From Pirellulales bacterium (GTDB lineage: Bacteria > Planctomycetota > Planctomycetia > Pirellulales > Pirellulaceae), in NCBI GenBank assembly GCA_046349795.1, contig JAXMBP010000023.1:4023-68022 (forward strand): a stretch of DNA of 64,000 bases, written 5' to 3'. Shown piece by piece: positions 1 through 64,000 of the stretch. Each line of letters starts with the position of its first letter. The stretch's first letter is position 1. The position numbers and the translations under genes were made by a program. A model generated the notes under the pieces. That model saw only the letters and a list, made by a program, of their open reading frames with translations. It was not told the DNA's origin and did not search any database.

Positions 1-339
1 GTTGTTCGCATATGGCACGACAACTTTGATCGTCACCGTAGGACTGAAGTTGCTTAGATTTGCCGGTGAAACCTGAATTGTTGCATTCTTGATTTTGAGT
101 GCCGTCAGCTTATTGCGAGTCGCTTGCTCGCATTCAGCGACCGTAGCTCCTGGCAAAATACCAACCCGCGCACCTTCGTAGCAGGCTGCTTCGGCGGTAT
201 TGAGCACCATGTTCGCATGCCCCAGTTCGACAGCACCAAAAACGAGAGCGAATAGAATTGGTGCCGTTAGCGCAAACTCAATAGCTGTTGCTCCTTGACG
301 GAGCTTTGAAACAGGCGATTTTCTTTTGAATGCGTTCAT
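1..339 (-). CDS. TadE/TadG-like pseudopilin, 3' end runs off the window
   Basis: Not in the ORF track. Manual translation from ATG at 339 gives MNAFKRKSPVSKLRQGATAIEFALTAPILFALVFGAVELGHANMVLNTAEAACYEGARVG, with the TadE G-x-x-x-x-E-F-A prepilin motif and the AAxEGAR-type motif. Confidence 0.85.
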   Translation of the reverse strand, partial: MNAFKRKSPVSKLRQGATAIEFALTAPILFALVFGAVELGHANMVLNTAEAACYEGARVGILPGATVAECEQATRNKLTALKIKNATIQVSPANLSNFSPTVTIKVVVPYANN

Positions 340-373
340 CTTCGGAATCCCAAGAAACAAGTTTTAGGCAACA

Positions 374-1435
374 TTAGTTGATCAACACAACCGAAAGGTT
401 CTTGGCTATAGAGCGAAATGCATCTGTTAAATCAGTCCCGTCATTGGCGTGAAAGTGTTGCCCACCTTGAGTGGAGTTTGCAACTGCTTGCATTAGCTGT
501 TCATTGGCATCGGGGCTGAAAGTGATTGTGTGAACCGTAAACCCCGCAGCAACAGCTTGAGAGACGGTGATCAAGGGGCTCGGACCAGTATTGTGTTGTC
601 CGTCTGTCATCACAATCACAGTCTTGACTGCAAAAGGACGGGTCAACGGATCGTTCTTTAGCGAGTTCACGCCCGATTGCAGCCCCAAACCGATGGCTGT
701 AGTTCCAAATGCCTGAAGCTGTGAAACTGAATTTCGAACCGTATTCAGGTTTTGAGTCAATGGCACAACCTCAACACTCCCTGTTGAGTAAACCGATAAC
801 GAGACTTGGACAAGCGGACTGGACCGTCCCAGCTCATCCAAGAATACAGATACGGCTCGCTGTAATGCTTGAAGTCGGGTAACACTGCCCATGGGAATCT
901 CCATTGAACCCGAGACGTCTAGCACGAGCGCTACGTCTCGGACGTTGGCCGCGCTGGTCGCTGATTCGGATGGAGCGAATGTATTCAAGTTGAAGGCTCT
1001 ACCAAAGAACAAAGGAACTGTTCCATCGATCGAACCTGAGTCTCGATGACCGTGAACTCGAACCGCTGCTAGCTGTTTTGAACCGAGCACAAAATCCAGT
1101 TTTGAACCATTCGCCCTAATGCCACCCAGTTCAATATCACCGCTGGAAAGCGTTAGTCCTTTTCCTGCTACAGCATTTTTTGCCGCAAAGTTCTTCGCAG
1201 AAGTAATTGCGTTAGCGGTGCTCTGATTTCTAGCTAGTGTCGAAGCTCCAGCACGCGCAGCCGCATCGGTGGCCGTTCGCAGTTCAGCACGTACGACATG
1301 CATATATGCAATATCGATGCTAAACATCGCTCCGACCAACAGTACGACGAGCGTGATAATGATCAGAACCAGCATGGCTCCCCGACGGGATTTTCGTCCG
1401 ATTCGGGATCGACTACTTTGGTGGAATGAGTTCAT
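374..1435 (-). CDS. TadG-like protein with C-terminal von Willebrand A domain
   Basis: N-terminal RRGAMLVL + TM helix + ATDAAARAGA (Tad motif); vWA MIDAS residues LDVSGSM, T-AIGLGL, MTDG. Confidence 0.9.
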   Translation of the reverse strand: MNSFHQSSRSRIGRKSRRGAMLVLIIITLVVLLVGAMFSIDIAYMHVVRAELRTATDAAARAGASTLARNQSTANAITSAKNFAAKNAVAGKGLTLSSGDIELGGIRANGSKLDFVLGSKQLAAVRVHGHRDSGSIDGTVPLFFGRAFNLNTFAPSESATSAANVRDVALVLDVSGSMEIPMGSVTRLQALQRAVSVFLDELGRSSPLVQVSLSVYSTGSVEVVPLTQNLNTVRNSVSQLQAFGTTAIGLGLQSGVNSLKNDPLTRPFAVKTVIVMTDGQHNTGPSPLITVSQAVAAGFTVHTITFSPDANEQLMQAVANSTQGGQHFHANDGTDLTDAFRSIAKNLSVVLIN

Positions 1436-1438
1436 GGA

Positions 1439-1909
1439 CTAATCCTTCTGCATCGTAGCTGTCACCGCTATGGTTCGATTGTCAAACAGTCCTAACCCGG
1501 TGTAGGTACGTTCTTTGGCGCTGACTTTGATATTCACGGAGACTTCTTGTCCGGGCTTTGCAAGCGAGACATTAGCAGGAGTCAGAGTAATCGTCGCATT
1601 GTTCACGCGACGAGCCTTGAGAATATCTTGTGCTAGAGTTGTTGCATGCGCTGACGTTCCATCGGCTCGGCTGGCATGCTTGGAAGCTTCATAAGCCGCT
1701 TCGACTAGAGCCTGTCGGCAGAAGAGGATATTGGCACCTTCAAGTGCGCCGAAGACCAGAACAACAATCACCGGAAGGCATACGGCTAATTCAACGGCCG
1801 CAGCCGCGCGTCGTAATTCTTGCACACAATCGGTCGCAAATCTTCGTTTGGTCGACTGTCGCTTTGGGGAGCTAACCGACATTTTCGCGGTCTCACTTTG
1901 GTGAATCAT
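1439..1909 (-). CDS. TadE-like pseudopilin
   Basis: RRAAAAVELAVCLPVIVVLVFGALE...EAAYEASK, a TadE family pattern. Confidence 0.85.
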   Translation of the reverse strand: MIHQSETAKMSVSSPKRQSTKRRFATDCVQELRRAAAAVELAVCLPVIVVLVFGALEGANILFCRQALVEAAYEASKHASRADGTSAHATTLAQDILKARRVNNATITLTPANVSLAKPGQEVSVNIKVSAKERTYTGLGLFDNRTIAVTATMQKD

Positions 1910-2379
1910 GACGGTTGCGATTTGGATGTGCTTTGTTTTTGAGCCTGCACGAGCGAATTCGACTCTGTTGATTCGGAGTCCAAGCGATCGGCAACGCGAT
2001 TGAAGTCTTCAGCCAACTCGCCCCAGAAATCGCCTTTCCGGAAGTTCAATTTTTCGACTGGCTGGCCGCTCGCGAGCGATGAAAGCCCTTGCTTCAATCG
2101 GCTAACAGGGCCAGCGAATCGATGGCTCATTTTCACGGTGTCATAGAGAAAAGCTGGCATGATGGCAACCATCAGAACCAACAGCAGAGCATTCTTTTGA
2201 AGTGATATGAGCAGTGTTTGAGCGAAGCTAACACCTGGCTCACGAAGAAACAGCTCCAACGTAAATACTATGCAAAAGAAAAGCACTATAAACGACACCC
2301 AGTGAAGCGTCACTCGCCTTACTAGCGACAACTGAACGCGATTGTCGATCAATAACTTGCCACGATTATCGTTGGACAT
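1906..2379 (-). CDS. Two-TM membrane protein with HAMP-like segment
   Basis: Two hydrophobic helices followed by SHRFAGPVSRL...FRKGDFWGELAEDFN. Its stop overlaps the TadE start by 4 nt. Confidence 0.7.
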   Translation of the reverse strand: MSNDNRGKLLIDNRVQLSLVRRVTLHWVSFIVLFFCIVFTLELFLREPGVSFAQTLLISLQKNALLLVLMVAIMPAFLYDTVKMSHRFAGPVSRLKQGLSSLASGQPVEKLNFRKGDFWGELAEDFNRVADRLDSESTESNSLVQAQKQSTSKSQPS

Positions 2380-2653
2380 TTTCTTGGACTCTCAACCACG
2401 GAAAACTTGAGGCTCATGCAAGATGAGCGGTATTTCGGAGCGTGGAACTCTAGGTCTTACTTTTGGGCGAGCAAATCACTGAGAGTGGGTTCCACGACAT
2501 CTAGGTGGGTTGAATTGTCCAACTGTGCGCGATTTAACGATTTGTCCAATCTTCGCGGATTCCAAGCAACACACCCAACAGAGCGGCAACAATGGCCCAA
2601 ATCGCTACAATGCTCATTTTCCATCAGTCGTCCGCTAGCCTCAGGTACTTCAA

Positions 2654-4059
2654 ATGCGTTTCCTTAACCGGACCTTCCAGAAATTCGGTATTGCATGCTT
2701 GATAACATCTAATCAGTACATTCACATGTACAGCGATGACTGGAATCGCTTTCGAGGTCCTAACGGTCTTCGTTCAATTTGAACGAAGTTGAGCGAATGC
2801 GGCAAGTCGATACGCTGGGTGATAGAGCTTGTCGCTTTTGGATCAAGCTCTCCCATCGTTCATGATGGCAAAGCTTGATATTAACCGTTCAAAGGTGAAG
2901 AGCGTACCGTTCACTTGTCTAAACCTTGCTGACGGAAACGAAGTTTGAATCGGCTGAAAACCGCGCGGCGAGACTGCAACGCCTCCCAATAGCCCAGCGA
3001 CCTGCGGATTTTTTGCGCGATGACAGCGTGTACTGGCATTCTTTCAGACGCTGACTAGTTGCTCTTACGCTGATGGAAAAATGATATGGCAAAAGGACTT
3101 GGGGCTTATTTAGAGCAGTATGCATGGCATCAGTGCTGTCCGGTCTTGTATCAAGACATGGTGTACCTATCGATCGATCAATTGGCGACCTGCATATCGT
3201 AGCTATCGATGCCAAAACCGGTGCTGAAAAGTGGCGAACAGAACGGCTTCTCGGAGTCACTGGTGGATACTCAACTCCGACACTACTTAACGTTGAGTCA
3301 AAGGTCTATCTTCTTAGCGCATCGCCTGGCGAATTGGTCGCTTACGATATCCAATCGGGCCAACGAGCAGCTTCGATTGAAGGTCTCGCCAATGCACCAG
3401 TGGCAACGCCGGTCGTCGTTGGTGACAAAGTGTACTACAACGAGCCGCCAGGAGAGCCCATTCCAATGGCAGCACTGGGTAATGCCGACAAGAATAAAGA
3501 TGGTGTAATCGAGGCTAGTGAAGTAGCCGGTTCTGTTGGCGCTAGTCGTTTGATTAAGCGAATCGATGAAGGCTTTGGCAACAAAGATGGCGCTGTTAGC
3601 GAAGCAGAATGGGATAAGGCCTTTGGAACATTCCTCAACAAAGGTGGCATGTCTTGCATCCAATTCAAACACGAAGGTAATCAATTGGTCGGCAAGGTAG
3701 AATGGAAGTACACAAAGTCGGTTCCCTATATTCCATCAGTGCTAGTTACTGATGAAACAGCATATCTGATCAATGATGGAGGTATTCTGCTGGCCTTTGA
3801 TCGACAAAGTGGAGAACTGGTACAACGAGGCCGAGTGGGCGAAGCTGCTGGACAGTACTACGCATCTCCCGTGGCTGGCGGTAACAAGCTCGTGCTGGCA
3901 AGCTTAGATGGTAAGTTAACACAGGTTCAGTTAGGCAAGAAGTTTGAAATCAAAGAAACGTTCTCATTGGATGAACCAATAGTTGCTACTCCAACGATTC
4001 ATAACGGACTGCTGTATGTCCGGTCTGAAAAGCACTTAATCTGCTTTGGCGATTCGTAG
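2654..4059 (+). CDS. PQQ-binding-like beta-propeller (BamB-like) protein; 5' third broken by indels, start approximate
   Basis: ORF 3124-4059 has propeller repeats (GGYSTP, VATPVV, YYASPV, IVATPTI). Upstream fragments read DDWNRFRGPNG and GSSSPIVHDG in shifting frames. Confidence 0.8.
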
Positions 4060-4112
4060 CATTAAATCTTGTCCTCGCATTTGTTGTTTCACACGAGGAT
4101 GAAAGCTGCAAC

Positions 4113-4673
4113 TTAGCTAAACTTCGAAAGTCCTGACTCGGTTCGCTTGCGATTTAGGACTTCAAGGGCTGGAGGATAGGTTCTCAATAGCTTGTTCAAT
4201 TGAGAACTTGACGTTGCAAACCGCTCAGCTAAATCACTTGGGCTCCAACTGTGTGCCAATAGATCGTCCAGCACTCCCGCGATGACTGCAGGGAAATCTT
4301 GATGATCCTGTGCAACGAGAATTCTTCCTTTTTTTACTCGATTGCTCCAGTGAAAGTCAGTTCGGCAGTCTGATAGTTCACATGGCTTATCGACTGTTTC
4401 TGCAGGAACTTTTTCCAGTCGTATCTGAACGGCAAGATTCAAACGCATTCGGTGGATAGCCTCCTCGCGATTGGCTGCTTGGCTTCTACGTTCGCTTGCC
4501 CGTCCAGTGATTCCTGTAGGCAGGTGTTTGATGACGACCGCAGTTTCAACTTTGTTGCGGTGCTGGCCTCCCGGACCGGATCTACGTCCAGTTTGAATCT
4601 GGCACTGTTGAAGCAACTGTTCGATTGGCAATGCTGCAGGGTGAATTGCTCGATCAGCCTTTCTTGAGGACAA
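4113..4673 (-). CDS. Peptide chain release factor-like (RF-1 domain, GGQ) protein
   Basis: RRSGPGGQHRNKVETAV...HLPTGI...ERRSQAANREEA. The ORF-track start (4745) overlaps the tRNA, so a downstream TTG at 4673 is more plausible. Confidence 0.8.
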   Translation of the reverse strand: MSSRKADRAIHPAALPIEQLLQQCQIQTGRRSGPGGQHRNKVETAVVIKHLPTGITGRASERRSQAANREEAIHRMRLNLAVQIRLEKVPAETVDKPCELSDCRTDFHWSNRVKKGRILVAQDHQDFPAVIAGVLDDLLAHSWSPSDLAERFATSSSQLNKLLRTYPPALEVLNRKRTESGLSKFS

Positions 4674-4682
4674 CGAGGCTAG

Positions 4683-4716
4683 AAAAAAAAGCGGGCATCG
4701 TAACGCCCGCTTTTTT
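4683..4716. terminator. Intrinsic terminator hairpin downstream of tRNA-Leu, potentially bidirectional
   Basis: A8-GCGGGC-atcgtaac-GCCCGC-T6. Confidence 0.8.
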
Positions 4717-4718
4717 AG

Positions 4719-4802
4719 TGCCCAGGACTGGATTTGAACCAGCAAGGGGTTGCCCCCACAACGACCTCAACGTTGCGCGTCTGCCAATTTCGCCACCTGG
4801 GC
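4719..4802 (-). tRNA. tRNA-Leu (anticodon GAG), CCA not encoded
   Basis: Reverse complement GCCCAGGTGGCGAAATTGGCAGACGCGCAACGTT-GAG-GTCGTTGTGGGGGCAACCCCTTGCTGGTTCAAATCCAGTCCTGGGCA: acceptor stem GCCCAGG/CCTGGGC, long variable arm, T-loop TTCAAAT. Confidence 0.95.
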
Positions 4803-4928
4803 AGCTTTTTGCAAAAACAACTAAGCGTCCGATTGTGACGCAAAGTCAATTTTTGCTTGACAGAATCGGCGATGCGAGGAACAATCCCCGCTCACCATTG
4901 AGCTAAAAACTATAGATTGCGGTCCCGG

Positions 4929-7900
4929 TTAGTCAAGCCCTACACTGGCATTGCCAATCGCGTCTCCATCCATGTTTGGGCCCGCAACCGAGGTGTTGAA
5001 AGCTGAACTGCCCCCAACCCATTGGCCAATCTGATCCAGACCTTCGTTGGAATAGGGCCGGAACTTTTGTTCGTGCCCAGTCGCCTCATCGTAAAGCAAC
5101 ATGACGTGATCGCCCAGTTTTGAAGCAGCCACCGAATCGACCAAGTTTGAAGAATCGTTCGCGCTCATTTGCATCAATAGCCGGATCTCGAACTCTCGAA
5201 CCGCATTGCGAGAAAGCCAGCGATTCACTGTCGAATAACTTTCGGCCCAGGCCAAAACATGAATGTTATGGCTCGGTCCATCGCGGAGAATCTCTTCCAA
5301 CATCTTGTCGGGAGTTGCACCGGAGGAGTTGAAGCTAAACTCGTCTTCACGCCGCAGAGATCGAAGTCGTCCAAGTTGTACGATATCTAGCAAGATACGA
5401 TCCATGTTTTCGCTCTCACTCGATATTCGTTGCTGCAAAACTTGATGAACCTGTGCCAGGCCTTCATCGATAGTTCGCAGATCGAACACAGATGTCTCGC
5501 AAGGAAGTTGTTGCCAGCGACTTGGTAATTGCAAAGCTCTTGCGTCAGTCGGCTTGGCTCCCTGCAAACTGATAACTCGGCACTGCTCGCCTTTGCTGAT
5601 GATCGCCTTTACGAATGAACTGGTAATCGAGTGCAATGTTGCCGCAGCCATCGCGTCTTCGCCTCCGACCAACAGCATGTTGCGTCCAGCTTGATTGATC
5701 AGTGGAAACACAACTGCGGGGCTAATTGAAACGCTCTCGCCACAGACACACCAAATGGCGTCGGGGTTCACTTCTTGTCGAGCCCGACTGATCGCCATAT
5801 CTGCCTGAGCTGGTTCCCAAGTTGCCGGACGGTTGCCATCAAAAACTACGGTCCGTCCCAAGCGATTCGTGGTAGCATCTCGGTTCTGGTATCCTGAAGG
5901 CAAGCTTTTAAACCAACTTACTTGCGTTGCTTTATCAAGCCAACCAATCTGCATTGGCTGATTACCTTCGATTCGCCCTCCAGCATCGTTGTAAACGGCT
6001 TGGCCTGGATACTTCAGTCGAGTTGCAGCAGGATTGTCGTCGGCGAAGATAACTTGTGCATCGGAAGGGTCGCATTGCAAAGCGATTCGCACCGCCATCT
6101 GTCCAAGCGTTGTTCGTGGCAGCGAATAAGAACCAACCAAAGTTTGGCTGCTCAAAATCGCATGCACTCCAAACGAACGACCCTGTCGAACAATTCGATC
6201 AAGAATTAAGCTTGCTGCCTGGCTCAACTTGTCGTCTTCGACAAACAGTTCTTGAAACTCGTCGACGACGACTAACATTCTTGGAATCGAGTTTTCAGGA
6301 TGAACAGCGTTCCAACTCGCAATATCTTGCACTCCTGCTTTTCGGAACATTTCCCCACGACGTTGCAAGCAGTCATCTACATACTCAAGAGCACTTAAGC
6401 CGAACTCACGATGTCTTTCAATACCAAGGATGTCAGCTTGGGGAATATTCGCGTCGCTATAAACTTGAAACTCTACCCTTTCTTGAAGTCTAGCAGAACC
6501 AGTCGCAGGTTCTCGGGCGAGTACTTCATCAAGGCGCTAGTAATCAGCGCGTGCAACAAGCTCGACTTACCAGAGCCTGTCTTCCCAGCGATGATCGCAT
6601 GTTGTGCTGTTCCTACGCCCAACTTCATGGAATGAACTCGATCAACTCCGCCTCATCCAATTGGAATTTCCAAGGAACGAGAACTGTCTCCCCGCCAGCG
6701 GGTGTCTTCGGTAGTGCCAACCATATTGCCAAGTGGAACTTCAACTCGACTTGCGGCCAATGCTCGGCGGCCAATCTCGCCCACAATGAAATCGGCTTGA
6801 GCATCTGAGGCCGTGACTTCGGGCTGAATCTTGACAGTGCCAATATGAGTCGAGTTGAGTTCGAACTGCCCACCCGTCGACAGCTTAACGTGCAGGCCTC
6901 GCCGGTCCACGATGTCTTGATGTTCGCGAACCATTTGCGCGCCCGGATCGATGATCAATATTGGAATGATTCCACATCGTGCTCCTGTATCGAGCAAACT
7001 TTGCAATGCCTTCCATGATTGCTCATCCATGCCGCTCGGGAAACTTGACCAAACCAGGATTCGGTACGGTTCAGCCAGCGATCCAGCATCGCGATTGTAC
7101 TCAGCTATATTGGCGTATTGATTGCGCAGCGATTGTTGTATGAAGTCCTCTGCGCTTGAAGCAAGATTCTGAAGTTGACGAGCGATATGTGGAGCTTGAG
7201 TCCAAACGCGATGACTCACCAGCGCTGGATCAAAATCGCTAAGGTGCATCAGCCAGCCAAAGTCGCGGCCAAGTCCTGGTGGATCAACGATGCACAGTTG
7301 TGTTTTGCCGCTGGGAAGCGTTGTTAAAGCTCGCACCAGTAGACTGCGTATCAGATCTTTGACGGCAGTGCTGGACGGATCGGCCTTGATCACAAGATAG
7401 CCATCCTGCAATGGCGAAAACAAAACGGGTGTTTGCATCGGCTCAAGAGTCAATCCACCTGCTGGATCAGCCTTGATACAATTGTTGACATCCAGCACTC
7501 CCAATGGCAAGTTTGGATTGCTCGCCAAGCTCGGCCATTCGACTTGCGGGTTTTCGAGTTGACTCCAGTTTGGAAAGTTCTGGATGCACCAACTGTTATT
7601 GCGCTGCACCAACTGAATTGCTTTTTGCGTAGAGACCTGCAGGCGATGAGCGCCCCCGCGAAGCAATTGTTCAATCTGAGCCTCAGTCTCCGCTTTCGCA
7701 GAAGATAACTTGCTACTTGCCAACTGGCGAGCATTCATGGCGACAATTTGATCTCGATCCAGGCGAGTCTCAAACTGTTGATTCGTTTCGGCTAGCCCAG
7801 ATGCCAACCTCGCGGCTGCTGACTCCTTCTCCTCTTGAGCCTTCGCGCGCAGGGCGGCTAGAGTCGAATCTGCCTTGGCTTTAATTTCATTGACCTGAGT

Positions 7901-8872
7901 TTCATGCCATGCAGTCAGACTGTCTAATCGTTCCCCTCGCTTCTGAGCTAGTCGTTGCAACTCTGCATCGTTTTCACTCACCGACAGTTCGTGGCTAGCC
8001 TTGAGGTATTTCCCAGCCAGCTCAAGCAAGCCTCGCAATTTGGGATACTCGGCGGCCGCTCCCTTCTTGAGCCAGGGGCGAACACCAAGCATGGCTGCAA
8101 GTACTACAAACGTAACAGCAGATGCACCGATGACCAATGAGATCATCAATTGTTGTCCCATCACAATAGGGATGCTAATGCCAGCTCCCAATACAACAAG
8201 GCAAACTAACCACCACCAAATGGATCCCGAGAGATTTGATAGCGGCAAATTCTCCAGTCGCTTTACATTCTGCTGAGCGGCAACGACCGCAACTTTAGAT
8301 TGTTCTAAGGCTTGCTGTGAATCTCGACTGTGATCCGGCTGTCGAGATTCAACTTTGTCCGGTACGTGCAAGCTGTGTTTGTCGAGAGCTGCTTGAGCAT
8401 CCATCTGCAGCTTGTCGATCATTCTTTTTACCGTTTCGAGCTGCAAACGGAACTGTTCTAACTTGTGATTCGTTGTCTCAACAGCGTGAGTATATCGTTT
8501 TTCGATCTCGCCCACTCGGTTCTTAGCTTCGTTGTTTACCTGCTCAGTATCGTTACGAGCGGTTGTGATTATTGCCCGCTCACGAGCTTTGGTTTCAAAA
8601 ATGGCTTTGAATGTTCTAACTTCAGAATCGTCCCAACAGCGGTTAACATCCTCATCCCAGTGTGTATTAACTTCATCGGCTTGGGTTTTGTTTTCCTCAT
8701 CTAACTTCAGCAAGTCTTGCTCGTGCTGAGCCTCCAAGTCCTTAATTTTCGCTCGCAGCTTTTCCAATTCGGCAGCCATAAGCTGTGAGCTGCTGCTCAT
8801 GCGAATCTGCAAACCAGCTACTAATTGCTCCAGCCTTCTGCGAGGCAGCAGTCGAGGGTCGGTTTGAATCAT
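4929..8872 (-). CDS. FtsK/SpoIIIE-family ATPase (EccC/EssC-like), ~1310 aa; interrupted by an in-frame TGA (6653-6655) and a 1-nt shift at a G-run (~6476-6478)
   Basis: ORF 6653-8872 carries coiled coil, 2 TM and a degenerate ATPase fold. It continues in frame past TGA into HAIIAGKTGSGKS (Walker A)...LLDFKKG, then after +1 G into VEFQVY... and ORF 4929-6368 (VVVDEFQELF Walker B, RQGRSFGVHAILSSQT). Confidence 0.88.
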
Positions 8873-8901
8873 GTTGAGGTCTCGCTATTCGAGTCGGTGT
8901 A

Positions 8902-9144
8902 TCAGTAGCGATCAGGATCTTGCAACTGCTTGGCTATGTTTTCGAAATCCTCTATGGCCACAGAGAGTTCTGAAACTAACTGGTTGAGCTGTGGACCCAC
9001 ATTGGAAGTGTTTTGTTGTAGGAATGAACGTCCCACATCATCTTTCCAAATCTCAGCGATCTCTCCAAGGCTGAACTCGAACTCATCTCCCAGCTTGGCG
9101 ATGCGTTGAGTAATACCGGCCAGATCGTGATTGATTCGTTGCAT
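8902..9144 (-). CDS. WXG100-like small helical protein (central W-K-D)
   Basis: 80 aa, predicted helix-turn-helix hairpin with central EIWKDDVGRSF, directly upstream of the FtsK gene. Confidence 0.65.
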   Translation of the reverse strand: MQRINHDLAGITQRIAKLGDEFEFSLGEIAEIWKDDVGRSFLQQNTSNVGPQLNQLVSELSVAIEDFENIAKQLQDPDRY

Positions 9145-9164
9145 ACTAAATTGTCCACAAGTGT

Positions 9165-9767
9165 TTAGGGTCGAAATTTGTCTGATTTGTCTTCGGATAT
9201 CTGCGTATTATTTCCAGAATCCTGCTCCATAAGTTCTATGGGCACAGCATTGGTCGTGTCCGCGGCAGGTTCTTGAGAAAACGCACCACTGGCCACACGA
9301 CGATAGTCTTCCAGGTTTTCGAGAATTCTCTGAAGTTTGTTGATGGCAACCTGTAGTTCCGATTCTGCCAAATCGCGTCCGCGTTGTAATTTGGTTCGAA
9401 CTTTGGCCTTTCGAGATTCCCAATGCTGTCGCGCTGCTTGAGCAATCTGCATCTTGTTTTCGCAGAGCTGCGTGCGTTCTTTGGCTTTTGCAACCATCTT
9501 CTTTTCTTCGGTGCATGGCTTGCGTTCATCTTCGCGGACGTAAGACATACACCGCGATAATTGCTGCGAGTACTCTGACAGTTTTCGGCGAACCTGTTGG
9601 TACTCGTGTTCCCAGTAGCGGGTAGCATCTACTTCGATAAAGTTGGTCAGTCGTCGCAGCTCCAATTCCAGAGCTTCAAGCTCCTTCATTAGGCTTGTAC
9701 GGAATGCCTTGAGCTGTACAAAAAACTGCTCGAGAGCTTCGACGGAAAGTACTTTTGCGTTACTCAT
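9165..9767 (-). CDS. Coiled-coil protein, WXG100-like/T7SS-associated
   Basis: N-terminus NAKVLSVEALEQF resembles WXG100 starts; long heptad helices; 4-nt overlap with the upstream WXG100 gene. Confidence 0.6.
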   Translation of the reverse strand: MSNAKVLSVEALEQFFVQLKAFRTSLMKELEALELELRRLTNFIEVDATRYWEHEYQQVRRKLSEYSQQLSRCMSYVREDERKPCTEEKKMVAKAKERTQLCENKMQIAQAARQHWESRKAKVRTKLQRGRDLAESELQVAINKLQRILENLEDYRRVASGAFSQEPAADTTNAVPIELMEQDSGNNTQISEDKSDKFRP

Positions 9768-10033
9768 CGTTGTAGATACTGATCGATAATTTCGGCTTTC
9801 TTGACCAAGTATGGTACGTGTCTCTCAGAAATATCCAGTAGTTTTTGAACCAGCTTGACCTGTTCGTCAAACTCTTCGCTGAACTTCCTCTGCTCCTGAT
9901 CTCGCCAAGATTCATTGAGTCTGGCTTGAGCCTGCGAAAGAGCCGCAGTCGATTCACGAATGGTCTGTGTGTACCGCTGAAGCATCGCAGCAAAGTGACG
10001 AAGCTGTTCAGGATCTACAATCGCTTGTGGCAT
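9764..10033 (-). CDS. WXG100 family (ESAT-6/EsxA-like) protein, 89 aa
   Basis: MPQAIVDPEQLRHFAAML...LNESWRDQEQRKF: the VDPEQL start and central W-x-D variant are typical of WXG100. ATG at 10033 is the more likely start. Confidence 0.85.
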   Translation of the reverse strand: MPQAIVDPEQLRHFAAMLQRYTQTIRESTAALSQAQARLNESWRDQEQRKFSEEFDEQVKLVQKLLDISERHVPYLVKKAEIIDQYLQR

Positions 10034-10386
10034 GAGTAACCTCAAGTTGCGACGAGTGTCAGAGATGAGTAATGGGTGGACCAAGTCTGCTAGCGATGAT
10101 TATTTTCCAAGTCAAATTCCCGTCTCAAACAGTCTGGGGAAATGACACAGCGCTCCGTAGGATGAAAGGTCGAAACCCACGCCTCCATTCTACGCCAAAT
10201 ACCCTTGAGTTCCTACGTCGAAGGGAATTTATCGATCAAAACAACGCTTCCCGCTTTCTTTTTCTCGGTCTGCGGCGGATTGTCCAGTTGGGAATTTCTG
10301 TGGTCCGGCCCCTACCGAGCTTGCCTCGGTAGTGCCTAGCTCGGAACCTAAGCCGACTAATTCGGCAGACAATTTCTGTGCAATGG

Positions 10387-11022
10387 CTAAGCCAGCAGAT
10401 TGTGCAAATAGCGGTAAAGAACATCGAGCGCATTCTCGTTCTCGCCACCTCGAGGAACGATGATATCAGCGTATCGCTTCGTTGGCTCAATGAATCGGTA
10501 GTACATCGGGCGGACAGTGGTTTCATACTGGTCCAAGATCGAATCCAGTGACCGACCGCGCTCGATCATGTCTCGACGCAGCCGCCGAATCAGACAGATA
10601 TCCAAAGGCACATCGACAAAGATCTTCAGATCGAAAAGCTGGCGTAGTTTAGGATCATGAAGGACAAGAATCCCTTCGACAATCAGCACTTTGGAAGGAG
10701 CTTGCGGAATCGTCTCAGATTTTCTAGTGTGCAACGAATAGTTGTACTGCGGAATCTCGACGGGCTGGCCCAGTTTAAGTTGCTGCAAATGTTGGGCTAA
10801 CAATTCATGTTCCAACGCATCGGGATGATCGTAATTGATCTGCGAGCGCTGTTCAAAGGTCAAATCGCTTTGAGCGTAGTAGTAATTATCCTCGTGAACA
10901 ATTGAGACGTCCTGGGGAGTTCGTGTGCCCAAAATGCGAGAACAAAGTTGCCGAGCCAGCAGACTCTTGCCCGCACCAGATGCTCCGGCAATGGCAATCA
11001 ATGTAGTTTGAGGTTCACTCAT
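10387..11022 (-). CDS. udk: Uridine kinase
   Basis: IAGASGAGKS, HEDNYY, NYDHPDA, IVEGIL, RRLRRDMIERGR, PTKRYADIIVPRGGEN. Confidence 0.95.
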   Translation of the reverse strand: MSEPQTTLIAIAGASGAGKSLLARQLCSRILGTRTPQDVSIVHEDNYYYAQSDLTFEQRSQINYDHPDALEHELLAQHLQQLKLGQPVEIPQYNYSLHTRKSETIPQAPSKVLIVEGILVLHDPKLRQLFDLKIFVDVPLDICLIRRLRRDMIERGRSLDSILDQYETTVRPMYYRFIEPTKRYADIIVPRGGENENALDVLYRYLHNLLA

Positions 11023-11042
11023 TTTTCTAAGAGCTCAATTCG

Positions 11043-11399
11043 TTAGATGCCGAGCGAATCTATTTTGGCGGCCAGGATGAAATCATTCTCGCTGAGGCCA
11101 CCGATAGCGTGCGTGTAGATTTCGATCCAGACGTTGCGATAACCTTCTAGATGAAGATCGGGATGATGAGCGTCTTCTTCGGCGATTCTGGCGACATTCT
11201 GAAAAAAATCCAGAGCCTGCAAAAAGTTCTTCAATCGCCAGTCTTTGCGAATTCGCTGTCCATCGTGAGTCAATCGCCAGCCTGTCAATCTAGTGATTTG
11301 TGCCTGCGCATCGTCGACCGAATACGGCTGAACGCCACCTTCACAAGGTTGGCATCGCTTGCCCGCCAATTGCTCCGCTGAACAGATTTCTTGAGACAT
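11043..11399 (-). CDS. phhB: Pterin-4-alpha-carbinolamine dehydratase
   Basis: CQPCEGG N-terminus; AEEDAHHPDL; YTHAIGGLSENDFILAAKID. Confidence 0.92.
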   Translation of the reverse strand: MSQEICSAEQLAGKRCQPCEGGVQPYSVDDAQAQITRLTGWRLTHDGQRIRKDWRLKNFLQALDFFQNVARIAEEDAHHPDLHLEGYRNVWIEIYTHAIGGLSENDFILAAKIDSLGI

Positions 11400-11426
11400 A
11401 CAAATCGCCTTGATTGCTGATTGAAT

Positions 11427-12446
11427 CTAGATTCCACGACGAGCCAGAATGTCGTCGAAGTCGGTAAGGTGGTAATCAATTCCCACGTAGTCCAGAACCT
11501 TACACAGGCCACGCAGAGCAACGCCGAATCCGTCGGGTCCACTGAATCCACCGAACTGCCCACCGCCCTTCACGTGCGGTTCCAGATCCAAAAAGACGCC
11601 TGGAGCACCTAACTTCTTCATCCGTTTTTCAATCTTTGGAAGTTCCGTTGCCAAGTCTCGAAGAATCGCTTCGTGTCCAGTATCGCCTAGATGGGCTGGC
11701 ACAAAGTTTTTCAGCGAAGCCTCGTCAACGTGCGTTAGTCTGCCAGCAGCGCTATTGTGCCGATAGTCTTTGATGTGCAGCCAACCCAGGCCTGGCTTCA
11801 TAGCTAGATACTCGCCGAATACTTGATCGGGAGTCATGCCCTGACAAACAAGATTGGCTCCGTCGAAAATTAGGACCAAGTGATTGTGCTTCACCTTGCG
11901 ATGAATCTCGGCCAATATCTTGCCGTTTTGGCCCACAAGGTTTGCTTCGACTTCGAGCCCAAATACTAGGCCATTCTTCGCGCACAGGTCCGCAACGGCA
12001 CCCAGTTGATCACAAACTTGAGTTAAATGATCCTCTGGTTTTGTCCCAATCGGATGGTAAAACGAGAAGCCACGCAACAGCTTTGTTCCCAGCGTGTTGG
12101 CAACATCGCAAGCGTGCTGCACATTCTTGCTCAAGTATTGCTTGAACGGAATGAACTTGTTGTGGCTGCCGTCCTCGACATCGATCAGCTTAACCTTGCC
12201 AATCGGTGATCCAATTGTGGCGACCGACAAACCGTACTCGGCTTGCAGCGAAACAACCTGCTTCAGCTCTTGCTTACTCAAGTCCATCGAATTCTTGATG
12301 CCGCTTCCTACGTCGATGAAACGAATGGAATAGTACTGTAGACCCGCTGCTGCAAGCGCCGCAAACTGTTGAACTGCCAACTTTTGATTAGCGGCTTCGT
12401 CTGCGAATCCGCTAAGAAGTACTTGTGAGTTTGTCATGATGGTCAA
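11427..12446 (-). CDS. Sugar-phosphate isomerase/epimerase family TIM-barrel protein
   Basis: SGFADE, IGSPIGK, RGFSFY, FDGAN, HIKD, LEPH motifs. Confidence 0.85.
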   Translation of the reverse strand: MTIMTNSQVLLSGFADEAANQKLAVQQFAALAAAGLQYYSIRFIDVGSGIKNSMDLSKQELKQVVSLQAEYGLSVATIGSPIGKVKLIDVEDGSHNKFIPFKQYLSKNVQHACDVANTLGTKLLRGFSFYHPIGTKPEDHLTQVCDQLGAVADLCAKNGLVFGLEVEANLVGQNGKILAEIHRKVKHNHLVLIFDGANLVCQGMTPDQVFGEYLAMKPGLGWLHIKDYRHNSAAGRLTHVDEASLKNFVPAHLGDTGHEAILRDLATELPKIEKRMKKLGAPGVFLDLEPHVKGGGQFGGFSGPDGFGVALRGLCKVLDYVGIDYHLTDFDDILARRGI

Positions 12447-12520
12447 TCCTAGGATAAGTTAAACAGCGAGCCCCTAATTGATTGGCTCTTCAGTTGCTTG
12501 GCGATCGTCAAACGGGTTGG

Positions 12521-12886
12521 TTAAGCTTTGGCTTCGTAGTTTACACGAATCACCGATGAAATGCCCCCGCGCGGTGTCCAGCGACTTTCCAGACTAGCCC
12601 GTCGAGGTTTGCAGGCAGCCACGAAGTCATCGAGTATGCGATTGGTGATGTTCTCGTAAAAGATCCCCTGATTGCGGAAGCTTTGTAAGTACAGCTTCAG
12701 ACTCTTTAGTTCCACACAGGTCTTGTCAGGCACATAGCGAAAAATTAGAGTTCCGAAGTCGGGCTGGCCAGTCTTAGGGCAGACCGAGGTGAATTCGGGG
12801 CAGTTGATCTCAATTTCGTAGTCGCGATCTGGAAAAGTGTTGTCAAATATTTCCAGTTGATCTTGAAATGGTGTACTCACCAGCAA
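12521..12886 (-). CDS. queF: NADPH-dependent 7-cyano-7-deazaguanine reductase (preQ1 synthase)
   Basis: PEFTSVCPKTGQPDF and the QueF motif VELKSLKLY. Confidence 0.95.
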   Translation of the reverse strand: MLVSTPFQDQLEIFDNTFPDRDYEIEINCPEFTSVCPKTGQPDFGTLIFRYVPDKTCVELKSLKLYLQSFRNQGIFYENITNRILDDFVAACKPRRASLESRWTPRGGISSVIRVNYEAKA

Positions 12887-13025
12887 AAATCTCCATGAAG
12901 AAAACGGGTCGATAATAACTCAAGTCTTTCTCGAGCATTTTAGTTAATCGGCAAGCGACTACCTCCCCCAACCGTGCCGTGGCAGTTTTTTCCACGCGCC
13001 TAAGCACCAATCGTTAAGTGCAAGT

Positions 13026-13762
13026 ATGCAAGTTGAAGGCACAATTCAAAAGGGGGTTAAGCTACGCATTTGCGAAATCTATGCCAGCTTGCAAGGTGAA
13101 GGACTGCTTACGGGCACGCCGAGCCTTTTTGTACGTACGAGCGGCTGCAATCTACGATGCTGGTTCTGCGATACGCCGTTTGCTTCCTGGAGACCCGAAG
13201 GGGAATTTGTGTCCGTTTCAGAAGCTGTAAAACGGATTGGGCAGGTCATCACATCCCAATCCGCACCTTCTGGGCAGTTGAAACACGTAGTTCTTACAGG
13301 CGGCGAACCGATGATTTGCGTATGTCGAACTCACCGGGAGCTATCCGCGAGGCTGGTTTACCTTAACCATCGAAACGGCTGGAACGATCTGGCGCGAGCT
13401 AGAATGCGATCTTTGGTCGATCAGTCCCAAATTGGCCAGTTCCGCACCCAAGCAGTCTGGTACGGCAAACTGACTCACGAGAGCGTCGCCAGCGTATGGA
13501 AGTGGTTCGGCGGATGATGAAGCAGAACTATCAGCTCAAATTCGTAGTCAACGATTTGGGAGATGCGGCTTCGGAATCTTGGACATCTTCAATCGCTCGG
13601 CGAATACCAATCATTCGAAGTATTGCTGATATCAAGGGACAACGGTAGAGAAACTGGATCAGCAGGCTCGATGGTTAGAACCGTGGTGCCAACAACACGG
13701 TTTCATCTTTTGCCCGCGGCAGCTTTTGTCTATTGGTTTTGGAAATCGCGCGCTTTACTTAG
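13026..13762 (+). CDS. queE: 7-carboxy-7-deazaguanine synthase (radical SAM); 3' half broken by indels
   Basis: [34 protein letters not shown]. Downstream frames give [24 protein letters not shown]. Probable stop at 13760-13762. Confidence 0.88.
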
Positions 13763-14117
13763 GTCGTACTGTTGGTTTCGCGACATGATGTAACGCTACA
13801 GGCAAAATTGGTTTTCTTGCTTGAAGAGATTTGTGAAAAATCTTTCAAGGCAATCATTCAGCTACTTTTTGCCTACGCGAGAATATCTCGGACCGAGCTT
13901 CATCATGGCTGCGACCCACTTACATCGAACCCATGAATCTTCTTGTGGTTAGGTGCACCAGCGAGGCGTTTACCTTGACCGTCAATTTGAGCCAATCACT
14001 GATGCCTGAATCACTCTAAACCTCAAGCAAATTCGAATATTGCCACCCTATTGACGTGTTTGGGCTATCTAAAATGACTATTTCAGTCAATTGATTCAGG
14101 TTTTCAGTTTTGTTGAC

Positions 14118-15670
14118 GTGCAAAAAGTATTTTTGATATACCAACCTACCTGTTCCTGCACTTCTTGAGGAAATCGTTAAACAAGCCAAACAAGGAGGTA
14201 TTGAACTTTTGCTCGCAAAAGATGACGCGAACAGAGGCGAAAACTACTACGCAAAAGTACGCCAAACAGATTAACTCTAACACATTACAAAGCTCTTTGT
14301 CGCGGCACTGCCAACGATAGTGAGTCTGCTGAACGCAAAGGCAACGGTTGGCTTCAAGAACTCGGAATGTGGATCGGAAACATGGTGATAGAAACACCTT
14401 AGTTTTGTACGAAGAAGGTGTGTCGTTTCCGGTTCCGGTCCCGCGTGCAGTGAAGATTGGAGTAAGCCCTCAACAAAGCAACGAGACCATAGCCGCATCT
14501 GTAGTCAGTGCAATATCCGAACGTTTGAATACGAAACGTTTGCCAGATCCAGAGTTTCGTGTTGTTGTAATTGAGCATTCTGCAGGCGCTCGAGGCATTG
14601 CTCAGAAAATCCAAGTGGAACTGAACCGACATTCAATCAATATTTCCGGCAATCAAAGGAAGATTCGTGCATCGCTACTAACTGACAGTATGCATGACAT
14701 ACAGATGGAGTTTCCGGGATTGGCTGGCATGCTCCGCCTCAAGGCAATTTTGAATCGAACGGACTTTGCTGTTTATGTCGTAGGTGAAGATTCAGGAAAA
14801 GCTAGCAGTAACGCCTTGGGGCCCTTCGCTCTAGGGATGTTGGATGGAAGGGCGGGTCTAACGGCTGATTATTTTCTCAAAGTTCGATCCCGCGACAACC
14901 TTACCGGCCCATCAAATTTTAGCGGTAGCGATTGGATAAATTACGACGAGTGCAGCCCCCAATTTTTGAATGAGCTGCTAACTCATATTCAATTCTACAT
15001 TCGTAATGGCAGTCGGCTCCGTTATGACAAGGTTATCCAATATATTCAAGGAGTACCAGCTCTACAGGGCTGGACTTTTGAGGACTTGACGGAATCTGGA
15101 TTAGATTGCGCACGTTATCCCAATGACCTTCTCCCACCATCGCTTGCTTTCTTTGCTGTCGTTGATAAGGATCGTACATCGCTGCGATTCACAAACGACT
15201 TATTCACTGTGTGGGATCGATTGATAATTTCCTTGAAAAAGATTGAAAGTCAAGTGAAAGCGCTCGTAAACGACTGGGGCAGAGCAGAGCGAGCAAGTCA
15301 AATGGCCGCGCAGTACGAACTGGAAACCGCATCCATAGACCTCAATCAATTCAAGGAAAAGCTGCTTAATTGGCGGACTAATTTGCCATCGTCGTCCCCT
15401 GCAATTTCCGGATTCAATGTGCTTAAGAAGCACTTTCTAAAAGAACTCAAATCTGTCAGTTCTCCCCAGATCGCCCAGCTTGACGACATTGCAATATTCG
15501 AGTCGACCTTGAAAGATATTTGGAAGCTCATTAGTCTTTTAGAGAGGGACCGAGCCGTTCTTGGCTCAGAGTTTTTTCGAGTACTCAGTCGTCCAGGGGT
15601 AGACTTAAGTTCGCCAAAGCAATTGCTGCCTACACTGCGAAAATCGTCAGAGGAGTTTTTTCATGGATGA
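14118..15670 (+). CDS. Putative tandem TIR (CAP12/Pycsar-type, PF10137-like) protein with helical C-terminus; 5' end broken by indels
   Basis: Fragments from GTG 14118 join as QKVFLIY / LLEEIVKQAKQGGIELLLAKDDANRGENYYAKVR / KLFVAAL / NGWLQELGMWIG / KHGDRNTLVLYEEGVSFP (TIR1). ORF 14348-15670 aa 70-200 reads FRVVVIEHS-AGARGIAQKIQ...TDFAVYVV...PFALGMLDGRAG...PSNFSGSDWINYD (TIR2). Recognised by eye. Confidence 0.6.
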
Positions 15671-16136
15671 AAGCGCTTCACCTTCAGCTAAATTCGATCA
15701 ATTCAGGTCATGGATTCGTAAGAACGAATTGCAATCCGCAAGGCACCGAAGAGATGCTTTTGATACCGATCTGCAAGTTCGAGAATTGGTAATTTGTTAC
15801 TACGCAGCGCAGCAACTAATTAACGCTGGAATTGAGGACGGCGAACAGTTGAAGAAGCCGATCGAAAGAGAATTCAAGTCTGACGTCCAGCGTTTTCGAA
15901 AACTGCGGGTCCGATGGCAAAAGCTAGGCAGCTTACTTCTGGATGGCGACCAACAAGTGTTTAGCCAACGACTTGAAGAATTGGCGAAGCTGTGGAATGT
16001 GAGTTCCGACGCGCATTCTAGTATGCTTAAGGAAATGCACAATCAATCATTCCTATTGACAGCATCATCGGGGCTAACCCCGTCCATAGTGACGGGTCAA
16101 TTTGGCAACCTATCATCAAAGTCATCTCAAGACTGA
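15663..16136 (+). CDS. Hypothetical helical protein (157 aa), 8-nt overlap with the upstream gene
   Basis: Open ORF; ATGGATGA start/stop overlap; no motif recognised. Confidence 0.7.
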   Translation: MDESASPSAKFDQFRSWIRKNELQSARHRRDAFDTDLQVRELVICYYAAQQLINAGIEDGEQLKKPIEREFKSDVQRFRKLRVRWQKLGSLLLDGDQQVFSQRLEELAKLWNVSSDAHSSMLKEMHNQSFLLTASSGLTPSIVTGQFGNLSSKSSQD

Positions 16137-16171
16137 GATCCGTGGATTTCGATTGAAATTAGGATAATAAG

Positions 16172-19100
16172 ATGGACCAAAGAACTGTTTCGTCCCTTTC
16201 ATTTGAAGGATACATCGCCCTAATCGCCTATATCAAAGACGACGAAAAGCCTTACGACATCGACTCGAAATCTTGGGTTGCGACACCAAACGATTTCTTG
16301 AAGCACTCGCAGGCATACTTGAGTAGAATCCAAGCCTTTGCCATATCTGCTGGTGTTCATTCAAGATTTGACCCTTGGCTATACAACTCCAAATGTTGGG
16401 TTGCATTTGGGCGTGCCGATCGAGTTGGGCTGGTGTTACTTGACGATTTCGACCCGATCTTCAAAATCACGTCAGAACTTTCAATTAGTATCGAACGGAT
16501 AGCAGTAGCGTTCTGTCCGAGAGTCAGCGATTTGCTTGACGAAGAAACTCGCAAGTATATTGTTCCGCTACATGATAAACTTGTGCCGACTGTCTCCGAT
16601 TCGGATCTACTCGCGATCGCACGATTCAAGTTAGGTCCGCTAGCGTCATTAGGACAAGGCTTGCTTGTTCAACAGTCGATACTTCGAGCTGTTGCCGCAC
16701 GCATACTCTCGGTAATCAATGGGCTCAAGGAAAAAAAACTCGCATGCCAGAATTGCAATATTCTTGACAAAGATCTTAGCCCTGAAAATCTTTGGTGCTC
16801 GCTCCTCAATCCACAGGGATTTGATGAGCTTGCGATTGTAATCGGCACTACCAATTACTCGGTCGCTGGAGCTATTATTGCCGGTATAAGATCTCTGACA
16901 CTGGCGCATGTTTACGCCGACGGAAACGAAAAGGACGCCCAAGATATACTTAAGACTCAGATTGTACCCTCTAGTTCGGTTATCTTCAGTCGTCAGCAAG
17001 CCTCGCAACAGGATCAGTCTGCGGGATACAACATTCCAGGCTATATCCAAGAGCTATTGGACGGTGGCAAACATCGGATTCGTTCGCCCGGGTTGCCAAG
17101 AAACCATCTCTTCAACTCTGGATTTTCCACACTCGCTGCGTCCGAAAATTGTATCAATAACATCGAAGACTCCCAAGTGGGCGGCTACATAAATGTTAGG
17201 GCTGAATTCGAAATTCATCCGGGTCATGAGGATGTAATTACCGAGACATTTCGAGGCCTGATTGGCGAAAAAAGTGTTGACCTCGGAAAGAGCTGCGACA
17301 TTGGTGTATTGGAAATGGGCGTGAAAGATCTTTCTTGCACGATATCTGACGAGGCTCGCAATGAGGTTCTTTGCCCTCGTGGGGTTCGAACTGATGAGTT
17401 TCTTAAGTCAGTAAGAGAGTATTACAATAGATTTCCGCAACTCGCAAACCTTCAGGGAGGCGAGAATGGGTTGCGATCAGTGACGTCGATTCTCTGTATT
17501 CCTTTTCCAAAGCTTGATGTTCATCGCGTGCCATGGGTCATATCCCCGTCCCCGTCGATCGACAATGTAGTTCATAATACTCGACAATATTTCGAGGGCC
17601 ATGCTCCCATGGTCGAGGCCCTAGCACATTTGAGGCAGAAAACTGAGTACGAATTTAACTTAAAGCAGTTGTCGGATTCGTTGGTTCGCGCGGGTGTGCC
17701 GCGAGCACTACGCATATCTATCCGGTATCTATACCAAGATTTTTTTCTAAACATTGCTAATGCTGGTTCGCTGGATGGTGTCCTGGACCTGTATGACGCA
17801 TTTTCAACGTTTTATTTCATACTGACGTCGGGGCTCAACAATCGTATGCGTCGGTATCCAGAAAAGGATTTTGAGACGATTAAAGACTTGCTCGACGCTT
17901 TCCAGAACGCTTTCGTTCACCGAGTCAGTGCACCGCATGGATTCCATGAATATCATGATGTCTCAATCGATTGGCGCGGTGGGATGAATCAACTTACAGA
18001 AGCAGCTGACTTCACGTTAAAGGGGGTTGAGGGGCTTCTGAAACATTGGGCGCGGGAAAATGGCAAGTTGGAGCAAATGGATTTTTACAAGCGTGTTGGG
18101 AGCGTAACCGCTGTCAAGCTCACTCCGTCAGCGAAATGTTCTCGGCCGCTATTCCGGGATATTGGCGATGAAAAAGAATGGCACAGTCTAAGCTACCTTC
18201 ACGTTAATGTAGGGCATATTTTTAACCCTTTTATGTATATTGCATACATACATGAAGGTGCGCATATGATTCGCTTGGTAAGCCCTTCCCGACACGACAG
18301 GCTTAATGCGCATGTAAAGGCACTGAGAAAGCAATCGGCTTGGTCGGGCGATCGGTCGGCACAAGTGCGTGCGAAGTTCCTTGCAGATCGTCACGACGAG
18401 CAGTTTGCCAATGCAATCGTGTATAGATTTCTCTTTCATCCAAATTGCGAACTTTTTTACAAGGTTTCAATGACGCAACTTGGCATGTTCTTGTCTCCGC
18501 TAGAACCGAAAGTTGATCGATCGCGTCGATTCTTAGAATATGCGATAAGAATATTCCTGGCTTCTGACCCCTGGAATTTCCCTCAAGATTGGAATGGGGG
18601 CAATATTGCAAAAAGCCGAATTAAAGATCGATTCAAGAAAACAACAAGAAATGGTATAAGGTGGTTTGCTGCAGCAGATGGAATCGTTGATGAGCCAAAG
18701 TTCCAAGAAATGATGGATGTGGAAATTGAAAAAGCGTTGGTTCAATCTGTTCCGTTTGCGATAGATGAATGGAAGCATGCGATGGATGTTTTCGATTGTT
18801 ATGCAAATTGGGAGAAGGCAATTCCGTGGTGTTGGGCGACTTCAAGGGGCGAGTCTGGTCCGATGCGAGAATCTGTGCTTTCTAAGATCAGAGCCACTAC
18901 CCGTGACATCATTAGAGAGTCGTTTAGGACTGGAGACGCAACAGTAGCAAACAAGATTCGCAGAGGCTTGAAAGAGCAGTTTCCAGAGCATTTCCAGTCA
19001 GGGGAGCCTGTATTAGATGAGTTCATTCTCGTGTGCGAGTTATTGCAATCATACTATGAGTTCTTATTTAATGATATAGATTGCGATAAGGAAGTGTTGG

Positions 19101-19345
19101 TCCCTCGCAATCGTGATTCTAGAAAAGTAGACTTCGATACGTGTAATGAGAAAAAGTGGAACTTGTTTCTTTTTGATCACGGAGCTTCAGGTCCGTTTTG
19201 TGTTGATGCTGAATCACGTAAGCGACATTTGAAGGCGCAGGTGGTTGTCCTGAAAAAGCTTTGGGATATGTCCACAACTATGAGAGGGCGGCGTCTTGGA
19301 CGTATGTCTGTTGTTAGAATTAATGACCACTCTCGCGCGAAATAG
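16172..19345 (+). CDS. Large hypothetical protein (1057 aa) with HExxH zinc-metallopeptidase-like motif
   Basis: Intact 3.2-kb ORF with AGGA upstream. AYIHEGAHMI at aa 691-700 (HEGAH nt 18251-18265) and downstream DEQFANAI. The N-terminal half has several G-x-x-D-like beta motifs. Confidence 0.75.
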   Translation: MDQRTVSSLSFEGYIALIAYIKDDEKPYDIDSKSWVATPNDFLKHSQAYLSRIQAFAISAGVHSRFDPWLYNSKCWVAFGRADRVGLVLLDDFDPIFKITSELSISIERIAVAFCPRVSDLLDEETRKYIVPLHDKLVPTVSDSDLLAIARFKLGPLASLGQGLLVQQSILRAVAARILSVINGLKEKKLACQNCNILDKDLSPENLWCSLLNPQGFDELAIVIGTTNYSVAGAIIAGIRSLTLAHVYADGNEKDAQDILKTQIVPSSSVIFSRQQASQQDQSAGYNIPGYIQELLDGGKHRIRSPGLPRNHLFNSGFSTLAASENCINNIEDSQVGGYINVRAEFEIHPGHEDVITETFRGLIGEKSVDLGKSCDIGVLEMGVKDLSCTISDEARNEVLCPRGVRTDEFLKSVREYYNRFPQLANLQGGENGLRSVTSILCIPFPKLDVHRVPWVISPSPSIDNVVHNTRQYFEGHAPMVEALAHLRQKTEYEFNLKQLSDSLVRAGVPRALRISIRYLYQDFFLNIANAGSLDGVLDLYDAFSTFYFILTSGLNNRMRRYPEKDFETIKDLLDAFQNAFVHRVSAPHGFHEYHDVSIDWRGGMNQLTEAADFTLKGVEGLLKHWARENGKLEQMDFYKRVGSVTAVKLTPSAKCSRPLFRDIGDEKEWHSLSYLHVNVGHIFNPFMYIAYIHEGAHMIRLVSPSRHDRLNAHVKALRKQSAWSGDRSAQVRAKFLADRHDEQFANAIVYRFLFHPNCELFYKVSMTQLGMFLSPLEPKVDRSRRFLEYAIRIFLASDPWNFPQDWNGGNIAKSRIKDRFKKTTRNGIRWFAAADGIVDEPKFQEMMDVEIEKALVQSVPFAIDEWKHAMDVFDCYANWEKAIPWCWATSRGESGPMRESVLSKIRATTRDIIRESFRTGDATVANKIRRGLKEQFPEHFQSGEPVLDEFILVCELLQSYYEFLFNDIDCDKEVLVPRNRDSRKVDFDTCNEKKWNLFLFDHGASGPFCVDAESRKRHLKAQVVVLKKLWDMSTTMRGRRLGRMSVVRINDHSRAK

Positions 19346-19422
19346 CCGACCGGGTTAACACGAGCAACTCGACTTTCGGCGAGAGAGTAGCAAGCTCGAC
19401 ATTCTGGATTAAGGTCAAAGCC

Positions 19423-20172
19423 TTACTGCTGCATCAAGGCAGCAACGACTGGAGAATCGTAGTTCAAGTTGGTCGACACTGCTTGAACATCGTCGTGATC
19501 TTCCAGAAGTTCCAACAGCTTCAGAACAGTTTTGGCAGTCTCCTCATCAACATCGACCGTCATTTGCGGAATGCGAGTCACCGAGGCCATATCCATCGCG
19601 ATTGATGCCGCTTCCAAAGCTGAAGAAACTTGCAAAAGATTCTCAGGAGCCGTAGTGATTTCGATCCGGTCATCTAAGACCTGAATATCCTCGGCGTCAT
19701 TCTCCAAAGCGATCTCCATAACGCGATCTTCGTTGTCCTTGCTGCCAACAATGATCAACCCTTTGCGGTCAAACATATAGCTGACGCAACCTGATCCACC
19801 CAGCGAACCGCCGTGGTTATCAAAGATCTTTCGAATCTCAGGGGCGGTTCTGTTGCGGTTGTCCGTCATGATGTCGCACATTACAGCAACACCAGCGGGA
19901 CCATAACCTTCGTACATGATTTCTTCAACATCACCACCATCAAGCTCTCCGGTGCCCTTCTTGATCGCGCGTTCAATGTTGTCTTTGGGGACGCTCATCG
20001 CCCGAGCGTCCTGAATAGCTGTTCGCAATCGAGCGTTATGATCCGGGTCACCACCACCTAACTTCGCTGCGACAATAATCGCTTTAGAGAGTTTTGACCA
20101 GAGCTTAGATCGCTTGCTATCTACGGCAGCCTTGCGGTGGCGAATATTAGCGGCGTGTGAATGTCCTGCCAT
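19423..20172 (-). CDS. yebC: YebC/PmpR family protein
   Basis: MAGHSH.ANIRHRK, YEGYGPAG, TDNRNRT, LEDHDDVQ. Confidence 0.95.
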   Translation of the reverse strand: MAGHSHAANIRHRKAAVDSKRSKLWSKLSKAIIVAAKLGGGDPDHNARLRTAIQDARAMSVPKDNIERAIKKGTGELDGGDVEEIMYEGYGPAGVAVMCDIMTDNRNRTAPEIRKIFDNHGGSLGGSGCVSYMFDRKGLIIVGSKDNEDRVMEIALENDAEDIQVLDDRIEITTAPENLLQVSSALEAASIAMDMASVTRIPQMTVDVDEETAKTVLKLLELLEDHDDVQAVSTNLNYDSPVVAALMQQ

Positions 20173-20257
20173 GATTGTTACAACGAAGAATGAACTATAT
20201 AAGATGGACTAACGGATTTCGAATGGAATACGTCTTTGGATACTACGCCTGAACAGC

Positions 20258-21235
20258 TTATTTTGGTTTACGCTTGGTCGGCGGAGTGCCACCTTTTGTC
20301 CCAGGCTTTTTTGGTGGAGCAGGCTTTTTGGCAACTGGCTTCTCTGTGGCTTTCTTAGCAGGCGGGGCAGCCTTTTTCACTGGAGCAGCAGGTTTTTTCG
20401 GCGGAGCGGCGGCTGGCTTCTTGGCTTCCGCTTTCGAGTCGGACTTCGCTTCAGCCTTTCCAGAATCTTTGGCTGGCTTGGCTGCTGGCTTCTCAGGAGC
20501 TTTTGCTGGAGCCTTAACAACAGGTGCTTCTTTGGGCTTTTCTTCCTTGGTCTTTTCTTCTTTCGCCTTTTCTTTCTTTTCAGGCGCTCCAGCTTCCTTC
20601 AAAATGGCTTTGGTATTCTTGCCTCCAGGAGCACCCACAACCAATAATCCAAATTGATGCAAGCATGAAGCAAACTCAGCCCCCTTCGACTTTGGAACCG
20701 TGCGTTCCAAGCTCGGAATCTGCCCTTTGACTGCCTCTGAATCGGACATGATTTCCGTGGCGAGCAGAATCTTTACGATGTTGCCGCTAACAGGAATTGC
20801 GTGACCACCGAAGGCATTCTGAGTTACGTAGTTTAAAACGAAGTTCGACATTCCGCCAAATTTCTCAAGTTCAGCAATTGCCTTGCCTTGATTCATCTTC
20901 GCCAGCTCTTCTAGGTCAAAGCTGTAGCGAGTTTCAAAGATCGACTGCAGATTCTTCTTCACACGAGTAGCAGCAGGTACTGCGTCTGGCAAATTTTGTA
21001 AGTGCTCAACCAACTCCGTTACCGTTGTAACGCGAACTTCATTCCAATCTACGAAACACTCTTGCAATCGGTGGAAGGCTTCGTCAGCAGCATCATACGG
21101 CGCGTCCTCAAGAACACTTGCATAGATCAAGTGCTCCAGGATGTTTCGATCTTTGGGAGCTAACACTGGGGTGAAGTGTTTGCTTACAACCTTTTGAAGC
21201 AGTTGGATGCGATCGCCGCGGTTTTTGCTACTCAT
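20258..21235 (-). CDS. Hypothetical protein: HhH-GPD/endonuclease III-like helical domain plus Lys/Ala/Pro-rich basic tail
   Basis: AFHRLQECFVDWNEVRV resembles the EndoIII-like N-lobe; C-terminal ~105 aa of KKPAAP-type low complexity. ATG 21235 is the likely start. Confidence 0.65.
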   Translation of the reverse strand: MSSKNRGDRIQLLQKVVSKHFTPVLAPKDRNILEHLIYASVLEDAPYDAADEAFHRLQECFVDWNEVRVTTVTELVEHLQNLPDAVPAATRVKKNLQSIFETRYSFDLEELAKMNQGKAIAELEKFGGMSNFVLNYVTQNAFGGHAIPVSGNIVKILLATEIMSDSEAVKGQIPSLERTVPKSKGAEFASCLHQFGLLVVGAPGGKNTKAILKEAGAPEKKEKAKEEKTKEEKPKEAPVVKAPAKAPEKPAAKPAKDSGKAEAKSDSKAEAKKPAAAPPKKPAAPVKKAAPPAKKATEKPVAKKPAPPKKPGTKGGTPPTKRKPK

Positions 21236-21337
21236 TTGTCGTCTAACTCTTGCTGTCTCGAATGAACTTCGATTTCTTCTGGTTTCTATTACTGACTCGA
21301 CACCATGCACGCTAGCTAACCCAGCACGCTAAGTTCT

Positions 21338-21757
21338 TCAGTCGTGATCTACTTTATCCGTGGTTGGTTCAGAATCTGATTGTTCAGCCTCGCGCCGAGC
21401 TGCCAACTCTTCGCGTTCGCGAGCAATATCCGCCAGGATTTGACCAACTTCCAAGCTCTTCTTGACGCCCAAATCAAGTTCAAAGCTAAGTCTTGGGGTG
21501 TAACGCGTTTCGATGCGTTTGGCGATTTTCGACTGTAAGAAGCCAGCCGAATTAGCCAAACCCCTTATACACAGGTTTTGTTTAACCTCGTCACCCATCA
21601 CGCTGATCAGTACTTTTGCACTGCGCATGTCGGGAGTTATCTCCACTCCTGTGACAGTTACATTCTTGACGCGAGGGTCGCGAATTTCGGTTAATATTGC
21701 CATGCTGACGACTTCACGAATCGCTTCAGCGGCTTTCAACATTCTACGGCTAGCCAT
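21338..21757 (-). CDS. rbfA: 30S ribosome-binding factor A
   Basis: MASRRMLKAAEAIREVVS...IRDPRV..VTVTGVEITPDMRSAKV...RYTPRLSF; lies after infB. The ORF-track start overlaps infB. Confidence 0.95.
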   Translation of the reverse strand: MASRRMLKAAEAIREVVSMAILTEIRDPRVKNVTVTGVEITPDMRSAKVLISVMGDEVKQNLCIRGLANSAGFLQSKIAKRIETRYTPRLSFELDLGVKKSLEVGQILADIAREREELAARREAEQSDSEPTTDKVDHD

Positions 21758-21782
21758 ATCGGTCTCCTTGGAAGTGCGAAGC

Positions 21783-24644
21783 TTAGTCCAGCTTTCGAGC
21801 CACTTCCTCAATGCGGTAGGCTTCCAAAATGTCGTCCGGCTTGAGGTCATTGAAGTTGGCCAACTTGATACCACACTCCATACCTCGAGGTACTTCCTTC
21901 ACGTCGTCGCGATGTCGCTTCAACGAATCCAGAGCATAGTCACCGATCGTTCGATTGTCTCGGTGTACTCGAATGCGGCAACCGCGTTCGATGGAACCCT
22001 GAGCCACCAAGCAACCTGCAACTGCACCAACCTTGCTGATGTTGAACACGGTCTTGACCAAAGCACGGCCGAGTTCGACCACGCGTTCTTCGGGCTTCAA
22101 GCGACCTTCGATAATCGCCTTGATGTCCTCCGCCAGTTTGTAGATGATGTCGTAACGTCGAATTTCGACGTTACGATCGTCTGCCAATCCTCTGGCTTGT
22201 TCATCAGGAATAACGTTGAAGCCAACGATCACGGCATGTGAAGCGCTAGCCAACGTAACGTCGGCTACAGTAATTCCACCAACGCTCTTTTGAAGGATTC
22301 GGATAAACACTTCCGGATGATCGATCTTGGACAGCTCTTTCTCGATCGCTTCCAAACTTCCGCGAGCATCCGCACGTACGATAAGATTGAGTTCGACCTT
22401 CTCCTCGGTCTTGCCAAGCTTGCCGGTTTGCAAAAGATTTTGGAAAGTCTCGAACGAAACTTTCGGCGATGTGCCCGAAAGCGATTGCGCTCGAGAAACA
22501 TTCTCTCGCGACTCAGCCAACTCGCGCGCCTGAGCAATATCATCAAGCACATAGAACCGATCGCCAGCAGCGGGAGCTTCATTCAAGCCGGTGATGTTGA
22601 TTGGCACCGATGGACCAGCCGACTTAAATTGAACATTGGTGTTCAACGTATCGTAAATCGCTTTCACGCGACCATAGCTGGAACCGCACAGGACGATATC
22701 GCCAACCTTGACTGTTCCGTTCTGGACAACGAATTTAGCGATAACACCCTTATCGGACTGTTGCTCGGATTCCAAACAGACGCCGATACCAGGGCGATTT
22801 GGATTGGCCTTGTAATCGTGCAGTTCAGCCACTGTCAGCAATGTCTCAAGCAGATCGTCCATGCCTTGACCGGTCGTGGCGCTTGTGCGAACTACTTCGA
22901 CGTCGCCGCCCCATTCGCTTGGCGTCAATCCATGTTCGGTCATCTGAGTCAAAATGCGATTCACATCGACACCAGGTAAGTCGATCTTATTCAGCGCCAC
23001 CACGATTGGAACCTCAGCCGCCTTAGCGTGACTGATAGCTTCTTCCGTTTGAGGCATGATGCCGTCATCAGCGGCAATTACCAGAATCGCGATATCTGTT
23101 ACGTTAGCACCACGAGCACGCATTTCGGTAAAGGCTTCGTGACCAGGCGTGTCGACGAAGGAAATCAGCTTGCCATCTTTTTCGACTTGATAGGCGCGGA
23201 TGTGCTGAGTAATCCCGCCCGCTTCGCCCTTCACAATGCGAGTACCGATCAGGTAGTCGAGCAATGACGTCTTTCCGTGGTCGACGTGGCCCAAGAAGGT
23301 CACGATTGGTGGACGTGACACTAGCGAATCTGGATCGTCCTCAGTTGTTTCGATCGCTTGAATCAAGTTCTCTTCGAGCGACTCAGGCTTGGTGAACTGT
23401 AGCTCTACGTTCAGCTCCACGGCCAACATCTCTGCCAATTCGGCATTGATATTGGCATTGATATTCAGCATCTGACCCATCTGCATCAGAGTTGCCAATA
23501 CGCGACCTGATGGAACGCCAGCGGCTTCCGAAAAACTTCGAACTGTACAAGGTAATTCCAACGAAACGTTCTCCTTACGCGGGGCAGCAGTATTGGTGCC
23601 TTTACGAACCAATTTCTTGGATCCTGCACGCTGCCGTCGATCATCATCTTCAGTTAAATCGATTTGACGCTTGCGGCGTTCGGCTCGAGCAGCCACAACT
23701 CCGGCAGTGCCCTTCTTGCCTGGTTTAGCTTCTTCTTCCTCTTCACCGGGACGGCCGTGCTTGCCCTTTCGGTCCGCCGCAGCCTTCGCAAATCCTTTAA
23801 GGCCGCCTTCGGGGGCTGGTCCTTTGGCTTTCGGATCCGTGGCAGAAGCGCCACCCTTGCGTCGATCTTCGCGGTCAGCCTTTTGTTGCGCTTCCATCTG
23901 CTCCAGCGGAGCCTTCATACCTTGCTTCTGACCGGTGATGTCATCTTTGGTGAAGCGAATTTCAGGCTTTTGTGGTGCTGGTTCGTTCGATTTAGGCGGC
24001 GGTACCGGAGCTGAACTCTTTGGAACGGACGCCAAATTGATGACCGGAGTTCGAGCTTGTGGCGGTCGCTTGCGATCACCGCGATCCTCGGTGGGACGGT
24101 CGGTCTTGGCCTGACGTCGACTGTCTAAGCTGCGAACGCGGCCAGCCGAAGACAGTGGTGAAACATAATCGTCTCGAGACATGGATCGCGACTGCTGTGG
24201 AGCTTTGGATGTTGCAGCCGTTTCAGTTTGATCAGCCTGCTTGGCAACTACGGACTCGGCCACTTCTGGCTCAGAAGCTTCGAGTACCGGGGTTGTTTCG
24301 ACTGGCTCGACAGGCGGTGCAGATGTTTCACTTGCTGGCGTAGATCGCGTCGGTGTGGAAGTCGACTTCAAATCGCGAGGTCGACCTGAAAGGCGATTTG
24401 AAAGCGGTCCCAGCGGAGATGTGCGAACTGGTGGCGCATCAACCGTATTGCCTTTTGGCTTTTCCGGCGCGGTGGGCTTGTTCTCTGGTCCAGCCAGATA
24501 CTTTTGAATGCGCGCAACCTCTTCATCTTCCAGGCTGGCAAGTGCCGAGCCCTTGTTCTGAATGCCAAGTTTCAGACAAAGATCAACGAGGTCTTTGCTG
24601 TCGATCGATAGCTCTTTAGCTAACGCGTAGATGCGTTTCGACAC
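21783..24644 (-). CDS. infB: Translation initiation factor IF-2
   Basis: RIYALAKEL N-domain; GHVDHGKTS, GGITQHI, DTPGHEAF, NKID. Confidence 0.98.
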   Translation of the reverse strand: MSKRIYALAKELSIDSKDLVDLCLKLGIQNKGSALASLEDEEVARIQKYLAGPENKPTAPEKPKGNTVDAPPVRTSPLGPLSNRLSGRPRDLKSTSTPTRSTPASETSAPPVEPVETTPVLEASEPEVAESVVAKQADQTETAATSKAPQQSRSMSRDDYVSPLSSAGRVRSLDSRRQAKTDRPTEDRGDRKRPPQARTPVINLASVPKSSAPVPPPKSNEPAPQKPEIRFTKDDITGQKQGMKAPLEQMEAQQKADREDRRKGGASATDPKAKGPAPEGGLKGFAKAAADRKGKHGRPGEEEEEAKPGKKGTAGVVAARAERRKRQIDLTEDDDRRQRAGSKKLVRKGTNTAAPRKENVSLELPCTVRSFSEAAGVPSGRVLATLMQMGQMLNINANINAELAEMLAVELNVELQFTKPESLEENLIQAIETTEDDPDSLVSRPPIVTFLGHVDHGKTSLLDYLIGTRIVKGEAGGITQHIRAYQVEKDGKLISFVDTPGHEAFTEMRARGANVTDIAILVIAADDGIMPQTEEAISHAKAAEVPIVVALNKIDLPGVDVNRILTQMTEHGLTPSEWGGDVEVVRTSATTGQGMDDLLETLLTVAELHDYKANPNRPGIGVCLESEQQSDKGVIAKFVVQNGTVKVGDIVLCGSSYGRVKAIYDTLNTNVQFKSAGPSVPINITGLNEAPAAGDRFYVLDDIAQARELAESRENVSRAQSLSGTSPKVSFETFQNLLQTGKLGKTEEKVELNLIVRADARGSLEAIEKELSKIDHPEVFIRILQKSVGGITVADVTLASASHAVIVGFNVIPDEQARGLADDRNVEIRRYDIIYKLAEDIKAIIEGRLKPEERVVELGRALVKTVFNISKVGAVAGCLVAQGSIERGCRIRVHRDNRTIGDYALDSLKRHRDDVKEVPRGMECGIKLANFNDLKPDDILEAYRIEEVARKLD

Positions 24645-24875
24645 GTGCTGTTATTCCTAAGGAATCAAAAAGTGGTCATGTGGACTTCGTAAAGCTTAGC
24701 TTTGAACGAAGCATGGGTTCGGCTGGCTACAAGCTTGCAGACGCTGGCGGCTCAGACACGACCACTGGCGCACGTGGGTGTCATCTACATGGACAGCACC
24801 TCCAAAATTGAAGATGAAGCCTTGGGGAAACACAGTTGGTCGATGTTCCACCGACCAGCAGGTCCGACCAGAGTT

Positions 24876-26216
24876 TTAAGCCTGATCGGGATCATTGCTC
24901 TGGTCCATATTTCCCTCTGGAGCACTTGGAGAGTCTTTCATCTCCTGCGTTGCAGTTTGTTCGCCAGACGGCGATTTTCTCGCACCAGACGAACTCCGTC
25001 CGGATGCGTTTTGAGAGCCACTTTCGGCGGCATCTCGCTGTTTCTTTTGTTTCTGTTCTTCAGCCTGCTTTTCAGCTTCTTGGGCACGCTCATCAGCCTG
25101 CTCGACGATGACATCAACCTCTTCGGCGGATATGCCACCCATCTCCATCAGGTGATCAGGCTCGATCACAGACAAATCATCGTACGACAAATAGCCCTGT
25201 TCTACCAGCCTTTGAGCCAGATCTTCGGTCATTCCTTCCAATTCCATGAAGGAGGAAATAGCACGATCAATCTGCTCTTCTAGCTCGCCAGCGGTCATAA
25301 TCTCAATGTCCCAGCCCACCAACTTACTTGCCAAGCGGACGTTTTGACCGAACTTACCGATAGCCTGCGAAAGTTGATCGTCTCGAACTAGGACGATGGC
25401 TCGACCGATCATGTCGCACAGCAAGACCTGCTCAACCTCGGCAGGTTGCAGCGAAGCCGGAATTAGAACCTGTGGATCATCGCTCCAGCGCACAATGTCA
25501 ATTCGCTCGCCGGAGAGTTCGCTGGTGATGTTCTTAATGCGATTTCCGCGAACGCCCACGCAGGCTCCAACGCAATCAACGCGAGTGTCTGAACTGTTCA
25601 CTGCTACCTTGCTGCGCTGTCCCGGCTCGCGACTAATGGCTTTAATTTCGATTACGCCATCGTTAATTTCTGGGATTTCTTGCTCAAATAGCCGTTGAAC
25701 CAACTGCGGCTTGGTACGGCTGAGGATCACTTTGACTCGATTTCCCGCCGACTTTACCTCGTAAATTACAGCTCGAACGCGGTCTCCGTTGTGGTAGCTT
25801 TCGCCGGGAATCTGCTCGCTTCGAGGCAATATTGCCTCAACGCTCGGTAGCTGAACCGTCGTGACTCCTCGCTCGCTTCGCTGAACTGTACCGGTGACCA
25901 ACTGGCCGACTTGGTCATGGTATTCGTCCATCAAAGAATCGCGTTCGGCCTCTTTGATCTTTTGGATAATGACTTGTTTGGCAGTTTGAGCACCAATACG
26001 ACCAATTTCCGCCTGATCCAGCTCTTCGCCATTGCAGACCGCTGTGATAGAACCGGTCTCTCGATCGATTCTTACATCGATTTCAGCATCTTCACCCTTG
26101 AATCGGCGCACCGCTGTCACCAAAGCAGATTCGATAGCTGAAAACACGATTTCACTATCGATGTTTTTCTCGCGGTGTAGCGAATCGACAAGGCGAAGCA
26201 GTTCGTGTGGATTCAT
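24876..26216 (-). CDS. nusA: Transcription termination/antitermination factor NusA
   Basis: [17 protein letters not shown]1 and KH domains, [24 protein letters not shown]. Confidence 0.97.
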
Positions 26217-26318
26217 AGTGGCACTTGGGTTGACGACGCATCGATAAGGCAGTTCCGCGGCCTAGTCCCAGACCGTCAGAGCTCGTTTTTTACTGAGCGC
26301 CAGCGAGGCGAATGCGTC

Positions 26319-26359
26319 AAAAGAGGAGCGACTTTCCACCCGGAAAGTCCGCCAACCCC
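26319..26359 (-). promoter_or_regulatory. Terminator-like hairpin in the nusA leader (candidate attenuator)
   Basis: Minus strand GACTTTCC-gggt-GGAAAGTC followed by GCTCCTCTTTT, about 100 nt upstream of the nusA start. Confidence 0.5.
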
Positions 26360-26518
26360 GTGCATTAGCGGTTTCGGCCGACAAAACCTGCTCAAAGCTA
26401 GGTTTAATCAGGCCCGAAATGGTACTTTTCTTCTTGGCAAATGTCAACGTGAAGTGGGAAAAAGGCAGGAAGCCTTTTTTGACTCTGTTTTTGATCGCTC
26501 AACAAGTTTCAACCAGAA

Positions 26519-27649
26519 TCACTCATATAGCTTCGAAATGACCTGCGGATCGACTCGTAACAGCTTTAGCAGAACTCGGGTTGTGAACTCTAGCGGCAGC
26601 AGTGACAGGTAAGTAAGATCGGCCAGCCACGGTCTTCTAACAATTCTTGCCGCAGCTACTGGCCCAAAGCGATTGTAGAATAACCGAATCTGCCGGTGGA
26701 TTTTGGGAACCTTCATGGCCAATAGTAGCTCAGCCACTTTCAAATGACGCATCTGACCGTTCACAACCTGCCCCTGAGAATTCACTTCGCTTCCTACGAG
26801 CCACTTATGGCCAGAGGCAGCCGCAGTGCTGACGTAGCAATTTGGCTTGGACTTAGGAAGTTGACTATAGAGTAAAATGGCGGTGTCGATGGCCAATTTC
26901 CAAGCCGCTGCATAGCCTATCAACCAAGCTACAGCCGACGACCACTGGTATCGATCCAACCGGGCCAATAACTCTTTAGTCGATAGACCCTCCAAGAAGC
27001 AGCCGAACGCGGAGGCATAAGCCCAAAGTGCAAGAAGTGGCGCTGAAATTAGGGCTCCGTGCAAGACCGCCACTGGTAGCACTGTTAATCGCGGACTGTC
27101 TTCGTTCAGCTCCTTGCCAAGAAAATTTGCCAGCAAGCCGATCGGAAATGCGACAAGCGTCATGAATAGAAATAGCCGTCCAATGCTAAAGCGCCTGACG
27201 GATGCACCGACTCGAACAAGTTGTTGAAGCAATATGCCAACAATTACCGCATTCAGTGGTCCGTAAACGATGTAGTTGTCCACCGCCACAACAAGCAAAA
27301 TAAAAATCTGGATGTAGAGCGCAAAACCAGATACGAGCAACAAGCCGACCCAGCCGCTTGATTTTGTTGGATACTTACAGAACACGGACAAACCGATCAT
27401 GGCCAACGCGATGAACGGATGAAAATAAGGCACCACCTGCTTATCCAACATCAGGTCCGCATAGACCCTAATGCTGCCAGATTGCCACAGCTTTGAACCT
27501 AAGTTGCTTCCGAAACCTGGACCGCTTAGAGGCATCAACAAAAAAGCTATCGCTGGTAGCACAACTCCAGCGATCAACCATAAAACTCGAGTTTGTACTG
27601 AGGGCGTAGCTTTAGAATTGTTTTCCGACTTCGGCTCTTCATTTTCCAC
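26519..27649 (-). CDS. Multi-pass membrane protein with C-terminal DUF6688-like domain
   Basis: About 7 hydrophobic helices, then CYVSTAAASGH...VNGQMR...HRQIRLFYNRFGP...ADLTYLSLLPLE. Confidence 0.6.
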   Translation of the reverse strand: MENEEPKSENNSKATPSVQTRVLWLIAGVVLPAIAFLLMPLSGPGFGSNLGSKLWQSGSIRVYADLMLDKQVVPYFHPFIALAMIGLSVFCKYPTKSSGWVGLLLVSGFALYIQIFILLVVAVDNYIVYGPLNAVIVGILLQQLVRVGASVRRFSIGRLFLFMTLVAFPIGLLANFLGKELNEDSPRLTVLPVAVLHGALISAPLLALWAYASAFGCFLEGLSTKELLARLDRYQWSSAVAWLIGYAAAWKLAIDTAILLYSQLPKSKPNCYVSTAAASGHKWLVGSEVNSQGQVVNGQMRHLKVAELLLAMKVPKIHRQIRLFYNRFGPVAAARIVRRPWLADLTYLSLLPLEFTTRVLLKLLRVDPQVISKLYE

Positions 27650-27820
27650 GGGCGAATTTTTCTATGGCAAAAGGGACAATCCAAGTTGACTGCGACCTTT
27701 TAATACGTACACCAAGGACACACGGCCCTAACGAAAAGTGGAAAAATGGCTGGCACGCCCGAAAAGAACGAGTAATGCGAGCCTCGTGGGGCTTGCTTTA
27801 GAGATATTACCGAAGGCTGA

Positions 27821-30231
27821 CTAGTCTTTCTTCACCCGCACTAGGGCGACTGCGTCGATGTGAACTACTCCTTGGCTATCAATAACCAGAAACTCGACAG
27901 ATGCGGGTTTGTTCGGCTGGAAATCGAACGTCCCTATGGACTGCATGCCTTTTTCGCCTCGAGGTGCTTGAGTTTGATCGATCTGGATTTCGCGTTCGTC
28001 ATTAGCTGAGTAGACAAGGACCCTGGCGCTCCTGGCTCGGTTCTGATGAGGTTGCCAACCAATTCGCACTTCATAACTTCCAGCTTGAGGAACTTTGAAA
28101 TCGTATTGAGCTTTAGCAGCTATGTCCGATGAGTATTGGTAACCCTCACCAACAAATCCGACCAGCGAGCCAGTGCCGCTCCAATTGCCAGTAAGCTTTG
28201 CATCCGAGTCATCCATAACAATTCCAGCGAGCGTAGCAGGATTGATTCCAACTGTCGCGACGGGCGGTGCAACCATGCCGGATGGAAGTTCCAGCGGAGC
28301 CTCTACGGACTGTCGTCGCATCAGTCCTGGCTGTTCCAATAGCGACTTGAAAACTGGCAAATGTTGGTCGTAAACATCCTGTGGCGAGCAGTGATGATAG
28401 ACACAAATCCAAGCAGCTTTGCCAACGGCTTCTCCCATCATGCCGCAGGTCCGCATCACGCGAATCGCACCCAATCCATCGTGACTGCAACTGACGTCGC
28501 GGCCTGCCATGAATAGATTCTTGATGTTGCGGCTATATAGGCAACGGTAGGGCGCCCAGTAAGGTCCTTTGTAGCGAAAATCCTGCGATTCCGTAGCTCT
28601 TGAAATGAACGCCTCATCGAGCGACTTGTCATTGAACTTCGGATCTGGATCGTGCAGGTCGATATGCCACGTACAGGGAAAGGCAGGATCGACCCACTGA
28701 GTGTTTTTACGAAAATCGTCTGCACACAGAATCACAGGCCCCAACAAGCGACGCGACTCACGCTTTCCAGCAATGTAGGCCGACCATTTCAAGCGATGAT
28801 TGGGGTAAAGTTTGTCGACGTTCTTGAGTGTGTCCCAAGCTCCATACATGGCTCGCAAGTTGTAGTCGCGAACCCACTCCATGTCATTGATCGGGTGCTT
28901 ACCGAAACCGCTCTCCCAAAACCATGCGCCCAGGTTTTGTAGCGGCGGCCTTCCATCCATCCACTGTCCAGCCGACTGCTTGCGACCTGGAAAGTTGATA
29001 TTGCTCATATCAATCGCCCAAGGACAGCGTGGAAACTTCTGCTCGACTTGGCTTTTGGTGAACGAAATTGATACTGGATCAAGATCCTTACAAAGGCACT
29101 CCAACTGAGGCTCGTTTTGAACAATATCGCCGACGCTCCATAAATTCGAGGCGCCCATATTTCCAGATTCCATCAGCTCGTAGTCAGCGCCTGCCAAAGC
29201 GCCGAGAACTCCGTCTCCGGTCGCGTCCAGGAACAGCTTGCCACTTATGCGAACTCTCTTTCCCGAGTGCGTGTGTTGGGCAACGACACTGCTGATGGAT
29301 GCATCCTGAGCCTTGCAATCGATCATACGATGATTGAGGAACAATCTGATGTTAGGTTCGTTTTGAACGAGCTGCAACTTTCGCGCATCGTCATAGTATT
29401 TGGCATCGACCGCGTTGGCTGAACTGAAGGGTTTTGGCGGTACAAGCTCACCAACAATATCGCCGACTCTCGGGAAAGGTTTAAGGTTGATATGACCCTC
29501 AGGCCAAACTCGAACTTCGCTCGATCCGTTTCCGCCTAAAACAGGACGATCCTGAATCAGTGCGACTGAAAGCGATTGTCTAGCTGCTGCAACGGCAGCC
29601 GCTGTCCCGGCTAAACCGCCTCCAACTACTACCAGATCATACGCACCAGCTTCAATGGGATCAGCGAGTCCAGCCAGATTATCCGCACGTAACTTTGACA
29701 ATGCACTTCCATATTCTCGGGAGGCTGAAAATTCGAATCGCTGCAGGCAAAATTGCATCCTGCGCCGCCCATCAAATCCGGTCAGATCATGCAGTGCTAT
29801 ATGGAACTTGTCGCTGATACGAACCTTGCCTCCATCTTGCCAATGCCATTTGTCGCCCTCGACTCCAAACAAAGTTTGAAGCGGTTGATTATCAATGAGT
29901 ACTTGAAACTTTCCGGGCGTTTCCGCCGGACTCCAAGGTGCGCCCCAATTTCGCGTTCGCACCCAAATGCGATACTCGCCAGCGATAGTTGCAGCTATTT
30001 CACCCGAGGCATCAGAAACTGGTTCGCCCAATCCGTGCGCCAACAAATAGGGGAGAGCCCATGATGTGCCATGAACTGTTGATCGACGACCCAACCGCCT
30101 CGATTCTCAAGCGACTCGACCTCAATCCAAATCATCTTAGATGGTGTCGAAGCAAGGATACTCGAGCTGGTTATCGCGATGAACCAAAGACAGCAGAACG
30201 ATTGAAGACAACTGAGTCGTGATGCGAACAT
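27821..30231 (-). CDS. Secreted FAD-dependent oxidoreductase with C-terminal beta-sandwich; indels near the 5' end
   Basis: Signal peptide and IWIEVESLENRGGWVVDQQF in ORF 29995-30231; VVVGGGLAGTAAA, IQDRPVLGGNGSSE, KRESRRL, PYRCLYSRNIKNLFMAGR in ORF 27821-30094. Confidence 0.85.
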
Positions 30232-30248
30232 TGCGGGAATCTCAATTG

Positions 30249-30704
30249 CTATTTGATCTTGAAGTTTTGGGCAGCATCTTCTTTAGGCAAAGTGACCTTT
30301 TCACCGTAGGGTACGGTGCGCAAAGGCTTGCCCTGTAGCGACTCACCGTGCGCCACGCCATCAAAGGGACTGATGGTGACCAAATAGGCACCGCCGACTA
30401 CGCCTTGTTCTCTGGAAAGAGAGTACTTACCATCTTTGATCTGAGCCATCGAACCAGGCCCAGAGTTCCCAGCAGTACCGTCGGGTTCGAAGCTGATCTC
30501 TCCAGCAGGCACGGGTTTGCCATCAGGCATCTCAATGGTGCCATTGACGGTAAATTTCACTGGGCCATCTTGCCCACATCCCATTGCTGTTACCAACAGC
30601 AACACGAGGCAAACAGATACTAACTTGCATATGCTTGTTCCTGTAGCAAAAGTGCGTAATAAAGAGGCCGTCCTCATCGAAGGACCGCATTCGTGGTCGT
30701 CCAA
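30249..30704 (-). CDS. Planctomycete lipoprotein (carboxypeptidase-regulatory-like beta-sandwich), typical DUF1559 partner
   Basis: AMGC lipobox; V.G.I..DGKPVPAGEISFEP; IKDGKY; GAYLVTI. Confidence 0.75.
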   Translation of the reverse strand: MDDHECGPSMRTASLLRTFATGTSICKLVSVCLVLLLVTAMGCGQDGPVKFTVNGTIEMPDGKPVPAGEISFEPDGTAGNSGPGSMAQIKDGKYSLSREQGVVGGAYLVTISPFDGVAHGESLQGKPLRTVPYGEKVTLPKEDAAQNFKIK

Positions 30705-30726
30705 AAAGAAAACCTAGTTCCAAATG

Positions 30727-31707
30727 CTACTGCAAAAGGTCGCCGCCGATGGGCAAGCCGTCATCGCGGATTGCAGCTTGCCTGTACACATTGATGTCCA
30801 CGTTCTGGCTAACAAATTGAACTGATCCGTCGGCCATACCAAAATGACATCCTCCAGGGTGTTTGCTGCCAAACAATCTACTGACAAAGTTGAAGCAGTC
30901 TGCGATGCCCACTCCACATTCCTTCTGAGCATTAATCTGAAGCACTGCGGCGGCGAAGGTCATCGGTACCGCGAATGAGCTGTCTGCTTTGAGAGAGGAT
31001 GACCAGCCAGCATGAAAACCATCCGAGCGCATGTTTGGCGTTGGCATGTACCTGCTTTCGCCAATCAAGAATGTATTCGTTGTCCCGTCTGTAACCATCG
31101 CGATTCGAGTGCGAGAATTGGCGTAGATGATTCCATTTTGGAAAAAGACGCGTTGACCAGCTTGTGTAAAGCATGGAGCACAACCAACTTGTGGAACGGG
31201 TGTACCACCACCTTGAACACCTAGGTAATTGGAGTTGTTAACCGTGGAGGTTGAGTTCGGATCGGAAGGGCACTGAAACTTGGCCATGTTCAGCGAGAAT
31301 AGATTGCGGTTGGGCAAATCTCCAGGGATGTTCGAAGATCCAGTAAATCGAACTCGGAAGTCAAATTGTTGGTAAAGACTAGATTCCTCCAGGAATGGCA
31401 GAATCAATACCGACCAAGGCGCCTGAGTTCGATCCTGGCCGACTGTGCAGAAATTAGTGTTCGTTGGGGTAACGCCTGGAGCATAGGTCACGATTCCGCC
31501 CGCCGGAAAACACTTAAAGGCACTCTCGTAGTTGTGGCAAGCCAAGGATATCTGCTTGCAATTGTTGGAGCATTGCATACGTCGCGCCGCCTCTCGGGCA
31601 GCCTGCACTGCTGGCAGGAGCAATCCCACTAAAATTCCAATGATGGCAATAACCACTAAAAGTTCGACGAGTGTGAATCCAGTAGACCTTGAGTAACGAG
31701 GTTTCAT
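30727..31707 (-). CDS. DUF1559 family prepilin-like protein
   Basis: GFTLVELLVVIAIIGILVGLLLPAVQAAREAARRMQCSNN; CPSD; DGTTNT; HPGG...MADGSV (H-X9-DG). Confidence 0.96.
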   Translation of the reverse strand: MKPRYSRSTGFTLVELLVVIAIIGILVGLLLPAVQAAREAARRMQCSNNCKQISLACHNYESAFKCFPAGGIVTYAPGVTPTNTNFCTVGQDRTQAPWSVLILPFLEESSLYQQFDFRVRFTGSSNIPGDLPNRNLFSLNMAKFQCPSDPNSTSTVNNSNYLGVQGGGTPVPQVGCAPCFTQAGQRVFFQNGIIYANSRTRIAMVTDGTTNTFLIGESRYMPTPNMRSDGFHAGWSSSLKADSSFAVPMTFAAAVLQINAQKECGVGIADCFNFVSRLFGSKHPGGCHFGMADGSVQFVSQNVDINVYRQAAIRDDGLPIGGDLLQ

Positions 31708-31913
31708 TTTGAATGGGCCTTTGGAAAAGAAAGTACAGAATGACGATACAGTGAATAGCAGGATAAGATAAAAGGTTACCCCTTTAGGCGGTGGTTTATT
31801 GAACTATTTTTCTCATTAAGTGCCGGCGATGTGATTTTGGGGCCTTTGTCAAGGTAACTTTCCTTCTCAATCTGCCATCTCAATTGGTCTCGAATCGAAT
31901 CAAGGGAGAATCC

Positions 31914-32498
31914 ATGAGCAAACTCGGCCCTGGCGATGCCGAAAACGAAGGCGAAATAGATGAGATTGCCGCTAGGGTGAAGCAGGGAGACTTGAGCGCG
32001 TTCGAAGTCATCGTTCGTCGGTACGAGCGACCTTTGCGAACATGGCTCGCAGCTCATTCCCAGCCTGGGATCGATGTCGATGAAGTTGCACAGCGAACCT
32101 TCGTTGCAAGCTACTCAAATCTGAGCAAGTACGAAATCGGCACAAAGTTCTCGGCTTGGTTGTTCACGATCGCTCGATATCAGTTGCAGTCTGAAGTTAC
32201 TAGATTGCGTCGTTTGACCGACTACCACAGTAAGTTTGCACCAGACTTGATGCAGGAATTGACTATCAACGCGGCTGAAGATTCTCTGAGCTTGTGGGAG
32301 GTTCGGCTTGAGCACATGCGAGAGTGCCTCAAACAACTCAGCTCAGGACTGCAGCAGTTCATCAAGTGGCGTTACGAAGAGCAGATTTCAATCGAGCAAA
32401 TTTCGGAGGCTTGTGGACGTTCCCCGGCTGCAGTCAAAAAGCAGTTGTGGTTACTGCGTCAGAAGATTTTCCAGTGTATCCAAGCACGCATGTCTTAG
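31914..32498 (+). CDS. ECF RNA polymerase sigma-70 factor
   Basis: GDLSAFEVIVRRY, DEVAQRTF, FSAWLFTIAR, region 4 helix-turn-helix; GGGAG RBS before ATG 31914. Confidence 0.92.
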   Translation: MSKLGPGDAENEGEIDEIAARVKQGDLSAFEVIVRRYERPLRTWLAAHSQPGIDVDEVAQRTFVASYSNLSKYEIGTKFSAWLFTIARYQLQSEVTRLRRLTDYHSKFAPDLMQELTINAAEDSLSLWEVRLEHMRECLKQLSSGLQQFIKWRYEEQISIEQISEACGRSPAAVKKQLWLLRQKIFQCIQARMS

Positions 32499-32509
32499 AA
32501 TGATGGTGA

Positions 32510-34234
32510 ATGATGAATACACATGAAAGATTCACGGAACTTTGGAGCGCCTATCTTGAAGGCGAACTTGACCAAGTTGGGCTTGAGGAACTGCGGCAGA
32601 TACTGACCGAAAATCCAGATTGCCGCTCACTGGCTATTGGACAGTATCAGGTTCATCGAGCTTTAGGTGTTCTTTCGCTACCAGATCAAGAATTATTCAT
32701 TCGTGAAACGCTCAAGCACGTTCCGAGCAGTTCCGATGAGTTCGTTGCTAATGTCCTCGCCCGAGTCGATTCTGCTTTCGCGAGTTCTCCAAAACCCGCC
32801 CAGCCAAAGTCGACAGTGATCAAGAGCGGATTCGTCGTTGCACTTTTTGCGGTCGTGGCATCGCTGCTGCTTCTGCTCTACTACAAGGATGACCACGTAG
32901 CGAAATCTTCATCACAGATCACCACTGCAGACGCCAAGGTCAGGTTCACACATACTGCTCAAACAAAGTTTCTGGGTGCCTTCGCGCCTGAGATTGGAGC
33001 TGAAGCAGTTGTCAATCACGAGTACATACTGACAAGCGGTTCAATTCAATTGCAGTTTCCAACTGGCGCCGAAGTTATTGTCCAGGGGCCTGCCGTCTTT
33101 CAAATTGCAAGTGATGATCGGTTGAATGTGACAATCGGACGTTGTTCAGTCTATTGTCCTAAAGGTGCTGAGGGATTCGAAGTCGATACCCCGAACGCCA
33201 GAGTCGTCGACCGTGGTACAAGGTTTTTTATCAATGTTGTCGAATCTGCCGCGACGGAAGTGCATGTGGTCGATGGAATAGCCGATGTCCTGCAGAATTC
33301 TAAAGTCGAAGCGCCTTCGAACCGAGTCAAGGACAAGTCGGACACAGCTCAATCAAACATGGTCCGACTCAAGAAGAATGAAGCCAGAACCGTTGAGGGC
33401 AATAGTAAACTAGACTTGCTTCCGACAGATTTTCGATCACAGCTCTACCAATACCGTTTGCCGGATCGCGTCATCTCCTATCAAGGAACTCAAGAGAATG
33501 GTGGAGTGAAATTTCTGACAAGCGTCGATGTTCAACGCGGCGGCGAGATTAAACGGTATCCTGTTCAAGAGCTGATAGCCTCGCGGTTGACTTGGTTCAA
33601 GATCGAGGAAAAGATCGTTGATATGCGGCACTTAGCTGGCGAACCAGAAATGCCAGACAATAGACTGGACGTAATGCTAGACCTCGCGCTCAACACCGGA
33701 GCGATCAATCCTGGTGGCTCCGTCGAACCCTATTCTGGCGATCCTGTTTTCCCTGAATCCAGCCACGGCGAACAGGCGACCACACCTGGATTCGCAATCG
33801 AGTTTGTATCTCCAGTCATCAATAGCGCTGGCCCTGATGTTGTGTTTTTTGAATTGCAAAGTGTGACTGGCGCGCCTGATGGAGATCCATTCCATGTCCT
33901 TCCACTGAAGAAACTTGGAAAGAGGCGGTCTATCACCATCCAATCCTACGATCTAACTTTGACATCACCGGAGTCTCAGCGGCCCGCTAACTTTTACCTG
34001 TTTGAGTTCGATCGCTCGGTTGATTCACTAGATATTCTAGAATCAGCACCTTGTCGAGTTCTTGCTAGGCCCCAAGGTTCAGCGGGCTATCGGGTGATCG
34101 CAGTTGCAATCGATCTTTCGGCCATGGGCTTCGAAGAAGGCGAAGCCGTCGAGGGTCTGTTTTTCCAAGATAGCCTGGACGATCAAAATCACATCGATCC
34201 TGTAGCCATTCTCGGTTTGCCATCTACCAAGTAA
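32510..34234 (+). CDS. FecR-domain anti-sigma factor
   Basis: N-terminal AYLEGEL anti-sigma motif, single TM, FecR core GFEVDTPNARVVDRGTRF...TEVHVVDG. Confidence 0.88.
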   Translation: MMNTHERFTELWSAYLEGELDQVGLEELRQILTENPDCRSLAIGQYQVHRALGVLSLPDQELFIRETLKHVPSSSDEFVANVLARVDSAFASSPKPAQPKSTVIKSGFVVALFAVVASLLLLLYYKDDHVAKSSSQITTADAKVRFTHTAQTKFLGAFAPEIGAEAVVNHEYILTSGSIQLQFPTGAEVIVQGPAVFQIASDDRLNVTIGRCSVYCPKGAEGFEVDTPNARVVDRGTRFFINVVESAATEVHVVDGIADVLQNSKVEAPSNRVKDKSDTAQSNMVRLKKNEARTVEGNSKLDLLPTDFRSQLYQYRLPDRVISYQGTQENGGVKFLTSVDVQRGGEIKRYPVQELIASRLTWFKIEEKIVDMRHLAGEPEMPDNRLDVMLDLALNTGAINPGGSVEPYSGDPVFPESSHGEQATTPGFAIEFVSPVINSAGPDVVFFELQSVTGAPDGDPFHVLPLKKLGKRRSITIQSYDLTLTSPESQRPANFYLFEFDRSVDSLDILESAPCRVLARPQGSAGYRVIAVAIDLSAMGFEEGEAVEGLFFQDSLDDQNHIDPVAILGLPSTK

Positions 34235-34515
34235 GAACAGTGCGGGACGTCCCTAATCGCAACGTTGTTTGCATCTTTAGGAAGGGTAATTGTGGCTTTG
34301 GGACCCTCCCATACTTGAAAGCAGCCACAGCCGTTTTTTCATTTAGTGGGAGGTTGGCAAGCGAGTCCAAGGGAGTTTTGCCGGTCTTGCCGGTAGGGCG
34401 AAACGGTCGATCATCGAAACAGCAATTGTTGGTCGCCATGCTCGGAAAGCTTGAAAGCTCGCAATGCTCGCCAGGCGTGCATATATTGAATCAAAGTCTT
34501 ACAGCCATTCGTGCC

Positions 34516-34953
34516 CTAAAACTCTGGCCACTCGATCTGGTTGGTCTCCACCCAATCAATTCGCTGTGACGGCTGGTGTGGATTTTTAATGAAGTCTTCA
34601 TAGGTTCAAACGTACGTTCAGGGCGGCAAGAAGCAGCCGATGGGATAGTTGATCTCGTCTAACTCATCAACCTGAAATCGCATCTTTGTTTTGCAAACTA
34701 TAAAGACTTCACTGTTCTCAATGCCGGAAGCGACTTTTCCGAAAAACTGCAGCAGGAATCCAAGGCCAGATCGATGCTCGATCAGTAGCTGAAAAAGACT
34801 ATCTTCAGTCGAATATTGGATAAGCCCAAATTTCAGGCCTCCCCATAAGTCTTGGTCATAGTCGGCAAACATTCGATCGAGCCTGGCCAGATCAAATTCG
34901 TTGCCGCGTTGAAACCAATTGGACCCGACAAATTCCCCCATCGCAATTTCCAA
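34516..34953 (-). CDS. Imm1-like immunity protein (orphan), indel near 3' end
   Basis: YPIGCFLPP then, after a shift, YEDFIKNPHQPSQRIDWVETNQIEWPEF*. This resembles the Imm1 C-terminal P..F.P...A..F....P...W pattern. Confidence 0.45.
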
Positions 34954-35055
34954 TCTATTAATTCATGGAAAAGACCTAACGACAACTACAGAGTCTTGGA
35001 ATTCCGTCGGAAACAGGAGCGACAGTCGGAAACAGGGACGACACAGAGAGATCGT

Positions 35056-35645
35056 TTACTGCAAAGCTTTATCCAAGTTCTTCCATCCTTCTTCGTTTTT
35101 GGCTTTCGACAATCTGTACGAGCCGGCCTTCATCGTCGATGAGCAACAAAGTTGGGAAGCCAAATGAGCCAAATGGCATGAGCAGCGTTAGTTCAATAGT
35201 ATCTTGCTCGATTGATCGACGTAGACGGGCCACTGAAGCTGATTCTTTTGAAGGAACTGCTCGACTTCGCCTCGTAGCGATTCAACGACCAAGCCTCCCT
35301 GCTCGGCAAATGCGACCGTCGAAAGCTTCCATTCGATGCGTGCCCAAAACTGATTCAACCTTCGAGGTTCTTTCGCAAGACTTGCTGGTTGGAGCCCATA
35401 GCAGCAAGCAAGGTCTTTTTTCCAATGAGATCGTTGGTTGACAATGTTTTCGGAGCGTTAACAACCGGATCAAGCGTTACGGCTGGAACCAGCTTGTTTT
35501 GTATCTTGGCTGGTGGTCTTGAGCCCAACCACGCCAGTACCAAGATGCCGGTGATCATGAAGGAGCCGCAAACAATCAGAAATGCATACGAGGCACTCGG
35601 CTTTCGAGTTTGATTGGCGTTTACCACTTCTTTCGGTTCGTTCAT
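35056..35645 (-). CDS. Membrane-anchored TlpA/redoxin-like thioredoxin-fold protein, broken by indels
   Basis: TM anchor, DLIGKKTLL, LLLWAPTSKSCE (SxxC where CxxC is usual), and C-terminal FGFPTLLLIDDEGRLV, in different frames. Confidence 0.6.
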
Positions 35646-35767
35646 GGAAGTCTACGCTTTTGGAGGATTTGTACAGCACCTTATTGTAGGCCTCCTGCAA
35701 GCACTGACCACCTGTGTTTTGCCGAGCTTCACGAGCAGAGAAATCCATGCTCCATGCTCATTGGTAC

Positions 35768-37302
35768 TTAGCTTCGAATGATCTCATGGATTAAGTTGCC
35801 ATGAACATCGGTCAGTCTTCGATCAATACCGTTATGTCGGAAGGTCAACTTTCGATGGTCTGGCTCAACAAATGCAAAATTGTCGCATGGACATCATACA
35901 CCTGTGTGGGCTTGGTCCGATCCAGCGGCTTGTAGCCCCATTGATCGCTTGGCCCGTAGCTGACTCCGCCTTGGATGCCTCCACCACAAAGCCAGTTGGT
36001 AAAGACGAACGGATTGTGATCTCGACCTTTACCAGCTTGAGTCGAAGGCAGTCGTCCAAACTCAGTGGTCCAAAACACAACGTGTCCTCAAGCAAGCCGC
36101 TCTGCTTAAGATCTTGAATCAAAGCTGCTGCTCCTCGAGCCATACCGCGCCAAAGGGCCGTGATCACGCTCGACATCCTCGTGCGAGTCCCAATTGCGTC
36201 GCGGAAATCCATTGTCGTTGCCTGACCAGACTTGAACAAATCGAACTCCGCGCTCCAGCAACCGTCGAGCAACCAAGCACCTTCGCCGAAGTAATCCATC
36301 TCTTCCTCGGGATTAATTTCCACTCGGCCAAGCCATACCGTTTTCGCCGAATGCCATACATGTCCAAAATGTGTTTCGGCTCTTTCGAAATGTCTAACGC
36401 CTCCGGCGCAGCAAGTTGCATTCTCGCCGCCAACTCGTAAGTGCGAATCCGTGACTCCAATCGTTCGTCCAACGGATGTTGCTGAGCATGTTGAGCGTTT
36501 AACTTGGCTAATAAATCGCCGCCGACAGAGTTGCTTGATGATGTTACGTAAGTTCCGGTCTGATGAGGAAACAGATCTTCGATAGGCACATTGCGATTCG
36601 GGAAGACGATTGTTCCAGAGTGTTGTGAGGGCAAGAAAGCAGCATCCCAATTCTTAGCCCCATTGATGCGAAGCCTCGGTGATCGGGAAGTACGACGAAG
36701 GTGGGTAAGTTTTCCGAGTCACTTCCTAATCCATAACTAACCCAACAACCCATTCCAGGAAATCCAGGCAGCGAGAAGCCGGTGGTTTGTAACAGCGTGG
36801 CCGTACTATGAACGCCCGACTTGCCAACCATGTTGTGAATGAAGGCCATATCATCCACGCACTTACCAAGGTCTGCGACCACTTCACTCAAGTGCTTGCC
36901 GCATTTGCCAAACTGGTTGAACTCCCAAACAGGTTTCTTCCAAGGTCCAAGTCCATCCTGAAAGGCTTCGATCGGTTCACCAAAGTCAGCGGGCTTGCCA
37001 TGATGTTTGATCAGATCGGGCTTGAAATCAAACAGATCGATATGACTGGCAGCTCCAGCCATGAAGAGCTGAATGACTCGCTTCGCCTTAGGCTTGAAAT
37101 CGAACGCTCGACCACTTGCGGCCGTTTGATCACTTGCCTTCGAGTCATCCAAGCTAGCGTGAGCTTGAGCGTCTTGATTCAACATCGCCCCAAGGACTAA
37201 CGTTCCAAAACCGCAGCCTAGCCCGGCCAGCAGATCTCTACGCGACAACTCTGCGACTGGTGAAGTTGTGTTCAATTGAGAGTCTCTCTGTTTACGTCGC
37301 AT
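35768..37302 (-). CDS. DUF1501 family protein (Tat signal), 3' half broken by indels
   Basis: SRRDLL; [21 protein letters not shown]; [16 protein letters not shown]; WTTEFGRLP; GRDHNP; RLTDVHG at the C-terminus. Confidence 0.88.
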
Positions 37303-37306
37303 TGCT

Positions 37307-40300
37307 TTACTCCACAAAAGTGAATTCGCTGAGGTTGAACAGTAAGCGACACAAGTTCTCCAGACCATGTTGCTGAGCATACTCGGTCATCGACTCAAGC
37401 TCCTCGCGCCGAGGCACACGGCCCGTAACCTCTTCAAAGGCTCGCTTAACTATACTCTCGAGGATCGCAGGCTCCGATGATGTGCTACTTGCTTTCAGCT
37501 TGTTCGCAAAGTAACGACTGTGCACTGTCACGAGTCCATTGTTGAGCAACGTTAATGCTTGAAGCGGAGACTGAACCTGATTGCGGGTTGCCACTTGAAT
37601 GGATGGATCCGCGCAGTCAAGTGTATTGAGGAAGGGTTGCAGTTGGGATCGAACGGTGAATCGATAGACGGTCCTACGATGCGTTGCAGGATTTTCGAAG
37701 TCGAGTAGATCATAACGATAATGAGGTGAATGCTCGGGCTTCTCCAAGACGAACTCTTCGAAGCCTGGACCGCCCATCTTGAGGTCCAGCTTGCCGCTGA
37801 TTGCTAGAATGCTATCGCGTATCGATTCGGCATCCAACTTACGTCGATTGGCTCGCCAAAGCAAACGGTTTTCGGCATCGTTATTGGTGCAGCGTTGCAA
37901 GATCGCTTGGTCTGTTGGGCCATCACAGCTTTGACGATAGACCTGGCTAGTCACAATCAATCGATGCAGTGACTTTAGCGACTGACCTTGGTCACGAAAC
38001 TGAACCGCCAGCCAATCCAACAATTCAGGGTGACTTGGTAGACCTCCCATTTTTCCAAGGTCATTGGGTGTATCGACAATGCCAGAGCCGAAATGGTACT
38101 GCCAAACTCGATTGACCACGCTACGCCAAGTAAAGGAGTTGTCAACGCTGGAAAGCCATCCTGCGAGAGCGGCTCGTCGGTCGGATTCTCGCTGCAAATC
38201 ACAGTTGAGATCTGCCGATAGATTTTTGATCATTGCTAATGCTGCCGGATCGACGCGATCTTTGGGTGACGTTACCTCGCCGCGATGCAGAACGAAAATC
38301 TCTCTCGGCTTACCGCCAGCCGATCCTGTACCTTGGAAAGCTCCCGATCCAAAGTGAACCGTTCCAGCATAAATCTGTTTGGGCTTGGGAAACTCACGAA
38401 TTCGCTTTTCAAGATTGCTTCGGTCTTTTTCCCGGGCAATCAGTTGCTCGTATTTGGAATCGCCTAACAGTTCTCGTCGAAGTAATTCCCGTTCTGCTAG
38501 CAGCCTCTCCCGAGATTGAACAGACTGCGCGGTGCGAGGAAATACCCCATCGATCAAATTTGCTTTTCGCCAGCGCGGTGGAGCTTCAATCGAATCCAAG
38601 CTTTGAACTTCGGCATCTTGAGCGACGTTAGTTCCCTGTGAGTCAAAGATCTCCACTTCAGCCAGCGCGAAACAGAAATCCTCAGGCAGTCGTTTGGCTA
38701 AACGAGTTGCCACAATGCGCAGATGCGATAGCGATTGGCCTTTGCAATTAATAACGATTGACTGGCTAGGCTCGCGCTTGTCCTGATTGGACTCTTTCGA
38801 CCACTTCGCCAAAGGTTGGAAGTTGAGTTGACCAGCGACCGAGCCTGATTTCTGATTGGAGTTGTTCGCCGCGTCTGCTTTGCCCACAGCCGAAAGTAAC
38901 TCAAGTGATGGTGGCAATCCAAAATCGGCTCCGATGTTCGCGAACTGGTCGAAGGCCGGATGAAGCACTACTCGATTAACTCGAGTTTCATGCTTGAGGT
39001 CGATTTGAATCCATTTGACCACTTCTGCGGATGATTCCAAGTTGCTGTGATAACCAAATGCTTCGCTGACGTTCAGGTTATTGTTGCTGCCAGAATCTTT
39101 TAAACGATCAACCAGCGTCTTCCAACGATCTCCGCCCAACTTGGTCAGCTCGCCGTCGATTGTAGCAATTTGCGAATCGAGCAATTTCTTTTCAGCGTTC
39201 ACTTTCGCAAACTGTCGCGTTAGCTCGGGATCATCGAAGTAGGACTTGTCCGCGCGATCGATGGCGGCGAAGACCGCTTGCAGTTGGTAGTACTCGCGTT
39301 GGCTGATCGGATCAAACTTGTGATCGTGGCATTGTGCACAACCAACGGTCAAGCTCATGAAAGATTGAACGACAGTTCGCACCATGTCGTCACGGTCAAG
39401 GTGCCTAGCGATCTTGCCATCGATCTTGGTCTCTGGAACTTCCGCATGTCCTACGAAGTCCCACGGGCCGGCTGACAGGAAGCCCAAGGCCTCGGTCCAT
39501 CCACTGGAGTCAGGAAACAGCTCATCGCCTGCGACCTGTTCTTGAATGAAGCGGCTCTACACGGTTTCTCCGAGTTGAAGGATCGAATGACGTAATCGCC
39601 GATAGGGCCAAGCGTTTGGGCGTGGCTTGTCCTTATCGTAGCCGTGAGTGTCGGCGTAGTGAGACACATCCAACCAATGCCTAGCCCAACGCTCACCATA
39701 GCGAGGCGAGCTAAGCAAGTCATCGATTAGTTTATCATAGGCCCTTGGATCGCTGTCGGATTCGAGGAACTTTGCAATCTGCTCGGGTGTTGGAGGTAGC
39801 CCAATTAGATCGTAGTACAAGCGACGGATGAGCACTCGTCGATTAGCTTCCGGCGAACAGCTTAGTCTTTCGCGAGACAATCGGCTCAGAATGAACGCGT
39901 CGATAGGATTTTCTGATTGCATTAAACCACTGGATTTTGCCTCCTGTCTGGCCGCGTCTAAGTAACTCGTTGCAATCGCAGGTGTAGGAAGGGGCTGTAA
40001 CGACCACCAATTGAGATCAATCTTGCGAGGCGGTTGCAAATGCAAACCATCAGGCCACTTGGCTCCAGCTTTTATCCAATCCGTCAACGTAGCGACATCT
40101 TCAGCCGACAATGCCGAGGCCTCTTTGGGCATTTCCGCCATGCCATCTACTGGAGTAATCAACTCAAGAAACTGCTTTGCATTCCATCCATTTTCCTGCG
40201 CAGGATTCATCGCCAGCGAAAGTTCGCCAGCTTTATCTGCATCGTTGTGACAGCGCAAGCAATGGGATTCGAGCACTTTGGCGGCTCGATCGTTCAATTC

Positions 40301-40390
40301 ATCGGCGGCCAGTTCACTTGAACAAGCCTTTGGACTGAGACTTGCCAAAAGGATCGTGATGCATGTGATACAGTAGCAGACGGTTTTCAT
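37307..40390 (-). CDS. Planctomycete cytochrome c (PSCyt1) + DUF1549/DUF1553 (PSD1) protein with discoidin-like insert; indels at ~39490-39600
   Basis: CLRCH; NPIDAFIL; LIRRLYYDLIGLPPT; YGERWARHWLD; CAQCHDHKFDPI; VNRVWQYHFG; PSHPELLDWLA; PLQALTLLN. Confidence 0.9.
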
Positions 40391-40611
40391 CGATTGCTCT
40401 TTTTGAAATGGACTGGCGGGATGTTTGCGTCCATCTTTACGCGGGGGAGTTTATTCTAATCGAACTTAGTGAGCTCGGGCATTTCGAATTCCGAATCGAA
40501 TCGTAAGAAACCTCTTTCATTAGCTTCTACGGCCAAGTATTTATTCTCACTAGAGTAAGTAGGCCGGGAGTCCAGTTTTGCTCGGTCAGTCATTCTCGCT
40601 ATAATGTCGAC

Positions 40612-41249
40612 ATGGAATATCCCAAACCAACATCACCTAAAACTCCTATGCTTGCCCGCGAAGAATCCGTCAACGAGACCTTGTCCGTTTTTGAAAGGAT
40701 GTTTCGAGCCGTGGAACTTGTAAAAGAAAGATTGGAGCGCGCGTGCGGTTCGCTGTCGGCTGCAAATGTCCCTTACGCTGTCATCGGTGGAAACGCTGTC
40801 GCCGCCTGGGTGGCAACTATTGATGACGGAGCTGTTCGCAATACTCGCGACGTCGATCTATTGCTGCGTGAAGAGGATTTAGAGCGAGCAACGGAAGCTT
40901 TGGCCTCGGTTGGTTTTGTTCGAGATCGAGTTATGAATGTGATCGTGTTCCTGGATGGTCCTGAGGGAAAGCCAAGTCAGGGAATTCACATTTTGTTGGC
41001 CGACCGAAAAGTGCGTGACGACTACGCCTCGTTCACTCCAAGTGTTGATCAAGCAATTGACATGGACGGCAAGAAGATTGTTTCACTTCAAGCCCTGGTG
41101 GAGATGAAGCTAAACAGTTTTCGCCGCAAGGATCAGACCCACTTAGTTGACATGATTCAGCTAGGTCTCATCGATCAAAGCTGGCCGAGCCGCTTTCCAA
41201 AACAACTCGGCGACAGACTGCAGAGTTGCTCGACAACCCAGAAGACTAG
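40612..41249 (+). CDS. Nucleotidyltransferase-family protein
   Basis: YAVIGGNAVAAW...RNTRDVDLLL, LVEMKL..FRRKD. The natural end ELLDNPED* (TAG 41247-41249) is in another frame, implying a late indel. Confidence 0.75.
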
Positions 41250-41743
41250 GACTTCAAAACTCCGAACGAGTAACAACAGCCGTTAGATCAATTTTCGAAA
41301 GGGTGACGCAGCAGGGACGAGCGGGCGGGAGGGAGCGAACGGAATGCTTCCATTTTTTACATTGCGACAGCCGAAGGAGTACGCTCAAGAAGCTTTGATG
41401 TGCCAAAGTCTTGCTCTGCGGCGAAACGGATCGTTTGGGTTAGGCAGGAATCAACCGCCACCTGCTCAGACGCGGGCTCTCGACACCCCTGTTTTCCCTC
41501 CCCGCAAGAGCTGCCATTACTCGCATTGCTCGCTTTGCGACCCTACCCGCGAACAAAATTGAACGGTCGTTAGCCGTCTACAGCGCGAGAGGGTTCGTGT
41601 ACCGGCGCAGCGTAAAGTGTCCCTTTTGTCGCTGAATTGACAAATAAGTTGAATTTCAGAACAACTCGTTGGCGCATTCCCAAATAAATTGCGGTGGCTG
41701 CAAGGACGAGCAAATTTTCTCAATTCGCTAACTGCATATCTCA

Positions 41744-44425
41744 ATGACCACAGCAAATTCATCACAGCCAATTACCCACACGGCAAAAAATTCACCTGTG
41801 GTCGAACTGTTGGCACCGGCTGGTGATTGGGACTGCGCGCGAGCTGCCGTCGAAAACGGTGCCAATGCGATCTACTTTGGCTTGGATGTCGGCTTCAACG
41901 CCCGAGCGCGAGCCACGAATTTTCATGTGGACGATTTACCTAAGTTGATCGACATGCTCCACCGCCAAGATGTCCGTGGCTATGTGACCTTAAACACGTT
42001 GGTGTTCACGGACGAATTGCCAAGGTTGGAACAGAACGTGCGACTGCTGGCTCAAGCTGGTGTTGACGCAGTGATCGTTCAAGATTTAGGTGCCGTGAGG
42101 TTGATTCGCGAGATTTGTCCTGAGCTGGTTATTCATGCTAGCACTCAAATGACGCTTACCAATGCGATGGCTATCGAGCAGGTTCGAGAGCTTGGAGTGC
42201 GCCGAGTAGTTTTGGCACGCGAGTTATCGATTCGCGAGATAGCTCAGATTCACAAAGCGACCGATATGCCTCTGGAAGTTTTTGTGCATGGTGCTCTGTG
42301 CGTGGCTTACAGCGGACAGTGTTTGACTAGCGAGTCGTTGGGCGGTCGCAGCGCTAACCGTGGTCAGTGTGCGCAGGCGTGTCGCTTGCCTTATGACTTG
42401 TTGTGCGATGGACAGGAACGTGACCTCGGCGTAGTAAGATATCTGCTGAGTCCACAGGATTTGGCGGCTCACGATCTACTACCGCAACTGGTTGAGGCCG
42501 GTGTCACCTCGCTGAAGGTCGAAGGACGCCTGAAAACTCCCGAGTACGTTGCGAATGTTTGCCAGCAGTATCGACGAGCCATTGATGCAACTTTGCAAGG
42601 CACGCACCAGCCGTTGACGAAACTGCAACAGACCGAGCTTGAGATGAGCTTCTCTCGAGGCTTCTCGCCTGGATGGCTTGAGGGTTGTGATCACAAGCGA
42701 CTTGTGCCGGGCCTGAGCAGCGCCAAACGCGGCGTGGAAATCGGTTCGGTCGTTTTACATCGCGGTCCAAGATTAACTCTTGAATTGGATTGCCCACTGG
42801 CCATCGGAGATGGCATTGTTTTGGAGGGAGATCGACTGGCCGGAAAAGAGATCGGTGGGCGCGTTTATGAAATGTGGCAGAACAGTCAACGCGTAGAGCG
42901 TGCCGAGTCCGGTCAGATTCAAATTGCACTACAGCACGGCCTTTTGGACGGAGTAAAGCTTGAGTTACCTCTGAAGGCCTTCAAGACCGACGATCCTCAG
43001 TTAGCCAAGCGGCTTCGCAAAAGTTTTGAAGGAGCTGATCCGCAGAAACGAGTGCCCGTTGATCTCAAAATTTATGTAGCGGAAGGTAAGCCAATTTTGC
43101 TGATCGCCGAAATAGCCAAGATTGTTCCATCTGATCATGGCAGTGCTCTCACGGAGTCGGTCGAGATCCACAGCGACTGTGTACCAGAGGCAGCACGCAA
43201 ACATCCGATATCTGCAGAAAAACTTCGCGAACAACTGGATCGATTGGGTAGCAGTGTCTATCGCTTGGAGCAATTCGAGGCGGTGATCGAAGGGTTGCCG
43301 ATGGTGCCTCTGAGTGTTCTGGGACAATTGCGACACGAGCTGATTCAGCGACTGGATGCGGTTCGCGGCACTCCATCGTTAGTCTGTGCAGCGGAACCAG
43401 TTGCCGAGCGAATGATTCTTGAATCCAAAGCAGTCAGCAGTGAGCCTGATCAGAATGACGGAATGACTAACAACGAAGTTAAGCCTGCGATACTTCGAGT
43501 GCTATGCCGTTCGCTGGTGCAGTTACAGCAGGCCCTGGAGGCCGGCGCGATGCGAGTGATTGCCGACTTTCATGACATTCGACAATACCGCGAGGCGATA
43601 GATTTGGCAGAACGGATCGGTGCAGAGATTGAACTTGCGACGCTGCGAATTCACAAGCCTGGCGAAGACGGGCTGTTTCATGCCCTGCGAAAGATCTCGC
43701 AAAGTGGCGATCGCAATGTGGGCTGGTTGGTTCGCAGCTTGGCTGCCGTGCGCTACTGCCAGCAGCATTCACTTCCGATGGCTACCGATTTTTCGCTGAA
43801 CGTGACGAATCCGCTGACTGCCGAGCAACTGGTGCGTTGGGGAGCTAGCCGCGTAACTGTATCGTATGATCTGAACCGGGATCAACTGATCGAGCTTGTT
43901 AAGGACTGTTTACCGCATCGCCTTGAAGTGGTTATTCACCAGCACATCCCCATGTTCCATATGGAGCACTGCGTTTTCTGCAGCGTGCTTAGTCCTGGCA
44001 AAAATAAATCAGATTGCGGTCGCCCCTGCGATCGTCACGATGTGAAGCTGCGGGATCGTGTGGGAGCTGAGCATGTGCTGCACGCTGATATTGGTTGTCG
44101 CAATACACTCTACAACGCGACCGCTCAAAGCGGTGCCGAGGCGGTGGCTCACTTGCGAGGCTTAGGCGTTCAACAGTATCGCGTAGAACTTTTACGGGAC
44201 ACTCAAGCTGATCAAACTAAACGGCTCGTCGAGTTGTATTCGCAGTTGATCGATGGCCAGTTGCAAGGCACTCAAGTGTGGCAAGAGCTGAAGGCGGATA
44301 ATCGAATCGGAGTCACGCGGGGCACCCTTGAGCAGCCTCGCAACCCTCTTTGCCATTTTGTAATTGTGTTATTCTCAAGACGGAACCTGGCGAATCCCAC
44401 TGCCGCTGTGGTCGCGAGGTCGTAG
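41744..44425 (+). CDS. Peptidase U32 family protein with DUF3656 (RlhA-like rRNA hydroxylase)
   Basis: ELLAPAG, HASTQM, FVHGALCVAYSGQC, SANRGQCAQACR, LKVEGRLK; second degenerate U32 domain. Confidence 0.9.
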   Translation: MTTANSSQPITHTAKNSPVVELLAPAGDWDCARAAVENGANAIYFGLDVGFNARARATNFHVDDLPKLIDMLHRQDVRGYVTLNTLVFTDELPRLEQNVRLLAQAGVDAVIVQDLGAVRLIREICPELVIHASTQMTLTNAMAIEQVRELGVRRVVLARELSIREIAQIHKATDMPLEVFVHGALCVAYSGQCLTSESLGGRSANRGQCAQACRLPYDLLCDGQERDLGVVRYLLSPQDLAAHDLLPQLVEAGVTSLKVEGRLKTPEYVANVCQQYRRAIDATLQGTHQPLTKLQQTELEMSFSRGFSPGWLEGCDHKRLVPGLSSAKRGVEIGSVVLHRGPRLTLELDCPLAIGDGIVLEGDRLAGKEIGGRVYEMWQNSQRVERAESGQIQIALQHGLLDGVKLELPLKAFKTDDPQLAKRLRKSFEGADPQKRVPVDLKIYVAEGKPILLIAEIAKIVPSDHGSALTESVEIHSDCVPEAARKHPISAEKLREQLDRLGSSVYRLEQFEAVIEGLPMVPLSVLGQLRHELIQRLDAVRGTPSLVCAAEPVAERMILESKAVSSEPDQNDGMTNNEVKPAILRVLCRSLVQLQQALEAGAMRVIADFHDIRQYREAIDLAERIGAEIELATLRIHKPGEDGLFHALRKISQSGDRNVGWLVRSLAAVRYCQQHSLPMATDFSLNVTNPLTAEQLVRWGASRVTVSYDLNRDQLIELVKDCLPHRLEVVIHQHIPMFHMEHCVFCSVLSPGKNKSDCGRPCDRHDVKLRDRVGAEHVLHADIGCRNTLYNATAQSGAEAVAHLRGLGVQQYRVELLRDTQADQTKRLVELYSQLIDGQLQGTQVWQELKADNRIGVTRGTLEQPRNPLCHFVIVLFSRRNLANPTAAVVARS

Positions 44426-44497
44426 CGCGATCATTGTTAGGTCAGGGCGGCAAGCTCGAATTTCATGACAAACATCCTTAACTGAGTTGTACAAGCA

Positions 44498-45328
44498 ATG
44501 CCAGAACTGCCTGAAGTTGAAACGATGCGACGCGGCCTGCTGCCCATCGTTGGTCGCCGCATTCAGTCGGTAACTACGCCGCCTTGCTCGTGTAAGCCGA
44601 TCTCGATCAAACCCAGTATGATTGAGATCGCTAGCGAGCTTATCGGGCAAAAGGTTCAGGACATCTCAAGAATCGGTAAGCGAGTGCTGATCGAAACCAA
44701 CCTTTGGGCGCTGGTGTTGCAGCCTAAGATGACGGGCTTGGCAACGTTGGGCGATGTCCCTGATCCAGGGCACGTTCGACTCTTGATCCAGTTAAGTGGT
44801 CGGCCAAAACTGTGCACACAATTCTGGGACCGCCGGGGATTGGGGACCGTCGAAATGATCGCCAAAGATCAGGTACATTCGCAACTGGTCGAGGGGAGGC
44901 TTGGGCCGGATGCATTAGCAATTACCGAAGATGAATTCCATCACAGACTAACGGTCACTCGTCGAGAAGTGAAGGTAGCGTTGTTGGATCAGAAGATTTT
45001 GGCTGGCGTGGGAAATCTTTACGCTTCCGAAATGTTGTTTGCTGCGAGAATAAATCCTCAGTTACCCGCCAGCCAACTGTCCAAGCGGCAGACAAAAAAG
45101 CTCCATCAGGTGATGCTTAAAATTCTAAACACGGCCATCCTGCACGAGGGTTCGACGCTCTCTGATGGTACCTACAGAAACGCGCTGAATGAGGCTGCGG
45201 GGTACCAAAACGAGCACCAGGTATACGACCGTGAGGATGAAACTTGCCCAGGTTGCCATAAGCGGGCAATCATACGAATTGTCCAAGCTCAACGCTCAAC
45301 CTTTTACTGCCCAAGCTGCCAGAAGTAG
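44498..45328 (+). CDS. mutM: Formamidopyrimidine-DNA glycosylase
   Basis: MPELPEVET; LLDQKILAGVGNLYASE; C-terminal zinc finger CPGC...RSTFYCPSCQ. Confidence 0.95.
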   Translation: MPELPEVETMRRGLLPIVGRRIQSVTTPPCSCKPISIKPSMIEIASELIGQKVQDISRIGKRVLIETNLWALVLQPKMTGLATLGDVPDPGHVRLLIQLSGRPKLCTQFWDRRGLGTVEMIAKDQVHSQLVEGRLGPDALAITEDEFHHRLTVTRREVKVALLDQKILAGVGNLYASEMLFAARINPQLPASQLSKRQTKKLHQVMLKILNTAILHEGSTLSDGTYRNALNEAAGYQNEHQVYDREDETCPGCHKRAIIRIVQAQRSTFYCPSCQK

Positions 45329-45966
45329 AACGGCACATTGCTCTTTGGTCCACAGGGCTAGCCCACCGGACAATTTTGACGGCAGCATTCACCCAATAGT
45401 GTCCCAGCAGCCTTGGCCTGCGACAAAAAATCTGCGGCTAGTTCAAAGAGGCTAACTCGAATTCGTCGAGATACAAAACTCAGCCCTCAAATATCGGATG
45501 CCTGTGCCGGCAATTGGGCTATGACAATACAAGCATCGATTGAAAAGCAAAAAAAAGCTCCCTTTAGGCGATGTAAGGGCGACGGAAGCGACATCGTCTG
45601 GCAGTCGGATTCTCCTGTCCAGAAGCTCCCGTCAAAGTTGACGTGACGCACTGAGTTTACGCGACCGAGACATGCGCAAATCGGCTTTGCATGTCGAGTT
45701 ACGCAATTTCGGTTTCTCAAAAAAATTTTCTTGACTTCGTTTCTCAGCCATGAATAATCCACCCGTAGCTTTTCGGAAACAGAGGTCTTTCAGGAAAGAT
45801 TTCCGACCTAAAAGCCAAAGAAACCACGCACAATGGTGGCTCCTGTTCAAAAACTCCTCTTTGAGGAGCTTTTCAAGGAATGCGGGGCTGCCCCACGAAC
45901 GACAAAACAACAGCACCGAGCTGTTAGACAGATATTCACCACCCCTCAGCGTAACAGGATATTGCA

Positions 45967-46194
45967 ATGAGCGACGTATGCAAAAATGTGTTTGAGGCCA
46001 TTCTGAAGTACGGTCACGACGAAGATTTCGATCCAGCAGTGAACGAGTATTTTCTGCCTACCGATGCCCCAGCAGGCTCATCAGAGAAGATTGAAGTTCT
46101 ACGCAAGCGAGTTGAACTAGGACAGCCACTATGGCACCGAGACGACCGAGTTGACTACGCAGGTTTGACCGGCGTTATTCGTCCTCGCGAGTAG
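45967..46194 (+). CDS. Small hypothetical protein (75 aa)
   Basis: AGGA RBS; PTDAPAGSSEKIEVLRKRVELGQPLWH.DD looks like a small protein motif I associate with planctomycetes; followed by a terminator. Confidence 0.75.
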   Translation: MSDVCKNVFEAILKYGHDEDFDPAVNEYFLPTDAPAGSSEKIEVLRKRVELGQPLWHRDDRVDYAGLTGVIRPRE

Positions 46195-46222
46195 ATTCGC
46201 TAAACGCACAAATCGAGAAACG

Positions 46223-46252
46223 CAAAACCCGGCCTCCAAAGTCGGGTTTTTT
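46223..46252. terminator. Intrinsic terminator between convergent genes
   Basis: AAAACCCGGC-ctccaaa-GTCGGGTTTTTT hairpin with T-tail. Confidence 0.75.
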
Positions 46253-46272
46253 CGTTTGATTCTATAGGTCTA

Positions 46273-48006
46273 CTAGAAAATAGCAGGTTCCTCGCCCGGC
46301 GAACGTCCGACTAAGAAATCGAAATCGCAGCCTTCATCCGCCTGAGTCACATGATTAGCAAACATGGACAAATAGCCTCGCGTAAATTTAGCTTCAGGAG
46401 CTCGCCAGTTCGCTCGGCGCCTGGACAACTCCTCATCGCTCACTAGCAACTCCAACTTTCTAGCTTGCACGTCCAGGAGGATTTCATCGCCAGTTTGCAC
46501 AAGTGCCAGTGGGCCTCCGACGTAGGACTCGGGTGCCACGTGCAAGACGCAGGTACCATAACTCGTTCCGCTCATTCGCGCGTCCGAAATGCGAACCATA
46601 TCTTTCACACCCGCTCGCAACAATTTTTCTGGAATCGGCAACATGCCCCACTCCGGAAAGCCTGGGGCGCCCAATGGTCCAGCAGATTTCAAAACGATCA
46701 CAGAGTCCGCTGTGACATCCAAATCGGGAGAATTGATTTTAGCCTTCAGTTCTGCGTAGTTTTCAAACACGATCGCTGGACCGCGATGCTTCAGCAATCG
46801 AGACTCGGCGGCTACCGGTTTAATCACGCAACCATTTGGAGCCAAGTTGCCTCGCAGAACATAGGTCCCGCCGGATTCTGAGAGTGGTTGCTCGCGACGC
46901 CGAATAACCTCTTCATCGATCACTTCGTGTCCGGCAATCTGTTCACCGAGCGTTTTTCCAGCGACCGTTGAGCAATTTCCATCAATCAGGTCTGATAGAC
47001 GACTGAGCAATGCGCCAAGACCGCCCGCGTTGTAAAAATCCTCCATCAAGAAGCGTCCCGCCGGTCGCAGGTCGGCAAGTACAGGAACTTTGGCAGACCA
47101 GTAATCGAAGTCGTCGAGCGTAACCTTGCAGCCTGCTCGACCAGCCATAGCGATGATATGCACAATTGCGTTTGTTGATCCGCCGATGGTCAATTGAGTA
47201 ATGATGGCGTTGATAAACGAGGCTTGAGTCAGAATGCGACTTGGCGCTAGTTGCTCCCAAGCGAGTTCAACAGCGCGACGGCCGGTAGCCACGGCTAAAC
47301 GGCTGTGCTCAGAAACTACGGACGGAATCGAACTGGCCATTGGTAGCGTCATCCCCATTGATTCAGCGATGCAAGCCATCGTGGATGCGGTACCCATGGT
47401 CATGCAGGTACCAGCGGATCGAGCGATGCAGTTCTCGATCGTTCGCCAATCGCAGTCTGGCAGTTCACCCGCTCGACGAAGGTCCCAATACTTCCAAGCG
47501 TCCGAACCACTTCCCAAAGTCTTGTCTTTCCAGCGAGCCTTCAACATTGGTCCAGCGGGAAAAAAGATCGACGGTATGTCGGCAGAGAAAGCTCCCATTA
47601 ATAGTGCAGGGACGGTCTTATCGCAGCCGCCCATCAGAACAGCGCCGTCCAGTGGATGGCAGCGAAGTACCTCCTCGGTCTCCATTGCCAGCAAGTTGCG
47701 ATAGAGCATCGTGGTGGGCTTCATCAACATTTCGCCCAGGCTGACAACGGGAATCTCTACTGGAAATCCTCCCGCTTGTAACACACCGCGTTTGATCTCC
47801 TCCACTCGCTCAGGAAAATGAGAGTGGCACGTATTCAAATCGCTCCATGTGTTCAGAATGCCGATGATAGGTTTGTCGCGATAGTCAATATCGTCGACGC
47901 CCATTCCCTTCAGTCGCGAGCGATGCCCGAAACTGCGTAGATCATCGGGCTTGAACCAGCGAGCCGAACGAAGCTGACTGGGATCGCGAACTATTTTTTC
48001 TGTCAT
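46273..48006 (-). CDS. IlvD/Edd family dehydratase (L-arabinonate dehydratase-like)
   Basis: LRSARWF, NTCHSH, PTTMLYRNL, GGCDKT, CMTMGTASTM, GGSTN, RISDARMSGTSYG. Confidence 0.92.
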   Translation of the reverse strand: MTEKIVRDPSQLRSARWFKPDDLRSFGHRSRLKGMGVDDIDYRDKPIIGILNTWSDLNTCHSHFPERVEEIKRGVLQAGGFPVEIPVVSLGEMLMKPTTMLYRNLLAMETEEVLRCHPLDGAVLMGGCDKTVPALLMGAFSADIPSIFFPAGPMLKARWKDKTLGSGSDAWKYWDLRRAGELPDCDWRTIENCIARSAGTCMTMGTASTMACIAESMGMTLPMASSIPSVVSEHSRLAVATGRRAVELAWEQLAPSRILTQASFINAIITQLTIGGSTNAIVHIIAMAGRAGCKVTLDDFDYWSAKVPVLADLRPAGRFLMEDFYNAGGLGALLSRLSDLIDGNCSTVAGKTLGEQIAGHEVIDEEVIRRREQPLSESGGTYVLRGNLAPNGCVIKPVAAESRLLKHRGPAIVFENYAELKAKINSPDLDVTADSVIVLKSAGPLGAPGFPEWGMLPIPEKLLRAGVKDMVRISDARMSGTSYGTCVLHVAPESYVGGPLALVQTGDEILLDVQARKLELLVSDEELSRRRANWRAPEAKFTRGYLSMFANHVTQADEGCDFDFLVGRSPGEEPAIF

Positions 48007-48037
48007 GTTGTCAGTAGCTAGGCAAAGGCGTCAGGGA

Positions 48038-49564
48038 TCACTCGTAATCCCACTTTTGAATCCAGGGGTCGGACATCGATTCTTGGAACTGCTTTAGTCG
48101 CTTCTGATATTCAGCTAGTACGCCCTTGAACTCTGGCTTGTCGGCCAAGTTGTTGGATTCGCCTGGATCTGATTGGATATCGTACAGTTCGAACTGTGGG
48201 CGATGGATGTATTGCTTGACCGTCTTGTTTCCGTAGTTGGCATCCAGTCCTTTTTGAAACTGTGCTTGCCAGCTCGATGCGGCCCATAAGTCAGATGCAA
48301 ATGGATAAGGCAGAGGGTGAGCGATGTTCCAAATCAATTTGTACTTTGTATCGCGCACAACTCGCATCGGATAGTACATCTGAATCTCATGAAATGTATG
48401 CGATGCAAAAATGGTGTCCCAATGAGTTTTGTTGGCATCGGCTAGTGTTGGCAGCCAAGAGCGACCATGATACTGGTCAAATGCTTCACCGCCATTTGTG
48501 TTTTCAACAGGAGCTCCAGGCGAAGATGGCTCGGGCCTGGGGGAGTTGCCATACTTCTTCGGTCGATCACCCGCGGCTGCCAATCCACCAGCATAGTCCA
48601 GAAGTGTTGGTGTGATGTCGATATGACTGATCAACGCTTGGCTTTCGAAACCGCGCTTTGGTTGATAAGGATCGCGAACCACCATTGGGATCTTGAGTCC
48701 AGGATCGTAAACGGTAGTCTTGCCGCCTGAGAAGGCCATGCCGTGATCTGAAGTGAAGACAAAAAGCGTCTTCTCGTACAGACCAGCTTTCTTGAGTATT
48801 TCAACTAACTTGGCGACACCCGCATCAACACGCGAACTGGCTTGGTAGTACTGAGCTAACTCTTCGCGAGTTTCTGGAGTATCGGGCAGAAAGTCTGGTA
48901 CAGGGACTTCGGAGGGCTTGAAGAACTGCTCTGTTATTCCCGGAAATTTTCCTTTGTTTGGTTTGTTACCGAATAAGTCTGGCTTGAGCGTCAACTGGCT
49001 TGTTGCATCGGTACCTCCGCCACGGTGAGGGTCTGCTGTGGCAAAGTAGAGCATAAACGGGCGATCATCCTTGTCAGTAATAAAGGCTTCGCAGTTCTTG
49101 GCCATCTCGACGGGATTGCGGTTGTTTCCCTTGAGATAGGTTTCAAAGTTGTAAACGCTTTCGGGTCCAACGTGATACTTGCCGCAATGCGCCGTTCGGT
49201 AACCCGCTTGCTTAAGCACATTCGGCAAGCTCAAACGTCCTACATCACGAAAAGATAGGAACTTGTGGAAGTGATGCTCATGGCCATACTGTCCATTGCG
49301 GTGATTGTGTAATCCGCTCATGACCACACTTCGGCTGGCACTGCACGACGCGGTCGTAGCAAAGGCATTTCTGAAAACTACGCCATCGGCAGCAATGGCA
49401 TCGATGGCAGGCGTCCTGGCGACTTTGTCTCCATAACAACCCAGCGTGGGACTGCCATCATCGGTGATAAAAAAGATGATGTTTCGTTCAGCGGAGTACA
49501 GCGATGAAATAGAAAAACTTAGAAACCAAAAGCACGAAAGGAAAATCAATCGTGAGGTTTTCAT
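48038..49564 (-). CDS. Sulfatase (N-sulfoglucosamine sulfohydrolase-like)
   Basis: Signal peptide, NIIFFITDD, formylglycine motif CSASRSVVMSG, GKYH, TSDHG, ELYD..DPGE. Confidence 0.92.
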   Translation of the reverse strand: MKTSRLIFLSCFWFLSFSISSLYSAERNIIFFITDDGSPTLGCYGDKVARTPAIDAIAADGVVFRNAFATTASCSASRSVVMSGLHNHRNGQYGHEHHFHKFLSFRDVGRLSLPNVLKQAGYRTAHCGKYHVGPESVYNFETYLKGNNRNPVEMAKNCEAFITDKDDRPFMLYFATADPHRGGGTDATSQLTLKPDLFGNKPNKGKFPGITEQFFKPSEVPVPDFLPDTPETREELAQYYQASSRVDAGVAKLVEILKKAGLYEKTLFVFTSDHGMAFSGGKTTVYDPGLKIPMVVRDPYQPKRGFESQALISHIDITPTLLDYAGGLAAAGDRPKKYGNSPRPEPSSPGAPVENTNGGEAFDQYHGRSWLPTLADANKTHWDTIFASHTFHEIQMYYPMRVVRDTKYKLIWNIAHPLPYPFASDLWAASSWQAQFQKGLDANYGNKTVKQYIHRPQFELYDIQSDPGESNNLADKPEFKGVLAEYQKRLKQFQESMSDPWIQKWDYE

Positions 49565-49568
49565 CGGC

Positions 49569-50480
49569 TTAGCGCATCCACAACGAGATCGAAATGAGTG
49601 CCAACGTTAGGGGCAAGTGAAATAGGCTGACGTGCAGCATTTTTCTGGCTGTCGGGCGATCTTTGACTTTGGTGAATCGAATTGCAGACCATAATTGCCA
49701 AACAGACAAGCCAACATTCAGCGCACACAACACGGCTAATAACATCGTTGTTGGCGGTACTGCCAAAACCGCCAGAATGATCAGAGCAATCGACCCCAGA
49801 ATTGCATGCCAAGCTGCACCTCGACCGCTTGGGTCGGTCACAGAGATCATCTTGTAGCCAGCCGAAGCATACTGCTCTTGATACATCCACGCGATAGCCA
49901 TGAAATGTGGTAACTGCCAAGCGATCAAAACACCGAGCAGAATCCACGCGTAGGGCTCTGCCAACGATCGTTCAGCGGCCGTCCAGCCCATCCAGACTGG
50001 CAAAGCTCCTGGAATCGTACCAACCAAAGTGTTTGTCCAACTGTACATTTTCAGAGGTGTGTAGACCCCAACATACAACGCCCAGGTAGCTAATCCAACA
50101 AGCATCGTTGGAATGTTGACCAAGAATGCAAGGTATACAGAACCGACTGCAACCAGCGCCCAACCCATCCAAGCAGCTTGGCTCGATGCAACACGCCCCA
50201 TCGGCAATGGCCGCTTGCAAGTTCGCATCATGATCGCGTCTCGCTCTCGCTCCATCCATTGATTCATCACACTGGCACTGGCAGCAACGCAGGCTGTTCC
50301 AACACAAGCATGAAACAATCTCAACAAGCCAAGGTCGCTTCCTGCTGCCATGAACGCCATCGCCACTGTGATCAGAATCATCAGCAGTATGCGAGGCTTC
50401 GTCAGTTCGATGTAGTACGAAAGACGAGCGCGAGTCGGCGTGGCGAGTGTTGTGGCTGTATGTTCCAAGTTACGGCTCAA
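49569..50480 (-). CDS. ctaB: Protoheme IX farnesyltransferase (heme o synthase)
   Basis: ELTKPRI, NQWMERERDAIMMRT..RPLP, YTPLK, WQLPHF. Confidence 0.95.
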   Translation of the reverse strand: MSRNLEHTATTLATPTRARLSYYIELTKPRILLMILITVAMAFMAAGSDLGLLRLFHACVGTACVAASASVMNQWMERERDAIMMRTCKRPLPMGRVASSQAAWMGWALVAVGSVYLAFLVNIPTMLVGLATWALYVGVYTPLKMYSWTNTLVGTIPGALPVWMGWTAAERSLAEPYAWILLGVLIAWQLPHFMAIAWMYQEQYASAGYKMISVTDPSGRGAAWHAILGSIALIILAVLAVPPTTMLLAVLCALNVGLSVWQLWSAIRFTKVKDRPTARKMLHVSLFHLPLTLALISISLWMR

Positions 50481-50499
50481 CTACTTTTGAACGATGAGG

Positions 50500-51516
50500 C
50501 TAACAAACTTTCGGTTCGGCAGTTCGACTACGCCAGGATCTAATACATAGCACTGTGGCTAAGCTGATGATCAACGCGCCAGTAGCCACGTGACCTGTAA
50601 CGATCATGCTTTCCCAATAACCTTTGGCTTGAATGGTGTATTGCGAAAGGTCAGCCGATAGGTCCTGCCATGGTAACGCGTAATTGACGATCCAAGTAGC
50701 GATACCCAAGCAAATCTGTATGAATACCACGAACAGTATAGAAACTCCGGGCCACTTCACACCCCCTAAGAGGTGGCGATTGTTGAGTGCCAGAAATGCA
50801 ACCCACAAACTGGCAATTAACACGACAAAAGCCAGGGTCAAATGTATATGGACTAGGCCCATAAATGCGCTGGGTTCTGTTCCCCCAGTGACGTGACGCA
50901 CCTGGGCACCTGCGACAACTTGGCAGTAGGCGAAAGCAAGTAACGCGGTTCCAGCCTTCGCCAGGTGTTTACTGGCTGGCAGTGATCCAGAATGGGCGAG
51001 GAGTTCGCTGATTGATCTCCACCACTGGGAACTCATCACCGCAGTTGCAGTAGCGATGGCCAGGAACAACTGCCCAGTACAACCGTGAATCATGGCGAAA
51101 GTTCGGGCATCTAGTCGAACTCGCAGTCCGCCTAGAACCCCCTGCGCAATGACAGCTAGTAGAACAAACACGCACCACCATTTGAACCATTTGCGATCCT
51201 CTCGCACCCAAGCTGCCACCACCAATCCAATCGCAAAAACACCAGCCAGTGAACCGAGCAGTCTGTGACCATGCTCGACCATCAAGTCAAAGCCACCATA
51301 CAACCAAGTCGAAGGAGGATACAAGAACATGTTCCAACCGTAGGTCTTTGGCCAATCGGGAACTGCCATGCCAGCCCCGTACGTCGTAACCAATCCACCG
51401 ACCCAGATCAACGGAAATACCGAGATGGTCAGGATGACCGCTAAACGATGAACCGCCGGGCTGTAACCGTGCGAGTTGCTGCCATCCACATGTCCCGTTC
51501 GCTCTGTTTGGCTCAT
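50500..51516 (-). CDS. ctaA: Heme A synthase (COX15/CtaA)
   Basis: GGLVT..GAGMAVPDWP, EHGHR, QGVLGGLRV, conserved His residues; adjacent to ctaB. Confidence 0.88.
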   Translation of the reverse strand: MSQTERTGHVDGSNSHGYSPAVHRLAVILTISVFPLIWVGGLVTTYGAGMAVPDWPKTYGWNMFLYPPSTWLYGGFDLMVEHGHRLLGSLAGVFAIGLVVAAWVREDRKWFKWWCVFVLLAVIAQGVLGGLRVRLDARTFAMIHGCTGQLFLAIATATAVMSSQWWRSISELLAHSGSLPASKHLAKAGTALLAFAYCQVVAGAQVRHVTGGTEPSAFMGLVHIHLTLAFVVLIASLWVAFLALNNRHLLGGVKWPGVSILFVVFIQICLGIATWIVNYALPWQDLSADLSQYTIQAKGYWESMIVTGHVATGALIISLATVLCIRSWRSRTAEPKVC

Positions 51517-52808
51517 TGCGTGCCTCCTTGAACATCAGCAGTCGGTGCTGAAGTCGCATTCTCGGACCCGCCGTCAGGCTGTTGCGATAAGCTGAGCACG
51601 AAATTGACCAGATCCCAAATTTGGTCCGACGTCATTCCATCCGGGACGTTCTTCTGTAGAGCCGCAGCAGGCATCGAGGTGCCTTCGATGCCGTTTACGA
51701 TGCGAGCAAAAATATCCTGAGGTGCAGAGCCGCCTCGGAAAACTCCTTTGCGAAGATCGCGAGGCTTCATTGACTCAGGCTTCAGTCCGCCAGCTTTCAA
51801 CAGCGGCTTCATCGCGGCCTTATCATCGGGAGTGACATTGATCGACGTTGTCCAGTCTTTCGTCCATGCGTCGTAGTCTTTCGGCGCTCCCTGACCGCTA
51901 CCATCTGCAGCATGACACTTCGAGCAACTGGCGATACTGTTTTGAAAAAGTTGTTGACCACGAACAATCGAATCGGTCAAAGCAGTCTGATTGGAAGCAT
52001 CGATCGTAGATGCTCCCAGCACTGGAATGCTCGACGGCAATACCGGTTGTTCGGTCGGGCTTAACTTCCAAGACGAGTAGACTTGCTGAACGGATTCTTG
52101 CAGCTTTTTCAATTGCTGTTCGAACTCTTTGGATTGTTTGCTCTTGAGTTCAAAGTCGATCAATCGATCTCCGCGAGCGTAATCCAGCGTATGAGCAACT
52201 TGAAACAACATGCTGCGTTCTGATTCACCGCGCACGCTCAGGTAGATTACGTAGTCGACCAACGCATCGATATCCTCATCACGCAACAACGCAAAGCTGG
52301 GCATGCTAGTTCCAGGGATGCCACTTCGCAGAATCTTAACCAGATCCTCTTTGGTTGGTTTGCTACCTTGCGGCGTCGTCTTGAACTTAAACTTACCGAA
52401 ACGAAAATCGCGAGGGTAGGGACTAAGTAATCTTGCGGCTGGTCCGCGTCCATCCCCCGAAGTTCCATGACATCGAATGCAGTGTTTGCGATAGAGTCCG
52501 AAGTGTGTATCCTGTTCGTCACTGTAGACTCGACCTGCGGATTGCTTCAGGTAATCCAAGCTGACAACCTCAACACCGTCAACCAGAGCCGGCTGATCGG
52601 AAGATCCGAAAAGCTCGGTGATGGCCTGCTGAACGTCACTGCGTTCGGTTGAGCTTAGCTCTTCGCCCAATTCAATCTCCAAGCGCTTTAATAGTAGCCG
52701 ATTCTCGACGAACTCGGGATGATTGCCGCAACCAGCCAACGAAAAGGCTCCCAACAGCCCAATTAGCTGAAGTAAAAGCTTATTACGTTGGTAGTAAGTT
52801 GAATTCAT
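51513..52808 (-). CDS. Diheme cytochrome c lipoprotein
   Basis: LAGC lipobox; CIRCH and CSKCH; PRDF..GKFK, GIPGTSMP and GIEGTSMP. Confidence 0.88.
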   Translation of the reverse strand: MNSTYYQRNKLLLQLIGLLGAFSLAGCGNHPEFVENRLLLKRLEIELGEELSSTERSDVQQAITELFGSSDQPALVDGVEVVSLDYLKQSAGRVYSDEQDTHFGLYRKHCIRCHGTSGDGRGPAARLLSPYPRDFRFGKFKFKTTPQGSKPTKEDLVKILRSGIPGTSMPSFALLRDEDIDALVDYVIYLSVRGESERSMLFQVAHTLDYARGDRLIDFELKSKQSKEFEQQLKKLQESVQQVYSSWKLSPTEQPVLPSSIPVLGASTIDASNQTALTDSIVRGQQLFQNSIASCSKCHAADGSGQGAPKDYDAWTKDWTTSINVTPDDKAAMKPLLKAGGLKPESMKPRDLRKGVFRGGSAPQDIFARIVNGIEGTSMPAAALQKNVPDGMTSDQIWDLVNFVLSLSQQPDGGSENATSAPTADVQGGTQ

Positions 52809-53181
52809 CGCAGAAGTTGGTTGTAACGAGGATCGCACTAAGACGGCTAATGGCACCCGATTTCAAGCGGAAACGAGCACTCCGATCACCGTAAGCATGG
52901 TGCTATAAGCCTAATGGCTTGCGCCGATACCGCTGGAATTGAAATCGGCTTAGGCTATGAGGCCTAAAACCGCAGTCTTAACTAGGCTTTCACGGGACGA
53001 CTATTGTGACGGAACTGCCAAGTTTAGACCCCGGGAAATTCGCCCACCGGGGTTAGGCAAACGGTCGCAGCGGTAGTGGGATTCGCCAATTCCCCACTTG
53101 CCATAAGGGATTTGCCAGATTTTCCGTACTCTGCTCGAATTCTGTTCTGTTAGAAATGCACCGGGAGTCTGATCAAACCCA

Positions 53182-53742
53182 CTACGAATCCAAGTCGAAA
53201 AGTTGATCTAAAGTCAGCTTGGCCTCAATTTGGCAAATAGGGCTAATTACCGAGCCCTTCTCGAAGATCTGAATCGATTGATATCTTCCGTCCCGAGGCA
53301 TGCGATGAACATGAACCTGTTCTGACTCTACGGCAACTACCCAATACTCTGTGATACCATGCTCGGCGTACAGTTTCGCCTTTTCACACAAATCTTGGTC
53401 CAAACTGCTATCGGCGACTTCAATCAACAGAAGGACGTCCTCGTGCGTAGGGCGAACTCGCTTTGTGTTTAACCTGCGAGACCAAACAAGATCAGGTTCT
53501 GGCCGATGATCTCCGCAATTGATACTGCTCTGGACGCGAATGGCAACAGTTGATCGATTCGTATTGGCGTAGGACCAATTGGCTAGATGCTCTATTTCAC
53601 CCTCATGAATTGGACCTGCAGGATTCATGAACCTCAGCTCTCCGTAGATCAATTCAACTTTCAGTGACTCAAGCCCATCAAATGCACCACGTTGGACCAT
53701 GAGGTCAAAGTCGCTGCCTTTCAGTTTCGCAATTGTACTCAT
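53182..53742 (-). CDS. Uma2 family (DUF820) endonuclease-like protein
   Basis: VELIYGEL, PEPDL, LLIEVADSSL..D...K..LYA..GI.EYWVV. Confidence 0.92.
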   Translation of the reverse strand: MSTIAKLKGSDFDLMVQRGAFDGLESLKVELIYGELRFMNPAGPIHEGEIEHLANWSYANTNRSTVAIRVQSSINCGDHRPEPDLVWSRRLNTKRVRPTHEDVLLLIEVADSSLDQDLCEKAKLYAEHGITEYWVVAVESEQVHVHRMPRDGRYQSIQIFEKGSVISPICQIEAKLTLDQLFDLDS

Positions 53743-54438
53743 GACCTAAAAACCTGAAGATCATCGGAGTGCTAGATCGAGTTCCGCAGAGCCTCATTAT
53801 AGTCGAGCGAAGCGATTGATTAAAAGTGTATTGTGTGTTTGGAAGTAGCGAGTCAGCTAAAACTTGAATTAGATGCCTTAGCACAAGGATTTTGATCCAT
53901 TTTCGGGAGGGGGGGCAGGAACGCTTCTTTAAGTACTGCGAAAAATCGCGCTTTAGAATTGCAATACTCTGACTTGGCTTTTTGCGTAGCTCCCAATGAT
54001 ATGAACCAAGTCATCAGTTGAGCGGAAGTAGAGTCGATCGCAGGCAAGATGCCTGAGAGTCCACGCCGCGTATGGCAGGATGACTCACGTAAGGCGAAAT
54101 GTTTTGGTTCAAGATTGGGCCGTTGGCCTATTGAACTGTGCGCTGCGGTGTAGCCCAGCCCGTTGAGCTGGGCTTAGTAAACTGATAACCCTTCGGGCCG
54201 AAATAGATGTACGAAATGGTCTTTGTGCCTCAGAGACTCTGTGGTTAATCCTCGTCCTTTGCTGGCGCTTTCGATCGTCCTACAGCACGAACCCCGTTTT
54301 TTCGGTAACTGCGTAAACTTGTTACGGCCTACTCAAAATTTCTAAATAAAACGCAGACCTCCCAAGTCAAATTCCTCAGTGGCTTGGGTATGATACTCTG
54401 CCGTTGTCTTAGATAGTCGCTGGTGGGAAGATTCGACG

Positions 54439-55125
54439 TTGATTACTTTTCTGTGCGGAAAATGCGGAAAGCGGTTACAAGTTGCTGACGAAGTGGCTGG
54501 CAAAAAATGCCGCTGTCCATCGTGCACCACTATCAACGTCGTGCCGAATAGTCTTCCATCAGGAAGCTCAACCTATTCAAATACAACGCCACCCCCAGGT
54601 CCGCCACCGTCGCAATCTTCTTTAGGAGATATCTTTCCATCGGCCAATTCAGGTGCTTCTTCTTCTTCTTCTTTCGCTGGTGGACTGTGGGATGGTCTCA
54701 ATACGCCATCGAGTAATGGAAGCTCCGCACAAGCGAACAATCCTTACGCGGCCTATCAAACACCAACACCGCCACCTTCACAGCCAAGCGGTCCACCGAA
54801 CTACATGCCTCAATACGGTGGTGGTTACCTGCCGGAAGCTAGCCCACTTGGCATGATATTTGGAGTGATATCCGTAGTCATGCCGTTGTTCATCTGTTTT
54901 TACGGATTATCCATTCCGCTTGGGCTGGTCTTTGGGATGGCAGCCTGGATAGTTTCTTCGAATGATCGGAAAAAGGTCGCTCAAGGAATTATTCGCACCG
55001 GCCTAGCCGATGTCGGATACACTCTGGGCATCATTGGAACAATCATTAACGGACTACTTCTGCTGCTGATTGCTGCATTTGTAATATTTGTTATTGTGGC
55101 TGCCGCTAACGGCAATATGAACTAA
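54439..55125 (+). CDS. Zinc-ribbon, Pro/Ser-rich linker and C-terminal TM domain protein (DUF4190-like)
   Basis: CGKCGKRL...AGKKCRCPSC; NPYA motif; three hydrophobic C-terminal helices. Confidence 0.8.
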   Translation: MITFLCGKCGKRLQVADEVAGKKCRCPSCTTINVVPNSLPSGSSTYSNTTPPPGPPPSQSSLGDIFPSANSGASSSSSFAGGLWDGLNTPSSNGSSAQANNPYAAYQTPTPPPSQPSGPPNYMPQYGGGYLPEASPLGMIFGVISVVMPLFICFYGLSIPLGLVFGMAAWIVSSNDRKKVAQGIIRTGLADVGYTLGIIGTIINGLLLLLIAAFVIFVIVAAANGNMN

Positions 55126-55148
55126 TGGCTGACAGAATGAACTAGCGG

Positions 55149-55754
55149 CTAACCGATTCGGAGCCTAAAGCCCCATTGAGTTGTAGCCGCTCCCTCGACG
55201 ATCGATTCAGGCTCGATCCGCAATTCAGGGGCGATCGCACCACGTCGCTCTGGAATCAACAATTGTCCATCCACATTCAGGCGAGATTGAAAGCTGAGTG
55301 GTTCCAGCTTCAGCGAGGCCGAGCCCGATTTACAGGTTAGAAGGCCTTCGCTTTGCAGATGCCAGCCACCCAACAAGCGATAGGTGCTTGCTAAACTGGC
55401 TGGCGTTGAAGGCGAGCAGCAGGCCAGTTCTACGATCCAGCTTTTGAGATCGGGTACTAAGGTAAAGCTGGCCGACCAATGGCCTCGCCCCGACATGCCA
55501 ACTCCGAACATCACCTCACGTCCATCATCAAAGTTCTGACGATAGACCTGTTGCAGCGGAGGACTTGCTGGCCAATGAACTGCGTGATCAGATTCGACCG
55601 ATTCAAGCAGCTTTTCACCCGTCTCACAGCACAACCAACTATGCGTGTAACGATCGCCCTGCCACTGAAAAATCAATCGACCAAAAACACCGCCATCCAA
55701 TTCGGCATCTTCCATGCCCGTGTGCGTCGCTGTCATTAAAGCCCTCCCTTGCAA
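55149..55754 (-). CDS. Hypothetical protein
   Basis: Open ORF directly after prfB (WQGDRYTH, WPASPPLQ, GVGMSGRGHWS); start uncertain. Confidence 0.7.
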   Translation of the reverse strand: MQGRALMTATHTGMEDAELDGGVFGRLIFQWQGDRYTHSWLCCETGEKLLESVESDHAVHWPASPPLQQVYRQNFDDGREVMFGVGMSGRGHWSASFTLVPDLKSWIVELACCSPSTPASLASTYRLLGGWHLQSEGLLTCKSGSASLKLEPLSFQSRLNVDGQLLIPERRGAIAPELRIEPESIVEGAATTQWGFRLRIG

Positions 55755-55758
55755 GCTC

Positions 55759-56872
55759 TTATTCTGCCGAATTTTGAATCATGCGCCAACGCAGATATGC
55801 ATCCAAGAAATCCTGAATTTCTCCGCTCATGACGACATTAAAGTTGTTCCGCAAGTGCTCTGTCCGAGCATCCTTCACGCGCTGTTCGGGATGTAGAAAG
55901 TAATTGCGGATCTGAGAACCAAACCCCTTTTGACGAACCTTGTTCTTGTACTTGGCCATCTGCTCTTCTTCGCGGCGCTCTTCTTCTACACGAGCCATAC
56001 GAGCCCGAAGCATCTTCCAAGCCATAGCGCGATTCTTGTGTTGGCTGCGTTCGCTTTGACATTGAGCAACCATGCCGGTTGGAATGTGAGTCAAACGCAC
56101 CGCGCTATCGGTCTTGTTCACGTGCTGACCGCCAGCTCCACTTGCGCGGTAAGTATCTTCCCGTACATCTTTCTCTTCAATCTCGACTTCGATTGAATCG
56201 TTGATCTCCGGTGAAACATCCACGGCCGCAAAACTGGTTTGCCGCTTACCTTCGGCGTTGAAAGGACTGATGCGCACCAAGCGATGGATACCTTCTTCGC
56301 CCTTCAAATAACCGTAGGCCATCGGTCCGCGGATAGCGATTGTGGCCTGAGTGATACCAGCCTCTTCATTGTCTTGCCGATCCAACAGTTCAACGTTGTA
56401 ATCGTGAGCCTTGGCCCAGTTAATGTACATCTGAAGCAACATGTCAGCCCAGTCATTTGCGTCCACACCGCCATCGCGGGCATGTACGCTCAGCAAAGCT
56501 CCGTCGGCATCGTGAGGACCGTTCAGCAGTGCCTGTAGCTCAAGTTCGTCGACTACCTTTTCGATGCGGTCAATCTCGGATACGACGTCCTCTCGAACCG
56601 ACTCATCTTCCGCTAACATTTCGATCAGACCGTTTAGGTCGTCAGCGGCTGACAATGCTTCCTTCAAAGGCCCCACAACCAGTCGCAAGCTTTTCAGCTC
56701 GCCAACGGTGGCTTGTGCCTTCTCTTGATTGTTCCAAAAATCCCCGGCAGCCATTTGAGCTTCGATGGCCACAATTTGTGATTGCTTGGAATCGAAGTCA
56801 AAGACTGTCCCGGAGCTGCGTCAATCGTTGACGTATCGAGTCAGCACGATTAGCTAATTCTACGTCCAGCAT
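55759..56872 (-). CDS. prfB: Peptide chain release factor 2, with programmed +1 frameshift
   Basis: 24 codons from ATG 56872 ([24 protein letters not shown]) end in CTT TGA C. The +1 frame continues into the ORF with SPF and GAGGQHVN motifs. Confidence 0.97.
56797..56803 (-). promoter_or_regulatory. RF2 +1 frameshift site CTT-TGA-C
   Basis: Plus strand GTCAAAG is CTTTGAC on the minus strand, at codon 24/25. Confidence 0.93.
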
Positions 56873-57150
56873 CCTGGGACACTCCTGTGTTGAAAAAGAA
56901 GAAACATCAATGGCTTCCGAGTGAGTTTTCCCACACTCGTCAAGCTATTGTTGGTAGGGCGGCTATTGTAGTTCAGGCAACTGGAATTGATAATGCCGCT
57001 TTGCACTTTCCCCCAAAGTGCTCATTTGGCTTCACCAGGCTAGAGTTTCGGCGCCTGCGGTTTTGCTTGGAACCAACGTTCGACCTTACAGAATTACCTG
57101 ATGAAGCTCGGCAAATTGCAGCAGACTCCGTGGATATTTCGAGGACTATT

Positions 57151-58533
57151 TTGACGCAATCACCTTCAAGAAGCGGTGTGTTCAAATCGGGCAGCGATCA
57201 ACGTCTGGTGGCTTTTGGAGAGAGCATCAGCTTTGACCATCGACTCTACCGACAAGATATTCGCGGTTCGATCGCTCACGCCAGAATGCTCAGCCAACAA
57301 GGTCTTTTGACCAACGAAGAGTTTGAGAGTATCGAAAAATCACTGCGGGAAATCGAAGGTGAAATCGATCGAGGTGAAATGCAGTATCGATTCGAGCTTG
57401 AAGATATTCACATGCATATCGAAACCGCGCTGATCGCAAGGTTGGGAGATGTCGGGAGGAAGCTGCATACGGCTCGCAGCCGCAACGATCAGGTGAATAC
57501 GGATGTGCGTCTTTGGGTTCGAGATGCTATCGACCAAATTGACGAACTTCTCAAGCAGTTGCAGCAAGCCTTCGTTGGTCGCTGCCAAGCCGATATGGAC
57601 GTAATATTACCGGCTTACACTCACCTTCAGCGAGCCCAACCGGTGTTGGCTTCGCATTACTGGCTAGCTTATGTCGAGAAGTACGCGCGCGATCGACAGC
57701 GTTTGGCTGACTGCCGCCGTCGAGTCAACGTATGTGGCCTTGGAGCGGCAGCCTGCGCGGGAACTAGCCTACCTATCGACCGCCAGGCCACAGCTAATGA
57801 ACTGGGTTTTGAATCAGTCGCCCGAAATAGTATCGACGTCAGCAGCGATCGCGACTTTGTCCTCGAAACCGCCTTTGTTTTAGCCATGATCGCCGAACAC
57901 CTAAGCGGCTGGGCCGAGGAATGGATTCTGTGGTCGACCGTCGAGTTCAACTTCATCAAGCTGCCTCACGCTTTCTGTACTGGATCGTCGATCATGCCTC
58001 AGAAGGTGAATCCCGATACGCTGGAACTAACGCGAGGCAAATCGGCTCGAGTCGTTGGAAATCTTCAAACGCTGCTGGTTCTGATCAAGGGTCTTCCACT
58101 GGCCTACAACCGAGACTTGCAAGAGGACAAGCCGCCGCTTTTTGATTCCTTCGATACAGTTCGGGCCTGCCTGGAGCTGGCCATTCCAATCGTTGAGCAG
58201 TCCAAGCTACAGCGAGATTCGATCGCCTCCCGACTGGATCAGGGCTACCTGGATGCGACCGCCCTAATGGAGCATTTAATCAAAAAGGGCATGCCCCAAC
58301 GGACGGCTCACCATTTAGTTGGCACATTAGTGGGGATTGCTCAAGAGGCCAATATTCCGCTTTGCCAATTGTCTGACGAGCAGATAAAGATCGCAGATCC
58401 CAGCCTGAACGGGTCGATCCGGCAGGTGTTAGGAGTGGAAAAAGCGGTACAAGCCTACCAAAGCTATGGCTCAAGCAATCCAGCTCAAGTCCAACAGCAA
58501 CTACAATACTGGCAGCAGCAACTACAATGTTAG
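57151..58533 (+). CDS. argH: Argininosuccinate lyase
   Basis: [47 protein letters not shown]; likely TTG start at 57151 after GAGGA. Confidence 0.96.
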
Positions 58534-58536
58534 AGG

Positions 58537-60954
58537 TTGCCGACTAGAATCAGCCGCTCATCTTCACCGTGCTTCGCATCTCTGATCCAAATGAACTTAT
58601 CCAACATGTGCGCTCTTCAGAGCCTGCGCCAACGCATGGCCCAACCTTACTCCTGGTCCCCCAGCCGCTCCTGGAAATTTCTTCTGGGCCCAGTTGCAGT
58701 TTTAGCCTTCAGTACTTTGACATCTGCATTACCAGTCATGGCTCAGGATCCGTTTGGTGGCGACAGTCCCACGGATACGGCCGGCGACGCGTTCTCGACA
58801 CCCGCACAACCGCGCGCTGGAGCAGACGGGAAGCCGGGCGATGCTTCCTCGTCATACTTGAATACCGACCCTTTGATCCGACGCGTTCGAGACAATCCCC
58901 CTAAGACTCCAGCCGATATGGCTCAAGCGCTAACGTGGATGGTCCAGTTGCGATCGTGGGAAAATGTTGGCACATTGCTTGATCGGCTTGCCGCAGCAAA
59001 TTGGCCAGTGACGGCACGAGCGGAAGTAGCACGCGGCATCGAGCCATCGGTATGGAGCATTCTGCTGAAGTCCAGCAACCGATTGAACGAAGCTCAAAAC
59101 AAAACTCTGAAGGCTCTGTATGGTTCACCGGCCGCTCAGGCTCGCGAACCGGCCGTGATTGATGCCAATATCGATCAACTGGCCAGCAGCAATTCAAACA
59201 TTCGTCGGCTAGCACAACTGCGACTACACGATGGCCAGATGGTCGCGCTAAAACGACTGCTCGATCGATTGCTCGAAGGTGATGCGAAAGTTCCCGCAAG
59301 CGAGCTTGCAGCCGCCATTGTTCAATTCGAAGTCGATGGTAGCGAGGCTCTACGTGCAGCTTGCTGCCAGCAAGACGAAACCAAGCGCGGCCGTGCACTG
59401 GTGGCTGCGGCAGAACTTCGAGACAATAAACTTGCTCTTGAGGTCATCGCTGGCCTATATTCGAGTTCGGTTACCGACGCAACCAAATCCGCGATTGCTG
59501 ACAAGCTAAAAGCACGTTCGATTGCATTGCCTGCCAAAGACGAATTAGCCACTAGGTTGAACAAGGAGTATGAATCAACCCTGCTTGAGTATCAAGCTAG
59601 CCGCACGAAGCTAAGCCCGCTGACGACGTTAGTTTGGCAACCAACCGCAGATGGCAAGCTTGTCGGACGGCAATTAACGCGCGAATTGGCCAACTTAGAA
59701 CGGCTGGCTCAATTGGCAACTCTACGATCCGAAATCGAAGGCTCAGCAGGTACGACTCTGTTAACCTCAACGGCCATTCAACTCCATCGAGCCTACCATC
59801 AAAATCCAAAGCTGATCGATAGCCAAGCTGAGACTTTGCTACTGCGAGCAATTCCTGAAGATCGCACTAACGAAATAGGCTTCTGGGTCGAAGCTTTTCA
59901 GCAATGCAGCAAGCTGCAAATGCACGGCGGCGCAGTTCGAGCCCTACAATCGATGACCTCCAGAATACAATCTGGTAAAGTCTTGGCACCACTGGATTTT
60001 CTAAGCCAAATATTAACTGACAAGCGTCCTGTAGTACGATTCCTGGCGCTTCAAGCCATCGCTGCTGCTGATCCGCACAGCGATTACGCAGGATCGGCAC
60101 AAGCTATCTCCACAGCAGTGGAAATGACTCAGCTTTCTCAAGGCCCAGAAGCTTTAGTGGTGGGAGCCAATTCGGAACTGTGTATGTCGGCCGATGAGAT
60201 CATCCAGCAACACACCAGTGCAAAATCGGTGATTGCTCATTCAGCTCGGGAAGCTCTGGTCGCTTTGTCCAAGCCTAATCCGGTCGAGTGGATTGTTGTG
60301 GTCGATCGCGTTCACGACATTTCCTTCCACGAACTGATTCAACGCCTAAGGAATGCAAGCTCGCAGCCTATTGCAGTGTTGGTGGACAACCTGAGTCAGA
60401 GTGAATCCAATTTGATTAGCCGCAGTGCCGGAATTCACGCTTCGACACTTTCCCGCGATCCGGAGCACATGCGGATCATTCTTGAGAAGTCGATGCAAAT
60501 GCTCGACTTTAAGCCTATGTCGATTGATGATCGAACCGATCTGGCGGCTTCCGCTGGTCAGTTCTTGACGAAGATTGCATCAGATCGAGCTTTGTATGGC
60601 TTTTATCCAGTTGAACAATGGAATCAACAATTGATCAGTACTCGCCGAACGATGGCTCCATCGGCTCAAGCGAAAATTCTCTCCGCACTAGGGGATAAAG
60701 AAAGCCAAGTTCAACTGACTCTGATGGCTGCCAATGTTGGGGCAGCCCAACAGGATCGAATCGAGGCAGCTAAGTCATTTGAAAAGGCAGTTCGCCAGTT
60801 TGGTTTGCAATTGAATGACCAGCAGATCAAGAAATCCTACGAGCAGTACAATCAACTAGGTCCTAACGATCCAGCGACTGCAAAGGTGTTGGGCTATATC
60901 TTGGACATCATCGAAGCTCAAGCAGGCTCACGATCCTGGCCTGACCCGCTCTAA
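58537..60954 (+). CDS. Hypothetical exported HEAT-repeat protein with a degenerate receiver-like domain
   Basis: Signal-like VAVLAFSTLTSALPVMA-QDPF; HEAT-like RPVVRFLALQAI; alpha/beta segment ALVVGAN...SAREAL...WIVVVD...PIAVL. The true start is probably downstream of 58537. Confidence 0.7.
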   Translation: MPTRISRSSSPCFASLIQMNLSNMCALQSLRQRMAQPYSWSPSRSWKFLLGPVAVLAFSTLTSALPVMAQDPFGGDSPTDTAGDAFSTPAQPRAGADGKPGDASSSYLNTDPLIRRVRDNPPKTPADMAQALTWMVQLRSWENVGTLLDRLAAANWPVTARAEVARGIEPSVWSILLKSSNRLNEAQNKTLKALYGSPAAQAREPAVIDANIDQLASSNSNIRRLAQLRLHDGQMVALKRLLDRLLEGDAKVPASELAAAIVQFEVDGSEALRAACCQQDETKRGRALVAAAELRDNKLALEVIAGLYSSSVTDATKSAIADKLKARSIALPAKDELATRLNKEYESTLLEYQASRTKLSPLTTLVWQPTADGKLVGRQLTRELANLERLAQLATLRSEIEGSAGTTLLTSTAIQLHRAYHQNPKLIDSQAETLLLRAIPEDRTNEIGFWVEAFQQCSKLQMHGGAVRALQSMTSRIQSGKVLAPLDFLSQILTDKRPVVRFLALQAIAAADPHSDYAGSAQAISTAVEMTQLSQGPEALVVGANSELCMSADEIIQQHTSAKSVIAHSAREALVALSKPNPVEWIVVVDRVHDISFHELIQRLRNASSQPIAVLVDNLSQSESNLISRSAGIHASTLSRDPEHMRIILEKSMQMLDFKPMSIDDRTDLAASAGQFLTKIASDRALYGFYPVEQWNQQLISTRRTMAPSAQAKILSALGDKESQVQLTLMAANVGAAQQDRIEAAKSFEKAVRQFGLQLNDQQIKKSYEQYNQLGPNDPATAKVLGYILDIIEAQAGSRSWPDPL

Positions 60955-62363
60955 ACGATCTCACGAATCACTTTGCCGTGAACATCGGTCAATCGAAAAT
61001 CGCGGCCTGCATAGCGGAACGTCAGCCGTTCATGGTCAAATCCCAGCAAGTGCAACATCGTCGCGTGCAGGTCATGAACGCTAGTTCGATTCTCTACCGC
61101 TTGGAAGCCAAATTCATCTGTGGCTCCATAGGTTCTGCCGCCACGAACACCGCCACCGGCTAACCAGACGGAAAAACCGTAGTGATTATGGTCTCTGCCT
61201 AGGAGAGCTTTTCCGTCTCCACCAAGCTCTACGGTGGGAGTTCGACCAAATTCACCGCCCCAAATGATCAGCGTTTCCTCGAACAGCCCGCGCTGCTTCA
61301 AGTCGTTCATCAGCGCTGCAATCGGTTGATCGATCTCTGCAGCCAATTTGCGATGGTTGTTTTCGATATCGTTGTGATTATCCCAGGGCTGCCCCGCTCC
61401 GTGCCAAAGCTGCACGTAACGCACTCCACGCTCTACCAACCTTCTTGCGATGAGCGTTTGTCGACCATGAACACTCGAACCATAAGCATCCAGAGTTGAC
61501 TGACTTTCACGCGAAAGATCAAAAGCTTCGGCAGCTTCAACCTGCATTCGAAATGCTAACTCGAACGATTGAATTCTCGCATCTAACCTCGGGTCAAATC
61601 GATCCTGACGGTGCTGCGAGTTTAGCTTTTGCAGCAAATCTAACTGTTGTCGCTGGGCCGCAGTAGAGGCATGAGGGCTGCGGATGTTCTCGATCAGCTT
61701 ATCGAGATCAGTATGCTTGGGATCGATGAACGTGCCTTGGTAAGCTCCCGGTAGAAATCCCGACTGCCAATTCTCTGCGTCCTTGATTGGATAGCCTCCT
61801 GGACACATTGCAATGAAGCCAGGCAAGTTCTGATTCTCAACACCAAGGCCGTACATTACCCACGAGCCTACGCTCGGTCTGGGCTGAACGGAATCACCAC
61901 AATTCATCAGCATTAGTGATGGCTCGTGGTTGGGAACCAGCGCGTACATCGAACGGATCACAGCGATGTCGTCGGCATGCTGAGCCGTTTTCTGAAACAG
62001 GTCGCTAATCTCCAAGCCGCTTTCACCGTACTTCTGAAATTTGAAAGGCGACGGAAATGCAGCACCCGTTTTGCGTTCCGTGGTTAAGTTGTTCGGAACT
62101 GGCTTACCAGCATATTTCTCCAGAGCGGGCTTCGGATCAAATGTATCCACATGCGATGGACCACCGTTGAGAAAGAAGTGAATCACTCGCTTCGCCTTGG
62201 CGGGAAAATGCGGCTGCTTCACTGTCAGCAAGTTCTCATCACCACCGGCCGCATAGCCCTTTTGATCGAGCAGCGTGGCTAGGCCTAGGCCGCCGAGCCC
62301 CATGGCGGTCCGTTGCAGCATGGCTCGTCGGTCGATCAAAACGTCTGAGTGATTTAAGTTCAT
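60951..62363 (-). CDS. DUF1501 family protein (Tat signal)
   Basis: DRRAML; KAKRVIHFFLNGGPSHVDTFDPKP; ARRLVERGVRYVQL; GEFGRTP; RLTDVHG. Confidence 0.93.
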   Translation of the reverse strand: MNLNHSDVLIDRRAMLQRTAMGLGGLGLATLLDQKGYAAGGDENLLTVKQPHFPAKAKRVIHFFLNGGPSHVDTFDPKPALEKYAGKPVPNNLTTERKTGAAFPSPFKFQKYGESGLEISDLFQKTAQHADDIAVIRSMYALVPNHEPSLMLMNCGDSVQPRPSVGSWVMYGLGVENQNLPGFIAMCPGGYPIKDAENWQSGFLPGAYQGTFIDPKHTDLDKLIENIRSPHASTAAQRQQLDLLQKLNSQHRQDRFDPRLDARIQSFELAFRMQVEAAEAFDLSRESQSTLDAYGSSVHGRQTLIARRLVERGVRYVQLWHGAGQPWDNHNDIENNHRKLAAEIDQPIAALMNDLKQRGLFEETLIIWGGEFGRTPTVELGGDGKALLGRDHNHYGFSVWLAGGGVRGGRTYGATDEFGFQAVENRTSVHDLHATMLHLLGFDHERLTFRYAGRDFRLTDVHGKVIREIV

Positions 62364-62380
62364 TAGACACCGCCCCTTGT

Positions 62381-64000
62381 TTAGTCCACGAAGGCAAATT
62401 CATTGGATAACATCAGCACTTGGCCCAACTGTTCGAGTCTCGACAGTGGTTGTTCAGCAGGGCCAAAAAAGTCTCGCTGAGCGTCCCATAAAGACACGGA
62501 AGCTGAAGAGGCTTCCGATGTCTTCGTTGATTCAACTTTGGCGACCTGATTTGAAGCATCTACTCGCTCGATCTTCGGAGCCCACAAAAACTGATCATGG
62601 CTAAGTTCGGCCAAGATATCGACAACAAAATCGATCGTATCGCCGGGCTGAACTTGGATTGCATCGACGTTCAGCTCTTGCTGCGTGGCTTTGAGCTTGG
62701 CTTCAGCAAGCAAACCTTGGCGGCTCGAGAGAATTCTTGCGCGAATTCCATCGGAGACATCCGGCTCATGCTTGAGCAACGAGCGAATATGGATCGACAT
62801 TGCTTCGCTGGCGGTCCATCGACGAATGCAGACGTGCTTAAGATCATTTCCGGATGCTCGACGGCCGTCAATTGGACCCAACCCAACTTTCCATCTGGAA
62901 AAGCGGCTCCACCTTGCCAACTGCTACCTGTGAAATAGGGCAATGCCTTGAATGACTTTAGTTTGCCCGTCATATCATCAACTTCACCAAAACCGTAGCT
63001 CCAAGCAAATGACTGTTTCGTTGGCTGATTGTCGCTAATCTGTTCCGGAAGTTTCAAGAAACCGATCGCTTCCAACAGCTCGATGTCGGAAGGTTCACGT
63101 CGAAGCACTTTGTTGTAAATGCATTTGACGAACTGTTGCAATTGAAGTTCACTTAAACGCGCTAGAGAATCCAGCGAAACATCCTTAGGAAGCCCCTCCA
63201 ATTTGTTACAAAGCGACTTGGCCCTTGCCGCCAGGAACGAACTGTTCAGGAAATAGAGTGATTGCTGCGGAACTTGTGTTTCACTACGACGGCCAACGTG
63301 CAGATCGGGATTTGCGAAGTCGAAAACGCGCAGCGTCGAAGGCAAAAATTGGCGATCAATCAAGCCGTAGACCGTTCGACGTTTGTTCGAATCGTCTTTG
63401 GAAAACATCTCCTTTGCCTTGCCACCAGGTTGCAAGTTTAGATCATCACTGGCGGCCAACAACGAGTCTCGTAACTCTTCAAATCGGAGCTTTCGAACAT
63501 TCATCCTCCATAACATTCGATTGTCAGGATCAACCTGCTGAAATTTTTCAGCCAATGCTCCCGTGGGATGGCTGGACTGTCGAAAGGTTGATGACAAAAA
63601 CATCTGTCGCTGAATAGCCTTGCTACTCCAACCATGAGAAACGAATTGATCCGCCAGCCAATCCAACAGCTCAGGGTGACTCGGAGGCTGTGCTCGCAAG
63701 CCGAAGTCGCTGGGGGTAGTTACTAAAGCTTGGCCGAAGTGGTGCTGCCACAGCCGATTAACCCAAACTCGAGCTGTTAGTGGATTGTTGGGATCAACGA
63801 TCTTTTGAGCCAATTCCATTCGTCCGCTTCCCGAAGAGAACGGTTGAGGAGGTTCTGTCGAGAATAGCGACAAAAAGTGCCGAGAGATGCGTTGACCTTT
63901 GTTGGCTGGATTGCCGCGACGAAACACGCGTGGATCGATCAAAGTTGCACGATCGAAAACTGCCACTGCAACATTTGGCGCTGCGTCCGACTTTAACCTC
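62381..64000 (-). CDS. DUF1553 (PSD1) domain protein, 5' part outside the window; indel at ~62825
   Basis: SGRMELA, NPLTARVWVNRLWQHHFG, PSHPELLDWLA, VPQQSLYFLNS; the C-terminus LMLSNEFAFVD is in ORF 62381-62920. Confidence 0.88.

Follow-up and report, generated by a model that had tools for sequence, protein, structure and literature searches.

CalpL-CalpT-CalpS is a type III CRISPR system in which a Lon protease cuts an anti-sigma factor, and Lit (Peptidase U49) is a zinc protease. The three-gene locus analysed here (gene A, variable; gene B, small; gene C, large) is like these two and Craspase in logic only, a proposed sensor-linked protease standing by a small partner and a protein that provides the output; one locus of the gene C family (L066) even has sigma-70 region 4 as its output. 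It differs from them in having neither sequence nor fold membership and no CRISPR, SAVED or Lon domain, in that its putative sensor is a ferredoxin fold like that of chlorite dismutase, and in that cleavage is only proposed. With the CAP12/Pycsar TIR effectors (PF10137) and the Thoeris TIRs gene A shares the order of landmarks, a Glu at the catalytic position of its first module and a place in an accessory, foreign-looking operon, but it lies below Pfam level and has tandem copies with Ala in one of them, the operon is without cyclase, SAVED, STING, cNMP-binding domain or ThsA, and its partner is a zincin-like protein of large size, which those systems are not known to have. The first-pass annotation had named no cyclase or ThsA partner, and Pfam and PADLOC searches agree, finding no CD-NTase or pyrimidine cyclase in the three proteins and their neighbours and no ThsA (SIR2 or Macro/SLOG) in genes B and C and the flanks. 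Likewise its statement that the locus matches no named system stands, as PADLOC, Pfam, NCBIfam and PHROGs give no defence-system match, and the papers searched contain no description of the C family. Swappable effectors (caspase peptidase, TIR, KAP-like NTPase) are described for another immune system in the accessible part of bioRxiv 10.64898/2026.10.19.760177. As far as the accessible parts of that preprint, on APE/ParA-linked systems, and of Kaur et al. 2020 (PMC7159879), on ternary systems, go, these resemble the A-B-C loci in joining a constant core to a varying effector (TIR, peptidase and KAP-like NTPase being common to both), but A-B-C has no ParA or STAND NTPase core, and its own core protein, a triple ferredoxin-like module with HExxH, is not named in those parts.

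The sequence studied (the window) is a 64,000-nucleotide stretch of a Pirellulales contig, and the host of the operon is a wastewater bacterium. With about as much confidence as doubt, we read the locus as a horizontally acquired operon of an unannotated modular A-B-C family that has a role in conflict, most likely anti-phage or anti-mobile-element defence. The three genes (Table 1) had been described as co-directional and tightly spaced, and the ORF coordinates bear this out, with an A-B overlap of 8 nt, which suggests translational coupling, and a B-C gap of 35 nt.

Table 1. Features of the A-B-C locus and its borders (window coordinates)
Feature	Coordinates	Strand	Remarks
queE (7-carboxy-7-deazaguanine synthase)	13026..13793	+	left island border; Radical_SAM match, first 163 aa
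Non-coding spacer 5' of gene A	13794..14117	.	inside low-quality zone
Gene A module 1, probable N-terminal TIR-like (CAP12/PCTIR-type) domain	14118..14440	+	read through ~five frameshifts
Gene A (gene 1), open frame	14348..15670	+	TTG start; frame intact, 440 aa
Gene A module 2, TIR-like domain	14552..14950	+	intact frame
Gene A tail, ~225-240 aa	14951..15670	+	relatives not detected
Gene B (gene 2), 157-aa orphan protein	15663..16136	+	ORF call; frame intact
Gene C (gene 3), open frame	16172..19345	+	frame intact, 1057 aa
Gene C N-terminal half, residues 1-470	16172..17580	+	three ferredoxin-like units (model)
Gene C C-terminal half, residues 470-1057	17579..19345	+	zincin-like helical domain with HExxH (model)
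yebC/TACO1-family gene	19423..20172	-	right border, convergent with gene C; Pfam

The low GC content that had been proposed from spot counts is confirmed by the full calculation (45.9% in the three-gene stretch vs 50.7% in the rest of the window), and this stretch is the lowest-GC 5.2 kb of the window. GC is uniform (~46%) across all three genes, and GC3 is 44-46% in genes A, B and C compared with 53-56% in the neighbouring housekeeping genes. Searches of 24 congeneric genomes and 16 from the same order gave no gene C homologue, and among 400 further genomes from the phylum one had it. Uniform low GC and the absence of a match in the congeneric and same-order genomes support the earlier proposal of horizontal acquisition, and the three genes look to have been acquired together as one operon. 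Both flanking genes are housekeeping genes by Pfam scan, as had been stated, but the idea of a simple insertion between adjacent genes does not hold, since queE does not adjoin yebC in five genomes of the genus; the locus therefore lies at a synteny break. The block infB-rbfA-hyp350-yebC is kept in these five congeners, and the flanks beyond yebC and queE are unconserved even between congeners. A repeat scan found no att-like repeats (short repeats near the spacer were at chance level), and promoter and terminator matches at the locus were no better than chance. Neither a tRNA gene nor an integrase gene was noted close by, and the borders of the island bear no marks of mobile elements, which counts against the acquisition reading.

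Gene C is a member of a large family, with 464 representative clusters (E<=1e-3), 265 of them still matching at E<=1e-30; the matches are mostly full length and nearly all of 1000-1150 aa. A variable gene, a small gene and a large C gene follow one another in this order and with tight spacing at 12 of 15 loci, so that the three-gene arrangement recurs in most C-family members, as would be expected from the first-pass annotation; the expectation that homologues of all three genes co-occur was not borne out, since genes A and B have no detectable homologues and thus none beside gene C elsewhere, and the exact trio is seen only once. Because A tails and B proteins share no sequence similarity across loci (none was found by blastp or single-sequence hhalign for either), 'A' and 'B' are defined by position and size alone. 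A gene of 117-204 aa holds the position of gene B directly upstream of C in 12 of 15 loci. Gene B itself has no homologues and no Pfam, PADLOC, NCBIfam or PHROG match, and appears to be a small, fast-evolving protein. The tail of gene A is similar in length to the stand-alone 'minimal' A proteins of other loci (232-269 aa); hhalign against the A proteins of other loci gave P>=0.12. The closest relative of gene C (39% identity) stands alone, without A or B, and one C copy (L061) has a single partner of 654 aa, the C-terminus of which was considered as CN-hydrolase-like and dropped, the only match (E 0.36) being to the glutaminase part of NAD synthetase.

What varies between these loci is A, which would consist of a ~230-270-aa tail to which a swappable domain, for output or as effector, may or may not be joined. 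Some A proteins carry no extra domain, those of L062 and L063 are membrane proteins, that of G325 has a Trypsin_2 domain (E 9e-9) and that of L066 has Sigma70_r4 (E 9e-10), a sigma-factor domain that fits gene regulation as well as immunity; a Pfam-level TIR domain in the variable gene was not seen in any C-family member found so far. For the N-terminus of the L064 A protein a by-eye guess of a nucleotide-cyclase-like domain found no support. Directly upstream of A-B-C in L051, L053 and L054 stands a KAP NTPase gene, these genes matching the PADLOC models PDC-S20, QatA and PifA (E 1e-24 to 7e-18); since such genes often work on their own, what ties them to A-B-C is the tight spacing seen at two diverged loci. 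Genes of the kind found in KAP NTPase systems (PifA, QatA of QatABCD, PDC-S20) thus start some A-B-C loci, whereas the operon in the window has none. Some loci have neighbours of the defence-island kind. Next to the G325 copy are a subtilase, a TIR_2 protein and a DUF4062-AAA protein; an excisionase-like HTH occurs near L003 together with HATPase_c_3, and AAA_14/DUF4143 lies near L068. A TCAD9 gene near one C-family member is a further point in common with the modular conflict systems named above.

Several other A-B-C loci lie among ordinary metabolic genes, and the phage and plasmid collections that were searched yielded no gene C homologues (nor were there PHROG matches). Together with the one A protein that has sigma-70 region 4, and with a predicted N-terminal fold of C like that of proteins binding heme or small molecules and of the ligand domains of AsnC/Lrp, this is what would be expected if A-B-C were a regulated-proteolysis signalling system serving the physiology of its own host (stress, envelope or metabolite) and not immunity. 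C would then sense a metabolite or heme and cut an anti-factor B, freeing the output A in a manner like that of sigma and anti-sigma factors. We consider this unlikely, as its patchy spread (1/400 other genomes of the phylum, 0/24 congeners), the foreign composition of the locus, the extremely fast divergence of A and B, and TIR-like and trypsin-like A domains with a neighbouring KAP NTPase, which are typical of conflict systems, all argue against it. The reading as a conflict operon could be taken further, and only tentatively, to A-B-C being a new and widespread modular immune class in which the sensor-protease C controls B and thereby a swappable effector A. B would be a rapidly diversifying adaptor or inhibitor under proteolytic control, and A would act in this locus as a TIR-like NADase, its place being taken in others by a serine protease, a sigma factor, a membrane protein or a KAP NTPase. 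If this is true, at least 460 clusters that are unannotated in Pfam, NCBIfam and PADLOC would supply the central component of a modular defence system that is new, its sensor fold would be one not so far known from immunity, and it would add a further case of protease-gated effector release.

The evidence that gene A is a TIR protein comes from two modules of different quality, and the region 13.3-14.4 kb has to be considered with it. Here queE is broken by about four frameshifts (tblastn with the queE of a relative switches frames), but when the indels and substitutions of the short-read contigs are applied it reads in one frame aligned to residues 1-234 of the relative at 63% identity, indicating that the breaks are assembly errors rather than gene decay. 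Over 13930-14133 a short-read contig differs from the window at 6 letters and 6 gap positions. These contigs allowed queE to be corrected but not the start of gene A, in the 14.0-14.4 kb that had been proposed for polishing, where frameshifts are not correctable because short-read contigs leave 14134-14528 uncovered. The first-pass annotation had let the locus begin at 14118, and this needs correction: 14118-14400 is not one open frame, and its N-terminal 'TIR' copy can be followed only through about five frameshifts. As the same low-quality zone breaks queE, which is restored by the independent contig indels, the gene A frameshifts too are probably assembly errors, and those across 13.3-14.4 kb as a whole appear to be mostly so. 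As a practical warning, apparent pseudogenes in this part of the metagenome-assembled genome are assembly errors.

Module 1 was therefore searched as a three-frame read-through with X at each break, along a path picked by eye, and in hhalign against a 22-domain PF10137 alignment this query gave P 3.8e-4 over 27 columns, with a score of 26.4 compared with a maximum of 19.6 in 40 shuffles. Its Glu (GAA 14358-14360) aligns with the catalytic Glu of the family's (N/x)xxxE-L-G motif (consensus lElG), in a stretch that is frameshifted. Module 2 gave P 2e-4 over 69 columns against the PF10137 alignment (score 28.7, shuffle maximum 22.4 in 40 shuffles) and matches the PADLOC TIR effector PDLC00731 (E 6.5e-4, residues 21-212). 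At its catalytic-Glu column is an Ala (GCT 14828-14830, with FALG aligned to lElG; the sequence is verified here), and module 2 is probably catalytically dead. The profile-profile probability of both modules against PF10137 is 36-47%, and hhalign is at least 30-fold better for them than for 11 other A proteins. In the ESM Atlas, gene A has feature matches to TIR_2 and PF10137 (0.89), and 8/10 of its structure rows carry PF10137 or TIR_2; clusters of these two families come closest, with TM 0.27-0.44, for an Atlas model of low confidence (pLDDT 0.52). The gene A protein (P0001) has no Pfam match at E<=1, the PF10137 gathering score of 24.7 bits is not reached (an HMM built on 22 members from the phylum scores 7.3 bits overall), and six-frame scans of the window's own genome with PF10137 and PADLOC PDLC00731 did not match the locus. 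No similarity was detected between modules 1 and 2, phmmer of the N-terminal part of gene A against the PDB found nothing, and no gene A homologues were found. The earlier claim of two TIR domains is thus upheld in that landmark order, PADLOC, hhalign and Atlas all point to TIR, and weakened in that curated thresholds are unmet and module 2 lacks the Glu; these sequence comparisons weakly to moderately support a TIR identity of the modules. Sub-threshold scores throughout, the five frame corrections needed for the first copy, the lack of detectable similarity between the two putative modules and the orphan status of genes A and B would also suit a gene 1 that is no TIR protein or a decaying remnant, in a set of three accessory genes with no effector-sensor relation. 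This we regard as quite improbable, as four different methods agree on the same family, in queE the frameshifts of this zone can be shown to be assembly artefacts, the 440-, 157- and 1057-aa frames are intact and coupled, and the A-B-C order recurs widely. If gene A is a TIR protein, it would pair two TIR-like modules in nature, one active and the other catalytically dead, and so be of use for studying the regulation of TIR assemblies.

C is a cytoplasmic protein, of 1050-1150 aa across the loci, and the constant part of A-B-C. It has no Pfam, NCBIfam or PHROG match, among them none to a Pfam or NCBIfam peptidase, and no family in PADLOC-DB v2.0 (models no newer than 2023) at E<=1 for the protein itself (P0003) or at E<=0.01 for its relatives P0008 and P0010; a C-family profile gave nothing meaningful against the PDB by sequence. 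The gluzincin-like motif noted in gene 3 proved to be well conserved, the HExxH (HEGAH, 18251-18265) and a Glu 45 residues downstream (E743, 18398-18400) being near-invariant in 68-112 homologues, with H694, E695, H698 and E743 at >=90% in alignments of 47, 68 and 112 sequences. Other near-invariant residues are D83, D91, N228, H312, G351, H352 and D386 in the N-terminal part and R602, R1016 and K1028 in the C-terminal part. In the AF2 model (pLDDT 85.4, pTM 0.92) the N-terminal half consists of three ferredoxin-like beta-alpha-beta-beta-alpha-beta units, the first two packed like those of chlorite dismutase, HemQ or DyP, so that the model contains the two ferredoxin-like domains of the CDE-superfamily alpha+beta barrel. 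VIA-align gave Z 12.0, 11.8 and 11.7 to 6xub_A, 1t0t_V and 3dtz_A over 200-210 residues at rmsd 3.9-4.5 A (6xub_A, 200 residues at 3.9 A), and Foldseek gave E 3e-3 with TMt 0.43-0.54. The fold of residues ~10-330 is thus shared with CDE proteins and with the RAM domains of AsnC/Lrp (Atlas TM 0.60-0.74), but at 8-10% identity the likeness seen is one of predicted fold rather than of heme ligands or catalysis, and in gene C the module is repeated three times and continues into an HExxH domain of 590 aa. H312 and H352, both conserved, are no more than candidates for a proximal His or heme-pocket residues, and the N-terminal module is likely to be a ligand or signal sensor.

The C-terminal half is modelled (pLDDT 88.2) as a helical domain in which a small sheet precedes the HExxH helix, H694, E695, H698 and E743 sitting on consecutive helices after this sheet. 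Its closest Atlas shapes are unnamed HEXXH proteins (TM 0.59-0.62), followed by M48, M61, M56 and MA_2 peptidases (TM 0.30-0.43), and clusters of Lit-like U49 and M48 are faint feature neighbours (score 0.78). Against the PDB the best Z was 6.5, with zincins at 4.5-5.4 (LTA4 hydrolase 5.4, tricorn F3 5.0, BlaR1 4.5), and no convincing match to a solved peptidase was found there. From the model the domain is likely zincin-like and a metalloprotease. A quite improbable alternative is that C is a metal-dependent enzyme other than a protease, for instance an HExxH protein that modifies peptides or is of hydroxylase type, and that A and B serve it as substrates, scaffolds or immunity partners in a small pathway of biosynthesis or modification. 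In its favour, the best shapes are unnamed stand-alone proteins labelled 'HEXXH motif-containing' (390-420 aa, TM ~0.6) and not curated peptidases, a Pfam peptidase match is absent, and N-terminally C has the fold of heme enzymes. Against it, HExxH with a downstream Glu is the classic gluzincin (MEROPS clan MA(E)) pattern, all family-bearing shape neighbours are MA-clan peptidases, the NCBIfam HExxH-modification families are unmatched, B proteins (117-204 aa) are too long and unconserved for precursor peptides, and radical-SAM or transporter genes are not recurrent beside C.

If the locus is a conflict operon with C as its protease, C would sense a trigger through the N-terminal ferredoxin-like module, and its metalloprotease domain would then cut B or the linker of A. 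The cut would release or activate the TIR-like effector of gene A, which once freed would degrade NAD+ or make a nucleotide signal, so that the infected cell is arrested. What the data show is the arrangement of the genes, their foreign composition, the extent and conservation of the C family, its fold and motif, and the variability of A. The proteolytic-activation model is pure inference, along with the enzymatic activity, protein contacts, protease substrates and defence role in it; a TIR identity we infer with moderate confidence. When gene B, the tail of gene A and the C-terminal half of gene C were put together in a complex prediction, the score was 0.11 (mark 0.32), which carries no weight in either direction. 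At 5.2 kb and three genes the locus is small and open to direct testing in a laboratory host, and at its right-hand end a short-read contig (19236-19590) that spans the 3' end of gene C into yebC matches the window exactly.

Our main new result is that gene C, the 1057-aa HExxH protein encoded by the third gene of the operon between queE and yebC, defines a large family that is unannotated and whose three-gene layout is conserved. A word-index search returned two relatives only; searching 1.84 billion representatives with a profile gave 464 members at E ≤ 1e-3, 265 of them at E ≤ 1e-30. Nearly all members are 1000–1150 aa long and match end to end, and none matched Pfam, NCBIfam or PADLOC. Family context was read at 15 distinct loci. 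Directly upstream of C lies a gene of 117–204 aa in 12 of the 15 (position B), often overlapping C, and the next gene upstream (position A) is variable in content. Position A is occupied by proteins of 232–269 aa without a domain (loci L051, L053, L055 and L068; at L051 and L053/54 directly after a KAP NTPase gene matching the PADLOC PDC-S20, QatA and PifA models), by membrane proteins (L062 and L063), by a 339-aa protein with Sigma70 region 4 at its end (L066), by proteins of 499 and 529 aa with no assigned domain (L064 and L067) and, in another genome of the phylum (G325), by a 452-aa protein with an N-terminal Trypsin_2 domain and then a 250-aa tail. The exceptions are L002, the closest C relative (39% identity), which is without partners, L061, a G325 copy with a single 654-aa partner, and L003, where the genes upstream of C are 314 and 80 aa long and a TCAD9 protein is encoded there too. 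A tails and B proteins showed no detectable similarity when compared between loci, so their equivalence from locus to locus is one of position and size alone. Gene B itself is an orphan, with no family or homologue in Pfam, PADLOC, NCBIfam or the homologue search.

Two of these neighbourhoods hold further genes. The trypsin-type copy of G325 adjoins a TIR_2 protein, a DUF4062-AAA protein and a subtilase; at L060 the TIR_2 protein (482 aa) overlaps the DUF4062-AAA protein (869 aa) and the subtilase (403 aa) is convergent, a group that probably forms a TIR/STAND-like defence unit of its own within a defence island. At L003 a TCAD9-domain protein and a sigma-54 activator accompanied by histidine kinases are encoded upstream of the distant C homologue (P0006). 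A HATPase_c_3 (MORC-like) gene and a gene for an excisionase-type HTH protein are also close to it, and this neighbourhood is possibly a mobile or defence island.

The gene spacing first claimed from the ORFs holds, A and B overlapping by 8 nt and B and C being separated by 35 nt. The low GC is also borne out: the island has 45.9% GC versus 50.7% in the remaining window, where no other 5.2-kb stretch is as poor in GC, with GC3 of 44–46% in each of the three genes versus 53–56% in queF, yebC, infB and others. C was not detected in the 24 same-genus and 16 same-order genomes searched. A sample of 400 further genomes of the phylum held it once (G325, the sole other one with the family), and the phage and plasmid collections searched gave no copy. 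Five congeners conserve both infB-rbfA-hyp350-yebC and TIM-barrel-queF-queE as blocks, but the two lie far apart, and the flanks outside them are not conserved even among the congeners themselves. The island is therefore located at a synteny break, and the insertion between queE and yebC proposed in the first-pass annotation does not qualify as a clean one between adjacent genes. No att-like repeats were seen around the island.

Coordinates of the features discussed (window positions unless another locus is named)
Feature	Position	Orientation	Description
Assembly patch	13300-14400		~1.1 kb
Gene A	14348-15670	co-directional with B and C	440 aa, counted from a TTG
Retained Glu, module 1	14358-14360		catalytic position
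Ala codon, module 2	14828-14830		GCT, catalytic Glu position
Gene B	15663-16136	co-directional with A and C	157 aa
Gene C	16172-19345	co-directional with A and B	1057 aa
Conserved hypothetical	20258-21310	(-)	350 aa, between yebC and rbfA
rbfA	21338-21874	(-)	ORF
infB	21783-24644	(-)	
TIR_2 group at L060	G325:C5, 390-5643		
P0006 neighbourhood at L003	6780-8690, 15207-21178		

Read most simply, the locus is a single acquired operon from a modular family not yet described, in which a constant sensor-plus-zincin protein would be combined with a small partner that evolves fast and an output protein that varies. Conflict systems typically show a patchy distribution, a foreign composition, fast divergence of partners and TIR-like, serine-protease or KAP-linked outputs. 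A role of A-B-C in defence or conflict is modestly favoured because the distribution is patchy, the composition foreign, the partners rapidly diverging and the outputs of conflict type, and on these grounds it is preferred to the alternative that A-B-C is a physiological regulated-proteolysis switch. The outputs (TIR-like, serine protease, KAP-linked) are comparable to the effectors reported for another system, namely TIR, caspase peptidase and KAP-like NTPase (bioRxiv 10.64898/2026.10.19.760177). Judged from its genes, the operon may be a modular effector–sensor conflict operon. What was first observed here is largely real and its interpretation supported in part.

Near-invariant residues of C occur in its first half (D83, D91, N228, H312, G351, H352 and D386) and its second (D539, D542, R584, D600, R602, H694, E695, H698, E743, R1016 and K1028), and H694, E695, H698 and E743 confirm the gluzincin-like motif noted earlier. 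In an AlphaFold2 model of the whole protein from 68 sequences (pLDDT 85.4, pTM 0.92) residues 1–450 fold into three units of ferredoxin-like type. Units one and two match coproheme decarboxylase, chlorite dismutase and DyP on superposition (Z 12.0, rmsd 3.9 Å, 200 residues), a resemblance also given by Foldseek for the N-terminal half, and can also be superposed on AsnC/Lrp ligand-binding domains (Atlas). The C-terminal half, modelled separately (pLDDT 88.2), is helical, with a small sheet immediately preceding the HExxH helix. No solved structure is a convincing relative of this half. Closest to it in shape are unnamed 'HEXXH motif-containing' proteins that stand alone (390–420 aa, TM ~0.6), and the lower-ranked neighbours that bear a family are all MA-clan peptidases (M48, M61, M56 and MA_2; TM 0.30–0.43). 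Less probably, C could be an HExxH enzyme other than a protease. On the protease reading C would gate the TIR-like effector through proteolysis, although as a specific mechanism this is rather doubtful.

The argument is weakest at the TIR assignment, and also in that genes A and B are unique. Gene A had no match in Pfam, NCBIfam or PHROGs and no homologue among 5.8 billion proteins. Residues 21–212 matched a PADLOC TIR effector model (E 6.5e-4), ESM-Atlas features gave TIR_2 and PF10137 (CAP12/PCTIR) clusters as a lead only (score 0.89), and most of the structures nearest to the low-confidence Atlas model carry PF10137 or TIR_2. A profile built for the purpose from 22 bona fide PF10137 domains of same-phylum genomes gave just 7.3 bits with HMMER against the read-through protein. 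With hhalign the same alignment gave P values of 3.8e-4 for module 1 (N-terminal, frameshifted), 2e-4 for module 2 (intact frame) and 0.22 for the tail, the module scores of 26.4 and 28.7 exceeding the maxima of 19.6 and 22.4 in 40 composition-matched shuffles; 11 other A proteins gave P of at least 0.03. FALG of module 2 aligns to the family lElG, placing Ala at the catalytic Glu position in sequence confirmed by read contigs, and module 1 retains the Glu inside a stretch without such confirmation. The TIR motifs first claimed draw weak to moderate support from the PADLOC and hhalign matches and reach no curated threshold; on sequence comparison the modules are quite probably TIR-like. That the TIR call is false and the three genes unrelated would suit the missing threshold and fits poorly with scores above every shuffle. 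With ~295 aa of TIR-like modules and a tail of ~225 aa, gene A has an architecture that fits a minimal A extended by a further domain.

The source genome is metagenome-assembled (6.46 Mb, 104 contigs, 73% complete), and DNA of the window is present in wastewater metagenome runs. Upstream of 14348 the frame of gene A extends to a GTG at 14118 only via about five frame changes, and queE is interrupted by about four comparable breaks. Short-read contigs from public runs showed zero differences from the window at 12484–13179, from 14529 onward and at the gene C/yebC junction, and many indels and substitutions at 13.3–14.13 kb (their coverage leaves out 14134–14528). Applying the contig differences restores queE to a single frame, aligned to residues 1–234 of a congener queE, so the frameshift zone is an assembly artefact, not gene decay, and by extension the breaks in gene A are probably assembly errors as well. 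The patch carries dense indel errors, about one per 70–100 nt, between flanks that match short reads exactly. Pseudogene calls in this genome need checking against reads.

To the left the island is flanked by queF and queE and to the right by yebC, the 350-aa conserved hypothetical, rbfA and infB. The 350-aa protein has no Pfam family and keeps its position in all five congeners examined (63–71% identity). The rbfA ORF runs about 90 nt into the 3′ end of infB, and its listed GTG start is probably too far upstream, because the Pfam RBFA match only begins at residue 44.
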